In this document: positions 1 to 64,000 of the stretch, one piece after another | How the letters are laid out: each line of letters begins with the position of its first letter | How positions within the stretch are numbered: position 1 is the first letter of the stretch | NCBI RefSeq assembly: GCF_000027125.1 | Contig: NC_017626.1 | Strand: one strand, 5' to 3' | Source of the DNA: Escherichia coli 042 | GTDB lineage: Bacteria > Pseudomonadota > Gammaproteobacteria > Enterobacterales > Enterobacteriaceae | DNA: 64,000 bases | Notes under the pieces: generated by a model | Seen by the model: the letters and a program-made list of their open reading frames with translations, nothing else | Told to the model about the DNA's origin: nothing | Databases searched by the model: none | Made by a program: the position numbers and the translations under genes

Positions 1-12619: not shown

Positions 12620-13186
12620 ATGCTTGAACTTAATGCTAAAACCACCGCGCTGGTGGTGATTGATTTACAAGAAGGCATCTTACCTTTTGCCGGTGGTCCA
12701 CATACTGCCGATGAGGTGGTTAATCGCGCCGGGAAGCTGGCGGCGAAATTTCGCGCGAGCGGTCAGCCCGTGTTTCTGGTGCGCGTTGGCTGGTCTGCCG
12801 ATTACGCCGAAGCATTAAAACAGCCGGTTGATGTCCCCTCCCCCGCTAAAGTGTTACCCGAAAACTGGTGGCAACATCCTGCTGCATTAGGTGCAACCGA
12901 CAGCGATATCGAAATCATCAAACGTCAATGGGGTGCGTTTTACGGTACGGATCTGGAGTTGCAATTACGCCGCCGGGGTATCGATACAATAGTATTATGT
13001 GGGATCTCGACCAATATCGGTGTTGAATCCACCGCCCGCAATGCCTGGGAACTCGGTTTTAATCTGGTGATTGCCGAAGACGCCTGCAGCGCCGCCAGCG
13101 CCGAGCAGCACAATAACAGCATCAACCATATCTACCCACGCATCGCCCGTGTGCGCAGTGTGGAAGAGATCCTCAACGCATTATGA
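12620..13186 (+). CDS. yecD: isochorismatase-family hydrolase YecD
   Basis: 188-aa product from [19 protein letters not shown] with AGGAG RBS at 12609-12613; the ORF-track start at 12587 is an extension. Confidence 0.88.
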
Positions 13187-14001
13187 TTTACATCGGTCTG
13201 CCGCAATGGTCGCATCCTAAATGGGTGCGGTTGGGGATCACCAGCCTTGAAGAGTATGCCCGCCACTTTAACTGTGTGGAGGGCAACACCACGCTTTACG
13301 CCCTGCCGAAATCCGAGGTTGTCCTGCGCTGGCGTGAGCAGACCACAGATAATTTTCGCTTCTGTTTTAAGTTTCCGGCGACCATTTCGCATCAGGCAGC
13401 ATTACGGCATTGCGATGATTTAGTGACTGAATTTTTGACCCGCATGTCACCGTTAGCGCCGCGCATTGGGCAATACTGGCTGCAACTGCCTGCCACATTT
13501 GGCCCACGGGATCTGCCTGCGCTTTGGCATTTTCTCGACTCTCTTCCCGGCGAGTTTAATTATGGTGTGGAAGTCCGCCATCCACAGTTTTTCGCCAAAG
13601 GGGAAGAGGAACAAACACTTAATCGCGGTTTACATCAGCGCGGCGTTAATCGGGTGATTTTAGACAGCCGCCCTGTTCATGCAGCACGTCCACACAGTGA
13701 AGCTATTCGCGACGCTCAACGAAAAAAACCTAAAATTCCGGTACATGCTGTACTGACGGCGACAAATCCGCTGATCCGTTTTATCGGTAGTGATGATATG
13801 ACGCAAAACCGGGAATTATTTCAGGTCTGGTTACAAAAATTAGCGCAGTGGCATCAGACCACTACGCCTTATCTTTTTTTACATACGCCAGATATTGCCC
13901 AGGCCCCGGAACTGGTACATACCCTGTGGGAAGACTTACGTAAAACGCTTCCAGAGATCGGAGCAGTTCCGGCTATTCCACAGCAATCTTCTCTTTTCTG
14001 A
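13183..14001 (+). CDS. yecE: DUF72 family protein YecE
   Basis: 272 aa; 4-nt overlap with the yecD stop. Confidence 0.9.
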
Positions 14002-14053
14002 ATTTGCCACCTATCATAGACAGGTGCCATCGGCCATTTTAAAGGGAGTTTGT

Positions 14054-16201
<2,148 letters not shown>

Positions 16202-16206
16202 AGATT

Positions 16207-16231
16207 AGCGCCCGTTTCCGGGCGCTTTTCA
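16207..16231. terminator. rho-independent terminator between cmoB and convergent torZ
   Basis: agcgcccg-tttc-cgggcgct hairpin followed by TTTT. Confidence 0.7.
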
Positions 16232-16235
16232 CGTC

Positions 16236-18665
16236 TTATGCCTGAACAGCTGGCTGATCAAACGCCGTTAACTTCGGTGCGTTACCCGTATATTTTTCGA
16301 TATACACCAGCGCAGAGTTACCGGCACAGGCATTTGCCAGCTGAGAGCTGGGGATATCCGCCGTTAACACGTTCGCACTGCCGTTTTTACACAAGCCATT
16401 TTCCAGATCTGGCCATGCACCTTCATGCACGCATACCACGCCTTTTTTGATCCCGTCAGTCACCACCGCGCCTGTCAGAATCTGACCACGTTTGTTCCAG
16501 ACACGCACCAGATCGCCATTCGCAATACCAAAGCGAGCAGCATCTTCGGTGTGAATAGTGATCGGTTCACGATCGGCAACCGCATATTTTTTGCGCAGTT
16601 CCGCATAGTTAAGCTGACTGTGTAAACGATGTGCCGGATGTGCGGTCAGAAGCTGCAACTGCTTCTCGTCGGCGGTACCCTTCCACTCATCAGGCGCAAG
16701 CCAGGTTGGGTGTGCCGGGCAATCCTTATAGCCAAATTTTTCCAGCGTTTTGGAGTAAATCTCAATTTTGCCGCTTGGCGTACCCAGCGCATTTTTCACC
16801 GGATCGGCGCGGAAATCACCATAACGAACGTACTGTTCGTTCTTCTCGCTGCGGCGCATTTCGATCAGTTTATTTTGCTGCCAGAAGGCATTAAACATCG
16901 GCATAGTCACGCGTTGCGCACGGGCACCTTTCTGAGCGGCATCATAGAAAAATTTCAGCCACGCCATCTCATCTTTACCTTCGGTATAGATCTCTTTTCC
17001 GCCAGGTTTGAGTAATTCAGCAAGATCGGCAAACACGTCAAAATCGTTACGCGCTTCAAATTGCGCAGCGACAGCCTGCTTCATCGGCACAATATGCTGG
17101 TTGCTGTAATCACCGGTCATCGTTAAGTCATTGCGCTCAAACGATGTGGTGATCGGTAATACGATATCTGCATGTTTAGCAGCTGCGGTCCAGTAGCATT
17201 CAGAAACGACGATCATCTCCGGTTTCTGCCAGGCTTTGATCAGACGATTAGTATCCTGGTGATGGGTAAAGTTACCGCCACCCGCCCACCAGATCATTTT
17301 GATATTTGGGTACGTTTGCTCTTTACCGTTATGCTGATATTTGCCGCCAGGATTTTCCAGCGCATCGACGATACGGGCAACAGGAATCGCCGTCATTCCG
17401 CCATCATCAGCGGCCTCGCTGGCCTGTCCGGCAATCGCCGCAGACATTTCCGGCAGCACGCCGCCAACACGCGTCGGGTTACCACCGTTGGAGTAATGAT
17501 AAGAGAAACCAAAACCGCCGCCCGGTGTACCAATCTGCCCTAACATCGCCGCCAGCGTCACCAGCATCCAGTGTTTCTGTTCACCATATTGCTGGCGCTG
17601 AATTCCCCAGCCAGCCATCAGCATAGTGCGATTCGCCGCCATCAGTTCAGCGAGTTTGACTATCTGCGCTTCCGGTACGCCAGTAATTTCCGCCGCCCAG
17701 GCCGCGCTCTTCGGGGTATTATCGCTCTTACCTGTCAGATACTCTTCAAACTGCGGATATCCGGTAGTGTATTTTTCAAGGAACACTTTATCGTGTTTGC
17801 CTTGTGTCATCAGGGTATGCGCGATCCCTAACATCAGTGCCACGTCGGTGCCCATATTCGGCGCGATCCAGGTGGCATTATCGCCAAAGAATTCGATGGT
17901 TTCGGAGCGGATAGGATCAATGGCAATCACGGGTTTGCCAGATTTTTTCAGCTGATGGAAGTATTCCAGCCCTTGCTCATCGGTACTGCTCCAGGCAATT
18001 TTCAAGGTATTCAGCGGGTTCATCCCCCACAGCACCACAACCTGGCTGTTTTCCAGAATCAGCGGCCAGGAGGTCTGCTGTTCATACACCTCTACAGAAC
18101 CGACCACATGCGGCATGATCACCTGTGCTGCCCCGGTTGAATAATCGCCGCTATGCCCGGAATAACCGCCCGCCAGGTTCATATAACGTTGCAGTAAGGT
18201 TTGCGCTTTATGCAACACGCCAGAAGAGCGCCAGCCGTAAGATCCGGCAAAAATGGCCGATGGTCCGTTAGCTTTACGAATACGATCATGTTGCTCATGA
18301 ATCAGTTTTAATGCTTGTTCCCAGCTCACCTGTACATAGGTATCTTCGCCACGACCTTTCGCCGGTTGCAGTGGATTATCGAAATAGCTTTTTCTCACCA
18401 TCGGATGCTGAATACGCGCCGTGGTGTGTACCTGATCCGCCGCCGTAGACTGTAAGGAGTTCGGGATGGTCTTCGCCAGCGCGCCTGTCGAAGAAACAAT
18501 CTTACCGTCCTTCACTTCTACGTTCATCGCTCCCCAACGGCCCGCGGTGAGGATTTTGCCACCCTTCTCTTCTGCCCATGCGGGTAGCGGTGCAGCCGAT
18601 GTCACCACCAGCGCCCCAGCGGCAATACCGCTGTGTTTAATAAATTCACGTCTTGTTAATGTCAT
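16236..18665 (-). CDS. torZ: TMAO reductase III catalytic subunit (molybdopterin oxidoreductase)
   Basis: 809 aa from [21 protein letters not shown] (Tat signal); the ORF track adds 6 codons. Confidence 0.93.
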
Positions 18666-18689
18666 AACTTCCTCCCTGATCAACGAGGA

Positions 18690-19790
18690 TCACTGTTTCT
18701 CGGTAATATCTTTGGCGTTGTACTGGAAGTACCGCGTCAAAATGTCCAGTTCGTTTTCGCTCATGCTGGTTCGCGCACCCATACCTTTGGCAATGGACGG
18801 CCAGGCATTGACGGTGTAATGGTCGGCGGCAATAGGGGCATGGCAACCAGCGCAATAGGTATCGTCAAGTTTTTCAGCGTATTGCCATAGCGGTTTACGG
18901 TCCGCTAATGCGGGATCGGTAAGCGCACCCTGTAAAGACGCCTGACGCCATTGATTGCCGTATTCGTCAGCCTGCCATTCCCCGTTTACCGTCAGCGCCT
19001 TGATACCTTCTTCACTTAATGTGGCTAGCGCCAGCCGTTGACCTGCCGCCAGGTAGAGCGTGTTTTCACTGCCCTGCATTTGATAACCCTGCAACAGAAC
19101 GATCGGCTGTTTGCCACTGGCATCAACGACGGTGAGATCGGTACCAGGATTCACGGTAGCCAGTTCGCCTATACGAGAAGGTTTGAAAGGATAAATATGT
19201 GCGCCATTGGTAACTGAGGTAGCGGCCTGACTTTCCAGCTCATGCGCCGCGTTGTCATCCATTTTTATTTCTGGTGGAAAATGGGCAATGCCTTTATGAC
19301 AATCGATACAGGTTTCGCCGTCCTTTTGCGCTTTGTTATGCATTTTCTGCGCAGATTCACTTTGCGAGGCAATATCCATGGCATCAAAAGAATGGCAACT
19401 ACGGCACGTTGCAGAGTCAGTGGCTTTTAATTCTTTCCATACTGTTTCGGCCATTTCCTGACGATGCGCTTCGAACTTATCGTCACTGTCTATTTTGCCG
19501 CTAACAAATTCATGATAAATATCTTTAGATGCTTTTAATTTAGCAAATAAATAATCCATCCCTGACTTTGGAATATGGCAATCGGCACATTCCGCACGTA
19601 TCCCTTTCTGGTTAGAAAAGTGGACAGTTCCCTGATATTCCTCAAAAGGTTTACTCATCGAGTGGCAGGAAAGGCAAAATGCGGTATCCGACGTTTTATG
19701 TAAGGCTTTTTGCGCCAACAATAACCCGCCGCCACCAACCACAACCGCTATCAGCAAAAACATTAACCCAATGCGTTTTTTCCCTCGCAT
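18690..19790 (-). CDS. torY: NapC/NirT-family pentahaem cytochrome c TorY
   Basis: 366 aa with multiple CxxCH haem motifs (CLSCH, CADCH, CRSCH, CIDCH, CAGCH). Confidence 0.93.
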
Positions 19791-20095
19791 AGATTCCTCT
19801 AATTAATTCCAGAACACCGAAATCATTGTATAATTAAATATACAACGAATTGACTACTTGCTTAATTCGGCACAACACTGCCTGAAATAATCGATAAAGA
19901 ATATGATTTATTACAATATAATCATTAATTGATAAGGAATAACCCAGTTGTTATTTAGAATATATATTTGTCAGTTTTAGTAATTTAAATTACATAATTA
20001 ATATGAATATATAAAAATTTTTAGCACAACGCTATGCGCACTGTCACGCGCTCAACTGATCACGGGAAAAGTTTGTTTTTTATACTTCTAGGGGA

Positions 20096-20129
20096 TAAAA
20101 AAAGGCCCCTGTTGAAATTGCAGGGGCCT
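20096..20129 (-). terminator. rho-independent terminator downstream of cutC
   Basis: ggcccctg...caggggcc hairpin flanked by an A run (plus strand). Confidence 0.7.
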
Positions 20130-20175
20130 GGTACGAGCAAGCATCATATTGGGCGACATGATGCAACGGTAAAAA

Positions 20176-20931
<756 letters not shown>

Positions 20932-20935
20932 TTAA

Positions 20936-21502
20936 TTACGCCGACTGCTCGCTGGCAACGATCTCTTCAATGGACCACGGATGAAATTTAATGGTCGTTT
21001 TGCCATCGGTGACCGCCAGCGTCGGATTCGGTAATCGCTCACGCTCACCTTTTGGCGAACTGGTTTTAACTGAGATCCCCGGCAGGCTGAGTCCTTCATC
21101 AGAAAGCAATGCCAGCGCACGGGCATTCAGCGTTTCTGGATCACCCGGCAGAACGATTTCAATATGTTCCCAACCTTCGTGCGGGTAACGTTTTTCCCCG
21201 GGCCACGGTAGCTCCACAATGGAAAACTGCCAGTGCGCAACCTGTACCGGTTCATGCAATTTAAACAGACAAATCGGTCTGCCATTGATCATATTTTCTG
21301 ACAAAAGCTCGCCGCACTGTTCAAACCCGCGACGCCAGCGTTCAGCGGTGACGTTTTGATGGCAACGCAAGGAAATGTGATCGGCAGTCAGCGGAGTGAT
21401 ATCCAACCCCAGACGGCGGGAAAGTTCATCTAATGCGTGGGTAAATCGCGGTAAATCCGATGCAATATCCTGCAGCTCGTCGATAGATTGCCAGTTCGCC
21501 AT
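20936..21502 (-). CDS. yecM: VOC/glyoxalase-fold protein YecM
   Basis: About 188 aa from MANWQSIDELQDIASDL; the exact start (21502 vs 21508) is uncertain. Confidence 0.85.
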   Translation of the reverse strand: MANWQSIDELQDIASDLPRFTHALDELSRRLGLDITPLTADHISLRCHQNVTAERWRRGFEQCGELLSENMINGRPICLFKLHEPVQVAHWQFSIVELPWPGEKRYPHEGWEHIEIVLPGDPETLNARALALLSDEGLSLPGISVKTSSPKGERERLPNPTLAVTDGKTTIKFHPWSIEEIVASEQSA

Positions 21503-21717
21503 AATCACTCTTCGTCTTTCAGTAAAAGCGTTAATTTACCCTGTTGCCCTGCGCCAACCAACCGCTGATTTCACGCCGCTTCTGATGCAATAGTGAAAAC
21601 GGCAATACGCCACGCGCACGTTGCTGACGAAAACAGCCATTTGCAGTATACTCCCGCCCTAATTTCTTTAACTGGTGCGGGCAATTTTTGCTCGCTTCAT
21701 CAATGTAAGGTATTCCG

Positions 21718-23451
21718 GTGAATATTCAGGCTCTTCTCTCAGAAAAAGTCCGTCAGGCCATGATTGCGGCAGGCGCGCCTGCGGATTGCGAACCGCAGGT
21801 TCGTCAGTCAGCAAAAGTTCAGTTCGGCGACTATCAGGCTAACGGCATGATGGCAGTTGCTAAAAAACTGGGTATGGCACCGCGACAATTAGCAGAGCAG
21901 GTGCTGACTCATCTGGATCTTAACGGTATCGCCAGCAAAGTTGAGATCGCCGGTCCAGGCTTTATCAACATTTTCCTTGATCCGGCATTCCTGGCTGATC
22001 ATGTTCAGCAGGCGCTGGCGTCCGATCGTCTCGGTGTTGCTACGCCAGAAAAACAGACCATTGTGGTTGACTACTCTGCGCCAAACGTGGCGAAAGAGAT
22101 GCATGTCGGTCACCTGCGCTCTACCATTATTGGTGACGCAGCAGTTCGTACTCTGGAGTTCCTCGGTCACAAAGTGATTCGCGCAAACCACGTCGGCGAC
22201 TGGGGCACTCAGTTCGGTATGCTGATTGCGTGGCTGGAAAAGCAGCAGCAGGAAAACGCCGGTGAAATGGAGCTGGCTGACCTTGAAGGTTTCTACCGCG
22301 ATGCGAAAAAGCATTACGACGAAGATGAAGAGTTTGCCGAGCGTGCACGTAACTACGTGGTAAAACTGCAAAGCGGTGACGAATATTTCCGCGAGATGTG
22401 GCGCAAACTGGTCGACATCACCATGACGCAGAACCAGATCACCTACGATCGTCTCAACGTGACGCTGACCCGTGATGACGTGATGGGTGAAAGCCTCTAC
22501 AACCCAATGCTGCCGGGTATCGTGGCGGACCTGAAAGCCAAAGGTCTGGCAGTAGAAAGTGAAGGCGCGACCGTCGTATTCCTTGATGAGTTCAAAAACA
22601 AGGAAGGCGAACCGATGGGCGTGATCATTCAGAAGAAAGATGGCGGCTATCTCTACACCACCACTGATATCGCCTGCGCGAAATATCGTTATGAAACGCT
22701 GCATGCCGATCGCGTGCTGTATTACATCGACTCCCGTCAGCATCAACACCTGATGCAGGCATGGGCGATCGTCCGCAAAGCAGGCTATGTACCGGAATCC
22801 GTACCGCTGGAACACCACATGTTCGGCATGATGCTGGGTAAAGACGGCAAACCGTTCAAAACCCGTGCTGGCGGTACGGTGAAACTGGCCGATCTGCTGG
22901 ATGAAGCCCTGGAACGCGCACGCCGTCTGGTGGCAGAGAAAAACCCGGACATGCCAGCTGACGAGCTGGAAAAACTGGCTAACGCGGTTGGTATTGGTGC
23001 GGTGAAATATGCGGATCTCTCCAAAAACCGCACTACCGACTACATCTTCGACTGGGACAACATGCTGGCGTTTGAGGGTAATACCGCGCCATACATGCAG
23101 TATGCTTACACGCGTGTATTGTCCGTGTTCCGTAAAGCAGAAATTGACGAAGAGCAACTGGCTGCAGCTCCGGTTATCATCCGTGAAGATCGTGAAGCGC
23201 AACTGGCAGCTCGCCTGCTGCAGTTTGAAGAAACCCTCACCGTGGTTGCCCGTGAAGGCACGCCGCATGTAATGTGTGCTTACCTGTACGATCTGGCCGG
23301 TCTGTTCTCTGGTTTCTACGAGCACTGCCCGATCCTCAGCGCAGAAAACGAAGAAGTGCGTAACAGCCGTCTGAAACTGGCACAACTGACGGCGAAGACG
23401 CTGAAACTGGGTCTGGATACGCTGGGTATTGAGACAGTAGAGCGTATGTAA
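21718..23451 (+). CDS. argS: arginine--tRNA ligase
   Basis: 577 aa; GTG start; HVGH class I motif. Confidence 0.96.
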
Positions 23452-23466
23452 TCGCGTTATACGGCA

Positions 23467-23500
23467 AAAGCCGATGTCATGGCAGACATCGGCTTTTTTA
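23467..23500. terminator. rho-independent terminator between convergent argS and flhE
   Basis: aaaagccgatgtc-atggca-gacatcggctttttt hairpin. Confidence 0.8.
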
Positions 23501-23503
23501 TCA

Positions 23504-23896
23504 TTAACGATAATTCACAATCACTTCATTCCGTTGTACCTTTAGCGGCGGAATTAACCGCCCACCGCCAGACACTTCCCAGATAAATCGCAACGGTTCT
23601 ATCGCCGGTATACCGGAAAAGGCCACGGTGGTTCCACTCTGCCCTTCTAATTCGACACAACGAGATTGTGAACACAAGCGAACCCGCAGTCCTGCAGGTG
23701 TCGGGCCGATAAGCTGATAACGCCACGCCACCAGCGTCATCATTCCTGCAGCAGGTTGTCGAGTAGAAAGAGGCGCTGACGACATCGACTCACCACGGTG
23801 ATTCAGCGTAACGCCCACACTACTCGCCTGCCACATCCCCTCCCCGGCGGCTTGCACCAGCAGCGGAAACAATAATATTGCTAATAAGGTTCTCAT
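23504..23896 (-). CDS. flhE: flagellar protein FlhE
   Basis: 130 aa, MRTLLAILLFPLLVQAAGEG; 1-nt overlap with the flhA stop. Confidence 0.92.
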   Translation of the reverse strand: MRTLLAILLFPLLVQAAGEGMWQASSVGVTLNHRGESMSSAPLSTRQPAAGMMTLVAWRYQLIGPTPAGLRVRLCSQSRCVELEGQSGTTVAFSGIPAIEPLRFIWEVSGGGRLIPPLKVQRNEVIVNYR

Positions 23897-25974
23897 CATT
23901 TACCGCCAATTGTCGCCGTCATGCGGATATGTCGGTTATCAGATAGTTCCAGATTCGACAGCACCACTAACTGCGGCAAGCTGCGGCGCAGGAAGCGAGA
24001 CAATAATGGTCGCAGCGCGTGGTTCACCAATAAAACTGGCGGCGCACCCAACATCTCCTGACGGGATAGCGCTTCCTGAGTTTGCGCCAGCAAACGATCC
24101 GCCAGCCCTGGCTCCAGTCCGCCCCCACCCTGCAACGCCTGTAGTAACAAACGTTCCAGCGGCGTATCAAGGCCAATAACATGGACTTCATCTTTGCCAG
24201 GAAACCACTGCTGGGTAATCGCCCGTCCCAACGCCACGCGCACGACGGCGGTTAATTCATGTGGATCGCTTTGGATGGGCGCATGTTCCGCCAGCGTTTC
24301 GAGAATGGTGCGCATATCGCGAATCGGTACTTTTTCATCGAGGAGATTTTGCAGCACTTTATGCAGTGTGGTGAGCGTGACGACGCCAGGAACGAGATCT
24401 TCCGTCAGCTTTGGCATCTCCTGGGCGACGCGATCCAACAGCTGTTGCGCCTCCTGACGACCAAACAGCTCTGCGGCATGCTGGCTAATGAGGTGGTTAA
24501 GATGCGTTGCCACCACCGTGCTGGCCTCAACCACGGTGTACCCCTGAATCTGCGCCTGTTCTTTAAGCGCACTTTCAATCCAGATAGCATTCAGGCCAAA
24601 TGCCGGATCGACGGTCGCCTCACCAGGTAACGTCCCGGCAGCGGTACCAGGGTTAATCGCCAACCAACGCCCCGGATAAGCATCACCACTGCCTATCTCC
24701 ACGCCTTTCATCAAAATGCGATAGCGGGCAGGTTGCAGATCCATATTGTCGCGAATGTGCACCACCGGCGGCAGAAACCCCATCTCCTGGGCAAATTTCT
24801 TGCGAATACTGCGTATACGGCCCAGCAACTCACCATCCTGCTGGAAATCGACCATCGGGATCAGGCGATAACCCACTTCCATTCCCAGAGAATCTTCAAG
24901 TTGTACATCGTTCCACGTCGCTTCGACAACGGCATTATTCTCTGCCATTTTTACCGGTTTTGGTTCGGCAGGCGCTTTTTGTTCGCGTCCGCGGATCCAC
25001 CAGGCCAGCCCAAGCAATCCGGCAGTGAACAGCAAAAATACCAGGTTCGGCATTCCAGGCACCAGGCCGAGTAAACCGAGCACGGCGGCGCTTAACAACA
25101 TAACGCTCGGGTTACTGAAAAGCTGATTCACCATCTGCTCGCCAACATCCTGATCGGTGCTGACACGCGTAACGATGACCCCGGCGGCGGTAGAAATCAC
25201 CAGCGCCGGGATTTGTGCCACCAGACCGTCGCCAATGGTCAATAGCGTATAACTTTCCGCGGCGTGTCCCATGCTCATGCCATGTTGCAGCACGCCGACC
25301 AGCAACCCGCCGACAACGTTAATGACCATGATGAGGATCCCGGCGATGGCATCGCCGCGAACAAATTTACTTGCCCCGTCCATTGAGCCGTAAAAATCGG
25401 CTTCCTGAGTCACTTCGGAGCGGCGTTTTTTCGCCTCATCTTCACCAATCAATCCGGCGTTAAGGTCGGCATCAATCGCCATCTGCTTACCCGGCATACC
25501 ATCGAGAACAAAGCGCGCGCCCACTTCCGCAATACGCCCGGCACCTTTGGTGATAACCATAAAGTTGATGATCACGAGAATGACGAACACCACGATACCG
25601 ATAGCGAAATTGCCACCAACGAGGAAGTGACCGAACGCTTCGACCACCTTTCCAGCCGCCGCCGCGCCGGTATGCCCTTCCATCAAAATGATACGGGTTG
25701 AAGCCACGTTAAGTGCCAGACGCAACAGCGTGGTAAACAACAGGATGGTCGGAAACGCAGCAAACTCAAGCGTGCGCTGGGTAAACATCGCCACCAGCAA
25801 CACCATGATCGACAAGGCAATATTGAAGGTAAACAACAGGTCGAGTATGAATGCGGGCAGTGGCAGCACCATCATCGACAAGATCAACAGGATCAAAATC
25901 GGTCCGGCAAGGATCTGCCATTGTGTCGATTTCAGGTTTGCGGGCAGGCGCAGCATCGCGGCCAGATTACTCAT
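23896..25974 (-). CDS. flhA: flagellar type III export apparatus protein FlhA
   Basis: 692 aa from MSNLAAMLRLPANLKSTQWQ; the ORF track over-extends by 25 codons. Confidence 0.95.
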   Translation of the reverse strand: MSNLAAMLRLPANLKSTQWQILAGPILILLILSMMVLPLPAFILDLLFTFNIALSIMVLLVAMFTQRTLEFAAFPTILLFTTLLRLALNVASTRIILMEGHTGAAAAGKVVEAFGHFLVGGNFAIGIVVFVILVIINFMVITKGAGRIAEVGARFVLDGMPGKQMAIDADLNAGLIGEDEAKKRRSEVTQEADFYGSMDGASKFVRGDAIAGILIMVINVVGGLLVGVLQHGMSMGHAAESYTLLTIGDGLVAQIPALVISTAAGVIVTRVSTDQDVGEQMVNQLFSNPSVMLLSAAVLGLLGLVPGMPNLVFLLFTAGLLGLAWWIRGREQKAPAEPKPVKMAENNAVVEATWNDVQLEDSLGMEVGYRLIPMVDFQQDGELLGRIRSIRKKFAQEMGFLPPVVHIRDNMDLQPARYRILMKGVEIGSGDAYPGRWLAINPGTAAGTLPGEATVDPAFGLNAIWIESALKEQAQIQGYTVVEASTVVATHLNHLISQHAAELFGRQEAQQLLDRVAQEMPKLTEDLVPGVVTLTTLHKVLQNLLDEKVPIRDMRTILETLAEHAPIQSDPHELTAVVRVALGRAITQQWFPGKDEVHVIGLDTPLERLLLQALQGGGGLEPGLADRLLAQTQEALSRQEMLGAPPVLLVNHALRPLLSRFLRRSLPQLVVLSNLELSDNRHIRMTATIGGK

Positions 25975-27115
25975 GGGTCGGTTTCTCGTTAATAAAATCC
26001 AGGGCTTCCGGCACCGGAAGATGAGTAGGTTGTACAGGGCGCTGTCCACCGGCCAGACGCCAGCGTTTCAGTTGCCAGACCCAGGCCAGCACTTCCGCCA
26101 CCGCGGCGTACAGTTGACCCGGGATTTGTTGACCGATCTCCGCATGTCGATACAGCGCACGCGCCAGCGGCGGCGCTTCAAGCGTAGGGACGTTATTTTC
26201 AGCGCCAATTTCACGAATGCGCAGCGCGACCAGCCCTGCACCTTTAGCGACCACTTTCGGTGCGCTCATTTTGTTTTCGTCATACTGCAACGCTACCGAA
26301 TAGTGGGTCGGGTTATTGACAATGACATCCGCTTTCGGCACATCGGCCATCATCCGACGCCGCGCGGCAGCTCGCTGCATCTGACGGATCCGCCCTTTAA
26401 CATGGGGGTCGCCTTCGCTTTGTTTGAACTCATCACGAATATCCTGCCGCGACATACGCAGCTTTTTCAGGTGGCTGAAAATTTGGAAAAAGACGTCAAA
26501 TCCCACCATTGGAATGACACCAAGCACCACCAGCAGTGCGCATAGCCCTACCAGATCCATCGCATTACCCATGGCGGTAATCGGAGACTCGGCCATTAAG
26601 CGCATCATCTGCGGCCAGTGATGCCAGAGAAAAAACCCCGTCACGCTGCCAACCAGGATGGTTTTCAAAATTGCTTTAAGTAACTCCGCGCCAGTCTGTG
26701 CCGAGAACATCCGTTTAATCCCCGGTAGCGGGTTGAGTTTGGAAAACTTCGGCTGCAAGGATTTGCCGCTAAATACCAGCCCCCCCAACATGACCGGAGA
26801 AATGAGCGCCACCAGCACCACGCCGCTAATCAGCGGCAGCAGCGCCAGCATGGCTTCTCTGATCAGCAGAATAATTTGCCCGAGGATCAGATTCGGGTCA
26901 TTGATAATACTGTGATCAAAATGCAGCCCAGCGGAGAGCATGCCCGACAATCGACGGGCCAGCGACACACCGCCAAACCAGATAACACTAACGCCCACCA
27001 GCAAAATCAGCAGTGAAGTCAGTTCACGGGAACGCGGGATTTGCCCCTCTTCCCGCGCTTTTTCTAGTCGGTGAGGTGTGGGGGCTTCTGTTTTGTCGTC
27101 GCTCTCGTCAGACAC
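25967..27115 (-). CDS. flhB: flagellar export apparatus switch protein FlhB
   Basis: 382 aa; contains the NPTH autocleavage motif; 8-nt overlap with flhA. Confidence 0.95.
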   Translation of the reverse strand: MSDESDDKTEAPTPHRLEKAREEGQIPRSRELTSLLILLVGVSVIWFGGVSLARRLSGMLSAGLHFDHSIINDPNLILGQIILLIREAMLALLPLISGVVLVALISPVMLGGLVFSGKSLQPKFSKLNPLPGIKRMFSAQTGAELLKAILKTILVGSVTGFFLWHHWPQMMRLMAESPITAMGNAMDLVGLCALLVVLGVIPMVGFDVFFQIFSHLKKLRMSRQDIRDEFKQSEGDPHVKGRIRQMQRAAARRRMMADVPKADVIVNNPTHYSVALQYDENKMSAPKVVAKGAGLVALRIREIGAENNVPTLEAPPLARALYRHAEIGQQIPGQLYAAVAEVLAWVWQLKRWRLAGGQRPVQPTHLPVPEALDFINEKPTHE

Positions 27116-27233
27116 GTCGCCAATCCTGGAAAGAGTATTAAGCGTAAATGATGCCAGAGCGCAAAGCGTTCAATGGTTTGAGTAAGGGGCAAAACAGGCG
27201 GGATTTAGGGCTTTTACTGCCACACATCAAGCA

Positions 27234-27310
27234 TAGTATGCGTTTGTCGGATGCGGCGTCATCGCGTTATACGACCGCCTGATATGACGTAGTCACGCCA
27301 CATCAGGCAA
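27234..27310. repeat. REP-like imperfect palindrome between flhB and cheZ
   Basis: tgtcggatgcggcgtcatcgcg...gcctgatatgacg...cgccacatcaggc. Confidence 0.5.
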
Positions 27311-27316
27311 TACAAA

Positions 27317-27961
27317 TCAAAATCCAAGACTATCCAACAAATCGTCCACCTGATCCTGACTGGCTACCACACCGGCTTTGCTGGTATCGACCTGAGGTCC
27401 ATTAAGCAAACTCTGGTTTTCACGTTTTGGACGCGACTCCTGTTCGGGGATGTTTTCCAACAGCACCATCAGCAACTGACGTTCGATCTCCTGAATGACA
27501 TCCATCATCCGCTTAATGACCTGTCCGGTGAGATCCTGAAAATCCTGCGCCATCATGATTTCCAGCAGCTGCGCGTTAGTAAAGCTGGTATGCGCGGGGA
27601 CATCTGCCAGAAATTGCCGCGTATCTGTTACCAGTTCTCGGGCGTCGGCAAGGTCAATCGGATCGGCAAACCAGTCATCCCAACGTTGGGTTAACGCTTT
27701 TGCTGATTTCTCCATTTGATCCTGATGCGGTTGTGACGCCTCAACACTGTTCAGCGCCCGCTCCGCAGCCTGGGCGGTCATCTGCACAACATAGTACAAA
27801 CGATCGCGCGCATCGGGGATGGCTTCCGCCGCTTCGGCAATGGCCTGATCCAGCCCCAGCTCCCGCAAACTGTCGCGCAGCATACGCGTCAGGCTGCCGA
27901 TGCGCGCAATGATATCGCCAGCTGAATGCTCGTCAGCAGGTTTGATTGATGGTTGCATCAT
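27317..27961 (-). CDS. cheZ: CheY-P phosphatase CheZ
   Basis: 214 aa from [22 protein letters not shown]. Confidence 0.95.
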
Positions 27962-27971
27962 AGTCGCATCC

Positions 27972-29425
<1,454 letters not shown>

Positions 29426-29427
29426 CG

Positions 29428-30288
29428 TTAATCCTTACTTAGCGCATACACCGTCTGACCACGCAGCGTGAAGCGGCGCTCAAGGTGGCTAAAGTTTTCA
29501 GAGTGACCCGCAAACAGCAATCCGTCGGGTTTAAGGAGCGGAACAAAGCGGCGCAAAATCTCCTGCTGGGTAGTTTGATCGAAGTAGATCATGACGTTAC
29601 GACAGAAGATCGCATCAAACGGCCCCGGCACGGTGTACTGTTTCGCCAGTAAATTCAGCGGGGCAAAATCAACATAATTCGCCAATTCCTGACGCACGCG
29701 TACCAGCCCTTCATGCGGTCCCGTCCCTCGCATGAAGTACCGCTGCAGTTGCTGCGGCGTCAGATTTTTCAGCTCTTCATGGCGATAAATACCGCTTCTG
29801 GCTTTTTCCAGCACCTCGGTGTCGATATCACTGGCAAACACTTTCCAGCGTCCGGGCACGGTGCCCAATGTGTCAGCCAGCGTCATCGCAATGCTGTACG
29901 GCTCTTCGCCGGTCGAAGCCGCCGCGCTCCATACGCGATACTCGCCAGAACGACGCCGGGCGTGATCCGCGAGCAGAGGAAAATGATGCGCCTCACGGAA
30001 AAAAGCCGTCAGATTCGTGGTCAGCGAATTGATAAACGCCTGCCACTCACCGCTGTGCTGATTAGATTCCAGCAAGTTCAGGTAATGGCCGAAATCCGTC
30101 AGTCCCAGCGAACGCAAACGACGAACCAGTCGGTTGTAAACCATGTCGCGTTTATGGTCGGCCAGGACGATCCCGGCTCGTTGATAGATCAATTGACTTA
30201 TCCGCCGAAAATGCGCGTCGGAAAGCGCCAGGCGCTCGGTCATCTGTAACAATAAAGACGTTTGCCCACAGGGCAGAGATGAAGTCAT
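29428..30288 (-). CDS. cheR: chemotaxis methyltransferase CheR
   Basis: 286 aa. Confidence 0.96.
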
Positions 30289-30306
30289 AGCGCCTTCTCA
30301 ATCACT

Positions 30307-31908
30307 TCAGGATACCACTGGCGCAATATGTAACTGCGCCGACTCATGTCGTGCTACTTCATGTTCTTCAAGGGTAAATACCGCCACACGCGACGAAAGA
30401 TGGTCAGCCTGGTTCGCCAGTTGTTCCGTTGCCGCCGCCGCTTCTTCTACCAGCGAGGCGTTCTGCTGTGTCACCTGATCCATCTGGCTGACAGCCTGCG
30501 CAACCTGCTCAATCCCCCGCCGTTGTTCTTCCGAGGCCGAAGCAATTTCTCCCATAATGTCGTTCACGCGGGTCACCGAACTGACAATATCAGTCATGGT
30601 CGCGGCGGCGTTATTCACCAGTTTCGAACCCTGCTGGACACGATTGACTGACTCTTCGATCAGCCCTTTGATCTCTTTTGCTGCCTGGGCGCTACGGCTG
30701 GCAAGATTGCGCACTTCACCTGCCACTACCGCAAAACCACGCCCCTGCTCTCCGGCGCGAGCCGCTTCCACTGCCGCATTCAGGGCCAGAATATTGGTCT
30801 GGAAAGCAATGCCGTCGATAACGCTGATAATGTCGCCAATTTTTTGCGAGCTGGTGGCGATCTCCTGCATGGTGTGAGTCATGGTACTGACCTGAACACC
30901 GCCCGCCTGCGCCGTTGTCGCGGCATTTTTTGCCAGTTCCGACGCCTGGCGCGCGTTATCGGCGTTTTGCCCTACCGTGGCGGTTAATTGCTCCATACTG
31001 GCGGCCGTTTGTGCCAGCGATGCCGCCTGCTGTTCGGTACGACTTGAGAGATCGTTATTGCCTGCGACAATCTCCGCGATACCAATGTGCATCTCCTGGC
31101 TTCCCTTACGCACATCACTTACCGTCCCACGCAAAGCCTGCTGCATGGTCTTCAGACTGGCAAAAATGGCGGTGATCTCATTGCGACCATATACCGCAAT
31201 CGGACGCGCCAGATTACCCGCAGCAATGCTGTCAAAATGGCTACCGATAATGGCCAGTGGTTGAACAATCATCTTGCGCGTCCACCACAGCGCACTGCTG
31301 ATGTAGATCGCCGCAACAATAATCATGCTGATAAACACCAGCGCCGAAATCTGATAGTTACGCTGGCTTTGCGCACTGGCAGCTTCCAGCACATGGTTGA
31401 TCTCCTGCTGCCAGGCCTCAAAGTTAACGTCAAACGCATTCTGTGATTCCTGCACCGGCGCAGTGAGGAAATCCGAAAGTTGATTACTTTCAAGCCAGGT
31501 CGCCTGATGTTCGAGATCGTTGTGCCAGCGGGCAAAACTTTTCTCCGTCTCTTTTTGCAACGCCCTGACGTGCTCGTAGCCCGCAGTCATCGCCATAAAA
31601 CTTTTAAACAGCGTGGTGGATTGCGTCAGACTGGCGCGCGCCGTCGTCATCAACGTTTTAATGTCATCCGCCGGATAGCTAAGCGCCGTCAGAGTGCCCG
31701 CTTTGTTCAGCGCGGTACTGGCCTGTAACATTACCGCCCGAGTTTGCGCTAATGCCGCACGTTGCTGATTGCTCTGCTCGACCTGATTCAGTCGTTGCAA
31801 ATCGTCGCGAAATGCCCAAAAAGACATGCCGTTACTGCCAATCTGCAAGATCCCGCAGAGAATCAAAATTAAAAACAGCGTGGTCGAAATTCGAATACGA
31901 TTAAACAT
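30307..31908 (-). CDS. tap: methyl-accepting chemotaxis protein IV (dipeptide/pyrimidine), Tap
   Basis: 533 aa; C-terminal NWETF-less MCP signalling domain; second MCP directly downstream of tar. Confidence 0.93.
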   Translation of the reverse strand: MFNRIRISTTLFLILILCGILQIGSNGMSFWAFRDDLQRLNQVEQSNQQRAALAQTRAVMLQASTALNKAGTLTALSYPADDIKTLMTTARASLTQSTTLFKSFMAMTAGYEHVRALQKETEKSFARWHNDLEHQATWLESNQLSDFLTAPVQESQNAFDVNFEAWQQEINHVLEAASAQSQRNYQISALVFISMIIVAAIYISSALWWTRKMIVQPLAIIGSHFDSIAAGNLARPIAVYGRNEITAIFASLKTMQQALRGTVSDVRKGSQEMHIGIAEIVAGNNDLSSRTEQQAASLAQTAASMEQLTATVGQNADNARQASELAKNAATTAQAGGVQVSTMTHTMQEIATSSQKIGDIISVIDGIAFQTNILALNAAVEAARAGEQGRGFAVVAGEVRNLASRSAQAAKEIKGLIEESVNRVQQGSKLVNNAAATMTDIVSSVTRVNDIMGEIASASEEQRRGIEQVAQAVSQMDQVTQQNASLVEEAAAATEQLANQADHLSSRVAVFTLEEHEVARHESAQLHIAPVVS

Positions 31909-31953
31909 CAACGCTCCCCATCAGGCGGCAATGACCGCGTTAGTAAAAACTCG

Positions 31954-33615
31954 TCAAAATGTTTCCCAGTTTGGATCTTGTTCAGTAATTCGCAGTCGTG
32001 GCTGTGCCGGTGGTTGCTCACTGGCAGGACGGGATGGTGTTTGCGGTTTATTGGTGAGTGGGCTGGCTGCCAGACGGAACGCGGAAACCGCTTGCGTTAA
32101 ACGACTCGCCTGTTCTTCCAGCGCAGCTGCGGCGGCAGCTGATTCCTGCACCAGCGATGCGTTCTGTTGCGTGACGCGATCCATTTCCGAAACCGCCAAT
32201 GCGACTTGATCGATGCCACGGCTCTGTTCATCCGATGCCGATGCAATCTCGCCCATAATGTCAGTCACGCGAGTGACAGCATTGACGATATTGTTCATTG
32301 TTTCCCCGGCGCTTTCGACCAGCACCGAACCGGTATCAACGCGCGAGACGGAGTCTTCAATGAGGGCTTTGATCTCTTTTGCCGCCTGGGCGCTGCGACT
32401 GGCAAGATTACGCACTTCGCCCGCCACCACGGCAAAACCACGGCCTTGTTCACCCGCTCGTGCGGCTTCAACAGCGGCATTCAGCGCGAGGATATTAGTC
32501 TGGAAGGCAATACCATCGATAACGCTGATAATGTCGGCAATTTTCTTCGAACTATCGGCGATCTCATGCATCGTTTTCACTACGCCATCCACCACTTTGC
32601 CGCCGTGCTGGGCGGTGTCGGAGGCACTTTGCGCCAGTTGCGAGGCCTGGCGGGCGTTATCGGCGTTTTGCTTCACTGTCGCGGTGAGCTGCTCCATGCT
32701 GGCGGCAGTTTCTTCCAGCGCGGATGCCTGCTGTTCAGTACGGGAGGAAAGATCGGTGTTGCCCGCCGCAATTTCACGGGTACCGGCATAGATGGCATCT
32801 GAACCTTCACGCACATGAGTGACGGTGTCAGTCAATGAGCGTTGCATATGTGAAACGCTCTGCGCCAGGTCGCCCATTTCACTGCGCCCGTCAATGGTCA
32901 GGGTATTCGCCAGGTTACCACCGGCGATTTCGCGAATGTGAGCAATAATTTTTGCCAGCGGCGTAAGCAACATACGGCGAATGCCGTACCACGCCACCAG
33001 CAGAATCAATACCACCACCAGCGCAATAACCGCCAGTTGCCACTGGGCAAATCGGTAATCATCTGCGTTGTCAGTGACGATATCGCGATACAGTTTTTCA
33101 CTGCTGAGGGCGTACTGAGCAAACGCTTCGCCCATTGCATTTTGCATTCCCTGGGTTGGCTGAGCGAAATAAGCTCCAGTATTGCCATAATCAAGATAAT
33201 CAATCAGTTCAGTTAACGCTGTGTGATAGTTTTTATATTTTTCATCAATATTACGACTGGTAGCGACCATTTCAGGTAACGGTGCCATGCTTTTGAATTT
33301 TTTATAATGAGTCGCTGCCTGGGCCAATGTTTTCCTGGCGCTATCGAGCAATTCAACTTTGGCGTTACTTTGTTGATTTGAGGAATCCATCATCATCCGT
33401 ACCGCTGAACGACTCAGGTTAATGCGCGTTTGCAGCATTAAATCCCAGGTTGACGTCAGCTCGCCCTGCTGTTCCCGTAATTGATTGGAAACCACAAAGC
33501 TCTTCTGGCTATGGTGAAGGGAAGAAAAAAACAGACTGCCGGAAATAAGCTGTAACAGTGCGAATACCCCCAGCACCATTACCAACAGCGTGACTACGCG
33601 GATACGGTTAATCAT
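31954..33615 (-). CDS. tar: methyl-accepting chemotaxis protein II (aspartate/maltose), Tar
   Basis: 553 aa from [18 protein letters not shown]; C-terminal NWETF pentapeptide. Confidence 0.95.
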
Positions 33616-33646
33616 AAGGCACCTTCCTGAAAACAAGTTGATCTCG

Positions 33647-33673
33647 TTATCGGCAAGGAGGGGGGAAACTTTA
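33647..33673 (-). promoter_or_regulatory. sigma-28 (FliA) class 3 promoter of the tar-tap-cheRBYZ operon
   Basis: On the minus strand reads TAAAGTTT-N11-GCCGATAA, a perfect match to the sigma-28 consensus, about 30 bp upstream of the tar start. Confidence 0.85.
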
Positions 33674-33759
33674 TTGCTGATGCCACCCGCCGCGAAACTG
33701 AAATAAAAAACCCGATGCGCAGGTCATCGGGTTCATTGCAATTGAGGAAATCAGGAGAA

Positions 33760-34263
33760 TTACGCCACTTCTGACGCCGCGCTATCTAACAGCGCCATCT
33801 CTTCGCTGTTCAGCAGTTTTTCGATGTTCACCAGAATCAACATGCGGTCACCCAGTGCGCCCAGTCCAGTGAGATATTCTGTTGAAAGCGTCACGGCAAA
33901 TTCCGGTGCCGGACGAATTTGCTCCGCCGTCAATGACAGCACATCTGAGACGCCGTCAACCACGATGCCGACCACCCGCTGTCCGAGATTCAGGACGATA
34001 ACTACCGTGTTGTCGTTATAGTCCACATCCACCTGGCTGAACTTAATTCGTAAGTCAACAATCGGCACAATAACACCGCGCAGATTCGTGACGCCTTTGA
34101 TAAACGCTGGCGTGTTCGCAATCCGTGTTACCTGATCATAGCCACGGATCTCCTGCACTTTCAGAATATCAATACCGTACTCTTCATCACCAAGGGTAAA
34201 TACCAGAAATTCCTGGCCTGACGGCTCGCTGGCCAGCTTTGTTACATTCGTCATACCGGTCAT
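33760..34263 (-). CDS. cheW: chemotaxis coupling protein CheW
   Basis: 167 aa, [25 protein letters not shown]. Confidence 0.96.
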
Positions 34264-34283
34264 ATTGTTACCTTTTTACTCAT

Positions 34284-37175
<2,892 letters not shown>

Positions 37176-37179
<4 letters not shown>

Positions 37180-38063
37180 GCTTCCTCGGTTGTCGTCTGT
37201 TGTTGCGGATTTTTCACCGCACGCACATGCTCTTCCAGTTCAATAAACGATGGACGTTCGCTGGAATAGAGCGTTTTGCGACCAAACTCAACGGCGATAG
37301 GCGGTGCGTAACCGTTCAGATTAGAAAGCAGTGTGACTTTGACGCACTGCATCATTTTGCTGGTTTCGGCGCTTTTCTGACGTAAAACACTCGCTAATGG
37401 GGAAATAAATCCGTAAGCCAATAAAATACCGAGGAAAGTCCCCACCATCGCATGTGCGATAAGCGCCCCCAGCTCGGCGGCAGGACGATCGGCTGAACCT
37501 AACGCGTGAACGACCCCCATCACAGCCGCGACAATACCAAACGCCGGAAGTGAGTCCCCGACCAGCGCCAGACTGTTCGCCGGGACTTCTGCCTCGCTTT
37601 CGTGCGTCTCAATCTCTTCATCCATCAGGGCTTCGATTTCGAAGGTGTTCATGTGACCGCTGATAATCAGACGCAGATAATCGACGATAAAATCAAGCAT
37701 GACGCTATCCGCAAGGATGCGTGGGTAGCTGGCGAAGATCTCGCTCTCACGGGGATTTTCAATATCACGTTCCAGCGAAAACATCCCCATCTGCCGCGAT
37801 TTCGCCATCAACCGATAAAGCAGAGCCAGCAGATCCATATACATTGCTTTGGTATATTTGGAGCGACGAAACAGCAACGGCAGCGCCTTCAGCGTACCTT
37901 TAATCGCTTTGCCATTATTGCCGACGATAAACGACCCAATCCCTGCACCGGCAATAATCACCAGTTCAGCGGGTTGATAGAGTGCTCCAAGGCTTCCACC
38001 GGTCATCAAATAACCGCCGAAAACTGTACCGAGAACAACCAGGTAACCTAATAAGATAAGCAC
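37176..38063 (-). CDS. motA: flagellar motor stator protein MotA
   Basis: 295 aa; GTG start (plus-strand cac at 38061-38063); 4-nt overlap with motB. Confidence 0.95.
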
Positions 38064-38131
38064 GACATCATCCTTCCACTGTTGACCATGACAGGATGTT
38101 CAGCCGTCAGACGTTAACGCGCGATTGGGGC

Positions 38132-38163
38132 AAAAAAAGCAGCGGTACGTCGTTACCGCTGCT
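38132..38163 (-). terminator. rho-independent terminator downstream of flhC
   Basis: agcagcggta-acgacg-taccgctgct hairpin with a T run on the minus strand. Confidence 0.7.
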
Positions 38164-38188
38164 GGAATGTTTCGCCACACCGTATCAG

Positions 38189-38767
38189 TTAAACAGCCTG
38201 TACTCTCTGTTCATCCAGCAGTTGTGGGATAATATCGGCAGGATTCTGGGAAAGTTTACGTCTTTTTACTGCCCGGGATGGCGGCTGACATAAGCTGCAG
38301 GCAAAGCTGCCAACAGGCTGGTGAGCGTGGGTAATAAAATTGCCGCCGCAGCAGTTGCAGCTGGAAAGTTGCAGTAATCCACTTTCAACAAACCGCACCA
38401 ATGTCCAGGCACGGGTTAATGCCAGCAGCGGTCCGTCTTCTGGTTGCGGGCACTGTTCAAGGTATAAACGGTAGGCTTTGATCACCGCATCGACGCCATT
38501 ACACAAACCGGTTTTCAGTAAAAACTGCCATGCGTTACAGAACATCGAAGCATGAACGTTTTGTTCCCAGGTCATAAACCAGTCGGTTGAGAATGGCAGC
38601 ATGCCTTTCGGCGGTGGGCTTCCGCGCAGTTCTTTATAGAGTTTTATCAGGCGTCCGCGGCTTAACTGTGTTTCGCTTTCCAGCATCTGCAAACGAGCGC
38701 CCAGGGTGATCAATTCCATTGCCAGCTGAATATCCCGCGCTTTCTGAACAATGCTTTTTTCACTCAT
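38189..38767 (-). CDS. flhC: flagellar master regulator subunit FlhC
   Basis: 192 aa, [27 protein letters not shown]; zinc-binding Cys cluster. Confidence 0.97.
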
Positions 38768-38769
38768 GA

Positions 38770-39120
38770 TCAGGCCCTTTTCTTGCGCAGCGCTTCTTCA
38801 GGCTGATTAACATCATTCAGCAAGCGTGTTGAGAGCATGATGCCGGTATGAATTTGCTGGAGATCGTCAACGCGGGAATCTTGCGTCAACTGAGTAATCG
38901 TCTGGTGGCTGTCAAAACGAAAGTGACAAACCAGTTGATTGGTTTCTGCCAGCTTAACCATTTGCGGAAGAGTCAGTGCCGCTAACGTTGTCGCCATTTC
39001 TTCATTTATGCCGAGACGAAACATTGCGGACGCTTTGTCCTGAACAATCAGACGCTGTGCAAGTAGTAAATATGACAAGTTGATGTCATAAATGTGTTTC
39101 AGCAACTCGGAGGTATGCAT
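38770..39120 (-). CDS. flhD: flagellar master regulator subunit FlhD
   Basis: 116 aa from [20 protein letters not shown] (a 119-aa version would start at 39129). Confidence 0.93.
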
Positions 39121-39900
39121 TATTCCCACCCAGAATAACCAACTTTATTTTTATGCGGTCTCACCGCACCCCGTGATGTCGCCGGGAAGCCCCGGTAAAA
39201 AATAATTAGCATTAGAATAGTTGCGATAAGCTGCAACAGGCAGAGCCCCTTTTTTGGATTTAATAAGTCCTCACAAATAGAAGGGGCTCTTTACACTTAT
39301 CTAAGATTTTTCCTAAATCGACGCAACTGTACTCGTCACTACACGCACATACAACGGAGGGGGGCTGCGATTTTCAATAATGTGTGATGCAGATCACACA
39401 AAACACTCAATTACTTAACATAAATGTATAAGTCATACTTTTGTTTTGGGTGTATTTCAATCTGTTAAAAAGTTTTTCGCAACGCTAGCAAGCAAAAATG
39501 AAACAGGAATAATCGAAATGGGATGTTGCGCACAGTTAAAATAACTCACCGTAAATAATCATCTGCTATAAATAATCACTTTCATGCAATACCAGATAAG
39601 CTATTTTTAAACAGACACTTACCGCACAACAAACTAATTAAATACAAAGAAAGGCAACAATCAACTTAATGTTAATAAAATGTTTTACATATATTAACCA
39701 CTTGTTTAATATGGAGAATCAGTACATTATTTTCTTATAATTACAGTTGAAATCATATGATCACCGAGAGTGATTGATTAATTGTCTTTACTAATAATCA
39801 GACTAATATTTACCTGTTTGACTGAGTTGGGATTGCGTCGTTTCTCCATTAGGAGTAAAGCTTTAATGTCACCTGAAGTTCACAGAATAAGGAACAGGTT
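39121..39900. promoter_or_regulatory. flhDC class 1 control region (divergent from uspC); no IS element present
   Basis: About 780 bp, AT-rich intergenic region with no transposase ORF and no inverted repeats. Confidence 0.7.
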
Positions 39901-40329
39901 ATGAGCTATAGCAATATTCTTGTCGCCGTTGCGGTTACACCGGAAAGTCAGCAACTGCTGGCAAAAGCGGTATCTATCGCCAGGCCAGTAAAGGGACACA
40001 TCAGTTTAATTACTCTCGCGTCCGACCCGGAAATGTACAATCAATTAGCTGCGCCGATGCTTGAAGATTTACGCAGCGTGATGCAGGAAGAAACGCAAAG
40101 CTTTCTTGATAAGTTAATTCAGGATGCGGGGTATCCCGTTGACAAGACGTTTATTGCCTACGGTGAGTTAAGCGAACATATTCTGGAAGTTTGTCGCAAA
40201 TATCATTTCGATTTGGTGATTTGCGGTAATCACAATCACAGTTTCTTTTCGCGAGCATCCTGCTCGGCGAAAAGAGTGATTGCCTCAAGTGAGGTCGATG
40301 TGCTGTTAGTTCCACTTACGGGAGATTAA
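39901..40329 (+). CDS. uspC: universal stress protein C
   Basis: 142 aa, MSYSNILVAVAVTPESQQLLAKAVSIARP. Confidence 0.93.
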   Translation: MSYSNILVAVAVTPESQQLLAKAVSIARPVKGHISLITLASDPEMYNQLAAPMLEDLRSVMQEETQSFLDKLIQDAGYPVDKTFIAYGELSEHILEVCRKYHFDLVICGNHNHSFFSRASCSAKRVIASSEVDVLLVPLTGD

Positions 40330-40335
40330 CCGCAC

Positions 40336-43688
<3,353 letters not shown>

Positions 43689-43702
43689 CATACTCTCCTT
43701 AC

Positions 43703-45217
43703 TCAGGCAACTGCCTGGCTGACTTTAGGCATCGCAAGGCTTAATGCCTGACGCTCATCTGCCTGCTCGTGTAACAATTCACCGGCGATTTCGCCTTCGC
43801 GCATCACCACAATCCGGTCGGCAACGCCGAGGACTTCAGGTAAGTCGCTGGAGGCAAACAGCACCGCCACGCCCTGCGCTGCCAGCGCATAAATTACGTT
43901 GTAAATTTCATGCTTAGCACCAACATCAATGCCGCGCGTAGGTTCATCCAGCAAAATGACCTTCATCTCTTCCGATAACCAGCGGCCCAGAATGGCTTTT
44001 TGCTGATTTCCACCTGAGAGATTCATAATCAGTTGCTCAGCGCCCGGCGTTTTGATATTGAGCGAACGAATGTGGTGATCGGCATTGTTTTCTTCCCAAC
44101 CGTTGTTGATTACACAACCGCCGAGCACATGTTTGCGTCTGGCACTGATGTTGATATTGTCGCGAACGGAGTGCACAGGAATAATGCCTTCGGCTTTGCG
44201 ATCTTCCGGGCAGAGCATCATGCCTGCGGCAATGGCGTGGCTCGGTTTACGAATATCGATCGGCTGTTGGTCGATATAAACCTGACCGGCGGTGATTTGC
44301 GTACCGCCAAACATGCCTTTCATTAATTCGCTACGCCCTGCCCCGACCAGACCAAACAGACCGACAATTTCTCCACTGCGAACCGCCAGACTTATTGGCG
44401 TACGCACGCCTGGTGCTTTCACAGCATCAAGACGCAGGCGCTCCTCGCCATAACTACGCGGTTGCCAGCCGTAGATATCGCCAATGTCGCGCCCGACCAT
44501 CGCCTGCACCAGCGCGTCGTGATCAACCTGCTGCATATCGGTAAAGGTTTTGACATAACGTCCATCTTTAAAGACAGTGATGGCATCGCTGAGGGCAAAT
44601 ATTTCTTCCATACGGTGAGAAACGTATAAGATCACCCGCCCCTCTTTTCGCAGTTCACGAATAACGCGGAAAAGATTGTCGATTTCGCGGGCAGAAAGGG
44701 AGCTGGTTGGCTCATCAAAGGCGATAATTTTAGCGTTACGCGCCAGCGCCTTGGCGATTTCAACCATCTGCCACTGACCAATGGAGAGATATTTCAGCGG
44801 CGTGTCCGGGTCAATATCCATACCAAGATGTTTAAGTTGTAAACCCGCCTCATAATTCAGCAATGAGCGATTCACAATGCCGCCTTTATGCGGCAGCTGG
44901 CCGAGATAGATGTTTTCCGCGACGGTCATTTCCGGCACGAGATGCAGTTCCTGGTAAATAATCGCCACACCCGCGTTAAGTGCTGCGGTTGTGTCGGAAA
45001 AGGACATTTCCTGCCCATTAATCACTACAGAACCCGTGGTTGGCGCATAGTTGCCGCTGAGGATTTTTAAGAGAGTTGATTTTCCTGCGCCATTTTCACC
45101 CATCAACGCATGAACCTGACCGGCATAGCAGTCAAAACTAATATCCGTCAGCGCCTTAACGCCGGGAAACGTTTTACCGATGCCGCGAAATGAGAGATAC
45201 GGGGTAGACTGTTGCAT
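43703..45217 (-). CDS. araG: L-arabinose ABC transporter ATP-binding protein (duplicated ABC domains)
   Basis: 504 aa from [28 protein letters not shown]; two Walker A motifs; the ORF track over-extends by 15 codons. Confidence 0.95.
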
Positions 45218-45286
45218 AACGTCTCCGTGAATCACTGGTCGTTCACACCCCCTCTGCATCATGCAGAGGGGAATTTTTTCGGCAGA

Positions 45287-46276
45287 TTACTTACCGCCTA
45301 ACCCTTTTTTCTCCAGTTCTTCTTTAAAGTTGTCACGCGTGATCAGCACCACGTCGGTAACTTCGGTGAATTTGGTCGGTTCAACACCTTTTGCGACCCA
45401 GTTGTAAAGCATTTCGCTGGACTTATAACCATGTACGTCCGGGCTTGGCAGCAGTGATCCGTAGAAGCCGGTTGCCTGTGCCTTAGACAGTTCGCTCACC
45501 GCATCCACACCGTTAATACCAATACCGATGATATCGGCTGCTTTAAAGCCTTGACCTTCCGTCGCGCGTACGCCGCCCAGCACGGTGCTGTCGTTCATAC
45601 CGACGATCAGCCAATGTTTAACTTCCGGATGTTGAACCAGCATTGAGTTGGCAGCGTCAAATGCCCCCGGGATGTCGTTAGATTTGGTAGGTACCTGATA
45701 AATTTGTTTTTCCGGGAATCCTGCAGCTTTCAGCGCATCCATAGAACCCGTAGTACGGCGACGAGCCGTATCCAGTTCGTTGGAGGTAATCGCCATCACC
45801 GCGCTTTCTTTGACATCCCAACCACGTTTCTGCATCTCTTTATACAGTTCCTGGCCCTGACGTTCGCCAATTTTGGTCGCTGCCATCATCACCAGCGGAA
45901 CGGTATCCATTGGCTTGCCTTTGGCGTTAACAAACTGGTCATCCACGGCAATGACTTTCATATCGTAGCCACGCGCTTTCGCCACGATGGCAGAGCCGAG
46001 TTTCGGGTCCGGAGTACAAATAACGAAACCTTTCGCGCCACTGGCAGCCAGGCTGTCGATAGCGTTCAATGTTTTTTCGCCATCCGGCACGGCAATCTTA
46101 ATAACTTCAAACCCTAAATCCTTCCCGGCTTTATCGGCAAACTTCCATTCGGTCTGGAACCACGGCTCTTCCGGTTGCTTCACCAGGAAACCGAGCTTCA
46201 GGTTCTCCGCCATAGCGGATTGTGACATAACGGCTGCCAGACCAATGGCTGCCAGGGCTTTAGTAAATTTGTGCAT
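45287..46276 (-). CDS. araF: L-arabinose-binding periplasmic protein
   Basis: 329 aa with signal peptide MHKFTKALAAIGLAAVMSQSAMA. Confidence 0.96.
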   Translation of the reverse strand: MHKFTKALAAIGLAAVMSQSAMAENLKLGFLVKQPEEPWFQTEWKFADKAGKDLGFEVIKIAVPDGEKTLNAIDSLAASGAKGFVICTPDPKLGSAIVAKARGYDMKVIAVDDQFVNAKGKPMDTVPLVMMAATKIGERQGQELYKEMQKRGWDVKESAVMAITSNELDTARRRTTGSMDALKAAGFPEKQIYQVPTKSNDIPGAFDAANSMLVQHPEVKHWLIVGMNDSTVLGGVRATEGQGFKAADIIGIGINGVDAVSELSKAQATGFYGSLLPSPDVHGYKSSEMLYNWVAKGVEPTKFTEVTDVVLITRDNFKEELEKKGLGGK

Positions 46277-47072
46277 GGTTCTCTCCAGCTTTAGTGTCGT
46301 TTTGTGTAGGGCAAAAACGAATGACTTTCGTTAAATTAATCGGAAAACAAAGCATTACCTTTTAACTAAAAGATAAGTGACCGTGTTGACATAGTTTTAG
46401 CGAGAAATTAATTCTCCATAGGAGAGCAATATCACATCGCAGAATTACAGTGAGAACGTGCATAAATTTAGCGGGAAAAGACATAAGGAAAAGCTCATTT
46501 GTCAGACAAATCACCGAGCGCGCAGCAGATTAATCCATAAGATTAGCCTGGAAATCCTTGTTGTCTTTGGTACCCATGCGGGATGTCTTCTTTTTAACCA
46601 GTCAATAGGCTGCATTACCTGGCGTTGAGTTTTTGAAATGGTGTAATAACCGCAACTCAAAGATGTGGAAAATGCGCGTCATTCATTTCGTCATTAATTA
46701 TCACCGTGCTCATTAATTAACAGAACACGTATACTGAGAGCCATATCGCAAAAATGAAAAAACGTTTTAAAAAATCATTGCCTCATCATGAATTCAAATC
46801 CCCCTATTAATATCAACAAGATACAAAAAGCATCATCATTAAAATTCATTGCAGTTACATTGATTTCATCAATGAAATGTAAAAATATATAAACTTGATG
46901 ATTTAAGCATTTTCTTATACCCGTTCAGACGTTATTCTTATTTCAGATCATCGTCAGAATTGACTCCACGATCACATTTCGGACCGGCAGAAAGGAATTA
47001 TTCTGCAAACAGTAATTATGGTGTTTTGATTTATCTTGCACCTCTCCACTTCTGGATATAAGGATATTAGGT

Positions 47073-47576
47073 ATGGCAACCGCTGGAATGCTTCTCAAAC
47101 TCAACTCTCAAATGAACCGCGAGTTTTACGCATCCAATCTCTACCTTCACCTGAGTAACTGGTGTTCTGAACAGAGTCTGAACGGCACCGCCACTTTCCT
47201 TCGCGCCCAGGCACAAAGTAATGTGACCCAAATGATGCGCATGTTTAACTTTATGAAGAGTGTCGGCGCTACCCCAATCGTTAAAGCCATTGATGTTCCC
47301 GGTGAAAAACTGAACTCTCTGGAAGAACTGTTCCAAAAAACGATGGAAGAATACGAGCAACGTTCAAGCACGCTGGCGCAGTTAGCCGATGAAGCGAAAG
47401 AACTGAATGATGATTCAACCGTCAATTTCCTGCGCGATCTGGAAAAAGAACAGCAGCATGATGGCCTGTTGCTGCAAACCATTCTTGATGAAGTGCGCAG
47501 TGCGAAACTTGCGGGTATGTGCCCTGTGCAGACCGACCAACATGTTCTGAATGTCGTGTCACACCAGCTGCATTGA
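47073..47576 (+). CDS. ftnB: ferritin-like protein FtnB
   Basis: 167 aa, [26 protein letters not shown]. Confidence 0.93.
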
Positions 47577-47655
47577 TCATACATCGGCGCTAATGCATTG
47601 CGCCGATGAAGTTTTTGAGAAACCGCTGCCTCATCTTTTTGAAGCAGCGGTTTTT

Positions 47656-47907
47656 TTAATGGGATTCGCCCTGTGGGGTAAACTTGAGTTCAATCAGCGC
47701 GATGGCTTTTTGGATTGCCCGCATGGTGACCGGGTCTGCGGCGGCGGGATGGTGAGTAAAGTCGATATTCTTCAGCTGGCTGGACATTTTTTCACGAACT
47801 TCAACGGGCGCGATTACATCGAGAACATCCAGAATTTGTTTGATAACCAACTGGCAAGCAACCACATCAGAAACCAGTTCCTGATCGGCATTCAGCGGCT
47901 GGGACAT
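47656..47907 (-). CDS. yecJ: DUF2766 protein YecJ
   Basis: 83 aa, [24 protein letters not shown]. Confidence 0.85.
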
Positions 47908-47993
47908 CGTAAACTCCTGATAGCATTTTGAAAGCCGTTATAGTAGCGGCTTCACATCTTCAGCGATAGTCACATCCACCGTCATCAGGACAC

Positions 47994-48020
47994 AAAAAAA
48001 CCTGCCGGAGCAGGTTTTTT
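47994..48020. terminator. bidirectional rho-independent terminator 3' of azuC
   Basis: aaaaaaa-cctgc-cgga-gcagg-tttttt. Confidence 0.75.
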
Positions 48021-48021
48021 G

Positions 48022-48108
48022 TTATCGGAACATATTGCCTGGCGGTACGTCTTTGAACGTCTTGCAATAGTTATTGAACATACTTTTCAGGATCTTGCGC
48101 AGTTTCAT
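48022..48108 (-). CDS. azuC: small membrane-associated protein AzuC (28 aa)
   Basis: The minus strand reads ATG AAA CTG CGC AAG ATC CTG AAA AGT ATG TTC AAT AAC TAT TGC AAG ACG TTC AAA GAC GTA CCG CCA GGC AAT ATG TTC CGA TAA = MKLRKILKSMFNNYCKTFKDVPPGNMFR; below the ORF-track length cutoff. Confidence 0.88.
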   Translation of the reverse strand: MKLRKILKSMFNNYCKTFKDVPPGNMFR

Positions 48109-48369
48109 CGCGGCACTCCGACTATTTGTTATGCAGGTGTTATTGTCTTTGCGCTTATAATATGACAACCATCACAAAAATCAATCTTTATGTGATGTAA
48201 ATCACACAAATACCTCTTTAATGTTATAAAAATGATAATCAAAAAGCAGCCCCCCCTTTCTGACACATACAGATGGCAAGAAATAGCGCCTGCCAGGCGT
48301 CTTTTCCGGCCATTGTCGCAGCGCTGTAGCGCGTAAAATACTGCTTTCTTTTACTCTTCTGGCTGGACC

Positions 48370-48693
48370 ATGAGACTTCTGATTCTGACTCTTTCATTAA
48401 TAACGCTGGCGGGGTGCACAGTTACTCGCCAGGCTCATGTGGGCGAAGTTGACGCGGCAACAGGTATTGTTCGGTTGGTTTATGATCAGGCTTTTTTGCA
48501 GCATGCCCGTACCGATCGTTATGTCAGTCGCGGAATCGCCGATCGCGCATGCCAGCAGGAAGGCTATACCCACGCTATCCCCTTTGGTCAGCCAGTAGGC
48601 AACTGTAGCCTCTTTGCGGGTTCCTTATGTTTGAATACGGAATTCACTTTGTCATATCAGTGCCATCATTCCGCCTTCCCTGTTTTTCTCTAA
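48370..48693 (+). CDS. yecR: lipoprotein YecR
   Basis: 107 aa; lipobox LAGC in MRLLILTLSLITLAGCTV. Confidence 0.88.
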   Translation: MRLLILTLSLITLAGCTVTRQAHVGEVDAATGIVRLVYDQAFLQHARTDRYVSRGIADRACQQEGYTHAIPFGQPVGNCSLFAGSLCLNTEFTLSYQCHHSAFPVFL

Positions 48694-48864
48694 ATGTTTT
48701 AATCAGCGAGGGGGATCTTCGCTGATTAAATAAATAGCGGTAATGCGTTTTATTCCCATTCGTATTTTTAATAAATGAAGTTTATATTTTACCTTTTGCA
48801 AATAATAAAATAACAAATTATAGTGACGCCACAGCAACAAATATAACCTTTGTGGAGCACTATC

Positions 48865-49362
48865 ATGCTGAAACCAGAAATGATTGAAAAACTTAATGAG
48901 CAGATGAACCTGGAACTGTACTCTTCACTGCTTTATCAGCAAATGAGCGCCTGGTGCAGCTATCATACCTTCGAAGGTGCTGCCGCGTTCCTGCGCCGTC
49001 ACGCCCAGGAAGAGATGACGCATATGCAGCGTCTGTTTGATTATCTGACTGATACCGGCAACTTACCGCGTATTAATACCGTTGAATCTCCGTTTGCTGA
49101 ATATTCCTCACTTGATGAATTATTCCAGGAAACCTATAAACACGAACAATTAATCACCCAGAAAATTAACGAACTGGCTCATGCTGCAATGACCAATCAG
49201 GACTACCCAACATTTAATTTCCTGCAATGGTATGTTTCTGAGCAGCATGAAGAAGAGAAACTGTTCAAATCGATTATTGATAAATTAAGCCTGGCAGGCA
49301 AAAGCGGCGAAGGTTTGTATTTTATCGACAAAGAACTCTCCACCCTCGACACACAAAACTAA
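48865..49362 (+). CDS. ftnA: ferritin FtnA
   Basis: 165 aa from [27 protein letters not shown]; the ORF track adds 5 codons. Confidence 0.95.
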
Positions 49363-49399
49363 TGTTCTCCGGCGGCAGGTTTACTGCCGCCGTTTCAAA

Positions 49400-49639
49400 T
49401 CAGTGACGGCAAATCTTACTCTGATCGGTCGAAAAACCTTCTTCCGAAGGTATAAATTTGCCTTTTGCTGCCAGAAACGCTACCAGCTCTCCCGCTGTCA
49501 TCCCTTCTGCCGAGCAAGTGTGAAAACGTGCCTGTTCACCAAAACGCGCTTTAATCGCAGCTTCCAGACTGGCATGCGTATATTGCTCACCTGATTCAAT
49601 CATCATATTTAACACTTCATGACCGTGAATAGAGTCCAT
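49400..49639 (-). CDS. yecH: DUF2492 protein YecH
   Basis: 79 aa, MDSIHGHEVLNMMIESGEQYTHASLE. Confidence 0.85.
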   Translation of the reverse strand: MDSIHGHEVLNMMIESGEQYTHASLEAAIKARFGEQARFHTCSAEGMTAGELVAFLAAKGKFIPSEEGFSTDQSKICRH

Positions 49640-49829
49640 CGTTCCTCCTCAAAAAAAAGCTAGCGTAGCGATTGCCGCTTACCAAGACTTTGCGCCAGCG
49701 CAGGACTGAATGCATTTTATTGTACATTTATATTTACACCATATGTAACGCCGGTTTGACGAAGCAGCCGTTATGCCTTAACCTGCGCCGCAGATATCAC
49801 TCATAAAGATCGTCAGGACAGAAGAAAGC

Positions 49830-51041
49830 GTGAAAAACAGAACTCTGGGAAGTGTTTTTATCGTGGCGGGAACCACAATTGGCGCAGGCATGCTGGCAAT
49901 GCCGCTGGCTGCGGCAGGTGTTGGTTTTAGCGTCACGTTAATCTTGTTGATTGGGCTTTGGGGGTTGATGTGCTACACGGCGCTATTACTACTGGAGGTG
50001 TACCAGCATGTCCCGGCAGATACCGGTCTGGGCACGCTGGCAAAACGCTATCTGGGACGCTACGGTCAGTGGCTGACGGGCTTCAGTATGATGTTCTTAA
50101 TGTATGCTCTGACTGCGGCATACATCAGCGGTGCTGGTGAATTGTTGGCCTCCAGCATCAGCGACTGGACAGGTATTTCAATGTCGGCAACCGCTGGCGT
50201 GCTGTTGTTCACTTTTGTTGCCGGTGGCGTGGTTTGTGTCGGAACTTCGCTGGTCGATTTATTTAACCGTTTTCTGTTCAGCGCCAAAATTATTTTTCTG
50301 GTGGTGATGCTGGTACTGCTACTTCCGCATATTCATAAGGTGAATCTTTTAACCCTGCCGTTGCAACAGGGGCTGGCACTGTCTGCAATCCCGGTGATTT
50401 TTACGTCGTTTGGTTTTCACGGTAGCGTGCCGAGCATTGTCAGTTATATGGATGGCAATATTCGTAAGCTACGCTGGGTGTTTATAACCGGTAGTGCGAT
50501 CCCTCTGGTGGCATATATTTTCTGGCAGCTGGCGACGCTTGGCAGCATTGATTCAACAACCTTTATGGGATTGCTGGCTAATCATGCCGGATTAAACGGG
50601 CTGTTACAGGCGTTACGCGAAATGGTGGCCTCTCCGCATGTTGAGCTGGCGGTGCATTTATTTGCTGATTTAGCCCTCGCCACGTCATTTCTCGGCGTTG
50701 CGTTAGGTTTATTTGATTATCTGGCAGATTTGTTTCAGCGTTCAAATACCGTTGGTGGACGATTGCAAACTGGTGCAATTACCTTTCTGCCGCCGTTAGC
50801 GTTTGCACTGTTTTATCCACGAGGATTTGTGATGGCGCTGGGTTACGCCGGTGTGGCGCTGGCGATACTGGCATTGATTATCCCTTCGCTGTTGACCTGG
50901 CAAAGCAGAAAGCACAATCCTCAGGCGGGTTACCGGGTGAAAGGTGGTCGTCCGGCGCTGGTGGTGGTGTTTCTCTGTGGTATTGCTGTGATTGGCGTGC
51001 AATTTTTGATTGCGGCAGGCTTGTTACCAGAAGTGGGATGA
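49830..51041 (+). CDS. tyrP: tyrosine-specific transporter (HAAAP family)
   Basis: 403 aa; GTG start; polytopic membrane protein. Confidence 0.93.
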
Positions 51042-51090
51042 TTAGATCTTATTGGGTGCCAGAATTAACGCTGACACCCAATTTGACCTC

Positions 51091-51756
51091 TTAATGCAGG
51101 CAGCACTGCTTAAATTTCTTACCACTGCCGCACGGACAAGGATCGTTACGACCCGGTTTCTCTTCTGCTTTGATCGGTTGCTGAACAGCTTTTTCCTGCG
51201 GATGCGCCATCCAGTATGCATGTAAATCAAGCGCCGCCAGTCGAATGGCATCTACGCTCTCTTCAAACGCTTCTGGCGACATCTTCTCTACCCGCTCGAA
51301 GTTTTCCTCAGTACCGTGCAGCGCAATCGCCTCCAGCGCCGGTTTTAACGAATCGGGCAACGTTGACCAGTCAGAAAGTGCCACGCCCCGCATATAGCCA
51401 AAGCACCATTCCTCAACAATCGTCAGCTCGCTGCCATCGACTTCTCGCAAACCGAATAACGGCTCAAACTGCTCCGGGAATTCGTTCAGACGCTCTGCGG
51501 TATCGGCCATATGTTGAAAGGCCAGGTTCATAAAGCGCGTCATCTCTTTCTCTGATGCCCAGCGCGGCACATAGTCAGCCCCACCCCACACGGCAACCAG
51601 CCACTGTGCCGGTTCAATCTCTTGCGGAGAACTCAACACCGCCGTCAATAAACCGTCCAGCTCCGCCACATCAAGAATGGCGTGGTCAGTGTTGTATTTG
51701 GTCAGAATATCGTCCAGCCATTCCAACTCACTTTCGTTTAACGGTCCCGTTTTCAT
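51091..51756 (-). CDS. yecA: UPF0149 protein YecA with C-terminal SEC-C zinc-binding motif
   Basis: 221 aa; C-terminus [16 protein letters not shown]. Confidence 0.9.
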
Positions 51757-51951
51757 ACGCTTTTCCTTGTGGATCTCAACTCGCCAGCACCTATCTTACA
51801 TGTCGGTCCGTAACAGAGATACTTTTTGAGTGGCTTTGCCGGTGATTAAAAATTAAGGAGGGTGTAACGACAAGTTGCAGGCACAAAAAAACCACCCGAA
51901 GGTGGTTTCACGACACTGCTTATTGCTTTGATTTTATTCTTATCTTTCCCA

Positions 51952-52038
51952 TGGTACCCGGAGCGGGACTTGAACCCGCACAGCGCGAACGCCGAGGGAT
52001 TTTAAATCCCTTGTGTCTACCGATTCCACCATCCGGGC
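51952..52038 (-). tRNA. leuZ: tRNA-Leu (anticodon UAA)
   Basis: 87-nt type II tRNA; the minus strand reads GCCCGGATGGTGGAATCGGTAGACACAAGGGATTTAAAATCCC...GGGTACCA with encoded CCA. Confidence 0.95.
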
Positions 52039-52050
52039 TCGGGAAGAAAG

Positions 52051-52124
52051 TGGAGGCGCGTTCCGGAGTCGAACCGGACTAGACGGATTTGCAATCCGCT
52101 ACATAACCGCTTTGTTAACGCGCC
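52051..52124 (-). tRNA. cysT: tRNA-Cys (anticodon GCA)
   Basis: 74 nt; the minus strand reads GGCGCGTTAACAAAGCGGTTATGTAGCGGATTGCAAATCCGTCTAGTCCGGTTCGACTCCGGAACGCGCCTCCA. Confidence 0.95.
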
Positions 52125-52178
52125 AAATTCTTCAGGCCTTTCAGCCAGACATCCGCTTGACGCCGATGTCTTTTAAAC

Positions 52179-52254
<76 letters not shown>

Positions 52255-52405
52255 ATTCATCAAGCAATCAGTTAATCACTTGATTTTATTATCGTCTGGC
52301 AATCAGTGCCGCCGTTCGATGCGTTGCATTCTACTTACCTGGCGCGATGAGTCAACGATATTTTTCACCACTTTTGATCGTTTGCTGAAAATTGCGCCGA
52401 AACGA

Positions 52406-52954
52406 TCACTGATCAAGCAAATCTGCACGCGCAGCGCTCAAATATTGCAACATTGACCACAGAGTCAGTACCGCAGCCACAAAGAAAAGTGCAATACCGG
52501 CGTACTCAACCCAAATGTTCGGACGCCACAGCAGCCAGGCCAACGCCACCATCTGGGCAGTGGTTTTCACTTTCCCAATCCAGGAGACAGCCACGCTACT
52601 GCGTTTACCCAACTCCGCCATCCATTCACGTAGCGCAGAAATAATAATTTCACGGGCGATCATCGTTGCTGCCGGTAAGGTCACCCACCAGCTGTGATAA
52701 TGCTCGGTTACCAGCACCATGGCGATAGCCACGAGAACTTTATCTGCCACAGGGTCAAGGAAAGCACCAAACCGGGTACTCTGGTTCCAGCGGCGTGCCA
52801 GAAAACCATCGAACCAGTCAGTCACCGCCGCGACGCAGAAAATGAGCGCGGCGGCAAACGGCGACCAGGTGACAGGCAGATAAAAGACCAATACAAAGAA
52901 TGGGATAAGGATGACACGGAACAGTGTAAGCAACGTAGGGATATTAAATTGCAT
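52406..52954 (-). CDS. pgsA: CDP-diacylglycerol--glycerol-3-phosphate 3-phosphatidyltransferase
   Basis: 182 aa; CDP-alcohol phosphotransferase motif region DWFDGFLAR. Confidence 0.95.
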
Positions 52955-53010
52955 AATGACGGGTAACTATCTGTTGTCAGTAAGATTACCCCTATGTTGC
53001 TACAGAGACA

Positions 53011-54843
53011 TCAATGTTTCAACGACCAGAAGATCTTTTCTGCCAGACCTTGCGAAATACCCGGCACTTTTGCAATTTCCTCAACGCTGGCGTTACGTAA
53101 ACCTTGCAAACCGCCCATATATTTCAACAACATTTGCCGACGTTTTGGCCCGACGCCTTCAATGGTTTCCAGGGAACTGGTATTTTTGACCTTCGCCCGT
53201 TTCTTACGGTGCCCGCCAATCGCGTGATCGTGTGATTCATCGCGAATATGCTGGATAACATGCAGCGCGGGAGAATCTGGCGGCAAACTAAATCCCTCAC
53301 CTTCCGGCTCAAAGAACAGCGTTTCCAGCCCAGCCTTACGATCTGCTCCTTTGGCAACGCCAAGAAGCAGCGGATGATTTTTATCCCATGAGACATCCAG
53401 TTCGGCGAAGACATTTTTCGCCTGCGCAAGCTGGCCTTTGCCGCCGTCAATAAGGATCACATCCGGGATCTTACTGTCGTCGATGGCTTTACCATAACGC
53501 CGACGCAGCACCTGATTCATCGCCGCATAATCATCGCCCGGCGTGATGCCAGTAATGTTATAGCGCCGATACTCCGCACGCAGCGGGCCGTTAGCATCAA
53601 ACACCACACAGGAAGCGACGGTTTGTTCACCCATGGTATGGCTGATGTCAAAGCACTCCATCCGCTTCACTTCCGGCAATTTCAACACGCTGGCAAGCGC
53701 GGTCAGTCGCTGGTGAACGGTAGATTGCTGCGAAAGTTTGCTGGTTAAGGCCGTCGCCGCATTGGTGCGCGCGAGTTTCAGATAACGCGCCCGATCGCCG
53801 CGAGGTTTGGTTTGAACATTAATCTTGCGTCCCGCCAGTTCTGAAAGGGAATCGGCGAGCAGCGTTTTATCGCTAAGATTAAAATCGAGCAGGATCTCAC
53901 CCGGTAAGGTGCGCATCTGGCTGCCTTGTAAATAGAACTGACCTACGAAGGTTTCTACCACCTCGCTCAGTTCCGTACCGCCAGGCACTTTCGGGAAATA
54001 GCTGCGGCTGCCGAGCACTTTGCCCTGACGAATGAACAATACATGGACACAAGCCATTCCCGCATCGAACGCCACACCAATAACGTCGAGGTCGTCGCCG
54101 GTATTGGACACAAACTGTTTTTCGGTGACGCGTCGCACCGCCTGAATTTGGTCGCGAATACGTGCCGCTTCTTCAAACTCCAGATTCTGGCTGGCAGTTT
54201 CCATACGGCTAATGAGTTGCGTAAGCACCTGATCATCTTTGCCAGACAAAAACAGGCGCACATACTCGACCTGCTGAGCGTATTCTTCTTCACTCACCAG
54301 TCCTTCAACGCACGGTCCCAGACAGCGCCCTATCTGATATTGCAGACACGGACGCGAGCGATTGCGATAAACACTATTTTCGCACTGGCGAATGGGGAAT
54401 ATCTTTTGCAGTAGCGCCAGTGTTTCACGTACGGCATAGCCATTCGGGAACGGGCCGAAATATTCACCTTTAGCATGCTTCGCACCACGATGCATCGCCA
54501 GACGCGGATGGGTATCGCCACTCAGGAAGATAAAGGGATAAGATTTATCATCGCGTAGCAAAACGTTGTAACGCGGCTGATAGAGTTTGATGTAGTTGTG
54601 TTCCAGCAACAGCGCTTCGGTTTCTGTATGAGTAACCGTTACATCAATTTGCTGGATCTGGGCGACCAGCGCTTCGGTTTTGCGCGAAGCGAGGTTGCTA
54701 CGGAAATAGCTGGAAAGCCGTTTTTTCAGGTCTTTCGCTTTGCCGACATAGATAACCGTACCACCAGCATCGTACATGCGATAAACGCCTGGCTGGCTGG
54801 TTACGGTTTTTAAAAACGCTTTTGCGTCAAACTGATCACTCAC
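53011..54843 (-). CDS. uvrC: excinuclease ABC subunit C
   Basis: 610 aa; GIY-YIG N-terminal motif ([18 protein letters not shown]). Confidence 0.96.
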
Positions 54844-55496
54844 TGACTTGATAATGTCTCCGCATTACACAGACCATGGCGAATTGCCAGGTGAGTCAGC
54901 TCAACATCGCCATGAATGTTTAGTTTACTGAACATACGATAGCGGTAGCTGTTCACCGTTTTCGGACTGAGATTGAGCTGTTCTGAGATCTCATTGACCT
55001 TCTGGCCCTTGGTGATCATCAGCATAATCTGCAATTCACGTTCAGACAAACTGGCAAATGGGCTTTCTGTTTTTTCTGGTTCGATCTGGCTTAACGCCAT
55101 TTGTTGAGCGATGTCAGAAGCAATGTAACGCTGCCCTGAATAGACAGAACGGATCGCACTCACGACTTCCTGCGGAGCCGCGCCTTTGCTGAGGTAGCCA
55201 GCAGCACCGGCCTGCATGACTTTCGCTGGTAAAGGGTTTTCTGTATGGACGGTAAGCATGATGATTTTGACATCAGCTGTGGAACGCGCGATTTTACGCG
55301 TCGCCTCAAGACCGCCAATGCCCGGCATACTCATGTCCATTAGCACCACGTCAACGGCATTTGCCCGGCACCACTTAACGGCGTCTTCACCGCACGATGC
55401 CTCTCCGACGACTTTTATACCCTTTATATCTTCCAGAATGCGTCGTATCCCTGCGCGCACCAGTTCGTGGTCATCAACAAGTAGAACGTTGATCAA
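54840..55496 (-). CDS. uvrY: BarA-partner response regulator UvrY (LuxR/FixJ family)
   Basis: 218 aa, [23 protein letters not shown]; 4-nt overlap with the uvrC start. Confidence 0.96.
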
Positions 55497-55954
55497 AGGA
55501 ATATCTCCAGAAATAGGGATAACGCTACTGATAGTTAGTCATTCGTATATTAGCGGTTTTTATTGCAACTTTGAAACGTTAAAAATGGTGGGTATTCGAT
55601 TTTTCTCTCGTTTTTGTAAATTCGATTGTCCACAGTTATGGTCACGCCCGTCACCAACGGCTTCCGGGATCGTTTCACTGTAAGCCCTGCGATGAAATGT
55701 GACAAAAATTGACTTTATTCAGCAAAAATGAAAATCAGCCCGCTGAATATGTAACATTAATTAACCCGAACAATACGGGCAAAAAACATTCATGATAAAA
55801 ATATTTATTGGTCATTATATTAACGTATTTTATAGCACTGCCGATATCACGCTCAAAAAACAACCACTGCTATTTTTAGCAAAGCTTATGGTATACTCCG
55901 CCGCCTTAACATTTTTCACCGCAAATTTTCATTGCAACATGACGAGGAAAATAA

Positions 55955-56179
55955 ATGAGTACGCCTGATTTTTCTACTGCCGAGAATAATCAAGAACTGG
56001 CAAATGAAGTCTCCTGCCTGAAAGCGATGCTGACGCTGATGCTGCAGGCGATGGGACAAGCTGACGCGGGCCGCGTGATGTTAAAGATGGAAAAACAGCT
56101 TGCGCTGATCGAAGACGAAACCCAGGCTGCAGTATTTTCCAAAACGGTTAAGCAAATTAAACAAGCCTACCGTCAGTAA
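55955..56179 (+). CDS. yecF: DUF2594 small protein YecF
   Basis: 74 aa, [26 protein letters not shown]. Confidence 0.85.
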
Positions 56180-56183
56180 TATA

Positions 56184-56218
56184 AAACCGGCTGAGAGCGT
56201 GCCTTTCAGCCGGTTTTT
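56184..56218. terminator. rho-independent terminator between convergent yecF and sdiA
   Basis: aaaccggctga-gagcgtgcctt-tcagccggttttt. Confidence 0.8.
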
Positions 56219-56245
56219 GCATCTGGCACGCAGAAAGAAAAGCGA

Positions 56246-56968
56246 TCAAATTAAGCCAGTAGCGGCCGCGTAACAGGCCACCTGGGTCTTATTTGGTGCA
56301 TTGATTTTTTTCTGCATGTTTTTCTGATGGAAATTGACCGTATTCTCAGAGATTGACAAAATCATCGCTATCTCTGCTGATGTCTTCCCTTCCGCCGTCC
56401 ATTTCAGAATTTCTTTTTCGCGCTTGCTGAAATTCATCTCTGGCGTCATCACTATTTCATCATTTAAACGCATCAGAGCCATCAGACTTTCGCGCACCAG
56501 TAACTGCATTTTTAATTGCAGTTCATCACTAAGAATGGGTATTTCGCGCGTGCTGCAACGGGAAAAGGACAAAAAGCCCAGCGCCCGATTTGGCAGCATT
56601 AAATACTGAGTGACACCGCGGCGTAAACCATGCGCGCGCGCGGCTTCCCATAACGGCTGAGCTTCGCTGAATAAGTCATCATTCCACATTAAATGGCCCT
56701 GACTAAAGTTTTCAGGGTTCAGCACAGGATCAATTGCGAGAAAATTTTTTGCCTGATAATAACTAACCCAAGCCTCAGGGTAATTGGTGTAGAAAGCCAC
56801 TTTAGGTCGCGTGAATGGTACCGGGTGGCGAACACATAACGAATAGTAATCGTACTCCAGCTGCTGAGCCTGAAGCTCTATTTCATGGTAGACCTCTTCT
56901 GCGGCCTCCATCCTCTGAAAACGCAACAGCATCGTGCGACGCCAGCTGAAAAAATCCGTATCCTGCAT
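56246..56968 (-). CDS. sdiA: orphan LuxR-type acyl-homoserine-lactone receptor SdiA
   Basis: 240 aa from MQDTDFFSWRRTMLLRFQRMEAAEEVYHEIE; C-terminal HTH. Confidence 0.94.
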   Translation of the reverse strand: MQDTDFFSWRRTMLLRFQRMEAAEEVYHEIELQAQQLEYDYYSLCVRHPVPFTRPKVAFYTNYPEAWVSYYQAKNFLAIDPVLNPENFSQGHLMWNDDLFSEAQPLWEAARAHGLRRGVTQYLMLPNRALGFLSFSRCSTREIPILSDELQLKMQLLVRESLMALMRLNDEIVMTPEMNFSKREKEILKWTAEGKTSAEIAMILSISENTVNFHQKNMQKKINAPNKTQVACYAAATGLI

Positions 56969-57197
56969 AGTAAACCGCAACGCCCCTGAGAGTGAGTATC
57001 ATTTATAATGATAATTCAAACTATCACATAAATAAGATTTATATATAATTTATATTATTCAGGCAATGAATTACTTTTGCAAGCCATCGCATTCTCTTAT
57101 GTTATTAATGAGTTATGCTGATTTGTTAAGCACTTTTATTACGCTTGAAATGGCGTCCCGCCCCGACAAGTGAATCGTCGGGGCTGATTTTTTCTTA

Positions 57198-57950
57198 TTA
57201 TTGCAGCAGAAACTTCTCGAGGAACTGGCGGGTGCGAGGCTGCTGAGGATCGGCAAATAACGCTTTTGCGGCCCCCTGCTCGACTATCCGCCCCTGGTCC
57301 ATAAAGATCGCCCGGTCCGCAACATCCCGGGCAAAGCTCATTTCGTGCGTCACAATCACCATTGTGCGCTTTTCCTGCGCCAGCTGACGGATGGTGTTCA
57401 GGACTTCGCCCACCAGCTCTGGATCCAGCGCCGACGTTGGCTCGTCAAACAAAATCACCTCAGGACGCATAGCCAGCGCTCGCGCAATCGCGACACGCTG
57501 CTGTTGACCGCCAGACAAACGACGTGGATAGCTGGTTTCTTTACCTTCCAGCCCAACTTTCGCCAGCAGCTCGCGAGCGCGCGCCGTGGCCTCTTCTTTC
57601 GGTTCGCCTTTGACGATCACCGGCCCTTCAATAATGTTTTCCAGCACCGTACGATGCGGAAACAAATTAAAGTTCTGGAAGACAAACCCGACGTGCTGAC
57701 GCAACTGGCGAATCAGCGATTTTTGCTGACTTAATGAACGTGCAGTATCAATGGTGATATCGCCAACGGTGATGGTTCCCGCTTCCGGTTGTTCCAGCAG
57801 ATTTATGCTGCGTAGCAACGTGGTTTTGCCGGAACCACTTGGACCGATAATTGCCACTACTTCGCCAGGCTTCACCTCAAGGTCGATACCGTGCAGCACC
57901 GTCTGACCATGGAATTTTTTCACCAGGTTCTTAACTTCAATGGCACTCAT
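57198..57950 (-). CDS. tcyN: L-cystine ABC transporter ATP-binding protein (YecC)
   Basis: 250 aa; Walker A GPSGSGKTT. Confidence 0.93.
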   Translation of the reverse strand: MSAIEVKNLVKKFHGQTVLHGIDLEVKPGEVVAIIGPSGSGKTTLLRSINLLEQPEAGTITVGDITIDTARSLSQQKSLIRQLRQHVGFVFQNFNLFPHRTVLENIIEGPVIVKGEPKEEATARARELLAKVGLEGKETSYPRRLSGGQQQRVAIARALAMRPEVILFDEPTSALDPELVGEVLNTIRQLAQEKRTMVIVTHEMSFARDVADRAIFMDQGRIVEQGAAKALFADPQQPRTRQFLEKFLLQ

Positions 57951-58615
57951 TTTGGTTCTCTCTCCTGGCGATTAAGTTGATTCTCAAAATGGTTCTGCAA
58001 CGTCGATAACACTGTCGCCATGATCCAGTAGATGAGCGAAGCCGCCAGATACATGGTGAACACCTCCAGCGTACGCGAGGTAATCAACTGCGCCTGACGG
58101 AAAAGCTCCGGCACCTGGATTGTCGCGGCCAGCGACGTATCTTTTACCAGGCTGATAAAGCTGTTCGACAGCGGCGGCAACGCCACCCGCGCCGCCTGTG
58201 GCAAAATCGCGCGACGCATGGTCTGCCACGGCGTCATACCAATACTGGCAGCAGCTTCCCACTGACCTTTATCAATAGAAGAAATGGCGGCGCGCAGCGT
58301 TTCGGCAGCATAGGCGGCAGTGTTTAGCGACAGACCAATCATTGCTGACGGAATGGGATCTAGTTCGATGCCAAACTGCGGCAAGCCGTAATAGATCATA
58401 AACAGTTGGGCGATGAGCGGCGTACCACGAAAAATAGAGATATAAAAACGCGCCAGCCAGCGCACGGGCCAGATTGGCGAAAGGCGCATCAGCGCGAGAA
58501 TAAACCCTAGCAGTAAGCCAAAAAACATGCCGCCGATACTGAGTTGCAGCGTATACCCAGCCCCTTTCAGCAGGAACGGCAAGGAATCAATAACCAGTTG
58601 TATACTTTCTTGCAT
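57947..58615 (-). CDS. tcyL: L-cystine ABC transporter permease (YecS)
   Basis: 222-aa membrane protein; 4-nt overlap with tcyN. Confidence 0.93.
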   Translation of the reverse strand: MQESIQLVIDSLPFLLKGAGYTLQLSIGGMFFGLLLGFILALMRLSPIWPVRWLARFYISIFRGTPLIAQLFMIYYGLPQFGIELDPIPSAMIGLSLNTAAYAAETLRAAISSIDKGQWEAAASIGMTPWQTMRRAILPQAARVALPPLSNSFISLVKDTSLAATIQVPELFRQAQLITSRTLEVFTMYLAASLIYWIMATVLSTLQNHFENQLNRQEREPK

Positions 58616-58629
58616 GAGCGTTTCCGGAG

Positions 58630-60521
<1,892 letters not shown>

Positions 60522-60608
60522 ATTCACCCCGAATGTTGTTATGTCTGTTTGCAGTGTAGAGCCATTGTTTGTAAACACAAAAACAACTCCGCTACATCTT
60601 ATTCTTAT

Positions 60609-61160
60609 TTAATATATATCAGAAGCAGGCAGGCTGGAGGATTTCTGCACAAGTCCGGTACACGTTTGACGCTGATAGTGTTGATACTTCCGTAACGCAA
60701 TGCGGTAATTGTTGGTGCTGGTGGTGGGCAGCCACGGGGCGAGGATTTCATCAAGGAAACCGTCCTGCAGCTGATCGAGGGAAATATTTTGCTCGTGTAG
60801 ATGATTACCCAAACGGCGCAGACGAACGACATATTCACGCACCGTACCTGGGCTCATTTCAGTTTGCTCAAAAAGAAATTGCTTAAAGCCGATAATATCG
60901 AAAAAATCACTTTGCGTTTTGCAATGTAAATCACCGCAGAATCGGCACAATGCCGCCCATGATTTTTGTTCCACTTGCCAGCCATTTTCATCAAGCAGCA
61001 TGTCCAGGCGGGAAATCTCGATTTTATTCACTATTTTGCCGTCGCGAACGAGGGTAATGCGGTCGAGTAATTTACGGCAATGCGCGCAATGAGTCTGGCT
61101 GTGTTTAAAGTCTTTAAGATAGCGGCTTAATGGCCGTCTTTTCAGGTGCTGCACCATCAT
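60609..61160 (-). CDS. fliZ: flagellar regulatory protein FliZ
   Basis: 183 aa from MMVQHLKRRPLSRYLKDFKHSQTHCAHC. Confidence 0.93.
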   Translation of the reverse strand: MMVQHLKRRPLSRYLKDFKHSQTHCAHCRKLLDRITLVRDGKIVNKIEISRLDMLLDENGWQVEQKSWAALCRFCGDLHCKTQSDFFDIIGFKQFLFEQTEMSPGTVREYVVRLRRLGNHLHEQNISLDQLQDGFLDEILAPWLPTTSTNNYRIALRKYQHYQRQTCTGLVQKSSSLPASDIY

Positions 61161-61205
61161 TAAGAACTCCTGGTAGTCAAAATTAAAGTGCGGCATTTAC
61201 TGACG

Positions 61206-61925
61206 TTATAACTTACCCAGTTTAGTGCGTAACCGTTTAATGGCCTGGCTGTGTAACTGACTGACCCGCGATTCCCCGACCTCCAGCACCGCGCCAATCT
61301 CTTTGAGATTCAGCTCTTCCTGGTAATAGAGGGTTAATACCAGTTTTTCGCGCTCCGGCAACGTTTCGATAGCTTCCATCACCCGCTGGCGCAGATTACT
61401 GTCCAGCAGCTGTTGTAGCGGGTTTTCTCGCTGATGATCATCAGTAACCAGTTCAATGCTATCGCCGTGCTCTTCGCGCCACTCATCGTAGGAGAAGAGC
61501 TGGCTGTTATTGGTGTCGAGCAACATTTGGCGATAATCGGCAATATCGATCCCTAAACGTTCCGCTACCTCAGTTTCCGTGGCGTTACGGCCAAGTTCCT
61601 GCTCCAGTTGCCCTATTGCCTGTGCCACTTCACGCGCGTTGCGTCGCACGCTGCGCGGCACCCAGTCACGGCTGCGAAGTTCATCCAGCATAGCGCCACG
61701 GATACGCTGCACTGCGTAAGTTGTAAATGCCGTTCCTTGTAGGGCGTCATAGCGTTCGACGGCATTAAGTAACCCAATGCCGCCCGCCTGTAGCAGATCG
61801 TCAAGTTCCACGCTCGCGGGCAGTCGAACCTGCAGGCGCAATGCTTCGTGACGCACCAGCGGGACATAACGCTGCCACAGCGAGTGTTTATCCATTACAC
61901 CTTCAGCGGTATAGAGTGAATTCAC
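61206..61925 (-). CDS. fliA: flagellar sigma factor sigma-28 (FliA)
   Basis: 239 aa; GTG start (VNSLYTAEGVMDKHSLWQRYVPLV). Confidence 0.96.
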   Translation of the reverse strand: MNSLYTAEGVMDKHSLWQRYVPLVRHEALRLQVRLPASVELDDLLQAGGIGLLNAVERYDALQGTAFTTYAVQRIRGAMLDELRSRDWVPRSVRRNAREVAQAIGQLEQELGRNATETEVAERLGIDIADYRQMLLDTNNSQLFSYDEWREEHGDSIELVTDDHQRENPLQQLLDSNLRQRVMEAIETLPEREKLVLTLYYQEELNLKEIGAVLEVGESRVSQLHSQAIKRLRTKLGKL

Positions 61926-61950
61926 GATAAACAGCCCTGCGTTATATGAG

Positions 61951-61958
61951 TTATCGGC
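61951..61958 (-). promoter_or_regulatory. sigma-28-type -10 element (GCCGATAA) upstream of fliA
   Basis: Exact GCCGATAA on the minus strand 26 bp upstream of the fliA start; the -35 element is less clear. Confidence 0.6.
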
Positions 61959-62043
61959 ATGATTATCCGTTTCTGCAGGGTTTTTAATCGGACGATTAGT
62001 GGGTGAAATGAGGGGTTATTTGGGGGTTACCAGTAAATTGCGG

Positions 62044-62070
62044 ACAGAAAAAACCCCGCCGGTGGCGGGG
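62044..62070 (-). terminator. rho-independent terminator downstream of fliC
   Basis: ccccgccggtggcgggg hairpin with an A run on the plus strand (T run on minus). Confidence 0.7.
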
Positions 62071-62101
62071 AAGTACGTTGCTGACAAATTACGCTTCATG
62101 T

Positions 62102-62200
62102 TGCCGGATGCGGCGTAAACGTCTTTTCCGGCCTACAAAAATTAGCAAATTCAATAAATTGTAATTCACCTTGTAGGCCTGATAAGCGCAGCGCATCAGG
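62102..62200. repeat. REP elements (BIME) in the fliC 3' flank
   Basis: tgccggatgcggcgtaaacg...ccggcctaca and tgtaggcctgataagcgcagcgcatcaggca. Confidence 0.6.
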
Positions 62201-62244
62201 CAATTTGGCGTTGCCGTCAGTCTCAGTTAATCAGGTTAGGACGA

Positions 62245-63909
62245 TTAACCCTGCAGCAGAGACAGAACCTGCTGCGGTACCTGGTTGGCTTTTGCCAGCA
62301 CGGAGTTACCGGCCTGCTGAATGATCTGCGCTTTCGACATGTTGGACACTTCGGTCGCATAGTCGGCGTCCTGAATACGGGACTGCGCTTCAGACAGGTT
62401 GGTAGTGGTGTTGTTCAGGTTGGTGACTGCGGAATCCAGACGGTTCTGGATAGCACCCAGGGAAGAACGGAATTTGTCGATAGACGCGATAGCGTCATCC
62501 AATGCTGCCAGCGGGTTGGTAGTAGCTTCAGATTCACTAGTTGTATTAGTCGTTAAGTTACCATTGGCACTTACATAGATAGCTTTACTGGTAGCCGCAT
62601 TTTCACCACTAGTAATAGTGCCATCAGCTTGAGCAAAATACTCGGCAGGAGTTTTGCTCACTTTTCCATCGACTAAATACGCTGATGCAGCAGTGCCATT
62701 ATTGACTGTATATGTCGCAGGTAAAGTTACACCAACAGTTGCAGTGTAAGTCTCATTTTTAACGGCGTTAGCAAACGTTGAAGCATCAACAGAAATATCT
62801 ACCCCATCAAACTTTGTCGTATTAGCAGTAAATGTACCTTTATCTGTTGTAATGACTGTTTTGGCATTAGCATTGTTTGCCATTAAGTCAGACAGTTTAG
62901 CTTGAGTATCAGTGCCTGCGTTAGTTTTACTTAAGTTACCAGTATCATCAAGATAGAGAGCGGCACCGTCATCAGCAGCAGTTAAAGAACCATCTTTAGC
63001 AATAATGACTTTTTGCTCTTGAGCTGTTGTACCGTTGCCAATACTTACTGTTGCAGCAGTGGTACCACCCGCTTCAGGATTCAGGAATGCCGCCAGTTGA
63101 GTCGCATCAACTGAAGCAGAAGCCGTATATGTGTTAGTATCTTTATGATAAGTATATTCCACTGGCGTACCAGGGGCAGCTGCACCAAAACCAACATCTG
63201 CCTCCGTGGAAACTTTACTGCCATCAACACCAGCTACCGCATTCAAAATATCCGTGCTACTTGCGACGGCTTTGTCAGCAATATATCTATTAACTCCAGC
63301 TGTAGTGACCCCCGTATTATCGAGTTTTAAACCAACCATATCTTTAAGTGTTGCAGCAGTATTGGCTGTTTCACCTTCGCCATTCACGTTAAAACCAGCC
63401 AGATTCAGCGTATCAGAGTCAATTTTCTTCAGATCAATCGTGATGGTTTCACCATCATTTGCGCCGACCTGAATTTTCATTGAACCATCTTTGGACAGCA
63501 CGTTCACGCCGTTGAACTGGGTCTGACCGGATACGCGGTCAATTTCGTCCAGACGAGATTTGATTTCGTCCTGGATGGAGTCCAGGTCAGAATCGGAGTT
63601 AGTCCCTGTAGTGGCCTGAACCGTCAGTTCACGAATACGCTGTAAGTTGTTGTTGATTTCGGACAGCGCGCCTTCAGTGGTCTGTGCAACAGAAATACCG
63701 TCATTGGCGTTACGTGCAGCCTGAGTCAGGCCTTTAATATTAGAAGTAAAACGGTTAGCAATCGCCTGACCTGCGGCGTCATCCTTCGCGCTGTTAATAC
63801 GCAAGCCAGAAGACAGACGCTCGATAGAACTCGACAGCGCAGACTGGTTCTTGTTGATATTATTTTGAGTGATCAGCGAGAGGCTGTTGGTATTAATGAC
63901 TTGTGCCAT
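62245..63909 (-). CDS. fliC: flagellin FliC (554 aa; non-K-12 H-antigen central domain)
   Basis: The conserved N-terminus ([54 protein letters not shown]) and C-terminus ([67 protein letters not shown]) flank a Thr/Ala/Asn-rich variable middle region. Confidence 0.95.
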
Positions 63910-63984
63910 GATTCGTTATCCTATATTGCAAGTCGTTGATTACGTATTGGGTTTCCACCCGTCGGCTCAATCGCCGTCAACCCT

Positions 63985-63993
63985 GTTATCGTC
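63985..63993 (-). promoter_or_regulatory. probable sigma-28 -10 element of the fliC promoter (the -35 would lie beyond the window edge)
   Basis: The minus strand reads GACGATAAC (near-consensus GCCGATAA) about 75 bp upstream of the fliC start. Confidence 0.5.
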
Positions 63994-64000
63994 TGTCGTA

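What the first reader, a model, noticed from the sequence alone, without database searches (positions are those of the whole stretch)
23452..23503. yecT is absent: argS and flhE are separated only by a 52-bp terminator hairpin
In K-12 MG1655 a roughly 0.5-kb ORF (yecT) lies between argS and flhE, as I recall it. Here the argS stop at 23451 and the flhE stop at 23504 are bridged only by one bidirectional hairpin. This is strain-level gene-content variation at a convergent junction, and it indicates the source is not a K-12 derivative.
Basis: partly seen in the sequence, partly recalled or inferred. Interest (0 to 1): 0.3.

Follow-up and report, generated by a model that had tools for sequence, protein, structure and literature searches.

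The report
Common yecT-less argS–flhE junction allele
This E. coli strain lacks the small accessory gene yecT between argS and flhE and has a single conserved terminator hairpin there instead, which is an ordinary variant shared by about a third of sequenced E. coli.

Summary
argS ends at 23451 and flhE ends at 23504. The 52 bp between them hold one strong hairpin (23466-23497) and no yecT.

The window is 97.4-98.0% identical to K-12 over about 27 kb, so it is not a K-12 derivative.

This is a common two-allele junction, not a peculiarity of one strain:
- 1775 of 5426 complete E. coli genomes (33%) have the short spacer. Examples are Nissle, UPEC129 and an ST38 isolate.
- 3642 genomes (67%) match the yecT segment. 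Examples are K-12, O157:H7, O111:H8 and KO11FL.
- The short spacer, with an identical hairpin stem, also occurs in E. albertii and a cryptic-clade genome.
- The yecT allele also occurs in E. whittamii and Escherichia sp. E1V33.

The two alleles share almost no sequence between the two stop codons. The yecT segment has 39% G+C against 53% in its flanks. The window therefore most likely keeps an old, possibly ancestral, state rather than a recent deletion.

YecT is an LprI/DUF1311 protein. Its roughly 60%-identical relatives sit in T6SS effector-immunity islands or beside flagellar genes, so an orphan-immunity role is plausible but untested.

The finding is ordinary and of low interest.

The parts
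21718..23451 (+). argS (arginine--tRNA ligase), 577 aa, stop TAA at 23449-23451
   Evidence: ORF list. It is 99.8% identical to RefSeq ArgS by tblastn and matches the annotation of the identical region in NZ_CP076709.
23452..23503 (.). 52-bp argS-flhE spacer: the yecT-less allele of the junction
   Evidence: Sequence. The same 64-bp junction is found in 1775 of 5426 complete E. coli genomes. It aligns with E. albertii, a cryptic-clade genome and Nissle.
23466..23497 (.). Hairpin. Core stem is 23470-23478 / 23485-23493, loop 23479-23484, with A4 on the 5' side and T6 (23494-23499) on the 3' side. Most likely the intrinsic terminator of argS and possibly also of flhBAE.
   Evidence: Free energy -24.1 (+) and -25.1 (-) kcal/mol, z -4.85 and -5.43. 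The terminator scan hits it on the + strand. The 8 outer pairs of the 9-bp core stem are invariant and the innermost pair varies only C-G to U.G (Nissle), while the loop varies in sequence and length across four Escherichia lineages.
23504..23896 (-). flhE (flagellar protein FlhE), last gene of flhBAE, stop codon at 23504-23506
   Evidence: ORF list. Pfam FlhE, E = 1e-40. Annotation of the identical region.

Best explanation
The window carries the yecT-less allele of an old two-allele junction between the convergent genes argS and flhE.

In this allele the whole intergenic space is one conserved stem-loop. It ends argS transcription (GC-rich 9-bp stem followed by U6). Read on the other strand, it probably also helps end the flhBAE transcript (same stem followed by U4).

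Nothing was recently deleted. The short spacer is inherited and is shared with E. albertii and a cryptic Escherichia clade.

The alternative allele, found in K-12, O157 and B1-type E. coli, E. whittamii and Escherichia sp. E1V33, replaces this spacer with a 784-bp AT-rich segment. That segment carries yecV and yecT with their own promoter and hairpins. I infer, with about 0.6 confidence, that the AT-rich segment is the derived, horizontally acquired state and that it moved between Escherichia lineages by homologous recombination in the conserved flanks.

The practical consequence for this strain is that it lacks YecT, an LprI/DUF1311 protein with a predicted signal peptide. Its role is unproven; an orphan immunity or lysozyme-inhibitor role is the leading guess.
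For: Shown by tool results:
- Anatomy and hairpin statistics.
- MG1655 and a K-12-type genome have yecV and yecT in a 784-bp spacer.
- Homology between the alleles stops 3 nt after the argS stop codon and resumes at the flhE stop codon, which is TAA here and TGA in K-12.
- 1775 of 5426 genomes have the short allele and 3642 match the long one. The two counts sum to 5417, so they are nearly complementary.
- The short allele is present in E. albertii and a cryptic-clade genome; across the four aligned lineages the stem differs at one position only (C-G to U.G in Nissle) and the loop varies.
- The long allele is present in E. whittamii and E1V33, with 5.5-8.3% divergence across the spacer.
- The yecT segment has 39% G+C and 34% GC3, against 53% G+C and 58% GC3 in argS.
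- No IS element, integrase or tRNA lies in or next to the 784-bp segment. The only flanking repeat is an 11-nt one near chance expectation.
- flhE differs by 6.4% between allele classes and 1.7-2.6% within them. K-12-type flhE is as close to E1V33 flhE (5.7-6.5%) as to yecT-less E. coli flhE.
- Salmonella, Citrobacter and Enterobacter carry other genes at this junction, so it is a variable spot across genera.

From the literature: the yecT promoter is activated by BglJ-RcsB and affected by H-NS/StpA, as is typical of acquired AT-rich genes (PMC3950696).
Against: - Polarity is not proven. Outgroup genera have different content at this site, so they do not root the change.
- yecT is old in three Escherichia lineages, and its coding sequence is better conserved (2.9-4.3% nt divergence) than argS (5-6%). 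That fits long vertical residence followed by loss elsewhere.
- The two alleles' argS terminators align weakly (score 15 against 9.8 +/- 1.3; 1 of 500 shuffles reaches it). The short form could therefore be a deletion derivative that kept the terminator.
- Only 8-9 E. coli genomes were compared for flanking divergence, and the allele classes coincide with deep phylogroups. The flhE contrast may simply reflect population structure.
- Termination in either direction was not measured. The flhE-side U-tract is short, and in Nissle-type strains it is interrupted (AACAGCC).
Confidence: 0.75

Rival explanations
1. Ancient loss. The yecT-bearing 784-bp spacer is ancestral for E. coli and its nearest clades. 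The short spacer arose once by deletion from just after the argS terminator to the flhE stop codon, and later spread by recombination.
For: - yecT is present in E. coli, E. whittamii and E1V33 with species-level divergence in the spacer.
- The best local alignment of the 52-bp spacer to the 784-bp spacer falls exactly on the K-12 argS terminator (score 15; 1 of 500 shuffles reaches it).
- Both alleles have a T-run followed by a loosely similar stretch of about 10 nt before the flhE stop codon. This rests on my reading of the sequences.
Against: - The short spacer is shared, with an identical stem, by E. albertii and a cryptic clade that are 6-9% diverged at argS. It is therefore at least as old as those splits.
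- The long allele's hairpin stem sequence is quite different.
- The 39% G+C of the segment marks it as foreign DNA.
Confidence: 0.25
2. Recent strain-specific deletion of yecT in this isolate or its clone.
For: None beyond the absence itself.
Against: - The identical 64-bp junction occurs in 682 genomes at 99% identity or better, and in 1775 genomes overall.
- It also occurs in other Escherichia species.
- No yecT remnants are present.
Confidence: 0.02
3. Assembly or collapse artefact at the junction.
For: None.
Against: The same junction is found in 1775 complete genomes from many laboratories and sequencing platforms, and both flanking genes are intact.
Confidence: 0.01

Closest known systems
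E. coli K-12 MG1655 argS-yecV-yecT-flhE region (b1876, b4778, b1877, b1878)
   Same: The flanking genes are the same and are convergent in the same way. argS is about 98% identical and flhE about 94%.
   Different: The 784-bp spacer carrying yecV and yecT is replaced here by a 52-bp spacer. The only detectable similarity is a weak one between the two argS terminators.
yecT-less junction annotated in RefSeq genomes such as E. coli Nissle 1917, UPEC129, an ST38 isolate and O158:H23 CFIAFB20140388
   Same: The architecture is identical, with argS and flhE 52 bp apart. Window 23000-24000 is 100% identical to O158:H23 CFIAFB20140388, and the 64-bp junction is 100% identical to the ST38 isolate. Nissle-type strains differ by 2 of 64 positions.
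   Different: Nothing of substance. Nissle-type strains have AACAGCC instead of AAAAGCC and a U.G pair in the stem.
Bidirectional intrinsic terminators between convergent bacterial genes (general class; recalled from my own knowledge of E. coli transcriptome studies, not checked here)
   Same: A single GC-rich hairpin flanked by an A-tract and a T-tract lies between two convergent stop codons.
   Different: The tracts are asymmetric: U6 for argS but only U4 for flhE. No termination data exist for this allele.
LprI/DUF1311 orphan immunity genes of T6SS islands (Pantoea agglomerans hcp island, PMC9796082; EHEC Etsi4, PMC12981562). This concerns the missing gene, not the window.
   Same: YecT matches Pfam LprI (E = 1e-17). 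It has an N-terminal hydrophobic leader ending in AYA, read from the sequence by eye. Its 60%-identical homologues lie in vgrG islands downstream of Pesticin-, CHAP- or GH19-domain proteins.
   Different: E. coli yecT is not near any T6SS gene. No effector partner is known and no inhibition has been shown. Other close homologues lie beside flagellar genes in organisms of 30-35% G+C.

Membership tests
Intrinsic (Rho-independent) terminator | Stable GC-rich stem-loop | tested here: met
   9 GC-rich pairs extended by 4 A-U pairs. Free energy -24.1 kcal/mol, z -4.85.
Intrinsic (Rho-independent) terminator | U-tract immediately 3' of the stem in the argS direction | tested here: met
   T6 at 23494-23499. 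The scan calls it on the + strand.
Intrinsic (Rho-independent) terminator | U-tract immediately 3' of the stem in the flhE direction, needed for the claim of bidirectionality | tested here: inconclusive
   Only UUUUGCCG follows the core stem on the - strand, and the scan did not call it. In Nissle-type strains the tract is UGUU.
Intrinsic (Rho-independent) terminator | Conserved pairing with a free-to-vary loop across relatives | tested here: met
   Eight of the nine core stem pairs are invariant in the window, Nissle, the cryptic-clade genome and E. albertii; the innermost pair changes only C-G to U.G in Nissle. The loop is 6 nt in two of them and 9 nt in the other two, with different sequence. 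With pairing conserved this way there is no fully compensatory (double) change.
Intrinsic (Rho-independent) terminator | Measured transcript 3' ends at the site | not testable with these tools
   No transcript 3'-end data for a yecT-less strain were available to me.
K-12-type yecV-yecT segment | Presence of yecT or yecV sequence in the window | tested here: not met
   tblastn and blastn against the whole window give only chance-level hits.
Mobile-element-borne island (applied to the yecT segment) | IS element, integrase, tRNA target or flanking target-site duplication | tested here: not met
   Only yecV and yecT are annotated in the segment. The only boundary repeat is an 11-nt GATAATTCACA pair, with chance expectation about 0.1.
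Pfam LprI / DUF1311 (YecT, the missing protein) | Score above the Pfam gathering threshold | tested here: met
   64.8 bits against a cutoff of 22, E = 1.1e-17. The AF2 model (pLDDT 74.7) best matches DUF1311 structure 3gi7, TM 0.80 normalised to the target.
T6SS immunity protein (YecT) | Encoded next to a cognate effector | tested here: not met
   E. coli yecT lies between argS and flhE. Only its 60%-identical homologues lie in vgrG islands. At most it would be an orphan immunity gene.
T6SS immunity protein (YecT) | Neutralises an effector or protects against T6SS attack | not testable with these tools
   This needs competition or binding assays.
UmoC family flagellar biogenesis regulator (NCBIfam NF041434) | Score above the NCBIfam cutoff | tested here: not met
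   36.1 bits against a cutoff of 120. Homologues score 23-31 bits. The resemblance is only the shared DUF1311 fold.

The most novel reading that the evidence does not exclude
yecT is an orphan T6SS immunity or lysozyme-inhibitor gene. It would be derived from the vgrG-island immunity genes of Enterobacter/Cedecea-type T6SS clusters, or from a low-G+C donor, and parked at a recombination-accessible junction beside the flagellar regulon. Its presence or absence would be an old polymorphism shared across Escherichia species. yecT-less strains like this one (about a third of sequenced E. coli, including Nissle- and ST38-type strains) would then differ systematically from K-12, O157 and B1-type strains in susceptibility to a class of peptidoglycan-degrading T6SS effectors or to lysozyme.
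Probability: 0.25. Interest if true: 0.45.

Novelty: already known. Interest (0 to 1): 0.15.

Why it matters
It matters little by itself. It is a lineage marker: it excludes K-12, and more generally the yecT-bearing strains sampled here (K-12, O157:H7, O111:H8, KO11FL).

The modest wider point is that a K-12 gene of unknown function is missing from a third of the species. That gene is regulated by BglJ-RcsB and H-NS/StpA, and its relatives sit in T6SS effector-immunity islands. If YecT proves to be a functional inhibitor of peptidoglycan hydrolases, this junction would be a simple natural knockout series for testing it.

Tried and rejected
- Rfam scan of 21000-26500 at E <= 1 found nothing at the spacer, only a chance SgrS hit inside argS.
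- Test for a repeated element: the hairpin is single-copy in the window and essentially single-copy per genome (1777 places in 1775 genomes). It is not a REP-type repeat.
- Search for yecT remnants or a relocated yecT in the window found none.
- Test for mobile-element signatures around the K-12 segment found none that was convincing.
- I asked whether the T6SS loci holding YecT homologues are from E. coli. Megablast of L033 and L034 against 5426 E. coli genomes gave no match. The conserved 386-aa neighbour points to Enterobacter, Cedecea, Pantoea or Shimwellia.
- UmoC membership was rejected on score.
- PDB sequence search with YecT found nothing meaningful. The fold search gave only the DUF1311 structure 3gi7, plus a weak match (E = 6.6, TM 0.69 normalised to the target) to 4nsr, an entry titled 'Immunity protein' that a review table brackets with the V. 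cholerae VgrG3/TsiV3 effector-immunity pair. I treat this as a lead only.
- I could not cross-tabulate alleles against phylogroup for all 5426 genomes, because the search tool lists at most 60 rows. Phylogroup statements rest on a few named strains and on my own knowledge of their phylogroups.
- The flhA columns of the divergence table are off by 3 nt for the window and the non-coli loci, so those cells were ignored.

Full report
**What is in the window**

argS occupies 21718-23451 on the + strand (577 aa), with stop TAA at 23449-23451. flhE is on the - strand with its stop codon at 23504-23506. It is followed upstream by flhA and flhB. The spacer 23452-23503 is 52 bp long.

The spacer holds one hairpin:
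- A4 tract at 23466-23469.
- Stem GCCGATGTC at 23470-23478.
- Loop ATGGCA at 23479-23484.
- Stem GACATCGGC at 23485-23493.
- T6 run at 23494-23499.

It folds at -24.1 kcal/mol on the + strand (z = -4.85; none of 200 shuffles as stable). On the - strand it folds at -25.1 kcal/mol (z = -5.43). The consensus scan calls it a terminator on the + strand only. On the - strand the core stem is followed by UUUUGCCG, which is four U residues.

The hairpin is unique in the window. It has no Rfam match. Neither YecT nor the K-12 spacer DNA has a meaningful match anywhere in the 64 kb.

**The K-12 comparison**

MG1655 (NC_000913.3) has this order:
- argS b1876, 1960062-1961795.
- yecV b4778, 15 codons, - strand.
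- yecT b1877, 1961972-1962460, 489 bp.
- flhE b1878, 1962580-1962972.

Its spacer is therefore 784 bp. A K-12-type O16:H48 genome shows the same arrangement.

In a pairwise alignment, homology stops 3 nt after the argS stop codon and resumes at the flhE stop codon, which is TAA here and TGA in K-12. The alleles are therefore alternative spacers, not a clean deletion of one from the other.

The only similarity inside is a weak alignment of the two argS terminators (score 15 against 9.8 +/- 1.3 in shuffles; 1 of 500 reaches it). The window is 97.4-98.0% identical to K-12 over about 27 kb.

**How common it is**

Against 5426 complete RefSeq E. coli genomes:
- The 64-bp junction (spacer plus 6 nt each side) is present in 1775 genomes (32.7%). 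Of these, 682 match at 99% or better and 1093 at 95-99%.
- The K-12 784-bp spacer matches 3642 genomes (67.1%), of which 3554 hold at least 80% of it.
- The two counts sum to 5417, so the alleles are nearly complementary.

Named carriers of the short allele include a Nissle 1917 derivative, UPEC129, APEC PSUO2 and an ST38 isolate. The long allele is in K-12, O157:H7, O55:H7, O111:H8, O103:H2 and KO11FL.

From my own knowledge of these strains' phylogroups, the split is B2/D-type against A/B1/E-type. I could not tabulate this for all genomes.

The window's own junction is 100% identical to the ST38 isolate's junction. Window 23000-24000 is 100% identical to O158:H23 CFIAFB20140388.

**Beyond E. 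coli**

A genome-collection scan with FlhE found 30 loci.

The short spacer is also in E. albertii and in a genome labelled E. coli SCPM-O-B-8794. That genome's argS is 7-9% diverged from E. coli, so it is effectively a cryptic clade. Across the window, Nissle and these two genomes the core stem is identical apart from one C-G to U.G change in Nissle, and the loop differs in sequence and length.

The yecT allele is in E. whittamii and Escherichia sp. E1V33. Against K-12, the spacer there is 5.5-8.3% diverged and the yecT coding sequence 2.9-4.3% diverged.

Salmonella, Citrobacter, Enterobacter, Pluralibacter and Cedecea have other genes between flhE and argS. From the ORF translations, without a family search, these look like a sugar:cation symporter-like protein of about 527 aa, a 379-aa protein, and in some a PBP2-like protein. 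The junction is thus a variable spot across genera, and within Escherichia both alleles predate species splits.

**Which state is derived**

Evidence that the yecT segment is the acquired state:
- It has 39% G+C and 34% GC3, against 53% and 58% for argS.
- Its promoter is reported to be activated by BglJ-RcsB and affected by H-NS/StpA (PMC3950696). Both features are typical of acquired DNA.
- The short allele in E. coli is clearly the same sequence as in E. albertii, so it descends continuously from an early Escherichia ancestor and was not recreated by deletion.
- flhE, which abuts the segment, differs by 6.4% (minimum 5.9%) between allele classes and 1.7-2.6% within them. The last 600 nt of argS show no such contrast.
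- K-12-type flhE is as close to E1V33 flhE (5.7-6.5%) as to yecT-less E. coli flhE.

Together these fit the long allele entering the lineage of the yecT-bearing E. coli strains by recombination that also took in flhE.

The sample is only 8-9 genomes and is confounded with phylogroup. I put 'short is ancestral, long is gained or introgressed' at about 0.6, and ancient loss at about 0.25. No mobile-element signature was found. The only boundary repeat is an 11-nt GATAATTCACA pair at the yecT stop and the flhE stop, close to chance expectation.

**How it most likely works**

- In the argS direction, the hairpin followed by U6 is a canonical intrinsic terminator placed 15 nt after the stop codon. 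This follows from sequence features and conservation; termination itself is inferred.
- In the flhE direction, the same stem starts 6 nt after the flhE stop codon and is followed by U4. This is plausible but weaker, and weaker still in Nissle-type strains where the tract is interrupted. It is inferred and untested.
- In the K-12 allele, argS has a different hairpin followed by U6. The segment also carries further hairpins between yecT and flhE.

**What the strain lacks**

YecT matches Pfam LprI/DUF1311 (E = 1e-17). It has an N-terminal hydrophobic leader ending in AYA, which I read from the sequence by eye rather than with a prediction tool. Its AF2 model (pLDDT 74.7) best matches the DUF1311 structure 3gi7, with TM 0.80 normalised to the target.

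There is also a weak match to 4nsr, an entry titled 'Immunity protein' that a review table brackets with the V. cholerae VgrG3/TsiV3 effector-immunity pair. It is a lead only.

Outside Escherichia the closest relatives are 59-64% identical and occur in two settings:
- T6SS vgrG islands, immediately upstream of a PAAR gene and a conserved 386-aa protein. These lie downstream of large proteins with Pesticin-, CHAP- or GH19-type domains. The 386-aa neighbour's named relatives come from Enterobacter, Cedecea, Pantoea and Shimwellia.
- Contigs of 30-35% G+C. In one of them (L044) the gene lies beside a fliK-flgD-flgE cluster, and there its G+C matches the host DNA.

Published work treats LprI/DUF1311 proteins in T6SS islands as immunity or orphan-immunity proteins against lysozyme-like effectors (PMC9796082, PMC12135965 and PMC12981562). 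An orphan-immunity or lysozyme-inhibitor role for YecT is therefore plausible.

A flagellum-linked role is the alternative. YecT nevertheless fails the NCBIfam UmoC cutoff by a wide margin, 36 bits against 120. None of this was tested functionally.

**Verdict**

The feature is real and correctly described. It is an ordinary accessory-gene presence/absence allele that is already visible in public annotation, so interest is low. The only potentially interesting thread is the untested idea that yecT is an orphan immunity gene held as an old polymorphism across Escherichia species.

Noticed in passing
window 16203-16207 (cmoB-torZ spacer): The window lacks a roughly 133-bp REP/BIME-like element that K-12 (L036 5361-5493) and Nissle both carry between cmoB and torZ. 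This is another small intergenic presence/absence difference.
   Followed up: partly
window ~30308-31909 (- strand; coordinates by alignment to K-12): tap (methyl-accepting chemotaxis protein IV) is present in the window, whereas Nissle has only a frameshifted remnant between cheR and tar. The window combines the yecT-less junction with an intact tap.
   Followed up: partly
window 12000-36000: No complete RefSeq E. coli genome matches this 24 kb better than 99.0% (best is O158:H23 CFIAFB20140388), although 23000-24000 is 100% identical to that genome. This suggests a mosaic region or an unsampled lineage.
   Followed up: no
L001 2613-2623 and 2742-2752 (K-12 allele): An exact 11-nt direct repeat, GATAATTCACA, lies at the yecT stop codon and at the flhE stop codon, 129 bp apart, next to the right edge of the allele-specific segment. 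It is close to chance expectation (about 0.1) but oddly placed.
   Followed up: no
L033, L034, L046 (T6SS loci) and L044, L045 (low-G+C contigs): YecT homologues (59-64% identical) occupy a fixed slot just upstream of PAAR in T6SS vgrG islands, behind CHAP-, Pesticin- or GH19-domain proteins. In contigs of 30-35% G+C they lie in a pepX-LprI-257aa arrangement, which in L044 sits beside fliK-flgD-flgE.
   Followed up: partly
window 23504-23899 (flhE) compared with L036, L038-L043: flhE falls into two haplogroups that track yecT presence or absence: 6.4% nt divergence between them and 1.7-2.6% within. There are 10 fixed differences in roughly 23504-23953, none in the next 450 bp of flhA, and none in the last 750 bp of argS. 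The sample is small.
   Followed up: partly
window 21889-23385 (- strand): A 498-codon ORF runs antisense to argS. It is almost certainly a non-coding shadow ORF of the argS frame.
   Followed up: no
L008, L012, L018 and other Salmonella/Citrobacter loci, 3400-6390: In other genera the flhE-argS interval holds a symporter-like protein of about 527 aa, a 379-aa protein and, in some, a PBP2-like protein. The junction is a multi-genus hotspot for variable gene content. These descriptions come from reading the translations only.
   Followed up: no

Follow-up and report, generated by a model that had tools for sequence, protein, structure and literature searches.

Where the start codon of a gene overlaps the stop codon of its upstream neighbour, are the two genes translated in a coupled manner, or does the second gene recruit ribosomes of its own? 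The question is raised by the flagellar genes flhB, flhA and flhE and by other same-strand neighbours in the 64,000-nt stretch of E. coli DNA analysed here (the window). In the original prediction, start/stop overlaps in this region were called extensive and taken to indicate translational coupling. The overlaps are ordinary, already annotated and well-described junctions between successive genes in E. coli operons, namely flhBAE, motAB-cheAW, otsBA, znuCB, yecDE, cmoAB, uvrYC and dcyD-tcyLN. Very likely, the best explanation is that of annotated operon overlaps with termination-reinitiation at spacings of -4, -1 and -8 nt, otsA being translated independently. The significance of the overlap result is small.

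Overlaps and start codons in the light of curated annotation

The window corresponds to the pykA'-fliC part of the E. coli chromosome and is 97.4-98% identical to K-12 MG1655 (2-2.6% nucleotide divergence), whose loci b1857-b1923, with flhBAE as b1880-b1878, have the same gene content and order. However, the window lacks yecT/yecV and the IS1 element upstream of flhD, and its fliC allele differs from that of K-12. When the curated NC_000913.3 CDS coordinates were carried over base by base, start position and length were equal in every projected gene, with an amino-acid identity of at least 97%. Start codons were also identical except that of yebB (ATG in the window, GTG in K-12), and all ten overlap lengths are those of K-12. 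PGAP annotation of near-identical strains agrees with the curated K-12 annotation on every start.

On the minus strand, flhB (25967..27115; 382 aa, GTG start, TAA stop; b1880, 100% amino-acid identity, PGAP concurring) and flhA (23896..25974; 692 aa, ATG start, TGA stop; b1879, 99.7% amino-acid identity) share 8 nt (25967..25974). Direct reading of this junction gives ATGAGTAA, which contains the flhA ATG and the flhB TAA. The third gene, flhE (23504..23896, minus strand; 130 aa), begins at the second of two tandem ATGs, with a signal peptide at residues 1-16. Mapping from K-12 places 4-nt ATGA overlaps at znuC/znuB (5197..5200), yecD/yecE (13183..13186) and cmoA/cmoB (15230..15233) on the plus strand, and at motA/motB (37176..37179) and tcyL/tcyN (57947..57950) on the minus strand. 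A 4-nt GTGA overlap is found at uvrY/uvrC (54840..54843, minus strand), where the uvrC start is GTG. Longer overlaps are those of otsB/otsA (26 nt, 41735..41760, minus strand) and yecU/yecF (14 nt, 55955..55968, plus strand).

The nine overlaps predicted at the outset are thus all present with curated start codons, both in the K-12 projection and on direct reading of the junctions, and comparison with the curated K-12 proteins keeps every one of them. Since curated K-12 and PGAP concur on each start, the view that the overlaps support the chosen start codons and the operon structure was upheld; the gene calls are sound and the operon boundaries match those of the textbooks. Some details needed amendment. 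The tcyN/tcyL overlap exists, but in the reverse gene order, tcyL being upstream; yecU/yecF had been overlooked; and the interval assigned to the whole set spans flhA and flhB only, though pairs elsewhere were listed.

It might be argued that the overlaps are artefacts of start choice, the true starts lying downstream of the upstream stop codons. In-frame candidates of this kind can be found for uvrC (ATG, +66 nt), flhA (ATG, +18 nt) and tcyN (GTG, +27 nt), and candidate starts stand in tandem at flhE and at otsA. Such an artefact is nevertheless extremely improbable, given that two independent annotations share the same starts. In addition, for seven of the ten pairs no other in-frame start occurs upstream, and use of the nearest one downstream would cost 9-45 conserved residues. 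Counted from the annotated ATG, 79 species share the N-terminal MxNL of FlhA, and the window FlhA aligns over residues 1-692 with the full-length solved chain (PDB chain 36hw, 692 aa). In nearly all species compared, FlhE starts at the junction, M[RK] leading into a hydrophobic signal peptide. The uvrC start is said to have been placed historically at an ATG lying 66 nt farther downstream and to have been moved later to the GTG in the overlap, which fits the in-frame ATG found at +66.

Spacing classes and translational coupling

The class considered here comprises same-strand neighbours in which the downstream start overlaps, or is nested against, the upstream stop (NTGA, TRATG, NTGNNTRR). That its starts are real is indicated by the concordance of curated K-12 and PGAP annotations, by the retention of the flhA and flhE starts in 74-79 species and by PDB chains. 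Eight of the ten overlaps have a spacing of -4 (six), -1 (one) or -8 (one), the three enriched spacings that support reinitiation (PMC12548453; PMC10666635); otsBA (-26) and yecUF (-14) fall outside. The -4 spacing is clearly non-random in the window, where 24 co-directional pairs lie within ±30 nt and 6 of them have it (binomial P = 2e-6; P = 1.2e-4 after correction for 61 possible spacings). On the other hand, 'extensive' is too strong a word for a genome-typical density. An unusual overlap density in the window was rejected, as 11 of 46 co-directional pairs (23.9%) are spaced by -8 to +6 nt, versus 707 of 2987 (23.7%) in the whole K-12 genome (PMC10666635; binomial P about 0.5).

At -4 (NTGA), -1 (TGATG) and -8 (ATGNNTAA), the terminating ribosome would be released over the next start and would re-initiate there, helped by a Shine-Dalgarno-like stretch within the upstream gene. 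The outputs of both proteins would thereby be linked. The closest precedents are trpB/trpA and the pairs studied by Huber et al. (2019; PMC6728339), hyfHI, astDB, ydbH/ynbE as well as menDH. The window shares with them the ATGA/GTGA/TGATG junction motifs and a Shine-Dalgarno-like sequence within the upstream gene, although none of its own pairs is among those tested there. In the same study, coupling was observed in four of the five -4 pairs native to E. coli, bioBF being the exception, and the contribution of the Shine-Dalgarno motif differed from pair to pair. The motAB pair, the sole such case among the pairs listed in the window, is cited there as experimentally coupled. Unlike these -4 and -1 systems, flhB/flhA belongs to the rarer -8 class, reportedly less efficient (PMC10666635). 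Operon proteomics (PMC6544118) yielded nothing relevant on overlaps. With these spacings, coupled translation may reasonably be inferred at -4, -1 and -8, and the original prediction is supported to that extent, whereas for otsB/otsA coupling is doubtful.

Shine-Dalgarno duplex energies reach -5.7 kcal/mol or stronger at eight of the ten overlapped starts; those of yecE (-3.3) and flhA (-3.0 kcal/mol) are weak. It may be remarked that so low a complementarity at the flhA start counts against reinitiation. Mean complementarity is -5.7 kcal/mol at overlapped starts versus -6.2 kcal/mol in non-overlapping pairs. The equal strength at overlapped and separated starts favors another view, in which genome compaction and easy mutation to NTGA or TRATG produce the overlaps as by-products, the downstream genes initiating alone at internal Shine-Dalgarno sequences. 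The genome-average density of overlaps is also in line with this idea, as are de novo initiation in bioBF despite its -4 overlap and the optimally spaced AGGAG of otsA. It is, however, difficult to reconcile with the coupling of the other four tested -4 pairs and with the 4.5-fold enrichment of short-distance pairs for subunits of heteromeric complexes (PMC10666635), since MotAB, ZnuBC, TcyLN and FlhAB are such complexes. On balance, compaction with independent initiation is unlikely, without being negligible, as the general explanation.

For otsA, by contrast with the -4 and -1 systems, the -26 spacing lies beyond the range where coupling was seen. As the work covered by the review PMC12548453 gave no coupling at -25 nt, and as otsA has its own AGGAG 8 nt upstream of its ATG, this gene probably initiates on its own. 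It would recruit ribosomes independently by means of this well-spaced motif. No literature specific to the uvrY/uvrC or otsBA overlaps was found.

Coupling could also arise through mRNA unfolding. In such a model, the ribosome that translates the upstream gene would melt a structure hiding the downstream start, upon which fresh ribosomes would load. For the pairs of chemotaxis genes in the same region, this was put forward by Lovdok et al. (2009; PMC2716512), who measured coupling between adjacent genes of the mocha and meche operons. Coupling strengths of 0.2-0.6 were obtained and in part ascribed to mRNA unfolding. Unfolding is also considered the likelier mechanism at long overlaps (PMC12548453), hence a possible one for otsBA. 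In 70-nt windows around the ten overlapped starts, however, folding is no better than in shuffled controls (z from -1.0 to +0.7, for local pairings), so that a local unfolding mechanism is unsupported, and we regard it as improbable. The chemotaxis pairs convey a further lesson. In the window their members do not overlap (cheR/B, +2; cheB/Y, +14; cheY/Z, +10; cheA/W, +20), and yet they are experimentally coupled (PMC2716512). Overlap is thus not required for coupling, nor is it specific evidence of it.

The flhBAE junctions across Enterobacterales

The co-directional order flhB-flhA-flhE, following the chemotaxis operon, is seen in 74 of 80 loci, in agreement with the conserved order described in PMC11247099; Photorhabdus is without flhE. 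Inside flhBAE, no promoter-like sites were found and terminator-like matches are at chance level only. The operon is closed by a strong 13-bp hairpin between an A-run and a T-run (23466..23497), resembling a bidirectional terminator that ends both argS (plus strand) and flhBAE (minus strand).

The junctions themselves are conserved. Of 79 Enterobacterales species, 74 have flhB and flhA spaced by -8 and five by -1. For flhA and flhE, a spacing of -1 or -4 occurs in 62 of 74 species; among the remaining 12, it is at most +12 nt in 11 and ambiguous in one (-11 or +4). Furthermore, the third base of FlhA codon 2, a four-fold degenerate site that is also the T of the flhB TAA, is T in 66 of 68 sequences, whereas at the other four-fold sites of the first 45 FlhA codons the commonest base represents 40-88%. 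This cross-species evidence points to purifying selection on the flhB/flhA (-8) and flhA/flhE (-1/-4) junctions, a mildly useful by-product of the analysis. A compaction by-product would hardly explain why flhB/flhA never reaches a positive spacer in 79 species, nor why the synonymous site is fixed.

Stoichiometry has to be considered as well. InvA and SpaS, the homologues of FlhA and FlhB, occur in a 9:1 ratio (PMC5542437), and 18 FlhA chains are found across two PDB entries. As some nine FlhA are required for each FlhB in the export gate, strict 1:1 reinitiation alone cannot set this ratio; the same need argues for additional independent initiation at flhA. It may be imagined that the junction AUG-GCU-AAU, where the flhB UAA falls within FlhA codons 2-3, is a tuned, inefficient reinitiation site helping to set the FlhB:FlhA ratio rather than a passive overlap. 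This suggestion, drawn from the maintenance, throughout Enterobacterales, of the junction and of a synonymous site in it that would otherwise be free to vary, is a speculative and rather doubtful one. If true, the site would contribute to FlhB and FlhA production for the 1:9 export gate. In any case, junction conservation makes flhBAE a concrete and cheap target for reinitiation tests in the flagellar export operon.

The flhE start and the flhA stop allele

The flhA/flhE junction reads ATGATG on the minus strand (23894..23899; aaATGATGaga in context), with the flhA TGA at 23898-23896 and the flhE ATG at 23896-23894, hence a 1-nt overlap (TGATG, position 23896). That the flhE start is the second of two Met codons, as had been proposed, is correct. 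An extra in-frame ATG (23899-23897) precedes it, as read at the junction, and stems from a common TAA to TGA allele of the flhA stop, the window having AAATGATGAGA where K-12 has AAATAATGAGA. Among 5426 complete E. coli genomes, at least 1070 carry the 57-nt junction allele of the window, and at least 2783 carry the TAATG allele of K-12. On an identical junction, PGAP chooses the second ATG. The first (23899) is disfavoured as a real start; it is ATA in K-12 and irrelevant to the mature protein. Since the signal peptide is cleaved, the extra ATG is without effect on mature FlhE, and the construct in PDB entry 4qxl begins at FlhE residue 17, with AGEG.

Overlapping gene pairs and their start codons

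Curated coding-sequence starts and ends of E. coli K-12 MG1655 (NC_000913.3) were projected onto the window by base-by-base alignment. Both sequences are colinear from pykA' to fliC, with 97.4-98.0% identity, and uvrC to fliC match the right-hand 18 kb of the window. The mapped genes share start positions and at least 97% amino-acid identity with K-12, and all have intact reading frames of K-12 length, with the sole exception of fliC, which is a different allele. Only the start codon of yebB (window position 8039) differs, being ATG here and GTG in K-12. Coordinates given by PGAP, the NCBI annotation pipeline, for two near-identical strains agree with the projected ones. Moreover, a 5-kb query around the finding (argS-flhE-flhA-flhB-cheZ) is matched in 5425 of 5426 complete E. 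coli genomes (best 99.3% identity).

The nine overlaps of the original prediction are all reproduced by the projected coding sequences, in agreement with the PGAP coordinates and with direct reading of junctions. Adjacent co-directional genes overlap by 4 nt at znuC/znuB, yecD/yecE, cmoA/cmoB, motA/motB, uvrY/uvrC (GTGA) and tcyL/tcyN, the last having been listed in reverse order, since tcyL is the upstream gene. As read directly, flhA (...GGT AAA TGA) runs onto the flhE ATG with a 1-nt overlap at 23896, flhB and flhA share the 8 nt ATGAGTAA (25974-25967), the flhB end (CAT GAG TAA) and the flhA start (ATG AGT AAT) being in overlapping frames, and the otsA ATG lies 26 nt ahead of the otsB TAA. 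A tenth overlap, of 14 nt between yecU and yecF (55955-55968), was absent from the list; yecU encodes a 58-aa small protein, and this overlap falls outside the common -4, -1 and -8 classes.

The overlaps had also been taken to support the chosen starts and the operon structure. Alignment to curated K-12 bears this out, with loci, starts and overlaps all the same. For znuB, yecE, cmoB, motB, uvrC, yecF and tcyN, there is no alternative in-frame start upstream, and the next one downstream would cost 9-45 residues. Alternative in-frame flhA starts (GTG at -75, ATG at +18) are disfavoured because the 692-aa FlhA PDB chain aligns over 1-692 and because 79 species keep the N-terminus MxNL... beginning at the annotated ATG. 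Concerning otsA, extra candidates occur (GTG at -9, ATG at -6), but of the three the curated ATG alone is suitably spaced (8 nt) from AGGAG.

Among the 46 adjacent co-directional pairs of the window, 24 lie within ±30 nt, and six of these are spaced at exactly -4 (binomial P = 2e-6; 1.2e-4 once corrected for the 61 possible spacings). The overlap pattern is therefore real. It is also the well-known genome-wide one: in K-12, the range from -8 to +6 nt holds 707 of 2987 unidirectional pairs (23.7%; PMC10666635), and the commonest overlaps are, by rank, -4, -1 and -8 (PMC10666635; PMC12548453). With 11 of 46 pairs in that range (23.9%), the window is indistinguishable from the genome average and the qualification of its overlaps as extensive is unwarranted. 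Its junctions belong to classes that are standard in bacterial operons; the overlaps were already known and nothing is new here.

The flhBAE junctions across Enterobacterales

One FlhA scan of species-representative genomes gave 80 Enterobacterales loci (80-99% amino-acid identity). The flhB/flhA distance is -8 in 74 species, -1 in five and positive in none, and 67 species share ATGGCTAA as the -8 motif. The T opening the flhB TAA doubles as the third base of FlhA codon 2, a four-fold-degenerate site. T occupies this site in 66 of 68 sequences, whereas the commonest base reaches 40-88% at the other four-fold sites of the first 45 flhA codons, so that the junction is under purifying selection. 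Across the whole set (L005-L084), codons 2, 3 and 4 of FlhA (GCT AAT CTG; window 25963-25971) are 93-97% conserved at their third bases, so that the flhB stop stays TAA followed by T. UAAU is the most efficient termination signal in E. coli. This strict -8 conservation is the only modestly interesting residue of the analysis; it might, with low probability, represent a tuned reinitiation site. In Escherichia albertii NBRC 107761 (L006), flhB is probably a pseudogene, since its reading frame is broken by a TGA at codon 55, some 976 nt ahead of the start of flhA (3001); despite this stop, the junction ATGAGTAA is intact.

The flhA/flhE distance is -1 at 43 loci and -4 at 19, ten of the latter being NTGATG tandem starts, as in the window; it is +1, +3 or +12 in 11, and one further case is ambiguous. 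In Photorhabdus spp., an flhE homologue was looked for downstream of flhA at six loci (L075-L080) and found at none; there, the flhA stop is TAG or TAA, with AT-rich sequence after it.

In the window, the flhA/flhE junction reads AAATGATGAGA, versus AAATAATGAGA in K-12. The flhA stop is TGA instead of TAA, a single change that creates an extra in-frame ATG at 23899. The second of the two ATGs, already proposed as the flhE start, is indeed the conserved and curated one, and PGAP picks it on an identical junction. Both alleles are common in E. coli, the exact 57-nt junction of the window occurring in at least 1070 complete genomes and that of K-12 in at least 2783. FlhE, a product of the flhBAE operon, is a Sec-exported periplasmic protein (PMC11247099). 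Because the solved Salmonella FlhE construct begins at residue 17 (AGEG), past the signal peptide, mature FlhE is unaffected by which ATG serves as start.

Bearing on translational coupling

According to the literature, a ribosome terminating at a -4, -1 or -8 junction would re-initiate on the adjoining start, often aided by a Shine-Dalgarno-like stretch within the upstream gene. Of five native E. coli -4 pairs, four were reported to show such reinitiation, and coupling is also cited for motAB (PMC6728339). However, bioBF has a -4 overlap yet is uncoupled (PMC6728339), so that this overlap alone can occur without coupling; -8 is reportedly less efficient than -4 or -1 (PMC10666635). Conversely, the experimentally coupled cheR/B, cheB/Y, cheY/Z and cheA/W pairs (PMC2716512) have no overlap in this window. 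We can only infer the coupling that the original prediction read from these overlaps.

Mean Shine-Dalgarno-like complementarity is -5.7 kcal/mol at overlapped starts versus -6.2 at separated pairs, and is weak at flhA (-3.0) and yecE (-3.3). The 70 nt surrounding each overlapped start show no unusual local RNA folding (z-scores -1.0 to +0.7), which lends no support to a local unfolding mechanism. The export gate requires about nine FlhA per FlhB, and strict 1:1 reinitiation would therefore be insufficient. As for otsBA, coupling was not seen at a -25 spacing (PMC12548453) and otsA has its own strong site; initiation is thus probably independent at this -26 pair, where coupling appears doubtful.

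Promoter-like sites were sought in the flhBAE interior and none was found; terminator-like hits were at chance level. A 13-bp hairpin (23466-23497), flanked by an A-run and a T-run, ends the operon against convergent argS. This terminator-like, bidirectional hairpin makes up nearly all of the argS-flhE spacer (23452-23503), of 52 nt versus 784 nt in MG1655.

Other features of the window

Two convergent pairs nearly abut, yebB/ruvC 1 nt apart (8641-8643) and uspC/otsA 6 nt apart (40329-40336), leaving no space for separate terminators. The cmoB-torZ spacer (16202-16235) has 34 nt, about 130 nt less than the 164 nt of K-12. MG1655 carries IS1H upstream of flhD, whereas the window has no IS1 there (39121-39900); the flhD-uspC spacer is 780 nt in the window versus 1555 nt in MG1655. 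Both yecT and yecV, present in MG1655, are missing at the argS-flhE spacer (23452-23503). The fliC product (62245-63909) has 554 aa versus 498 aa in K-12 and aligns at its ends only (about 91% identity), so that the strain has a different flagellin (H-antigen) allele. RNA genes include MicL (20097-20404, minus strand), three tRNAs (51955-52254, minus strand) and, in the tar-cheW spacer, a match to the C0465 sRNA (Rfam, 100 bits; 33663-33740, plus strand) that is oriented against the chemotaxis operon.

Follow-up and report, generated by a model that had tools for sequence, protein, structure and literature searches.

Tar and tap, two chemoreceptor genes lying in tandem in Escherichia coli 042, share a long stretch of coding sequence, and this raises the question of whether the shared sequence recombines, and whether fused genes have arisen from it in nature. 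The locus was examined within a window of 64,000 nucleotides (the whole stretch of DNA analyzed). The reading that we consider very probable is that the repeat is coding sequence for the conserved adaptation/signalling domain in two old tandem paralogs, that the likeness of the copies stems from selection on the protein, and that rare in-register exchange between them yields an in-frame hybrid gene.

The tandem receptor genes and their shared repeat

The genes are tandem and co-directional, both on the minus strand, in the order cheA-cheW-tar-tap-cheR-cheB-cheY-cheZ, as read from the open reading frames and in agreement with the RefSeq annotation of matching genomes (Table 1). The initial annotation correctly took them for a tandem pair of MCP paralogs, tar and tap, and E. 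coli genomes that carry this annotation match the region at 98-99% identity. Both proteins have TarH (2.3e-41 in Tar, 3.9e-42 in Tap), HAMP (1.6e-11 and 1.8e-09) and MCPsignal (5.2e-63 and 1.8e-56) domains, in that order. The C-terminus of Tar reads ...QDPNWETF; that of Tap reads ...IAPVVS and lacks the NWETF pentapeptide. The tar-tap-cheRBYZ operon of E. coli K-12 has the same gene order, lengths and domains, with 98.4% nucleotide identity over 4.1 kb, and differs from the window only allelically. The window itself holds both parental genes intact, and the hybrids described below belong to related loci.

The repeat spans 666 nt, with the two copies in frame and a start-to-start offset of 1701 nt. 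Identity is quoted here from the ungapped in-frame comparison and amounts to 71.9% (∼72%) at the nucleotide level and 76% at the amino-acid level; a gapped local alignment gave 78%, a figure that was rejected because it was reached only with ∼20 small gaps, which are implausible in a coding region. A long, co-directional direct repeat common to both genes is real and far above chance, since the identity of 0.719 compares with 0.251 ± 0.020 for that 666-nt segment moved to other places in the window (8,668 positions; z = 23.8). The description of the copies as near-identical, at roughly 85%, was too high: over the span for which it was made (30480-30900 versus 32181-32601) identity is 72.4%. 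Identity reaches its highest value, 81%, only across the best 200-231 nt, and two sub-blocks, at 30431-30856 (74.4%) and 30907-31083 (74.6%), are separated by a 54% stretch. The 48-nt motif offered as an example maps to 30670-30717 in tap and 32371-32418 in tar, and the two copies agree at 44 of 48 bases. Under 70% identity, or only shared blocks shorter than 50 bp, had been named as grounds for giving the repeat up; identity lies just above the first figure, while the perfect blocks all fall below the second. The longest of these are 21, 18, and 16 nt in the window and 24, 18, and 16 nt in K-12.

Table 1. Features of the tar-tap locus, with positions in the window.
Feature	Position	Strand	Description	Basis or remark
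tap CDS	30307..31908	-	533 aa; MCP IV, dipeptide/pyrimidine chemoreceptor	ORF, domains, start/stop codons, annotated matches
tar CDS	31954..33615	-	553 aa; MCP II, aspartate/maltose chemoreceptor	ORF, domains, start/stop codons, annotated matches
tar-tap intergenic spacer	31909..31953	-	45 nt; absent from hybrids	
NWETF codons of tar	31957..31971	-	pentapeptide gone in every Tar–Tap hybrid	translation; hybrids end ...IAPVVS
Repeat copy in tap	30420..31085	-	Tap codons about 275-497; methylation helices and hairpin tip	+1701 diagonal
Repeat copy in tar	32121..32786	-	Tar codons 277-499	+1701 diagonal
Best-conserved core	30640..30870, partner 32341-32571	-	231 nt, 81% nt / 91% aa identical; encodes hairpin tip	
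Longest perfect block	30815..30835, partner 32516-32536		21 nt; crossover site of the ET474, PEC389 and protein P0002 hybrids	24 nt (30812-30835) in K-12
Second-longest perfect block	30953..30970, partner 32654-32671		18 nt; crossover site of the ETEC4088 hybrid and the P0001 family	
Third perfect block	30666..30681, partner 32367-32382		16 nt; within the example motif of the initial annotation	
Short perfect blocks	30998-31005; 31007-31010; 31025-31035		8 nt, 4 nt and 11 nt, respectively; crossover sites in draft/Logan assemblies	
Left end of Nissle 1917-type 1375-bp deletion	30408..30415		CCTGGTTC in the window, CCTGATTC in K-12	
Right end of Nissle 1917-type deletion	31782..31789		CCTGATTC	

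Tar–Tap hybrids and the proposed route to them

Complete E. coli genomes (5,426) were searched with a query made up of the two flanks only. In three of them (ETEC4088, ET474 and PEC389) the flanks lie exactly 1701 bp closer together, and each has one intact 535-aa open reading frame between cheW and cheR, with an N-terminal part from Tar and a C-terminal part from Tap. Across 783-787 informative sites, the sequence changes from tar-type to tap-type at one point, and a single breakpoint fits 785-787 of 787. These three genomes represent two independent events, the only two in what we take as the unbiased sample of crossovers, and each breakpoint falls within one of the two longest blocks of the K-12-like background (24 nt and 18 nt); if crossovers were placed uniformly, the chance of both landing there would be ∼0.004. 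None of the mapped hybrids has its crossover in the 16-nt block. The fusions or deletions that the initial annotation had predicted from recombination do occur in register, on a substrate that is homeologous (72%) and with crossovers in blocks of 4-24 nt. The 1701-bp hybrid deletion is rare (3/5,426). For the reciprocal duplication (tar, tap-tar hybrid, tap), a 521-nt junction probe had 5,383 matching places spread over 5,381 genomes, no genome having more than two; this leaves at most one or two candidate genomes, which could instead carry insertion-split copies.

Draft assemblies and a protein search extend the set of hybrids. Proteins P0001, P0002, and P0019-P0026 have the Tar sensing half in frame with the Tap C-terminal half and lack NWETF. 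One hybrid protein is present on 28 contigs and a second on 71 (the index lists 58 and 140 blocks of the collection), and the neighbor order is cheA-cheW-hybrid-cheR-cheB-cheY-cheZ at every place read (24 contigs per hybrid protein); in one carrier (L014), cheR is frameshifted. Additional in-register junctions were found in draft assemblies at the 11-, 8-, and 4-nt blocks, and the junction in the 18-nt block also occurs on a second allelic background. The E. coli in-register hybrids arose several times, with five mapped junctions and at least two backgrounds at one junction. Crossover positions from the protein search were left out of inference, and that set is skewed to early crossovers because late-crossover hybrids are hidden inside the 90% Tar cluster. 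Out-of-register tar/tap fusions, with microhomology of 0-4 nt, also exist. A Tar/Tap mosaic of the same architecture is present in another enterobacterial genus. A Tar of Escherichia fergusonii is fused to the last few tap codons and ends in APVVS.

The hybrids would arise by rare unequal exchange between the co-directional, in-frame copies. Because these copies share the same frame and direction and are 1701 nt (3 × 567) apart, exchange deletes exactly 1701 bp. The product would be one in-frame gene, in which the Tar sensing domain, HAMP and the first methylation helix are joined to the Tap C-terminus, and it would stay under the tar promoter, directly upstream of cheR. The exchange probably takes place at short perfect blocks inside the homeologous tract, with the longest blocks used in the unbiased sample, and could proceed either through RecA, close to its minimal processing length, or by template switching independent of RecA.

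A different reading, implied by the initial annotation, is that the fusions come from classical RecA-dependent homologous recombination over the whole 666-nt homeologous tract, as opposed to short-homology events. Every product in the unbiased sample is perfectly in register, as this reading would have it, and the crossovers fall in the two longest identical blocks, the pattern one would see were a perfect seed required for strand exchange. RecA has a minimal efficient processing segment of ∼23-27 bp, and the 24-nt block of K-12-like strains is near this length; the 21 nt of the window do not exceed what RecA needs for efficient exchange and may fall short of it, and mismatch repair would be expected to act against exchange between sequences that are 72% identical. 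Divergence of 28% is expected to cut RecA-mediated exchange by orders of magnitude, while junctions in blocks of 4, 8, and 11 nt are explained at least equally well by template switching or slipped misalignment, and the same holds for the out-of-register fusions, whose microhomology is 0-4 nt. We regard recombination over the whole tract as a possibility of some weight, though a doubtful one; given crossovers in perfect blocks of 4-24 nt on a 72% substrate, classical long-homology recombination is no more than a candidate route, and the junctions in 4-11-nt blocks together with the out-of-register fusions indicate that illegitimate mechanisms clearly also act at the tar/tap locus.

Source of the similarity and other losses of tap

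The occurrence of hybrids leaves the question of why the two copies resemble each other. Ongoing gene conversion (concerted evolution) or a recent duplication could keep them alike, and the tandem, co-directional arrangement speaks for this; identity is also locally high, at 44/48 in the example motif and 81% in the core, and the same codon is used at a fraction of 0.52 of identical residues, versus 0.39 expected from pooled codon usage. Against this, the excess of shared codons is equal in all three pairs compared (tar-tap, 51.8%; tar-tsr, 51.6%; tap-tsr, 50.3%), and when the same 223 codons are compared across genes, tar has 76.8% nucleotide identity with the unlinked tsr and only 71.9% with tap; for tar-trg, identity in the repeat is 68.9%. 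Synonymous similarity in tar-tap above the level of unlinked paralogs, the signature of gene conversion, was not found when the same-codon fraction was compared with tsr. Matches between tar and tap in the repeat are 83.8% at the first codon position, 85.1% at the second, and just 46.8% at the third, and the longest run of 21 nt is ordinary under codon shuffling (P = 0.18), with longer perfect runs between unlinked paralogs (29 nt for tap-aer and 28 nt for tar-tsr). Furthermore, the N-terminal halves of the two genes are just 42% identical in nucleotides and 25% in amino acids. Homogenisation and recent duplication are both highly improbable on these figures, and the DNA similarity of tar and tap is, as far as the codon comparisons tell, a passive outcome of selection on the protein. 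The E. coli genes tsr, trg, and aer carry the same conserved signalling-domain sequence, with perfect runs of up to 28-29 nt; they are unlinked to tar or inverted relative to it, and exchange with them would therefore remove or invert large segments instead of producing a compact, viable fusion.

Most losses of tap follow another path. While tar and tap are both intact in 4,321 of the 5,426 complete genomes, ∼1,060 (Nissle 1917-type) are without most of tap. Their 1375-bp deletion lies wholly within tap, where it is bounded by 8-bp CCTGATTC microhomologies, and tar itself remains intact. It had surfaced in a whole-region BLAST and was rejected as a tar/tap exchange, both endpoints being inside tap; this internal deletion, and not exchange between the genes, is the usual natural loss of tap. 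Loss of tap is described for strains of E. coli phylogroup B2 and uropathogenic E. coli (Lane et al., 2006; Borziak et al., 2013; as summarized in PMC12623472). Like the hybrids, such strains have Tap function removed by a deletion at the tar-tap locus; unlike them, a deletion of this type spans 1375 bp inside tap, keeps tar, and does not derive from the tar/tap repeat.

The predominance of genomes with both genes intact, and of a main route of tap loss in which tar is uninvolved, could be taken to mean that the shared sequence has no genomic consequence, being conserved coding sequence that has diverged too far for recombination to occur at all. Natural in-register hybrids at several independent junctions speak against this, and we hold it to be very improbable. 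That the hybrids are assembly artefacts is the least credible reading: assemblers can collapse two similar copies and several hybrids do come from short-read assemblies, but the copies are only 72% identical with perfect matches of at most 24 nt (below typical assembly k-mers), hybrids are present in three finished genomes (of Belgian, Chinese, and South Korean origin), the same two proteins recur on their many contigs in many samples, and the junctions are clean and in frame.

Consequences for chemoreception

The paralogy of tar and tap and their common signalling domain are textbook knowledge, and hybrids made in the laboratory are already known; those found in nature add modestly to this. 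Chimeric receptors of both kinds, Tar–Tap and Tap–Tar, were reportedly constructed by Weerasuriya, Schneider, and Manson (1998, J Bacteriol 180:914), and the Parkinson and Simon laboratories are said to have obtained tar-tap fusion deletions earlier. As with the natural hybrids, the laboratory Tar–Tap chimeras reportedly have the Tar sensing half in frame with the Tap signalling half and have lost NWETF; the natural ones differ in being spontaneous alleles of wild isolates (pig, frog, and human-associated), with junctions at natural identity blocks, as set against laboratory junctions known by report. A full-text literature search for earlier reports of natural tar-tap hybrids or recombination turned up nothing beyond mentions of the operon, genotypes of strains, and entries in reference lists, the key papers on tar-region genetics, chimeras, and tap loss being outside its reach.

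Hybrid strains are predicted to keep Tar specificity but to lose Tap-mediated sensing of dipeptides and pyrimidines, and, with NWETF gone, their Tar should offer CheR and CheB no docking site; adaptation of such a receptor would therefore depend on neighboring Tsr. Annotation pipelines call the hybrids plain 'tar', and strains scored as 'tar-positive, tap-negative' may have a Tar without the CheR/CheB docking tail. The locus offers a natural case of how diverged a tandem repeat (72%, with blocks of 18-24 nt) still gives viable in-frame fusions. It is conceivable, although unlikely, that the tandem tar-tap arrangement repeatedly generates new chemoreceptor alleles in nature and that selection has kept some of them; if so, the NWETF-less Tar that all of these fusions, including the mosaic of the other genus and the E. 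fergusonii protein, place behind the strong tar promoter could alter the kinetics of adaptation or the makeup of the receptor array in particular hosts.

Extent and origin of the tar/tap repeat

The chemoreceptor genes tar and tap are separated by a 45-nt spacer, and the 4.1 kb surrounding them has 98–99% identity with thousands of E. coli chromosomes, in which tar is annotated as MCP II and tap as MCP IV. Both proteins contain TarH, HAMP, and MCPsignal domains, with C-terminal ends NWETF (Tar) and IAPVVS (Tap). A mechanical ORF call begins tap with TTG at 31911, one codon upstream (31909–31911); following the RefSeq annotation and the MFNRIR N-terminus, we take the ATG at 31908 as the start codon.

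The two genes share a direct repeat, which falls on one diagonal with its copies offset by 1701 nt. Its ungapped identity of 0.719 is far above chance: placed at other positions of the window, the segment gives 0.251 ± 0.020 (z = 23.8). The initial annotation described near-identical copies (~85%); the repeat is genuine, but its identity was overstated, at 72.4% over the span then proposed, and the 48-nt example offered is present with 44 of 48 bases matching (30670 vs. 32371). Sub-blocks reach 74.4 and 74.6%, with a 54% stretch between them, and 81% is attained only in the best 200–231 nt. Uninterrupted identity extends over at most 21 nt in the window, with the next two blocks at 18 and 16 nt; in K-12 the three longest perfect blocks measure 24, 18, and 16 nt.

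By codon position, tar and tap match at 84–85% of first and second positions and at 47% of third positions. Over the same 223 codons, compared with tsr, trg, and aer from K-12, nucleotide identity is lower for tar-tap (71.9%) than for tar-tsr (76.8%), although tsr sits megabases from tar. Where the residues are identical, the codons agree as well in 51.8% of cases for tar-tap, 51.6% for tar-tsr, and 50.3% for tap-tsr; codon usage by itself predicts 0.39, and the excess is equal in linked and unlinked pairs. The 21-nt perfect run is unremarkable under shuffling of codon columns (P = 0.18). The longest perfect run is 21–24 nt for the tandem tar-tap pair and is exceeded in unlinked MCP paralogs (tap-aer and tar-tsr). 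Because of these codon-position, same-codon, shuffling, and unlinked-paralog results, the similarity is attributed to constraint on the proteins of an old family. The codon-position pattern, the higher tar-tsr identity, and the equal same-codon excess speak against a recent duplication and against gene conversion between neighbors as its source.

Coordinates of the tar/tap locus, its repeat, and mapped junctions (window positions)
Feature	Position	Strand	Detail
flhB-cheZ-cheY-cheB-cheR-tap-tar-cheW-cheA-motB	25.9–37 kb	minus throughout	motility and chemotaxis cluster
tap	30307–31908	minus	533 aa
tar	31954–33615	minus	553 aa
Repeat, tap copy	30420–31085		Tap residues 275–497; methylation helices and hairpin tip binding CheA and CheW
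Repeat, tar copy	32121–32786		Tar residues 277–499; same product
tap-aer perfect run	30772–30800		29 nt; vs. K-12 aer (L008)
tar-tsr perfect run	32295–32322		28 nt; vs. K-12 tsr (L009)
Crossover, ET474 and PEC389	30812–30835		24-nt block
Crossover, ETEC4088	30953–30970		18-nt block
Extra hybrid junction	31025–31035		11-nt block
Extra hybrid junction	30998–31005		8 nt
Extra hybrid junction	31007–31010		4 nt
Out-of-register fusion	32177 (tar) to 31202 (tap)		771 aa
Out-of-register fusion	33008 to 31741		680 aa
Microhomologies of tap deletion	30408–30415 and 31782–31789		8 bp each
LR-45 deletion (equivalent)	24490–31985		7.5 kb

Natural tar-tap hybrids

The initial annotation also predicted that the repeats could recombine into tar-tap fusions, which we tested through comparative genomics in place of long reads. 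The query was 800 nt of unique flanks alone (30020–30419 and 32787–33186), the halves of which join as a single match only where the flanks lie ~667 nt apart. The prediction is supported, in that fusions happen, rarely: among 5,426 complete genomes of E. coli, exactly three carry an in-frame hybrid. They are ETEC4088 and PEC389, from pigs in Belgium and South Korea, respectively, and ET474, from a frog in China. In all three, a single intact ORF of 1608 nt, annotated "tar," lies between cheW and cheR; the frame is kept because 1701 = 3 × 567 and tar and tap share a frame. The 535-aa product joins Tar residues 1 to ~320 or ~365 to the Tap C-terminus and lacks NWETF.

At 787 sites that differ between tar and tap, 785–787 fit a single switch point, tap-type on one side and tar-type on the other. 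Each side is 99.8–100% identical to its K-12 counterpart (tar or tap), and the deletions are therefore recent. The sequences of ET474 and PEC389 do not differ across the retrieved locus, and the complete-genome hybrids are two distinct events. Their crossover blocks are the two longest perfect blocks of that background (chance ~0.004 under uniform crossover placement).

Hybrids extend beyond these three genomes. The two hybrid proteins have exact matches on 28 and 71 contigs (58 and 140 collection blocks in the index listing), and the neighborhood at every place read is cheA-cheW-hybrid-cheR-cheB-cheY-cheZ; this recurrence in constant context led us to reject artefacts. Searching proteins with one hybrid as the query yielded more 535-aa variants, whose junctions were mapped by DNA; the 8-nt and 4-nt junctions, one informative base apart, may be one site, and a second allelic background also carries the 18-nt junction. 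This extended set is skewed to early crossovers, because clustering at 90% identity places late-crossover hybrids with ordinary Tar, and was used for recurrence only. In one isolate with the 24-nt-block hybrid, cheR is frameshifted into two ORFs (L014 4127–4986), and chemotaxis may be decaying in this strain.

Draft assemblies also contain in-frame but out-of-register tar-tap fusions of 656–771 aa (proteins P0017 on contig L021 and P0028 on L022; also P0018 and P0027), with 0–4 nt of microhomology at the junctions. In some, the HAMP and signaling domains are duplicated within one protein.

Other routes of tap loss and related rearrangements

Repeat-mediated loss of tap is real but rare. In ~1,060 of the 5,426 complete genomes, Nissle 1917 among them, tar is kept and tap is reduced to remnants. 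The deletion in Nissle 1917-type genomes is 1375 bp, lies entirely inside tap, is bounded by CCTGATTC microhomologies, and is independent of the tar/tap repeat. The remnant (L001 1983–2134) is a pseudogene that carries the annotation "Tar ligand binding domain-containing protein." These genomes agree with the published absence of Tap from phylogroup B2 strains (PMC12623472).

Several further rearrangements were observed. In E. coli LR-45 (L010), a deletion with ~4 nt of junction overlap takes part of flhA, flhB, cheZYBR, tap, and the last ~10 tar codons including NWETF, leaving a 739-aa tar-flhA fusion ORF. The E. fergusonii Tar (519–521 aa; L018 2501–4060, P0073; cluster P0072, 74 members) is Tar-like to ...AFRL and then ends in TAPVVS, resembling the last Tap residues, with cheR directly next and fimbrial genes, not cheW, upstream; the arrangement resembles an ancient deletion in which tap and NWETF were lost and tar became joined to the final few codons of tap. 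Another enterobacterial genus has a 535-aa receptor (P0084; L020 130–1737, a 2.4-kb contig) whose sensing domain is 65% identical to that of E. coli Tar; this receptor is Tar-like to residue ~360–410 and Tap-like thereafter, which suggests an independent in-register hybrid. A Tar-Trg hybrid (P0051; L023 417–2027, contig 2.9 kb) runs as Tar to ...QNADNA and then as the Trg C-terminus ...EPVSFATV, followed by sequence 98% identical to that downstream of K-12 trg (ydcI side); an inversion of ~0.48 Mb between tar and trg, which have opposite orientations, would account for it, as would misassembly. Two Tar variants on several contigs (P0042, 539 aa; P0043, 542 aa) have in-frame signaling-domain deletions of 14 and 11 residues.

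Mechanism and expected behavior

The repeat geometry, the in-register, in-frame products, and the breakpoints within perfect blocks are established, and in the unbiased sample the breakpoints lie in the longest such blocks. A seed of 24 nt comes close to the minimum for RecA-dependent exchange, and the 20–28% divergence around it should invite suppression by mismatch repair. The 4–11 nt junctions and the out-of-register fusions fit RecA-independent template switching. Strict RecA-dependent exchange is, in our inference, a possible but somewhat doubtful pathway.

Given the literature on NWETF and on laboratory Tar-Tap chimeras, the hybrids should keep aspartate/maltose specificity, lose dipeptide taxis, and adapt poorly without help from Tsr. 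The paralogy of tar and tap, their common signaling domain, and engineered Tar-Tap chimeras are already established, and spontaneous tar-tap fusion deletions were reportedly isolated in the 1980s. We found no description of natural hybrid alleles in the open-access literature, which is only a weak indication that none has been published. What is added here is modest: hybrids occurring in nature, the mapping of their junctions, and their annotation as plain "tar."

Follow-up and report, generated by a model that had tools for sequence, protein, structure and literature searches.

Gene content and organization of the region

The window, by which is meant the whole stretch of 64,000 nucleotides of Escherichia coli 042 that was analysed, carries the genes flhDC-motAB-cheAW-tar-tap-cheRBYZ-flhBAE, with fliZ-fliA-fliC lying 28 kb away, and is collinear with positions 1,938,217-2,003,697 of the MG1655 chromosome (NC_000913.3) at about 97.6% identity (about 2.4% different). 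A few larger differences from MG1655 were seen: the IS1 element upstream of flhDC is absent (about 39419-39426), as are some 770 bp with yecV-yecT (23454-23494), and the central domain of fliC is divergent (62514-63419), fliC specifying 554 aa here (62245-63909) vs 498 aa in K-12, a divergence that implies a different H antigen. Rfam models additionally placed the sigma-E-dependent sRNA MicL inside cutC (20097-20404, minus strand, 368 bits) and three tRNAs at 51955-52254 on the minus strand, where K-12 has its leuZ-cysT-glyW cluster.

The junction between cheW and tar lies in the middle of this region, and the genes around it are all read from the minus strand. The coordinates of tar and of the genes that follow it were taken from the list of open reading frames, annotation transfer and collinearity with K-12, and those of cheW from the list of open reading frames and annotation transfer from E. 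coli N3 and K-12.

33760-34263, minus strand: cheW, which closes the motAB-cheAW operon upstream, with its TAA at 33762-33760
33734-33699, minus strand: terminator-like hairpin followed by a T-run after cheW, with a 10-pair stem at 33734-33708, found by a terminator scan
31954-33615, minus strand: tar
30307-31908, minus strand: tap
29428-30288, minus strand: cheR
28376-29425, minus strand: cheB
27972-28361, minus strand: cheY
27317-27961, minus strand: cheZ

The hairpin after cheW is terminator-like and can be read as a putative intrinsic terminator that separates the cheW transcript from the DNA upstream of tar, a reading supported better by the pattern scan than by the predicted fold (-16.1 kcal/mol, z = -1.6). 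Because this folding energy is unremarkable, some read-through from cheW into tar may occur.

Sequence elements upstream of tar

The minus strand across the promoter region reads ...gcatcagcaaTAAAGTTTcccccctccttGCCGATAAcgagatcaacttgttttcaggaaggtgccttATGattaaccgt..., and the following elements were located in it, from the cheW side to the tar side.

33673-33666, minus strand: -35 element TAAAGTTT, matching the consensus at 8 of 8 positions, the same in K-12 and capitalised as the Ptar -35 in PMC4604602
33665-33655, minus strand: spacer CCCCCCTCCTT, 11 nt and C-rich, in which other E. coli show C>T polymorphism
33654-33647, minus strand: -10 element GCCGATAA, matching the consensus at 8 of 8 positions and corresponding to G-15 C-14 C-13 G-12 A-11 T-10 A-9 A-8 in the cryo-EM numbering
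33646-33640, minus strand: discriminator CGAGATC, 7 nt from the -10 to +1, polymorphic among E. coli strains
33639, minus strand: +1 (A), at the place published for the K-12 promoter of the same sequence, equivalent to NC_000913.3 position 1,972,715
33639-33616, minus strand: 5' leader of tar, 24 nt, 100% identical to K-12
33628-33622, minus strand: Shine-Dalgarno AGGAAGG in the tar leader, from sequence reading

The tar ATG occupies 33615-33613, leaving a gap of 31 nt to the -10 element. The published sigma-28 consensus is TAAAGTTT-N11-GCCGATAA (Hollands et al. 2010, PMC2859248, Table 1), and the exact match to it that a preliminary description had reported at 33647-33673 on the minus strand was confirmed in every respect, both octamers agreeing at 8/8 positions, with an N11 spacer and with coordinates that needed no correction. 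It is the sole match without mismatches in the 64-kb window, in which four matches with three or fewer mismatches were found vs 0.44 expected from shuffles, while the number of exact 16/16 matches expected by chance from base composition, over 64 kb and both strands, is 2.8e-5. Shifting the spacer to 10 or 12 nt leaves just 4/8 positions of the -35 element in agreement, and a search of both strands between 33300 and 34000 for sigma-70-like promoters (TTGACA-N16-18-TATAAT-like hexamers) returned none.

The transcription start

The published +1 corresponds to an A (33639) that follows the final base of the -10 element by 8 nt and precedes the ATG by 24 nt. Its position was taken from two later papers in which it is stated or implied (PMC4604602; 10.1101/2020.01.02.893370), together with the rule, obtained by dRNA-seq, that at flagellar FliA promoters the distance from the motif centre to the start site is 18-22 bp (10.1101/188474); the distance from +1 to the centre of the 28-mer is 20.5 nt. 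As a calibration, the annotated 5' end of MotR in K-12 follows the motA octamer by 7 nt, compared with 8 nt for tar, and is 19.5 nt from the centre of its site. The preliminary description had placed the start about 25 nt upstream of the tar ATG, which was nearly right, the published +1 giving 24 nt; it had also named a start outside 6-9 nt past the -10 as evidence against the promoter, and the published distance of 8 nt falls within that range, leaving the assignment unrefuted.

Published evidence on the identical K-12 promoter

The tar promoter has been known since the 1980s and is one of those that helped to define the sigma-28 consensus. It is an already known element and a model on which mutational, mechanistic and structural work on FliA has drawn. 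The K-12 promoter, designated tarp or Ptar and read by sigma-28 (FliA, also named RpoF or sigma-F), is the same base for base as the one described here from at least 20 nt 5' of the -35 element through the tar start codon, and gene order and context are likewise the same; the remainder of the K-12 cheW-tar intergenic region differs by four substitutions further upstream, one in the terminator loop. FliA binding, FliA dependence, activity in vitro and the +1 are all taken from the literature on this identical K-12 sequence, and we infer from that identity that the promoter would behave in strain 042 as it does in K-12.

Several lines of published work bear on this sequence. Fitzgerald et al. 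2014 (PMC4183435, Table 2) found by ChIP-seq that FliA binds the 28-mer TAAAGTTTCCCCCCTCCTTGCCGATAAC in vivo and assigned the site to tar-tap-cheRBYZ, with a FAT (fold above threshold) of 57; in the same study the normalised expression of tar was 251 in motile MG1655 and 0 once fliA was deleted. In another report a fliA mutant showed a 13.2-fold decrease in tar, and induction of sigma-F a 2.4-fold increase after 5 min (PMC1935009). Goldman et al. 2015 (PMC4604602) used Ptar as a sigma-28 model promoter, printing it as TAAAGTTTcccccctccttGCCGATAAcgagatcA with the -35, -10 and +1 capitalised, and the transcripts obtained from it were strictly sigma-28-dependent, both in vitro and in cells. The same promoter served as the DNA scaffold of the cryo-EM structure of sigma-28 RNA polymerase, in which the -10 element is numbered C-13 G-12 ATAA N-7 and mutation of -13C or -12G was described as greatly reducing activity (10.1101/2020.01.02.893370). 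The designation of 33647-33673 as the sigma-28 promoter of tar in the preliminary description thus agrees with what has been published for the identical K-12 sequence, which is bound by FliA and FliA-dependent (PMC4183435) as well as sigma-28-dependent (PMC4604602).

An in vitro genomic SELEX list obtained with the RpoF holoenzyme holds no peak at tar, and motA and fliC are missing from it too. The recovery of RegulonDB RpoF promoters by that method was 14 of 144, and the absence of tar is attributed to this low sensitivity.

Weight-matrix scan for FliA sites

The position weight matrix scan that had been proposed as a check was run across the window with a log-odds matrix built from the 52 FliA ChIP-seq motifs of K-12 (Fitzgerald et al. 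2014) minus the five located inside the window, that is from 47 sites. The tar site ranked first in the window with 26.2 bits of a possible 28.9. In 200 first-order Markov simulations of 64 kb each, the highest scores had a mean of 14.9 (sd 1.8) and the largest reached 24.6; the tar score exceeds all 200 of these maxima and is therefore above what chance produces. Second in rank, with 22.4 bits, was the motA promoter inside flhC (38232-38258), which the preliminary description did not contain.

Lower down, motif score loses its power to discriminate. The fliA site scored 16.5 bits and was outscored by sites at 55821-55848 and 8159-8186, both of which lie no more than about 1.4 sd from the mean null maximum. 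The former, TAACGTAT-N11-GCCGATAT on the plus strand (17.4 bits), lies about 107 nt 5' of the yecF start, inside yecU, and was rejected as a new FliA promoter, being identical in K-12 yet without a ChIP-seq site there; it is probably a chance match or a very weak FliA site. The latter, GAAAGTCT-N11-ACCGATAA on the minus strand (17.3 bits), was likewise rejected, being intragenic and having no ChIP site in K-12; it lies within yebB in antisense orientation, roughly 200 nt 5' of the small gene yobI, and carries at the second -35 position an A where K-12 has a G, a change that improves the match. Since a true site such as that of fliA reaches 16.5 bits and the sites of about 17 bits near yecF and in yebB cannot be told from chance, the regulon is not definable by motif score alone.

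Among the 52 in vivo FliA sites of K-12, none but that of tar matches TAAAGTTT-N11-GCCGATAA without a mismatch. Its ChIP-seq enrichment (FAT 57) is lower than that of fliA (91), tsr (94), motA (101) and fliC (110), whose sites have one to five mismatches each, yet FAT values above that of tar. FliA occupancy is therefore not ranked by the match to the consensus, and some other factor must set the occupancy at tar. A weak intragenic site in otsA (41465-41492, plus strand), with the -10 GCCGATAA and a FAT of 2 in K-12, reads GGCGATAA here; the change is a C>G at the critical -14/-13 CC and is in line with reports that intragenic FliA sites are poorly conserved.

Other sigma-28 sites in the window

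Besides tar, the sites and the gene relevant to sigma-28 in the window are the following.

38232-38258, minus strand: promoter of motA (motAB-cheAW, the mocha operon, and MotR), inside flhC, TAAACTTT-N11-GCCGATAT, 22.4 bits, FAT 101, the same in K-12
61950-61977, minus strand: fliA autoregulatory site, with a perfect -10 GCCGATAA (61951-61958) and a poor -35 TGCAGAAA, 16.5 bits, FAT 91 in K-12
61206-61925, minus strand: coding sequence of fliA, with a GTG at 61925, 25 nt 3' of the -10, so that FliA is itself encoded in the window
63986-63993, minus strand: -10 element GACGATAA of the fliC promoter, 76 nt 5' of the fliC ATG (63909), with the -35 beyond the end of the window at 64000

Two of these sites had been mentioned in the preliminary description. 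The weaker -10 said to lie at 61951-61958, upstream of fliA, belongs to a real site that is weak as a promoter overall because of its -35 (TGCAGAAA, 3/8), the -10 octamer itself being perfect. The element upstream of fliC is also real, although the range given for it (63985-63993) was one base too long, GACGATAA occupying 63986-63993; the corresponding K-12 site, TAAAGGTTGTTTTACGACAGACGATAAC, is found in the ChIP-seq table with a FAT of 110 (PMC4183435 Table 2).

The motA promoter is the closest relative of the tar promoter in the window, sharing with it the sigma factor, the 11-nt spacer, the strand and the regulon. It differs in having two mismatches to the consensus (in TAAACTTT and GCCGATAT), whereas tar has none, and in lying inside a coding sequence, where it constrains Ala177-Asp178 of FlhC (10.1101/188474); its ChIP occupancy is nevertheless the higher of the two (FAT 101 vs 57). 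The aer promoter likewise has the layout of two octamers and an 11-nt spacer, and its start was mapped by primer extension to 6 bp 3' of the -10 octamer (PMC2859248). It is off-consensus (TAAAGATA and GCCGACAT) and needs CRP bound at -49.5, in contrast to the perfect match at tar; short Ptar fragments, unlike aer, are transcribed by the purified sigma-28 holoenzyme with no activator added.

Conservation of the promoter

The cheW-tar junction, taken as a 701-bp query, was matched in 5,384 of 5,426 complete E. coli genomes, and a 91-bp query comprising the promoter and leader was present in 5,379 of the same 5,426. Both TAAAGTTT and GCCGATAA were unchanged in 8/8 aligned E. coli alleles, the most divergent of those returned included; two spacer positions showed C>T, the discriminator varied at -6, -4 and -1, and other substitutions lay upstream. 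E. coli strain E1 (NZ_CP195951.1) carries an IS1 in the tar leader right after CAGG (about 33625) and has cheW annotated as a pseudogene; it looks like a lineage in which chemotaxis has been lost.

Beyond the species, an exact-motif scan of species-representative genomes gave at least 120 stretches, which are a sample; chance alone would produce about 130 matches in the whole collection, and many of the matches will therefore be due to chance. Among the matches listed, a flagellar or chemotaxis homologue was found within 3 kb downstream on the same strand in 16 of 120, vs 4 of 120 in a mirror-image control (Fisher p = 0.009), homologues being judged against a small K-12 flagellar and chemotaxis reference set from which flgK/L/M and others were absent. 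A perfect site fills the syntenic slot in Photorhabdus caribbeanensis, Acerihabitans arboris and 'Klebsiella sp. BIGb0407', with cheW on one side and, on the other, a tar/tap-like receptor gene and then cheR and cheB, and the flanking DNA of these three Enterobacterales genera has diverged to a mean column identity of 49%; as these loci were found by the exact motif, the identity of their octamers is given by construction, and their position alone counts as independent evidence. Perfect sites were also seen in Yersinia and Rosenbergiella, where the downstream genes had no match in the small reference set, which lacks flgK/L/M. Several genomes of Melainabacteria/Gastranaerophilales, non-photosynthetic relatives of the cyanobacteria, held two to four perfect TAAAGTTT-N11-GCCGATAA sites each among the matches listed, which suggests that the flagellar sigma factor of this group may share the sigma-28 consensus.

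The C0465 candidate on the opposite strand

The plus strand of the same intergenic region matches the Rfam model RF00116 (C0465) at 33663-33740, scoring 100.3 bits where the gathering threshold is 40. This candidate sRNA was derived from array data; it is separate from the promoter, poorly supported and without a part in the working of the latter. The model corresponds approximately to the reverse complement of the cheW terminator and of the stretch up to the tar -35, and its overlap with the tar promoter is limited to the first 11 nt, which cover the -35 octamer and reach 3 nt into the spacer. Expression of C0465 in MG1655 during early stationary phase has been described (PMC3326304), and cells overexpressing it showed no phenotype in motility, biofilm or fimbriae (PMC4606813). 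C0465 is not among the RefSeq features of the K-12 region, and no sigma-70-like promoter for it was found on the plus strand between 33300 and 34000.

The RF00116 score is a measure of similarity to the K-12 intergenic region only, and C0465 is treated as a putative overlapping annotation that does not stand against the promoter as a rival. That it should be a genuine transcript with its 5' end inside the tar promoter, over the -35 and part of the spacer, is very unlikely; if it were, its initiation and the binding of FliA holoenzyme would be mutually exclusive, which would add an extra layer of control to chemoreceptor expression.

Assignment of the promoter and alternative explanations

Taken with the literature on K-12, the region 33647-33673 is almost certainly tarp (Ptar), the class 3 sigma-28 promoter heading the tar-tap-cheRBYZ ('meche') operon. 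The alternative that comes closest to the data is that tar is transcribed mainly by read-through from the sigma-28 promoter of motAB-cheAW (38232-38258), with 33647-33673 playing a minor role. The two operons are adjacent and on the same strand, the cheW hairpin is not exceptionally stable (z = -1.6), and read-through has been suggested elsewhere, from tar-tap-cheRBYZ into flhB (PMC4183435 supplementary legend); moreover, a fliA deletion would kill both routes, so that expression data alone cannot separate them. What separates them is the distinct FliA ChIP-seq peak at tar (FAT 57), 4.6 kb from the motA peak, and the fact that short Ptar or tarp fragments suffice for sigma-28-dependent transcription both in vitro and in vivo. 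To this can be added the terminator-like hairpin and T-run that stand between cheW and the -35, the octamers that remain invariant while adjacent bases vary, and the position of the site, which is kept in other genera. A predominant contribution of read-through is thus considered very improbable.

There is a vanishingly small probability that the consensus match arose by chance and has no promoter function in this strain. High-scoring sites that are apparently non-functional do occur in the window, as illustrated by 55821-55848 (17.4 bits) and 8159-8186 (17.3 bits), which are absent from the ChIP-seq table; the tar site stands apart from them in its exact match, for which the chance expectation is 2.8e-5, in a score that beats 200/200 null simulations, in lying 31 nt 5' of the ATG of a chemotaxis operon, and in being identical to a sequence shown to be FliA-bound and FliA-dependent. 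Next to no weight is given either to the idea that the intergenic region chiefly encodes C0465 and that its conservation reflects this RNA and not a promoter. The RF00116 score of 100.3 bits and the reported expression in early stationary phase (PMC3326304) would speak for such a reading, but the -10, the discriminator and the leader lie outside C0465 and are equally conserved, while the model is mostly the antisense of the cheW hairpin, with an 11-nt overlap with the promoter. No sigma-70-like promoter was found on the plus strand between 33300 and 34000, overexpression left motility, biofilm and fimbriae without a phenotype (PMC4606813), and the K-12 RefSeq annotation does not include the RNA; even a real RNA would not compete with the assignment of 33647-33673 as the tar promoter.

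Proposed mechanism and significance

At the tar promoter, RNA polymerase containing FliA (sigma-28) would recognise the -35 TAAAGTTT through sigma region 4 and, across the 11-nt spacer, the composite -10 GCCGATAA, made up of an extended -10 'GC' and the core CGATAA, through sigma region 2. Transcription would then begin at the A at 33639 and give a 24-nt leader with a strong Shine-Dalgarno, while the terminator-like hairpin upstream would insulate the promoter from the motAB-cheAW transcript.

The tar promoter serves as a positive control, in that a real regulatory element could be located and interpreted from raw sequence, and it anchors the window as the flhDC-mot-che-tar / fliA-fliC motility region of E. 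coli. The anti-sigma factor FlgM is known to keep FliA inactive until the hook-basal body is finished (PMC4183435), and because FliA is held in this way the promoter couples the production of the chemoreceptors and Che proteins to the completion of the flagellar export apparatus.

Follow-up and report, generated by a model that had tools for sequence, protein, structure and literature searches.

An apparently native, uninterrupted flhDC control region with no retained trace of an insertion sequence and a rare leader hairpin allele in Escherichia coli

Introduction

The DNA between flhD and uspC raises a simple question in any Escherichia coli strain: does the flhDC control region stand in its native form, or does it carry one of the insertion sequences (IS) for which this region is known? 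In K-12, insertions of IS1, IS5 and IS3 at positions from -96 to -476 raise motility or flhDC expression and arise on motility agar or while strains are being constructed, and 49 of the 71 Keio strains tested had mutations upstream of flhDC (PMC5100188, PMC5493358, PMC11237407). Expression of flhDC is activated by CRP (PMC5493358), and the upstream region in which IS sites extend to -476 is also bound by H-NS, LrhA, OmpR, Fur, IHF, MatA and YjjQ (PMC5493358, PMC5100188).

We have examined this region in a stretch of E. coli DNA of 64,000 nucleotides, referred to here as the window, in which a first-pass annotation made from the sequence had described the flhDC upstream region as intact and in a wild-type regulatory configuration. 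We compared the region with the IS-containing K-12 records, searched it for IS DNA and IS remnants, placed it among the complete E. coli genomes, and analysed the promoter and the 5' untranslated leader that it contains.

Results

The flhD–uspC intergenic region

The gene order around the region is motB–motA–flhC–flhD on the minus strand, the intergenic gap, uspC on the plus strand, and otsA–otsB on the minus strand. This arrangement is usual for E. coli and is annotated likewise in MG1655 and an O158:H23 strain. The gap is bounded on the left by the intact flhD coding sequence (38770–39120, minus strand), listed amongst the open reading frames (ORFs) as a protein of 116 amino acids (MHTSELL...) with its ATG at 39120, and corresponding to WP_001295647.1 as annotated by RefSeq at the identical locus of O158:H23. 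Downstream of flhD lies flhC (38189–38767), and flhDC differs from the K-12 operon by 12 substitutions with no indels. The right-hand boundary is formed by the ATG at 39901 of the uspC coding sequence (39901–40329, plus strand; 142 amino acids), and the intergenic region therefore occupies exactly 39121–39900, or 780 bp.

The GC content of the gap is 35.3% (33.0% in the part upstream of the start site and 41.7% for the leader) compared with 50.5% for the whole 64-kb window, and the distal upstream region (39427–39900), which is common to the divergent uspC promoter, has a GC content of 26–33%. The longest ORFs that touch the gap are 30–40 amino acids long. The first-pass description of an AT-rich gap of about 780 bp which lacks a transposase ORF was accurate, with the coordinates exact and no ORF exceeding 40 amino acids.

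One of the short ORFs, of 38 codons with a TTG start (39120–39236, minus strand), lies inside the flhD leader and ends in a TAA stop which overlaps the flhD ATG (TAATG). This is probably not a real upstream ORF, because the overlapping stop is not retained in Salmonella (GAACAATG).

Comparison with the K-12 insertions and searches for IS DNA

The gap aligns end to end with the 779 bp that remain of the MG1655 gap without IS1H (768 bp) and its 8-bp duplication, and the two differ at 24 positions (23 substitutions and one 1-bp indel; 96.9% identity). As they stand in the records the gaps measure 1,555 bp in MG1655 with IS1H and 1,978 bp in W3110 with IS5, compared with 780 bp here. In the W3110 record the gap is interrupted by an IS5 of 1,195 bp with a 4-bp TTAA duplication which maps exactly to 39415–39418 of the window, where a TTAA is found that corresponds to the IS5 hot spot at -99 to -96 (PMC5100188). 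Directly adjoining this is CATAAATG (39419–39426), the target that was duplicated by IS1H in MG1655. Both target sequences are unoccupied in the window and each is present in the gap as a single copy, with no target-site duplication of either.

Searches for IS DNA gave the same result. The IS1 (InsA and InsB) and IS5 (InsH) transposases produced only chance matches when compared with 39001–40000 by tblastn (E ≥ 1.2), the best blastn match of IS1 or IS5 DNA to the same interval had an E value of 0.5, and neither element was found in the 64-kb window at E ≤ 1e-5. No match to the IS1 terminal repeats with three or fewer mismatches was found in the whole 64-kb window, and the IS5 terminal repeat had a single three-mismatch match at 49550, some 10 kb from the gap, with 1.05 such matches expected by chance. 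An Rfam search over 36000–42000 returned no match at E ≤ 1.

The first-pass annotation had proposed that neither IS1 nor IS5 is inserted here, that laboratory K-12 lines carry activating insertions at this place, and that the region is a natural IS target. The first of these is borne out by the colinear MG1655 and W3110 alignments, the two single-copy target sites, and a scan in which no terminal inverted repeats or transposase fragments were found in 39121–39900. The second agrees with the MG1655 IS1H, the W3110 IS5 and the literature cited above. The third is plausible, because both hot-spot sequences are conserved and 16 YTAR tetranucleotides (the IS5 target motif) are found upstream of the transcription start.

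Two other explanations of the IS-free appearance of the gap were weighed. One is that it hides the decayed remains of an IS, a MITE or the scar of an excision, and the gap does contain a 22-nt inverted pair with 82% complementarity (39247–39268 and 39633–39654, 364 nt apart) as well as several short direct repeats, which superficially resemble terminal repeats and target-site duplications. However, the DNA between the two arms of the inverted pair comprises the promoter, the CRP site and a portion of the leader, which are conserved in E. coli and beyond, and because the pair encloses conserved promoter DNA the 39247–39654 unit is not mobile, and the arms were ruled out as the ends of a MITE. 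Repeats of such quality are also to be expected in DNA of 26–35% GC, and one of the direct repeats, TAAATAATCA, with two copies at 39552 and 39569, is present in K-12 as well. None of the short repeats is therefore taken for an IS end or a target duplication, each being either common to K-12 or placed around conserved promoter DNA. With the gap within 1 bp of the length of the IS-free K-12 gap, IS1 and IS5 similarity absent at both the DNA and protein level, and no Rfam match, we give a hidden remnant practically no credence. The other explanation, that a real IS has been collapsed out of the assembly, we consider highly improbable. IS-type repeats are classic breakpoints of short-read assemblies, but an IS usually breaks a contig and is not precisely spliced out without its target duplication, and the junction seen here, with both targets in single copy, is the same as in two independently assembled complete genomes and in the consensus of thousands. 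It should be noted that a clean and precise excision of a past IS would likewise leave no trace, and that a site which was never occupied is not provable as such.

Distribution amongst E. coli genomes

The full 780-bp gap was matched in 5,421 of 5,426 complete E. coli genomes, with at least 80% of it covered in one place in 5,271 of the 5,421. Because pieces as far as 890 bp apart are joined in this search, an IS1 would be bridged and the result is unreliable for counting uninterrupted genomes; the count given here rests on a 381-bp query (39320–39700) with which an IS1 cannot be bridged. The shorter interval is uninterrupted in 5,247 of 5,415 genomes (96.9%) and split in the remaining 3% or so, among which are the K-12-type records. 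The wild-type configuration proposed for the region in the first-pass annotation is thus upheld in the sense that the window has the native IS-free form found in about 97% of genomes. For the same reason the lack of an IS, although correctly observed, is unremarkable, as it is the default state of the species and already known.

Two complete genomes of wild strains, O158:H23 CFIAFB20140388 (NZ_CP076709.1) and NY1601, are 100% identical to the window across all 780 bp and have the same flanking genes in the same order. Matches of at least 99% over the 780 bp were found in 19 genomes only, because the leader patch at 39237–39287 diverges. In the O158:H23 genome the identity to the window is limited to approximately 38744–39926 and the flanks are about 1% divergent, which indicates that this short tract has been shared by recombination or descent and does not reflect strain identity. 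Over 22 kb (29000–51000) none of the 5,426 complete E. coli genomes is at least 99% identical to the window, with the best at 98.8%. These comparisons suggest that the locus sits in a local recombination mosaic and that the source lineage is poorly sampled.

We also observed two matches to the flhD–uspC region on records labelled as plasmids; these replicons may have been mis-assigned or may have captured large pieces of chromosome.

Promoter and CRP site

The transcription start of flhD was placed at 39319 by homology, as the K-12 annotation of the antisense RNA AsflhD ends at flhD +1 (PMC9600491). With the start at this position, two landmarks known independently from the literature fall where they should: the centre of the CRP site at -71.5 and the TTAA of IS5 at -99 to -96 (PMC5100188). 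The core sigma-70 promoter (39326–39354, minus strand) has a -10 element of TACAGT (39326–39331) and a -35 element of TTGTAT (39349–39354) with a 17-bp spacer, and is identical to that of K-12. It is too weak to be found by a consensus scan, which fits with CRP dependence. The CRP site, which reads TGTGATCTGCATCACA on the mRNA strand (39383–39398), is a perfect consensus palindrome centred at -71.5. Its half-site TCACA is found in the window and in all eight other wild alleles sampled, with the site in strain 98210 differing at one spacer base, whereas K-12 has TCACG; in this sample it is K-12 that carries the variant of the predicted site. A sigma-70 promoter and a CRP site are both found at the published distances from 39319, as would be looked for in a native class I control region.

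The best match to the sigma-70 consensus in the gap lies elsewhere, at 39712–39741 on the plus strand (TGGAGA-18-TATAAT, 10 of 12 positions), approximately 160 nt upstream of the uspC ATG. By its consensus match this is a candidate uspC promoter. Promoter-like matches in the region are no commoner than in shuffled sequences.

Conserved parts of the flhD leader

The 5' untranslated leader (39121–39319, minus strand) is 199 nt long compared with 198 nt in K-12. Its 3' block (39121–39205, minus strand) contains two hairpins (CCGGGG..CCCGG and GCGG..CCGC) and a weak Shine-Dalgarno sequence (GGGUGG), and these last 85 nt of the leader are conserved in Escherichia, Salmonella, Citrobacter, Enterobacter and others, with one difference between the window and K-12, at 39160. 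The sites of the repressing sRNAs ArcZ, OmrA/B and OxyS lie in the 3' block, upstream of or overlapping the Shine-Dalgarno sequence (PMC3634460), and in a windowed pairing scan with McaS all of the top K-12 sites were placed in the same conserved block (+123 to +196) and none in the polymorphic patch described below.

The AsflhD homologue (39099–39319, plus strand; K-12 annotation b4839; PMC9600491) has its promoter inside the flhD codons, and the transcript spans the whole leader including the polymorphic hairpin. The interval 39052–39159 shows no difference from K-12, and the AsflhD promoter region is identical. In vitro, RNase III has been found to cut the flhD leader in its structured regions (PMC9600491).

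At the other end of the leader, GAUUUAGGAAAAAUCUUA (39302–39319, minus strand) carries the first GGA at +7, and this 5' end (GAUUUAGGAAAAAUCUUAG) does not vary among the E. coli alleles and is also conserved in other genera. At the DNA level it presumably also represents a sequence resembling an RcsAB box (TAGGAAAAATCTTA). The GGA at +7 is probably CsrA site 1, and a further GGA (39268–39270, minus strand; +50 to +52 of the mRNA), found within GUGAGGAC in the loop of a hairpin, is probably the second 5'-proximal CsrA site. We take the published positions of the CsrA sites BS1 and BS2 to be +1–12 and +44–55. The flhDC leader has two 5'-proximal CsrA sites, at which CsrA binds and shields the mRNA from RNase E (PMC3997798).

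A rare allele of the leader hairpin

The differences between the window and the IS-free K-12 gap are unevenly spread, with 11 of the 24 clustered in 51 bp of the leader (39237–39287). This patch falls within an extended stem-loop (39225–39301, minus strand; approximately +19 to +95) which is present in the minimum free energy (MFE) folds of both the window and K-12 alleles. The outer helix of the stem-loop is invariant in E. coli, and the inner helix and the loop make up the polymorphic patch. The inner helix of the window allele is a GC-rich duplex of 10 perfect base pairs (AGAGCCCCUU/AAGGGGCUCU; 100% complementary) formed by two inverted-repeat arms 29 nt apart. These are AGAGCCCCTT on the plus strand (39242–39251), which provides the 3' arm on the mRNA and is replaced by AGAACCACCT in K-12, and AAGGGGCTCT on the plus strand (39281–39290), which provides the 5' arm. 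A polymorphism profile gave a pi value of 0.108 in the patch compared with 0.007–0.033 elsewhere, although this is inflated as the sample was picked by patch class.

The exact 75-nt allele of the window was found in 17 of 5,389 genomes, in which there are three major 74-nt alleles (1,921 genomes with the K-12 type, 1,348 and 895) alongside numerous minor ones. For the 81-nt element the predicted folding energy is -28.6 kcal/mol in the window compared with -14.5 kcal/mol for K-12 and -15.0 to -22.1 kcal/mol for eight other alleles, and when the whole leader is folded the values are -67.7 kcal/mol (z -3.1) for the window and -53.6 kcal/mol (z -0.95) for K-12. The GGA in the loop has a predicted probability of being unpaired of 0.92–0.95 in the window, compared with 0.04 in the closest allele, that of strain 98210, which has three differences. 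By prediction the window thus has what is looked for in a CsrA hairpin, an exposed GGA in a loop near the 5' end of the mRNA. No description of a polymorphism in the flhD leader hairpin was found in the literature searched.

The hairpin was ruled out as an intrinsic terminator or attenuator, as there is no terminator-like site on either strand in 39000–40000; the loop of the hairpin is 29 nt long and the stem is not followed by a U run on the mRNA strand.

In the wild-boar isolate J31 (NZ_CP053787.1) we observed an IS1 (1733–2500 of the stretch compared) inside the loop of the flhD leader hairpin. It is flanked by a 9-bp duplication, AATAAGTCC, equivalent to 39262–39270 of the window and including the loop GGA. 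Because it lies downstream of the promoter, this insertion probably represents a motility-off allele, in contrast to the activating insertions found upstream in K-12, and insertions of this kind are known from non-motile mutants (PMC5100188).

Is the hairpin a selected structure?

Amongst ten distinct alleles, 94% of cells pair in the hairpin, mainly since 15 of the 21 pairs are the same in every allele. Changes on both sides are seen at two pairs, and in 406 of 500 shuffles of these ten alleles covariation was equal or better (the covariation score is 0.080 compared with 0.077 for the shuffles); these two pairs, which also vary the most, are mismatched in seven and five of the ten alleles, respectively. 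Compensatory evolution of the hairpin arms, to which a comparison of K-12 with the window had pointed, was rejected as evidence of selection, as the pair counts were no better than those of shuffles. A structure conserved across genera was also rejected, as there is no excess stability in the segment between the conserved leader blocks in 28 Enterobacteriaceae sequences (mean z -0.27). For this segment the K-12 z is +0.28 and the window, at -3.16, is an outlier. The middle of the leader looks weakly constrained because there is no excess stability across the 28 sequences or in K-12, and the simplest reading would be that the patch is a weakly constrained spacer which has diverged among lineages, with the window allele at the stable extreme.

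We have also considered that the rare leader allele might be a functional variant in which altered CsrA binding, 5'-end-dependent RNase E decay or RNase III cleavage resets flhDC, which we regard as rather unlikely. The clustering of the K-12 differences in so short a segment, the rarity of the exact allele, the additional stability of the 81-nt element and of the whole leader, and the predicted exposure of the loop GGA, which in 98210 is predicted to be paired, are all points in its favour, as are the published roles of CsrA at the two 5'-proximal sites and of RNase III on the structured leader. Yet the covariation is not significant and the most variable pairs are often unpaired, the segment shows no excess stability across species or in K-12, and the direction of any effect is ambiguous, as the stem could protect the mRNA from RNase E or provide an improved substrate for RNase III. 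A more ambitious proposal, which we hold to be unlikely, is that 39237–39290 acts as a lineage-specific tuning knob for flhDC via CsrA, RNase E and RNase III, of which the window would be an extreme allele with the GGA freed. If this were true, natural strains would set motility post-transcriptionally in parallel to the IS route taken by laboratory strains, and if leader alleles do differ in flhDC output, they would provide a natural, non-IS explanation for differences in motility among E. coli lineages.

Discussion

Our preferred reading, in which we have high confidence, is that 39121–39900 is the native, uninterrupted class I control region of flhDC with no retained trace of an IS, and that its regulatory behaviour may be taken from K-12. 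The sequence is continuous, contains no IS DNA, and has the conserved promoter, CRP site, leader blocks and IS targets. By homology with K-12, the weak sigma-70 promoter would start the flhD mRNA at 39319 in dependence on cAMP-CRP bound at -71.5, and the AT-rich DNA further upstream would serve as a platform for H-NS and other repressors which keep flhDC low. The 199-nt leader would then be the target of CsrA through its 5'-proximal GGA sites, of the sRNAs ArcZ, OmrA/B, OxyS and McaS, and of the cis-antisense RNA AsflhD together with RNase III. Where IS1 or IS5 inserts in K-12 laboratory lines, at the equivalent of 39415–39426 or further upstream, it relieves the repression. With the IS targets empty, wild-type and environmentally regulated expression of flhDC is expected here, and IS activation would still be possible on motility agar. 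Nothing was found to contradict the IS-free reading, and the reservations concern function, as the rare leader allele, with a hairpin predicted to be some 14 kcal/mol more stable, could shift post-transcriptional control either way.

As a strain descriptor, the finding indicates that the source is not a K-12 derivative with activated flhDC, and that native control by CRP, H-NS and CsrA can be expected. Both of the classic IS targets are available, and soft agar would be expected to yield hypermotile IS mutants; survival of acid shock should be similar to that of strains without an IS (PMC11237407). Motility cannot be predicted from an intact region, as good swimming is confined to porous media in most natural isolates (PMC11836070). 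The IS-free state in itself matters little in a locus that has been so well studied, and we see the polymorphic leader hairpin as the sole thread which might lead somewhere new.

Comparison with known systems

Insertions of IS1 or IS5 also relieve silencing by H-NS at bglGFB, glpFK and fucAO, where the upstream DNA is AT-rich and prone to duplex destabilisation (PMC5493358). These are catabolic operons, whereas flhDC in the window has no insertion and shares with them the susceptibility only. The CsrA-protected flhDC leader of K-12 has two 5'-proximal GGA motifs (+7 and +50), of which the second lies in the loop of a hairpin, as is the case in the window, but the window differs in having a perfect GC-rich stem and a G in place of an A two positions 5' of the GGA.

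The closest comparisons are those with the K-12 strains themselves. W3110 carries IS5 and a duplicated TTAA in the same gap in which the window has the same TTAA as one empty copy, and MG1655 (CGSC 7740) carries the 768-bp IS1H with its 8-bp duplication at the equivalent of 39419–39426, where the target in the window is empty. With the IS removed, MG1655 and the window share the promoter, the AsflhD region, the upstream sequence and, except for 39160, the 3' block of the leader.

Follow-up and report, generated by a model that had tools for sequence, protein, structure and literature searches.

The 796-bp gap between the divergent genes araF and ftnB of Escherichia coli 042 very probably consists of two known, divergently oriented regulatory regions and of mostly unconstrained leftover DNA, and harbors neither a small RNA gene nor a small-protein gene. 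The gap covers positions 46277-47072 of the stretch of 64,000 nucleotides of contig NC_017626.1 analyzed here, referred to as the window, and is bordered by the ORFs of araF (45287-46276, minus strand) and ftnB (47073-47576, plus strand). Its GC content is 35.9% (whole window, 50.5%) and drops to a minimum of 28.5% over positions 46700-46899, confirming its initial annotation as a long, AT-rich and non-coding interval. It had been ranked among the largest non-coding gaps of the window, and is in fact the largest one: when the window is greedily covered with ORFs of 70 residues or more, no longer stretch is left uncovered, the runners-up being 771 bp (positions 39130-39900) and 458 bp long. The equivalent interval of E. 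coli K-12 MG1655 (1986129-1986924) also comprises 796 bp and differs by 27 substitutions, without indels, and the region is found in 5418 of the 5426 complete E. coli genomes. Conservation across genera, as reported by blastn, stops at 46561/46562 on the araF side and restarts at 46869-46877 on the ftnB side, and the gap is described below as three parts (Table 1). Its functional content has already been described for K-12: the promoter of the arabinose-transporter genes araFGH on one side, and the promoter and leader of the ferritin-like gene ftnB, under CpxR and CsrA control, on the other. Nucleotide diversities (pi) were calculated from 15 E. coli alleles, with four-fold sites (0.074) as the reference.

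Table 1. Features of the araF-ftnB gap, in window positions
Feature	Position	Strand	Remarks
araFGH control region	46277-46562
Predicted araF 5' leader, about 110 nt	46277-46387	-	TSS placed by setting the CRP-like site at -41.5
araF Shine-Dalgarno (SD) GGAGAG	46286-46281	-	SD and start region invariant across genera
Invariant block G-N-TAATGC-N-TTGTTTT (GGTAATGCTTTGTTTT) in the predicted araF leader	46344-46359	-
Putative 40-aa ORF MSFPAKF...	46484-46362	-
Predicted araFGH core promoter GAGAATTAATTTCTCGCTAAAAC	46392-46420	-	Continuous cross-genus footprint
CRP-like site TGTGATATTGCTCTCC	46421-46436	- (araF strand)	2 mismatches to TGTGA-N6-TCACA
AraC site araFG1, half-sites CAGTGAGAACGTGCATA and TAGCGGGAAAAGACATA	46448-46485	+	7/10 and 8/10
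Variable linker between FG1 and FG2	46486-46522	.	pi 0.099, at least the four-fold value of 0.074
AraC site araFG2, half-sites CAGCAGATTAATCCATA and TAGCCTGGAAATCCTTG	46523-46560	+	9/10 and 8/10
Very weak published TSS inside FG2	46534	-	3 reads; Kim et al. 2012 supplement, K-12 version 2 coordinate 1984410
Fast-evolving AT-rich spacer	46563-46868	.	Position of the DJ-1/PfpI gene in other genera
Putative 34-aa ORF	46788-46892	+
ftnB promoter and leader	46869-47072
CpxR-like tandem box GTAAA-AATAT-ATAAA	46879-46893	+	9/10 against GTAAA-N5-GTAAA (direct reading); conserved across genera
Predicted ftnB -10 hexamer TATTCT	46933-46938	+	7 nt upstream of the published TSS; GTTATTCT conserved across genera
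ftnB 5' leader, 128 nt	46945-47072	+	TSS with 124 reads (Kim 2012 supplement)
Putative 33-aa TTG-start ORF in the ftnB leader	46960-47061	+
Leader hairpin GCAGAA-(AGGAAUUA)-UUCUGC, GGA in the loop	46987-47006	+
Two weak RNA 3' ends in the ftnB leader	47004 and 47047	+	Term-seq, Adams et al. 2021

The part adjacent to araF is kept across about 12 enterobacterial genera and contains the araFGH promoter with AraC and CRP sites that the initial annotation had expected in the gap. The AraC half-site scan that it had proposed (half-sites of 17 bp, 21 bp from start to start, scored against TAGC-N7-TCCATA) returns two half-site pairs arranged as direct repeats, araFG1 (FG1) and araFG2 (FG2), both conserved across genera as is the CRP-like site. 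FG1 is near-invariant across genera, its orientation is opposite to that of araF transcription, and the segment comprising FG1 and the CRP-like site displays a pi of 0.002 in E. coli. Both AraC sites point toward ftnB. FG2, which is also strongly conserved across genera, matches the K-12 araI site at 24 of 38 positions, a score attained by 0.07% of random 38-mers, and the two share the 15-nt word ATCCATAAGATTAGC. FG2 is reported to be nearly dispensable. A reading of FG2 as a pBAD-like promoter for a plus-strand RNA was discarded, as comparison with K-12 araBAD reveals no -10-like hexamer 20 nt past the I2-like half-site. The published TSS inside FG2 is probably noise. The linker separating FG1 from FG2 holds nine of the 27 differences from K-12, and the window carries a rare linker allele (46489-46522). 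As a whole, the segment of 286 bp bounded by the araF start and the end of FG2 represents the same locus as the K-12 araFGH promoter and differs from it at 11 positions, the nine linker positions included, with no substantive difference; the site names and the exact TSS were assigned by us from the sequence.

The predicted core promoter exhibits a -10-like TAAAAC (46399-46394, minus strand) and is devoid of any -35 match, and a consensus scan of the region did not return any sigma-70-like promoter, which fits the description of the araFGH promoter as weak, activator-dependent, and lacking a -35 element. The CRP-like site is separated from FG1 by 11 bp, on the side facing the core promoter, and is conserved across genera; its motif match is by itself not above chance level, and its assignment as a putative CRP site rests on position and conservation. 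At ParaFGH, overlap between the CRP site and the -35 region has been described (PMC2893085), and the reversed order observed here, with CRP between the AraC site and the polymerase, matches the published one. With the CRP-like site positioned in this way, we infer an araF TSS near 46387. Read toward araF, the control region would comprise FG2, the variable linker, FG1, the CRP site over the -35 position, the weak core promoter, and the leader of ~110 nt. If we combine these positions with the mechanism known from the literature, arabinose-bound AraC and cAMP-CRP would recruit RNA polymerase to araFGH.

Within the predicted araF leader, no conserved RNA structure was identified except a 5-bp helix across the SD and the start codon, the pairs of which are invariant and show no covariation. 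The 16-nt invariant block is conserved in 36 of the 36 aligned sequences, spanning ~12 genera, while its flanks are variable. The promoter-complex model offers no explanation for this conservation. Two other candidates in this leader were rejected. Pairing with Spot 42 would involve an 8-nt complement (UCCGAUUA with UAAUCGGA) of about the length expected by chance, the duplex is no more stable than those formed by shuffled sequences (fraction 0.32) or random genomic pieces, this part of the leader is not conserved, and a literature search returned no link between the two RNAs. A sigma-54-like TGGCAC-N5-TTGA motif of the Citrobacter araF leader is not conserved in Escherichia.

On the opposite side of the gap, the ftnB promoter, likewise anticipated by the initial annotation, is located by a published TSS at 46945 (K-12 coordinate 1986797), and the ensuing leader is the published CsrA-bound one. 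The CpxR-like box, centered ~59 bp upstream of this TSS, provides the ftnB promoter with a putative tandem box of the CpxR type, and ftnB has been reported as a CpxR-activated gene (PMC2731931, PMC9600279). The leader contains four GGA motifs (46981-46983, 46994-46996, 47054-47056, and 47062-47064), the last of which overlaps the SD, within AAGGA, 8 nt before the ATG. It is identical to the K-12 leader and displays no segregating site over its 128 bp among the 15 E. coli alleles (pi 0.000), and 5403 of 5416 genomes match the promoter and leader together at 99% identity or more. CsrA binds to the K-12 leader, as established by footprinting, and represses ftnB (Pourciau et al. 2019, PMC6686035). 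The TSS used here fits the 127-nt UTR of that study, to which the present analysis adds a conserved hairpin presenting the second GGA, the invariance among alleles, and two weak RNA 3' ends. This hairpin is the sole consensus helix across 17 sequences and is also present in the minimum-free-energy fold; one of its pairs is compensatory (GC to AU, in three sequences) and another changes from A-U to G-U in eight sequences. In Leclercia and Silvania, the stem is retained and the loop is devoid of GGA. Binding of CsrA to the GGA motifs, including those in the conserved hairpin loop and at the SD, would block translation in this strain, as has been shown experimentally for the identical K-12 sequence. 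Regarding the 3' ends, that at 47004 (K-12 1986856; LB, OD 0.4) lies 69 nt upstream of the ftnB start and has a Rho score of 0.49, which is not significant, and an intrinsic-terminator score of 1.39, while that at 47047 (K-12 1986899; one of the other two growth conditions) lies 26 nt upstream of this start.

The size of the gap is explained by the loss, in Escherichia, of a gene that related genera have retained. At most Citrobacter, Leclercia, Lelliottia, and Silvania loci, the araF-ftnB gap is 1246-1435 bp long and contains an intact ORF of 185 residues, and in Salmonella, which is devoid of araF, this ORF is located divergently upstream of ftnB. The ORF family is assigned to Pfam PF01965 (DJ-1_PfpI). 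The gene is absent in eight of the eight Escherichia lineages examined. Comparison with the DJ-1/PfpI-ftnB region of Salmonella, Citrobacter, Leclercia, and their relatives indicates that ~320 bp of the gap (46754-47072) are homologous (nhmmer E about 4e-38), with four elements in common (CpxR-like box, -10 element, GGA hairpin, and SD); in contrast to these genera, Escherichia lacks the 185-residue gene and its terminator, and FG2 abuts the former upstream region. In a profile search, the homology of the spacer to ancestral intergenic DNA reaches no further than about 46754. A DJ-1/PfpI-family gene divergent from ftnB would have been present in the ancestor of Escherichia, Salmonella, and Citrobacter, and the Escherichia lineage would have deleted it. 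The spacer would be the remainder of an older and longer interval, of which the ~320 bp nearest to ftnB are still homologous to ancestral intergenic DNA, the rest having drifted. A pseudogene relic in the spacer was searched for and rejected: tblastn reports hits that are out of order, with E > 0.2, and a protein HMM built from 26 orthologues returns a best E-value of 2 against six-frame translations of eight Escherichia spacers, as compared with 1.5e-24, 2.2e-24, and 1.3e-3 for known decayed Citrobacter copies.

The spacer itself (K-12 coordinates 1986415-1986720) did not return any blastn homology outside Escherichia, and with other Escherichia species it shares 46-61% identity, versus 63-73% at four-fold sites. 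Within E. coli, its diversity is ~1/3 to 2/3 of the neutral rate: pi is 0.027 in its first part (46563-46753), with 21 segregating sites out of 191 positions as compared with 54 out of 233 four-fold sites, and 0.046 in the second part (46754-46868), which is hypervariable, with identity bands of 80-95%. It might be argued that the spacer originated as an insertion of foreign DNA into the Escherichia lineage, such as what is left of a mobile element that took the place of the DJ-1 gene, given its low GC content, the absence of detectable homology between positions 46563-46753 and the ancestral interval, and an identity between species below the four-fold level. We consider this improbable: E. 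coli has a single copy of the spacer, and neither terminal repeats nor similarity to phages or genuine plasmids were identified, the matches in plasmid collections being the same locus on mislabelled chromosome-size records. Moreover, the DJ-1-proximal half of the ancestral interval is itself poorly conserved between genera, and the lengths suit a simple deletion, with an ancestral DJ-1-ftnB interval of about 500-560 bp versus 510 bp remaining. Besides deletion and drift, a more tenable view of the spacer, albeit still a doubtful one, holds that it is cis-regulatory DNA for ftnB, an extended upstream region in which H-NS would nucleate and other factors would bind to conserved islands, as in the silencing and anti-silencing of ftnA. 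Islands are indeed kept across Escherichia species amid unalignable DNA, TGTCTTCTTTTTAAC at 46584-46598 and the direct repeat TCATTAATTATCA / TCATTAATTAACA at 46691-46722, and they suggest that part of the spacer may be functional. The reduced diversity of the first part and a GC content down to 28.5% point in the same direction, as does the finding that H-NS binds and represses ftnB in Salmonella (PMC3212961). However, the spacer is otherwise essentially unalignable between Escherichia species, with an identity of 46-51%, below the four-fold level, its second part is hypervariable, and AT-rich DNA mutates more slowly, so that a lower diversity may arise without selection. No Fur box was identified upstream of ftnB, the best match (12/19) being at a level attained 80 times in the window, in line with the Salmonella ftnB promoter, reported to be devoid of a recognizable Fur binding motif (PMC3212961). 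An FNR-like palindrome, CATTGAT-TTC-ATCAATG (46857-46876), has a 3-nt instead of a 4-nt spacer and a left arm that is not conserved in other Escherichia, and an ArcA/MarA-type reading of the TCATTAATTA repeats was dismissed by eye, their 19-bp spacing and motif positions being unfitting. The ferritin gene ftnA is silenced by H-NS, with Fur acting as an anti-silencer. The gap shares with such H-NS-silenced ferritin genes (ftnA and Salmonella ftnB) the presence of an extended AT-rich sequence ahead of a ferritin-family gene, and differs from ftnA by the lack of a Fur box. By analogy with Salmonella, the leftover DNA is probably coated by H-NS and would add to ftnB silencing.

The initial annotation had further suggested that the gap might hide a small RNA or a small ORF, and had named Rfam and Term-seq among the checks. 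This suggestion found no support in Rfam, annotations, Term-seq, the TSS map, folding, or ORF conservation. That the spacer contains an independent small RNA gene is highly unlikely. The spacer is long enough for one, contains two terminator-like sites and a local hairpin at 46624-46660, and the public TSS and Term-seq sets were obtained in LB or glucose minimal medium, leaving arabinose, Cpx-inducing or other stress, and anaerobic conditions outside their scope. Nevertheless, no Rfam match in the gap is better than E = 7, and no feature is annotated there in MG1655 or in 13 other RefSeq annotations. In the TSS map, the start of ftnB and the site with 3 reads at 46534 are the sole entries for the gap, which is the transcript pattern that the initial annotation itself had set against a hidden gene, and Term-seq in three growth conditions reports the two weak 3' ends of the ftnB leader and none outside it on either strand. 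Consensus-like promoters number 0 versus 3.0 expected, and terminator-like sites 2 versus 0.9 +/- 1.1 expected. Fold z-scores of the spacer (+0.72 and +0.89) are no better than those of shuffled sequences, and the arms of the 46624-46660 hairpin change without compensation in Escherichia sp. MOD1-EC7003. A small transcript made under specific conditions is very unlikely too, be it a ~60-nt ftnB-leader RNA (46945-47004) or an arabinose-induced transcript from the AraC sites, as is the related idea that the invariant block of the araF leader is an undescribed post-transcriptional control site. The ~60-nt candidate contains two CsrA-binding GGA motifs, one of them in the conserved hairpin loop; if real, it could be a product of leader attenuation or a local CsrA decoy. 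Least credible of all is a translated small ORF, for which three candidates are listed in Table 1. The MSFPAKF... and 33-residue leader ORFs are open across Escherichia, and the first 30 codons of the former are recognizable in Citrobacter and Leclercia. However, the MSFPAKF... ORF is exactly superimposed on FG1, the CRP site, and the core promoter, upstream of the predicted TSS; its variable columns are distributed 11/11/11 by codon position, with no third-position excess, and its C-terminus and length vary between genera. Amino-acid differences in the 33-residue ORF are spread along its length in the Escherichia alignment, and other genera carry indels of 34-38 nt that disrupt it. The 34-residue ORF and all other spacer ORFs are interrupted by stops or frameshifts in sister species. 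In addition, the MG1655 RefSeq annotation has no small-protein gene in the gap, and the text of Weaver et al. does not mention the locus.

The araF-ftnB gap is an ordinary observation, of minor importance beyond a tidier annotation. What the present analysis adds to the K-12 description includes one unexplained element, the invariant 16-nt block in the araF leader, and a map of constraint in which the ftnB leader is invariant among the sampled E. coli alleles, FG2 is deeply conserved, and free variation is seen in the FG1-FG2 linker and in the part of the spacer on the ftnB side. It also provides a reason for the size of the gap, namely the loss in Escherichia of a DJ-1/PfpI-family gene that related genera have retained.

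The divergent araF and ftnB genes are separated by what the initial annotation described as an AT-rich gap of about 800 bp, among the largest of the window, and the reading frames bear this out. araF (329 aa, - strand) has its gap-side boundary at 46276 and ftnB (167 aa, + strand) starts at 47073, leaving a non-coding interval of exactly 796 bp (46277-47072) with 35.9% GC, as compared with 50.5% for the whole window, and a minimum of 28.5% at 46700-46899. Covering the window with ORFs of at least 70 aa makes it the largest uncovered stretch, ahead of gaps of 771 bp and 458 bp. The 771-bp gap (39130-39900, 35% GC) carries a perfect CRP palindrome, TGTGATGCAGATCACA, at 39383-39398. RefSeq records of MG1655 and 13 others report no annotated feature in the araF-ftnB gap. 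The locus is found in 5418 of 5426 complete E. coli genomes, and the gap differs from its K-12 MG1655 counterpart (1986129-1986924; K-12 coordinate = window + 1939852) by 27 substitutions and zero indels. The window contains a rare allele, matched at 99% identity or more over 46200-47150 by only 5 of the 5418 genomes. The differences from K-12 within the gap cluster at 46489-46522 and 46770-46834, a pattern suggestive of a mosaic produced by recombination; the araF genes are 96.6% identical.

On the araF side, a scan for AraC half-sites returns two pairs, presumably the araFG1 and araFG2 sites of the literature (FG1 and FG2 in the table), both oriented away from araF. The distal pair matches araI of the K-12 araBAD promoter at 24/38 positions, a score attained by just 0.07% of random 38-mers from the window, and shares with it the word ATCCATAAGATTAGC. 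Deletion of FG2 reportedly has only a slight effect on the araFGH promoter; its conservation across genera is at least that of FG1. If the CRP-like site is set at -41.5, the araF TSS should lie near 46387, with TAAAAC as a -10-like element; the leader would then measure about 110 nt. Relative to ParaBAD, ParaFGH has its sites in reversed order, and CRP overlaps the -35 region (PMC2893085). The cross-genus footprint comprises an almost invariant FG2, a freely varying linker (46486-46522), and an unbroken block of conservation spanning FG1, the CRP site and the -10 region, followed by a variable stretch, an invariant 16-nt block, and the conserved SD and start codon. The araFGH promoter with AraC and CRP sites expected in the gap is thus present and conserved across genera. 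The 16-nt block, located in the putative araF leader, is kept in 36/36 sequences of the alignment, drawn from about 12 genera, and is flanked by variable sequence. It lies outside any conserved RNA helix, and could serve as the -10 region of a second promoter or be bound by a protein or small RNA. In this leader, conserved RNA structure is limited to a 5-bp helix at the SD/start codon, all of whose pairs are invariant. Within the araF coding sequence, the AraC half-site-like TAGCGGATTGTGACATA (46213-46229, + strand, 8/10 match) resembles the FG1 half-site TAGCGGGAAAAGACATA (repeat D2) and has no partner 21 bp away. The interval between araF and araG contains a GC-rich hairpin, CCCCCTCTGCATCATGCAGAGGGG (45247-45275), at which Term-seq places an antisense (+ strand) 3' end (K-12 1985131); the hairpin may therefore terminate transcription in both directions.

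On the other side, the primary ftnB TSS (124 reads, 128-nt UTR; Kim et al. 2012 supplement) maps to 46945 and, together with the TATTCT element and a CpxR-like box, substantiates the anticipated ftnB promoter. ftnB is a known CpxR-activated gene (PMC2731931, PMC9600279). Its leader contains four GGA motifs and is identical to the K-12 sequence in which CsrA protects three of them, including the one overlapping the SD, and represses translation in vitro and in vivo (PMC6686035). The sole consensus helix among 17 leader sequences is a hairpin with one compensatory pair and a GGA in its loop; the entire leader folds no better than shuffles (z = 0.15).

Features of the araF-ftnB gap, with the DJ-1/PfpI gene (a 185-aa family member) found at this place in other genera
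Feature	Position	Strand	Remarks
Invariant block G-N-TAATGC-N-TTGTTTT	46359-46344	-	16 nt
ORF MSFPAKFMHV...	46484-46362	-	covers exactly FG1, CRP site and core promoter
araFGH -10-like element TAAAAC	46399-46394		inferred
CRP-like site TGTGATATTGCTCTCC	46436-46421	araF strand	two core mismatches; 11 bp from FG1
AraC site, proximal (FG1)	46448-46485	+	two half-sites, 21 bp start to start
AraC site, distal (FG2)	46523-46560	+	two half-sites, 21 bp start to start
Spacer island TGTCTTCTTTTTAAC	46584-46598		conserved across Escherichia species
Spacer 13-nt direct repeat TCATTAATTATCA / TCATTAATTAACA	46691-46722		19 bp apart; conserved across Escherichia species
CpxR-like tandem box GTAAA-AATAT-ATAAA	46879-46893		9/10 match; conserved across genera
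ftnB -10 element TATTCT	7 nt upstream of TSS 46945	+	inferred assignment
Leader hairpin GCAGAA-(AGGAAUUA)-UUCUGC	46987-47006
Term-seq 3' ends	47004, 47047	+	low read counts
DJ-1/PfpI gene (loci L009-L038)	about 1890-2630 in locus coordinates		position equivalent to window 46563

Between these two control regions lies an AT-rich spacer (46563-46868), and the gap had been considered large enough to hide a small RNA or small ORF. Neither is supported by the searches below or by public transcriptome sets from LB or glucose minimal medium. A permissive Rfam scan of the gap reports nothing better than E = 7, consensus-like sigma-70 promoters number 0 against 3.0 +/- 1.4 expected, and weak terminator-like sites 2 against 0.9 +/- 1.1. 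Term-seq data (LB at OD 0.4, LB at OD 2.0, and M63 glucose) report only two 3' ends over K-12 1986000-1986999, both in the ftnB leader. The first is located within the conserved GGA hairpin, on its 3' arm, and shows no Rho dependence (score 0.49) and no terminator signature (intrinsic-terminator score 1.39); an RNA reaching it from the ftnB TSS would measure roughly 60 nt. The TSS map (Kim et al. 2012) adds to the ftnB TSS a single entry of 3 reads, at 46534 (- strand) within FG2, and spacer RNA of both strands shows no folding advantage over shuffles (z = +0.72, +0.89). As for proteins, each spacer ORF of at least 20 aa is interrupted by stops or frameshifts, or has lost its start, in other Escherichia species. 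Two ORFs of the gap stay open: MSFPAKFMHV..., rejected as a small protein with variable columns distributed 11/11/11 by codon position and a tail differing between genera, and a TTG-start ORF in the ftnB leader, rejected because indels of 34-38 nt disrupt it in other genera. In both cases, constraint acting on DNA or RNA sites, not on a protein, accounts for the open frame. The spacer also lacks similarity to phage records and genuine plasmid records. Elsewhere in the window, the azuC small-protein ORF MKLRKILKSMFNNYCKTFKDVPPGNMFR (48022-48108, - strand) is present within the AzuR/IsrB RNA, just downstream of a perfect CRP palindrome, TGTGATGTAAATCACA (48191-48206); Rfam yields only sub-threshold matches to unrelated families for this region.

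Diversity among 15 diverse E. coli alleles is lowest in the ftnB leader (pi 0.000, 0/128 sites segregating), followed by CRP plus FG1 (0.002), the ftnB promoter (0.005), the araF leader and core promoter (0.009), FG2 (0.013), spacer 46563-46753 (0.027), spacer 46754-46868 (0.046), four-fold degenerate sites of araF and ftnB (0.074), and the FG1-FG2 linker (0.099). Identity bands across >5400 genomes agree: 5403/5416 genomes match the window's ftnB promoter and leader at 99% identity or more, and over 46754-46868 other genomes fall in the 80-95% bands or return no match. Between Escherichia species, spacer identity is 46-61%, under the 63-73% at four-fold sites, and a few islands are conserved in otherwise unalignable DNA (see table); they do not match Fur sites and, judged by eye, fit neither ArcA nor MarA sites. 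The spacer is hence largely free of constraint; its araF-side half, less diverse than four-fold sites, shows some weak constraint.

The gap was compared with 38 loci encoding FtnB relatives, one genome per species. Against Citrobacter, Leclercia and Lelliottia, blastn reports conserved blocks at 46201-46562 (73-80% identity) and 46869/46877-47150 (68-84%) and no alignment in between; an nhmmer profile of the ancestral intergenic region extends the ftnB-side homology to ~46754 (E about 4e-38). In most of those genera, araF and ftnB lie 1246-1435 bp apart, against ~800 bp in E. coli; the distance is 1101-1103 bp in two Citrobacter-related loci whose DJ-1 gene starts nearer ftnB. The additional length is accounted for by an ORF of 185 aa on the araF strand, which is assigned to the DJ-1/PfpI family (Pfam PF01965, E 9e-32) and scores slightly under the cut-off that NCBIfam sets for DJ-1 family glyoxalase III. 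Citrobacter, Leclercia, Lelliottia, Silvania and Enterobacter carry it between araF and ftnB; in Salmonella, where araF is missing, it is divergent and upstream of ftnB. None of the eight Escherichia lineages examined (E. coli, E. albertii, E. whittamii, unnamed species) carries it. Parsimony makes the gene ancestral, with a loss on the Escherichia stem. It has decayed independently in three Citrobacter genomes (L008, L015, L039) and is frameshifted in a Leclercia locus (L037). A protein profile from 26 orthologues detects the decayed Citrobacter copies (E 1.5e-24, 2.2e-24, 1.3e-3) and finds no relic in Escherichia spacers (best E = 2). The ancestral DJ-1-ftnB interval measures about 500-560 bp in most genera and 510 bp are left here from FG2 to ftnB, lengths that agree with a simple deletion. 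What the spacer holds in its first 190 bp may be the DJ-1-proximal half of this ancestral interval, altered by drift.

Others established, on identical or near-identical K-12 sequence, that araFGH is activated by arabinose-bound AraC together with cAMP-CRP, that CpxR activates ftnB transcription, and that CsrA blocks ftnB translation by way of the leader. H-NS may coat the AT-rich spacer, since it binds and represses ftnB in Salmonella (PMC3212961). The known AraC/CRP, CpxR and CsrA elements, here positioned in the window, are the conserved parts of the gap, and its non-promoter remainder occupies the position of the lost gene. The content of the gap is ordinary and essentially already known; the single addition of the present analysis is an evolutionary reason for its size, namely gene loss.

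Follow-up and report, generated by a model that had tools for sequence, protein, structure and literature searches.

A 28-codon reading frame between yecJ and yecR

The interval between yecJ and yecR in Escherichia coli 042 raises the question whether a reading frame of only 28 codons is a gene, and whether its transcript serves as an mRNA, as a regulatory RNA, or as both. We addressed this question in a window of 64,000 nucleotides, the whole stretch of DNA analyzed (contig NC_017626.1). Its list of open reading frames (ORFs) places the interval among the following genes:

47073..47576, strand not given: ftnB
47656..47907, minus strand: yecJ
48370..48693, plus strand: yecR
48850..49362, strand not given: ftnA

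An earlier inspection made without database searches (hereafter the sequence-only reading) had described a 28-codon minus-strand ORF that ends in TAA, directly adjoins a stem-loop and T-run, and was missed by the size cutoff of the ORF track. The features concerned are:

48022..48108, minus strand: azuC coding sequence, supported by translation, an NCBIfam model, tblastn, cross-species alignment and codon-position variation
48116..48119, minus strand: Shine-Dalgarno sequence GGAG, 7 nt 5' of the azuC ATG, with a core that is invariant or nearly so across genera
47994..48020, minus strand: intrinsic terminator composed of an A tract, CCUGC stem, UCCG loop, GCAGG stem and U7

Translation of 48108..48022 bore out this description. 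The minus-strand letters run from ATG AAA CTG to CGA TAA, with the start codon at 48108-48106 and the stop codon at 48024-48022, and the 28 codons specify MKLRKILKSMFNNYCKTFKDVPPGNMFR. A misread in-frame stop, which would have spoken against the gene, did not come to light; the frame contains zero internal stops and no frameshift. The ORF is indeed missing from the list made with a 60-aa cutoff. When the cutoff was lowered to 20 aa, its frame appeared only as a mechanical 48-aa ORF that begins with a TTG at 48168.

A length of 28 codons does not by itself rise above chance, because 58 ORFs of 20 aa or more overlap the surrounding 3.3 kb. We take the reality of azuC to rest on homology, synteny and the codon-position substitution pattern.

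The composition of the peptide was examined over residues 1-20, where the helical hydrophobic moment is 0.53 compared with 0.23 ± 0.12 for shuffled sequences, a value reached by 1.4% of the shuffles. The mean hydrophobicity of the same residues is -0.25 and the net charge of AzuC is +6. The peptide is predicted to be amphipathic and not transmembrane. A hydrophobic peptide resembling type I toxins was rejected on account of this hydrophobicity, charge and amphipathic character.

The terminator, AAAAAACCTGC-TCCG-GCAGGTTTTTTT, extends over 48020..47994 after a single C (48021) past the azuC stop. Its hairpin starts 2 nt past the stop codon, has a predicted energy of -16.0 kcal/mol and is followed by a run of 7 T, so that the stem-loop and T-run of the sequence-only reading were recovered where it had put them; the same hairpin also forms in the fold of the whole transcript. 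Across genera, the two stem arms and the two tracts show virtually no change, and the loop varies. A simple terminator scan did not list this structure, presumably because the A and T tracts pair together and thereby consume the T tail that the scan rule requires. The terminator is symmetric by virtue of its A and T tracts, and potentially bidirectional. A weak terminator that the scan did list, at 48299..48287 on the minus strand (CGCCTGGCAGGCG), is probably a chance match, with no gene upstream on that strand.

Identity with azuC of K-12

The AzuC peptide of the window is identical to K-12 AzuC (b4663) at 28/28 residues by tblastn. It also matches the NCBIfam equivalog NF033642 with 75.9 bits (cutoff 30, E = 1.3e-21) over positions 1-26 of the 26 in the model; no model for AzuC exists in Pfam. 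A search with the 381 bp around the ORF found a match in 5419 of 5426 complete E. coli genomes, under which RefSeq carries the label 'azuC: stress response protein AzuC'. Only 37 of the 5419 reach 99% identity or more with the intergenic haplotype of the window. Gene order in both K-12 MG1655 and the best-matching E. coli genome is araF-ftnB-yecJ-azuC-yecR-ftnA-yecH-tyrP, and azuC of the window is flanked by the same neighbors as its K-12 counterpart.

Two features are annotated over this sequence in K-12, the CDS azuC (b4663) and the ncRNA azuR (b4434, 1987843..1988001). A search of Rfam returned no family for the AzuCR RNA. The only two matches, to STnc370 (33 bits; gathering score 54) and rsmX (23 bits; gathering score 56), fell below threshold and were rejected as noise driven by the terminator hairpin. 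The STnc370 match lies at 47962-48026 on the plus strand, that is, on the reverse complement of the azuC terminator, and was not considered a real homologue.

The identification as AzuC put forward by the sequence-only reading is therefore correct. The database comparison and the small-protein annotation of the yecJ-yecR interval, both of which it had proposed as checks, return azuC; the position between the two genes is shared by the window, K-12 and the closest E. coli genome; and IsrB is a valid alternative name, as the RNA was first called IS092/IsrB (PMC8915982). The description of the gene as unlisted holds for the earlier ORF track but not for RefSeq, which annotates azuC in the matching genomes. 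Likewise, the ORF was correctly drawn but the unit was understated, as the transcript is larger than the 87-nt ORF and is also the base-pairing regulatory RNA AzuR. The identification is correct but already known: RefSeq annotates azuC routinely, and both the protein and the function of the RNA have been characterized experimentally.

Transcript, promoter and control sites

To place the ORF within its transcription unit, we aligned the window with K-12, for which the transcription start (1988001) and a length of 164 nt have been reported (PMC8915982), and scanned the upstream region for promoter and operator sequences. The resulting features are:

47987..48150, minus strand: AzuCR transcript of ~164 nt, its ends mapped by homology to K-12
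48179..48184, minus strand: -35 hexamer TTGATT, from the promoter scan, conserved across genera
48157..48162, minus strand: -10 hexamer TATTAT, from the promoter scan, 7 nt upstream of the K-12-aligned transcript start
48191..48206, no strand assigned: distal CRP-type palindrome TGTGA-N6-TCACA, perfect, centered at about -48.5 from the transcript start
48161..48176, no strand assigned: proximal CRP-type palindrome TGTGA-N6-TCATA, 1 mismatch, centered at about -18.5
48133..48139, minus strand: CACCUGC, target of FnrS within the 5' UTR, 25-31 nt before the azuC ATG, positioned as in PMC8915982

The +1 position falls at 48150, which aligns with K-12 1988001. The 3' end lies at 47992 if the RefSeq azuR feature (159 nt) is followed, or at 47987 according to the 164-nt length given in PMC8915982; the two sources disagree on the length of azuR. 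They also differ in the numbering of the azuC ORF, which spans nt 40-126 in PMC8915982 and nt 43-129 when counted from the stated +1 at 1988001 with the RefSeq CDS. Across the transcript, the window and K-12 differ at three bases, none of which alters the protein. Two lie in the 5' UTR (nt 18, C in the window and U in K-12; nt 28, A in the window and G in K-12), and the third is synonymous (nt 57, G in the window and A in K-12; Lys-5 AAG vs AAA). The fold of the whole transcript is marginally more stable than those of shuffled sequences (z = -1.8). Between genera, the 5' UTR differs in length by numbers of nucleotides that are not multiples of three.

The promoter is sigma-70-like, consisting of TTGATT, a spacer of 16 nt and TATTAT, with 9 of 12 consensus matches, and it is conserved across genera. 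At the sequence level, AzuCR would thus be an independent transcript with its own promoter and intrinsic terminator. Upstream of the promoter, a run of G at 48250-48256 (minus strand) has 7 G in the window and 6 in K-12.

Only three CRP-type sites with at most one mismatch occur in the 64-kb window, and two of them lie within 60 bp upstream of the azuCR start. The proximal palindrome fills the promoter spacer and covers the first five bases of the -10 hexamer; its sequence TTTGTGA...TCATA is nearly invariant across genera, and the GTGA and TCAC half-sites of the distal palindrome are conserved across genera. The position of the proximal putative site is consistent with repression by promoter occlusion. 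The third palindrome of the window, TGTGATGCAGATCACA at 39383-39398, is perfect and located ~250 bp upstream of flhD, between flhDC (38189..39129, minus strand) and uspC (39901..40329, plus strand); it is presumably the known flhDC CRP site. For azuCR in K-12, CRP-mediated repression of the promoter and predicted CRP sites have been reported (PMC8915982).

The site CACCUGC in the 5' UTR is fully complementary to the FnrS 5' end GCAGGUG (FnrS sequence from K-12) and is conserved across genera. The predicted FnrS/AzuCR duplex has an energy of -14.3 kcal/mol, which was reached by 8/500 shuffles. The last base of the heptamer (48133, nt 18) is C in the window, in agreement with the cross-genus consensus, and the K-12 heptamer reads CACCUGU. 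With C in place of U, the first base of FnrS would be engaged in a G-C rather than a G-U pair. Since almost all other genera have C as their consensus, K-12 carries the derived, weaker FnrS site, and this C at nt 18, restoring the G-C pair with FnrS, is the only strain-specific point of the locus.

Conservation across species

We inspected the region upstream of yecJ in 80 species-level loci that were fetched via the neighboring YecJ protein. An intact AzuC ORF of 27-29 codons was found in 58 of them, covering about a dozen genera of Enterobacteriaceae. These intact loci yielded 54 distinct nucleotide sequences, including that of the window, in which 10, 11 and 26 of 27 sites vary at codon positions 1, 2 and 3, respectively. 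The pooled pN/pS is 0.16, and there were zero stops or frameshifts among the 54 sequences. Given the bias of variation towards third positions, the low pN/pS and an ORF that is intact in 58 of 80 loci, we conclude that azuC is a selected coding gene and not a chance ORF. The whole peptide appears to be under purifying selection, and its C-terminal half, TFKDVPPG-MF, is invariant in the 54 sequences.

The gene is present in Escherichia (including E. albertii and E. whittamii), the Citrobacter amalonaticus/sedlakii group, Enterobacter, Lelliottia, Huaxiibacter, Leclercia, Silvania, Kosakonia, Pseudenterobacter, Pseudescherichia and Pseudocitrobacter. It was absent upstream of yecJ in Salmonella enterica subsp. 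arizonae and diarizonae, C. koseri, the C. freundii complex and Buttiauxella. That AzuC homologues are widespread in Enterobacteriaceae was already stated in a 2025 review (PMC12310071), so the distribution seen here is no novelty.

Several variants were seen among the intact genes (L numbers denote loci of the sample). GTG replaces ATG as the start codon in several species of the Enterobacter group (L019, L032, L038-L041 and L044; Enterobacter, Lelliottia). A two-codon insertion in Pseudocitrobacter (L081, L082) gives a 29-aa protein beginning MKQRMRKILK. Outside Escherichia and one C. amalonaticus locus, AzuC is 27 aa long and lacks the terminal Arg.

In Escherichia sp. MOD1-EC7003 (L003, 1732-2000), a natural deletion took out both yecR and azuC, leaving only a mutated azuC terminator (AAAAAAACTGTTCCGGCTGGTTTTTT) and the yecJ-proximal spacer, with the start of the divergent ftnA now ~270 bp upstream of yecJ. 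Other sequences occupy the place of azuC elsewhere. A 212-aa ORF beginning MKIALMMENSQ replaces it on the yecJ strand in Salmonella arizonae/diarizonae and C. koseri (L010, L017, L049; ~1190-1890), and an opposite-strand ORF of 410-473 aa stands there in Citrobacter sp. On2M and C. braakii (L024, L026; ~450-1870).

Alternative readings of the locus

In the original view of IsrB/IS092, the RNA was purely non-coding, which would make the 28-codon frame a chance ORF. ORFs of this length are common by chance, as the 58 counted within 3.3 kb illustrate, and a base-pairing function of the AzuCR RNA has been demonstrated (PMC8915982). However, the frame is open in 58 species with variable positions of 10, 11 and 26 of 27 and a pN/pS of 0.16, a conserved GGAG stands 7 nt 5' of the ATG, and K-12 has provided both a tagged protein and ribosome profiling (PMC8915982). 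A purely non-coding RNA is therefore extremely improbable, and the codon-position pattern would already suffice to refute a chance ORF. Even less credible, to the point of having practically no chance of being the true gene, is the 48-aa ORF from the TTG at 48168. It is the longest mechanical ORF in the azuC frame, but its TTG lies in the promoter spacer directly 5' of the -10 hexamer and 18 nt upstream of the homologous +1 at 48150. Moreover, the 5' UTR indels between genera do not preserve the frame, and the NCBIfam model spans only the 28-aa form.

The order of a small ORF, an adjoining terminator and then yecJ, 114 nt downstream on the same strand, also suggests a transcription attenuator, in which azuC would be a leader peptide whose translation controls terminator read-through into yecJ. 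The distance from stop codon to hairpin is short in most species, and no strong sigma-70 promoter that could serve yecJ came up in the consensus scan of the spacer. In Escherichia sp. ESNIH1, Pseudescherichia vulneris and Enterobacteriaceae UBA7338 (L060, L061, L069; ~1930-2000), yecJ lies 65-66 nt past azuC, and in the alignment of L061 an otherwise widespread TACTAT element upstream of yecJ is missing; yecJ may depend on read-through from azuC in these three. The L061 alignment also has a 14-nt insertion between the azuC stop codon and the terminator. Against attenuation, TACTAT(A/G) occurs at 47939-47944 of the minus strand, ~30 nt upstream of yecJ. Nearly every species examined retains it, and among these are Salmonella, C. 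koseri, a C. freundii-complex species and Buttiauxella, all of which lack azuC. Its presence with and without azuC points to an independent yecJ promoter, of which it is likely the -10 element, although it was not among the minus-strand hits of the consensus promoter scan. Furthermore, purifying selection extends over the whole peptide rather than a few regulatory codons, an alternative antiterminator structure was not found in the predicted transcript fold, and a discrete 164-nt RNA with trans-acting functions of both AzuC and AzuR is documented (PMC8915982). We thus regard an attenuator as very unlikely.

A transcript with two functions

The feature is almost certainly E. coli azuCR, a transcription unit of its own that spans ~164 nt, lies between yecR and yecJ and has two functions; none of the observations contradicts this identification. 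The ORF, its Shine-Dalgarno sequence, the terminator, the sigma-70-like promoter, the CRP-type palindromes, the family match and the selection on the peptide were all observed here; the functions are taken from published experiments on the K-12 RNA, which differs at three bases (PMC8915982), with a later review as second source (PMC12310071). AzuCR, formerly IS092/IsrB, was described as a dual-function RNA by Raina et al. 2022 in PNAS (PMC8915982). In K-12, translation of AzuC was shown by SPA tagging and ribosome profiling, and the protein is amphipathic and membrane-associated, co-purifies with GlpD and raises dehydrogenase activity in enzyme assays (PMC8915982). AzuR represses cadA and galE by base pairing, as confirmed by compensatory mutations, and FnrS represses AzuC synthesis under anaerobiosis (PMC8915982).

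For cadA, pairing was localized to the vicinity of the ribosome-binding site and, on the side of AzuCR, to the inside of the azuC ORF (PMC8915982). Our own prediction gives:

48037..48062, minus strand: predicted AzuR pairing core, transcript nt 89-114; extended to nt 81-125 (48070..48026)

The coordinates of this region are a prediction of the present analysis and were not taken from a figure of PMC8915982. The core is predicted to pair with cadA from -16 to +10, spanning its ribosome-binding site and start codon, which agrees with the published location. The core duplex has an energy of -24.2 kcal/mol and the extended duplex -36.8 kcal/mol, matched by 0/500 shuffles. Pairing energies were obtained from 26-nt window scans and short targets, as whole-length AzuCR duplexes with FnrS, cadA and galE are long and artefactual. 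The predicted cadA-pairing stretch is identical in the window and K-12. The galE coding sequence offers several candidate AzuR duplexes with energies between -18 and -22 kcal/mol, among which energy alone does not single out one; the published galE site is presumably retained, since the sequence is identical to that of K-12.

Combining the published experiments with the features of the window, we propose the following scheme. As an mRNA, AzuCR would give rise to the 28-aa amphipathic, membrane-associated AzuC. As the regulatory RNA AzuR, it would base-pair through an ORF-internal segment with two targets, the ribosome-binding site of cadA and the coding region of galE, and repress both genes. 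Since the regions for coding and for pairing overlap, the two activities, translation and base pairing, would interfere with each other and compete. In the absence of glucose, CRP would repress azuCR transcription through the two putative operators on and just upstream of the core promoter, and under anaerobic conditions the sRNA FnrS would pair with the azuC 5' UTR and block AzuC synthesis.

Third-codon positions in the stretch predicted to pair with cadA differ freely from one genus to another, so the sRNA function may be less widely conserved than the protein. The contrast between these variable positions and the invariant CRP sites, FnrS site and terminator suggests that AzuR pairing could be a recent addition, in the Escherichia lineage, to an older protein gene. 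The predicted cadA-pairing stretch also encodes the DVPPG motif, whose Pro-Pro-Gly lies ~15 nt 5' of the terminator-abutting stop codon. PPG is among the strongest EF-P-dependent motifs of ribosome pausing. A programmed pause at this motif could set the switch between the mRNA and sRNA modes of AzuCR, and could also influence formation of the terminator, binding of a chaperone at the 3' end, or read-through into yecJ. We consider these proposals, the PPG-pause switch and the recent origin of AzuR pairing in the Escherichia lineage, unlikely.

Significance and comparison with known systems

Nothing biologically new is claimed here for azuC, as AzuC and AzuCR were characterized in Raina et al. 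2022. The locus is useful as a positive control, in that a sub-60-codon gene hidden by an ORF-length cutoff was recovered from the DNA letters alone. It also illustrates that apparent intergenic gaps in E. coli can hold complete regulated units, with the promoter, CRP operators, sRNA target site, ORF and terminator of azuCR all contained within ~220 bp.

The closest comparison is AzuCR of K-12 itself, with which the window shares the protein (28/28), synteny, the promoter hexamers, both CRP palindromes, the Shine-Dalgarno sequence, the ORF-internal pairing region and the terminator, with three base differences over 164 nt. SgrS/SgrT, the other classic dual-function RNA of enterobacteria, resembles AzuCR in that a single short transcript combines the roles of base-pairing sRNA and of mRNA for a small protein, which modulates a protein of carbon metabolism (PMC8915982). 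The two have no sequence relationship. Moreover, SgrS keeps its coding and pairing regions apart, with both acting on a single pathway, whereas those of AzuCR overlap, compete and act on partly different pathways. VcdRP/VcdP of Vibrio cholerae is likewise a CRP-repressed dual-function RNA, encoding a protein of ~29 aa that raises the activity of an enzyme of central metabolism. In contrast to AzuCR, its protein is a different one with citrate synthase as the target, its coding and pairing regions are separate, and the two systems are not homologous.

Follow-up and report, generated by a model that had tools for sequence, protein, structure and literature searches.

The flagellin gene described here is almost certainly the chromosomal fliC in its usual place and in its H18 antigenic form, a catalogued allele that moves by recombination. 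In the 64,000-nucleotide stretch of DNA analysed (hereafter, the window) it is an uninterrupted ORF of 554 codons with an ATG start, as given in the ORF list (Table 1). Three Pfam families match the product, all well over their cut-offs: Flagellin_N (PF00669) at residues 5–140, scoring 158.5 bits (cut-off 26.6); FliC (PF12445), a family for the middle of enterobacterial flagellins, at residues 344–458; and Flagellin_C (PF00700) at residues 468–552, scoring 109 bits (cut-off 23). The product has the arrangement of the flagellin family, in which N- and C-terminal helical domains stand on either side of a variable centre, and the first-pass annotation, made from the sequence alone, had correctly described it as a 554-aa flagellin encoded by fliC. 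The conserved ends of flagellins fold into the D0/D1 coiled-coil core, which serves export, polymerisation, supercoiling and recognition by TLR5. The genes downstream, encoded on the same strand, are fliA (61206-61925), fliZ and tcyJ. The order tcyJ-fliZ-fliA-fliC is that of K-12 MG1655 and of strain 118UI, which identifies the feature as fliC in its usual place; fliD lies outside the window, past its end. Two plus-strand ORFs within fliC, 63145-63330 and 63206-63472, have nothing in their support and were rejected as spurious.

Table 1. Features of the fliC locus, with window coordinates and the basis of each assignment
Feature	Position	Strand	Basis
fliC CDS, H18 flagellin allele, 554 aa + stop	62245..63909	-	ORF, Pfam, nucleotide identity
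N-terminal conserved region, aa 1-165, D0/D1 core (export, polymerisation)	63415..63909	-	K-12 identity, GC3
Central hypervariable region, aa 166-462, H18 outer domains, homologous to H6 D2-D4	62524..63414	-	K-12 and H6 alignments
C-terminal conserved region, aa 463-554 + stop, D1/D0 core	62245..62523	-	K-12 identity, Pfam
D4 dimer-site codons (aa 325-328)	62924-62935	-	motif kept
D4 dimer-site codon (aa 329)	62921-62923	-	Thr329, exception to the kept motif
fliC 5' untranslated region with presumed FliA (sigma-28) -10 element GACGATAA	63910..64000	-	91/91 nt identical to K-12
fliC 3' untranslated region, homologue of the K-12 FliX small RNA	62048..62241	-	K-12 annotation, alignment

The division of the gene into three parts follows from comparison with the 498-aa FliC of MG1655, which served as the K-12 (H48) reference. 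Residues 1–165 and 463–554 are 97–100% identical to K-12 FliC, while identity across the 297 residues between them (aa 166–462) is about 20%. In bins of 20 residues, identity is 0.85–1.0 over residues 1–160, 0.05–0.35 over residues 181–460, and 0.75–1.0 from residue 461 to the end. At the nucleotide level, the part encoding residues 1–165 is 90.5% identical to K-12 and the first 134 nt are 100% identical, while the centre is unalignable. This contrast between the ends and the centre is far beyond chance. The outer domains of K-12 H48 flagellin fall into another fold class, one like that of Salmonella (PMC8931119), which is why the centre of the present gene cannot be aligned to them. The earlier statement that the middle of the protein is not the K-12 sequence is thus borne out, and an exact match of the centre to K-12 FliC, which would have told against it, was looked for and is not there. 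The span proposed for the variable part, 62530-63400, corresponds to residues 170–460; it falls inside the central block, with limits at most 14 nt off. The centre had also been described as rich in Thr, Ala, Asn and Gly, and this agrees with its composition (16.8% Ala, 16.2% Thr, 9.1% Gly and 8.1% Asn, together 50% of the block). The description of the terminal thirds as D0/D1 regions needs amendment in one respect: the match to these regions stands, both by Pfam and by identity to K-12, but the conserved parts are not thirds, as they comprise 165 aa (30%) and 92 aa (17%) of the protein.

The first-pass annotation had taken the centre to be the H-antigen variable region that gives the strain its H type, and had left the type unnamed. 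That reading holds, and the type can now be given. Many complete E. coli genomes, RM14516, 118UI and EcPF15 among them, carry a fliC that matches the present gene over all 1665 nt (100% identity). RM14516 has been published as O17:H18, phylogroup D, ST6507 (PMC10562709), and 118UI is ST69, phylogroup D (PMC8900328). A second typed strain, MS14384, published as OgN12:H18 (PMC10024524), carries a central block 98.1% identical to the present one. The centre is therefore identical or near-identical to those of strains typed H18. The protein is exactly that of RefSeq WP_000079726.1 and UniProt Q842D0, and the RefSeq protein is recorded on at least 1000 contigs. Megablast with the central block matched 218 complete E. 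coli genomes out of 5426 (about 4%), chromosomal in every case and each time with at least 95% identity; since all matches are of this kind, the block makes up a single, discrete allele class. The allele is thus already known and catalogued, and was not created in this strain. The H18 label derives from strains that carry the identical gene and whose H types have been published, in at least one case from in silico typing, and H18 is here a genotype; nothing contradicts the identification. A literature search by accession found no paper under Q842D0 or WP_000079726. One source (PMC7952442) offers sequence type context but gives no H type for 118UI or NMBU-W13E19, and another (PMC7427188) gives no serotype for EcPF15. 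The assignment of an H18 genotype aids epidemiological typing of the strain. Among phylogroup D lineages of the extraintestinal and enteroaggregative kinds, ST69 for example, H18 is a typical antigen.

The genomes sharing the allele also provide evidence on how it spreads. The 27–64 kb part of the window was aligned to four H18 genomes (GTEN_23, 118UI, RM14516 and EcPF15) and the differences were counted; within fliC there are none in any of the four. Against GTEN_23, 342 differences (1.4%) are found at 28–52 kb and only 3 from 52.0 to 64 kb, when a patch at tcyN (57.0–58.1 kb, 24 differences) is set apart. Against 118UI, to which RM14516 and EcPF15 are nearly identical here, the counts are 466 (1.9%) at 27–52 kb and 62 (0.78%) at 53–61 kb, and from 61.1 to 64 kb the window differs from all three by a single base (62162, outside the CDS). 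A divergence of 0.78% predicts about 13 differences over the 1665 nt of fliC, and none is seen; the Poisson probability is about 2e-6, for block boundaries picked after the data had been seen. Moreover, across positions 1-52000 the window is at most 99.1% identical to any of the 5426 complete E. coli genomes, so its source lineage is absent from that set. Thus, the background lineage of the window is distinct, yet its fliC is exactly the same. The identity of fliC in genomes whose flanks are 0.8–1.9% apart supports the view that homologous recombination has carried the H18 allele from lineage to lineage, apparently in blocks that range from about 3 kb to 12 kb or more, and is in line with the horizontal replacement that had been proposed for the locus. 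In this model, fliC-H18 would move among E. coli lineages when crossovers fall within its conserved ends or in the DNA flanking it.

At 52 kb, a recombination block has one of its boundaries close to the leuZ-cysT-glyW tRNA cluster. This mosaic boundary is sharp (51950-52300) and lies beside the tRNAs Leu(taa)-Cys(gca)-Gly(gcc). On its left side the window is 1.4–1.9% away from every H18 genome compared, and on its right side it is near-identical to GTEN_23. The patch of 24 differences inside tcyN (57000-58103), within a 12-kb stretch otherwise identical to GTEN_23, looks like a small separate recombination tract. Farther away, in the cmoB-torZ spacer at 16204, genome GF43 carries a 130-bp insertion, probably a repetitive extragenic element, which the window does not have.

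The expression signals around the gene closely resemble those of K-12. The sequence GACGATAA upstream of the start codon is presumably the -10 part of the sigma-28 promoter of fliC, as in K-12; the corresponding -35 element lies beyond the window end. The 319-nt spacer downstream of fliC is 94.7% identical to that of K-12, in whose record the ncRNA fliX is annotated directly after fliC. It contains two REP-like palindromes and an intrinsic terminator, CCCCGCCACCGGCGGGG followed by a T run, with a stem at 62054-62070 that has seven GC pairs. FliA (sigma-28) would transcribe fliC from the same promoter sequence as in K-12, and the transcript would stop at this strong terminator, past the FliX-like 3' untranslated region. 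Position 62162, between the palindromes within the FliX homologue, carries a base specific to the window; K-12 and 4/4 H18 genomes have another. An Rfam scan gave no family in the fliC region, and FliX was recognised by the K-12 annotation alone. Elsewhere in the window the scan placed two small RNAs at their expected core-genome positions, MicL at 20097-20404 (minus strand, 368 bits) and C0465 at 33663-33740 (plus strand, 100 bits).

The structure of the variable centre can be approached through its homologues. The closest solved structure is the flagellin of EPEC O127:H6 (7SN7/7SQJ), matched over the full length with E = 2e-238 and with identities of 98% (aa 1–165), 57% (aa 166–462) and 95% (aa 463–554). 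The central alignment is colinear, with only 12 gap columns, and the H18 outer domains are accordingly related in sequence to domains D2-D4 of H6. An Achromobacter flagellin (7SQD) is likewise matched over the full length in a single stretch, with E = 2e-112. In view of the 57% colinear identity to 7SQJ, the fold of H6 D2-D4 should be transferable to H18, which very probably has outer domains of the H6 type. The 297 central residues would then form surface-exposed outer domains bearing the H18 epitopes.

In H6 filaments, the outer domains pair into tetramers, forming an outer-domain sheath with a seam; those of H7 form dimers rather than tetramers, and the H7 sheath lengthens tumbles and helps motility (PMC8931119). 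The H18 sequence at the D4 dimer site aligns to YVDDAGNLTTNNAG of H7. One of the two interface Asn residues of H7, N319, corresponds to N325 of H18, and the other, N323, corresponds to Thr329. In Achromobacter, Glu occupies this second D4 interface position and a sheath is formed nonetheless (PMC8931119). To judge by the 57% identity, H18 filaments likely form an H6-like sheath, in which the outer domains would probably pair as they do in the H6 filament. We see about an even chance that the geometry of this sheath, owing to Thr329, is unlike that of the solved H6 filament and that a fliC-H18 block of 3–12 kb has recently spread among phylogroup D extraintestinal lineages, namely those of the ST69-like strains, of GTEN_23 and, as a so far unsampled one, of the window itself.

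Base composition, too, sets the centre of the gene apart. A comparison of GC content and codon usage between the centre and the ends, suggested in the first-pass annotation, gave GC3 values of 0.253 for the centre, 0.539 for the N-terminal part and 0.674 for the C-terminal part. Counting fliC, the window has 35 long ORFs, with a mean GC3 of 0.553; in the other 34 no 297-codon segment falls below 0.434. The central block of K-12 fliC is equally low (0.257); low GC3 is therefore a general and long-known trait of the centres of E. coli fliC genes, not the mark of a recent import into this strain. Could amino-acid content and codon selection in a highly expressed gene have produced this composition, with purifying selection accounting for the identity between lineages? 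Flagellin expression is indeed very high, and T-ending codons for Ala, Thr and Gly are common in the centre (GCT 25, ACT 22, GGT 17). However, the centre uses the non-preferred codons AAT, GAT, TAT and TTA (AAT:AAC 16:8, GAT:GAC 19:3, TAT:TAC 9:1, TTA:CTG 7:5), and ACA and AGT are frequent in it, whereas the ends prefer AAC (21:6 against AAT), GAC (12:7 against GAT) and CTG (19 of 23 Leu codons) and favour TCC and TCT. Codon bias for high expression was on these grounds rejected as the cause of the low GC3. Nor would purifying selection keep synonymous sites identical over 1665 nt in genomes whose flanks differ by 0.8–1.9%. This combination of selective causes is, in our opinion, highly unlikely, and recombination remains the preferred explanation. 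Relative to K-12, synonymous differences are absent from the first 134 nt and become denser toward the centre, a gradient expected if crossovers fall in the conserved ends, as the general model for fliC holds (PMC7018530).

Two further readings concern the antigen itself. Since H6 flagellin is the best match among solved structures, of similar length (548 against 554 aa) and 75% identical overall, the gene might specify a different H type within this structural family, such as H6 or a close relative, rather than H18. The resemblance is, however, much weaker in the part that matters, the central block being just 57% identical to H6. Also against another type stand the complete identity of the gene to that of an O17:H18 strain, the 98.1% identity of the centre to that of a second H18 strain, and the uniformly high identity (at least 95%) of the 218 genomes found with the centre, which mark a discrete allele class; a type other than H18 is, of all the readings considered, the least probable. 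Somewhat less remote, although still improbable, is that the gene is silent or that its product is not the expressed antigen, the strain being non-motile or using a flagellin from a second locus (flkA, fllA or flmA). E. coli is known to include non-motile (H-) variants and to have alternative loci for flagellin (PMC7018530), and the window shows only one end of flagellar region III. Yet fliC is intact, with a 5' region identical to that of K-12; the ORFs of fliA, fliZ, flhD and flhC are intact as well; the flhD-uspC spacer has the same length as in other genomes and contains no insertion sequence; and plasmid-borne matches to fliC account for just 2 of 5405 places in complete genomes. As far as can be read from the DNA, nothing suggests a silent fliC, and an expressed chromosomal H18 gene remains the favoured interpretation.

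The locus is a textbook case of antigen-gene mosaicism, combining conserved ends, a compositionally foreign centre, and identity of the allele across diverged backgrounds. With K-12 H48 (PDB 8CXM; b1923) it shares the locus, the promoter region over 91/91 nt, the ends of the protein, a 3' untranslated region including FliX (95% identical), and a similarly low central GC3; the central block is unrelated (about 20% identity) and, in K-12, 56 residues shorter. With the flagellin of EHEC O157:H7 (PDB 7SN4) it shares the conserved ends, partly homologous outer domains and the D4 dimer motif, in an alignment that extends to query residue 420. The H7 protein is longer, at 585 aa, its central alignment is weak and gapped, and its E value is 4e-155, compared with 2e-238 for H6. 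EPEC H6 flagellin is a closer relative: its D0/D1 regions are 95–98% identical, and its centre is colinear, of near-equal length, and retains the D4 dimer-site sequence. It differs from H18 in 43% of the central residues, which is enough for a separate H antigen, in indels of 2–4 residues, and in the second interface Asn, present in both H6 and H7, where H18 has Thr329. Closest of all are the other carriers of fliC-H18 (Q842D0; WP_000079726.1), which include ST69-like, ST394 and other phylogroup D strains typed H18. They share the protein residue for residue, all 1665 nt of the gene, and its site between fliA and fliD; nothing in the gene sets the window apart from them, and nearby it is distinguished by the one base at 62162.
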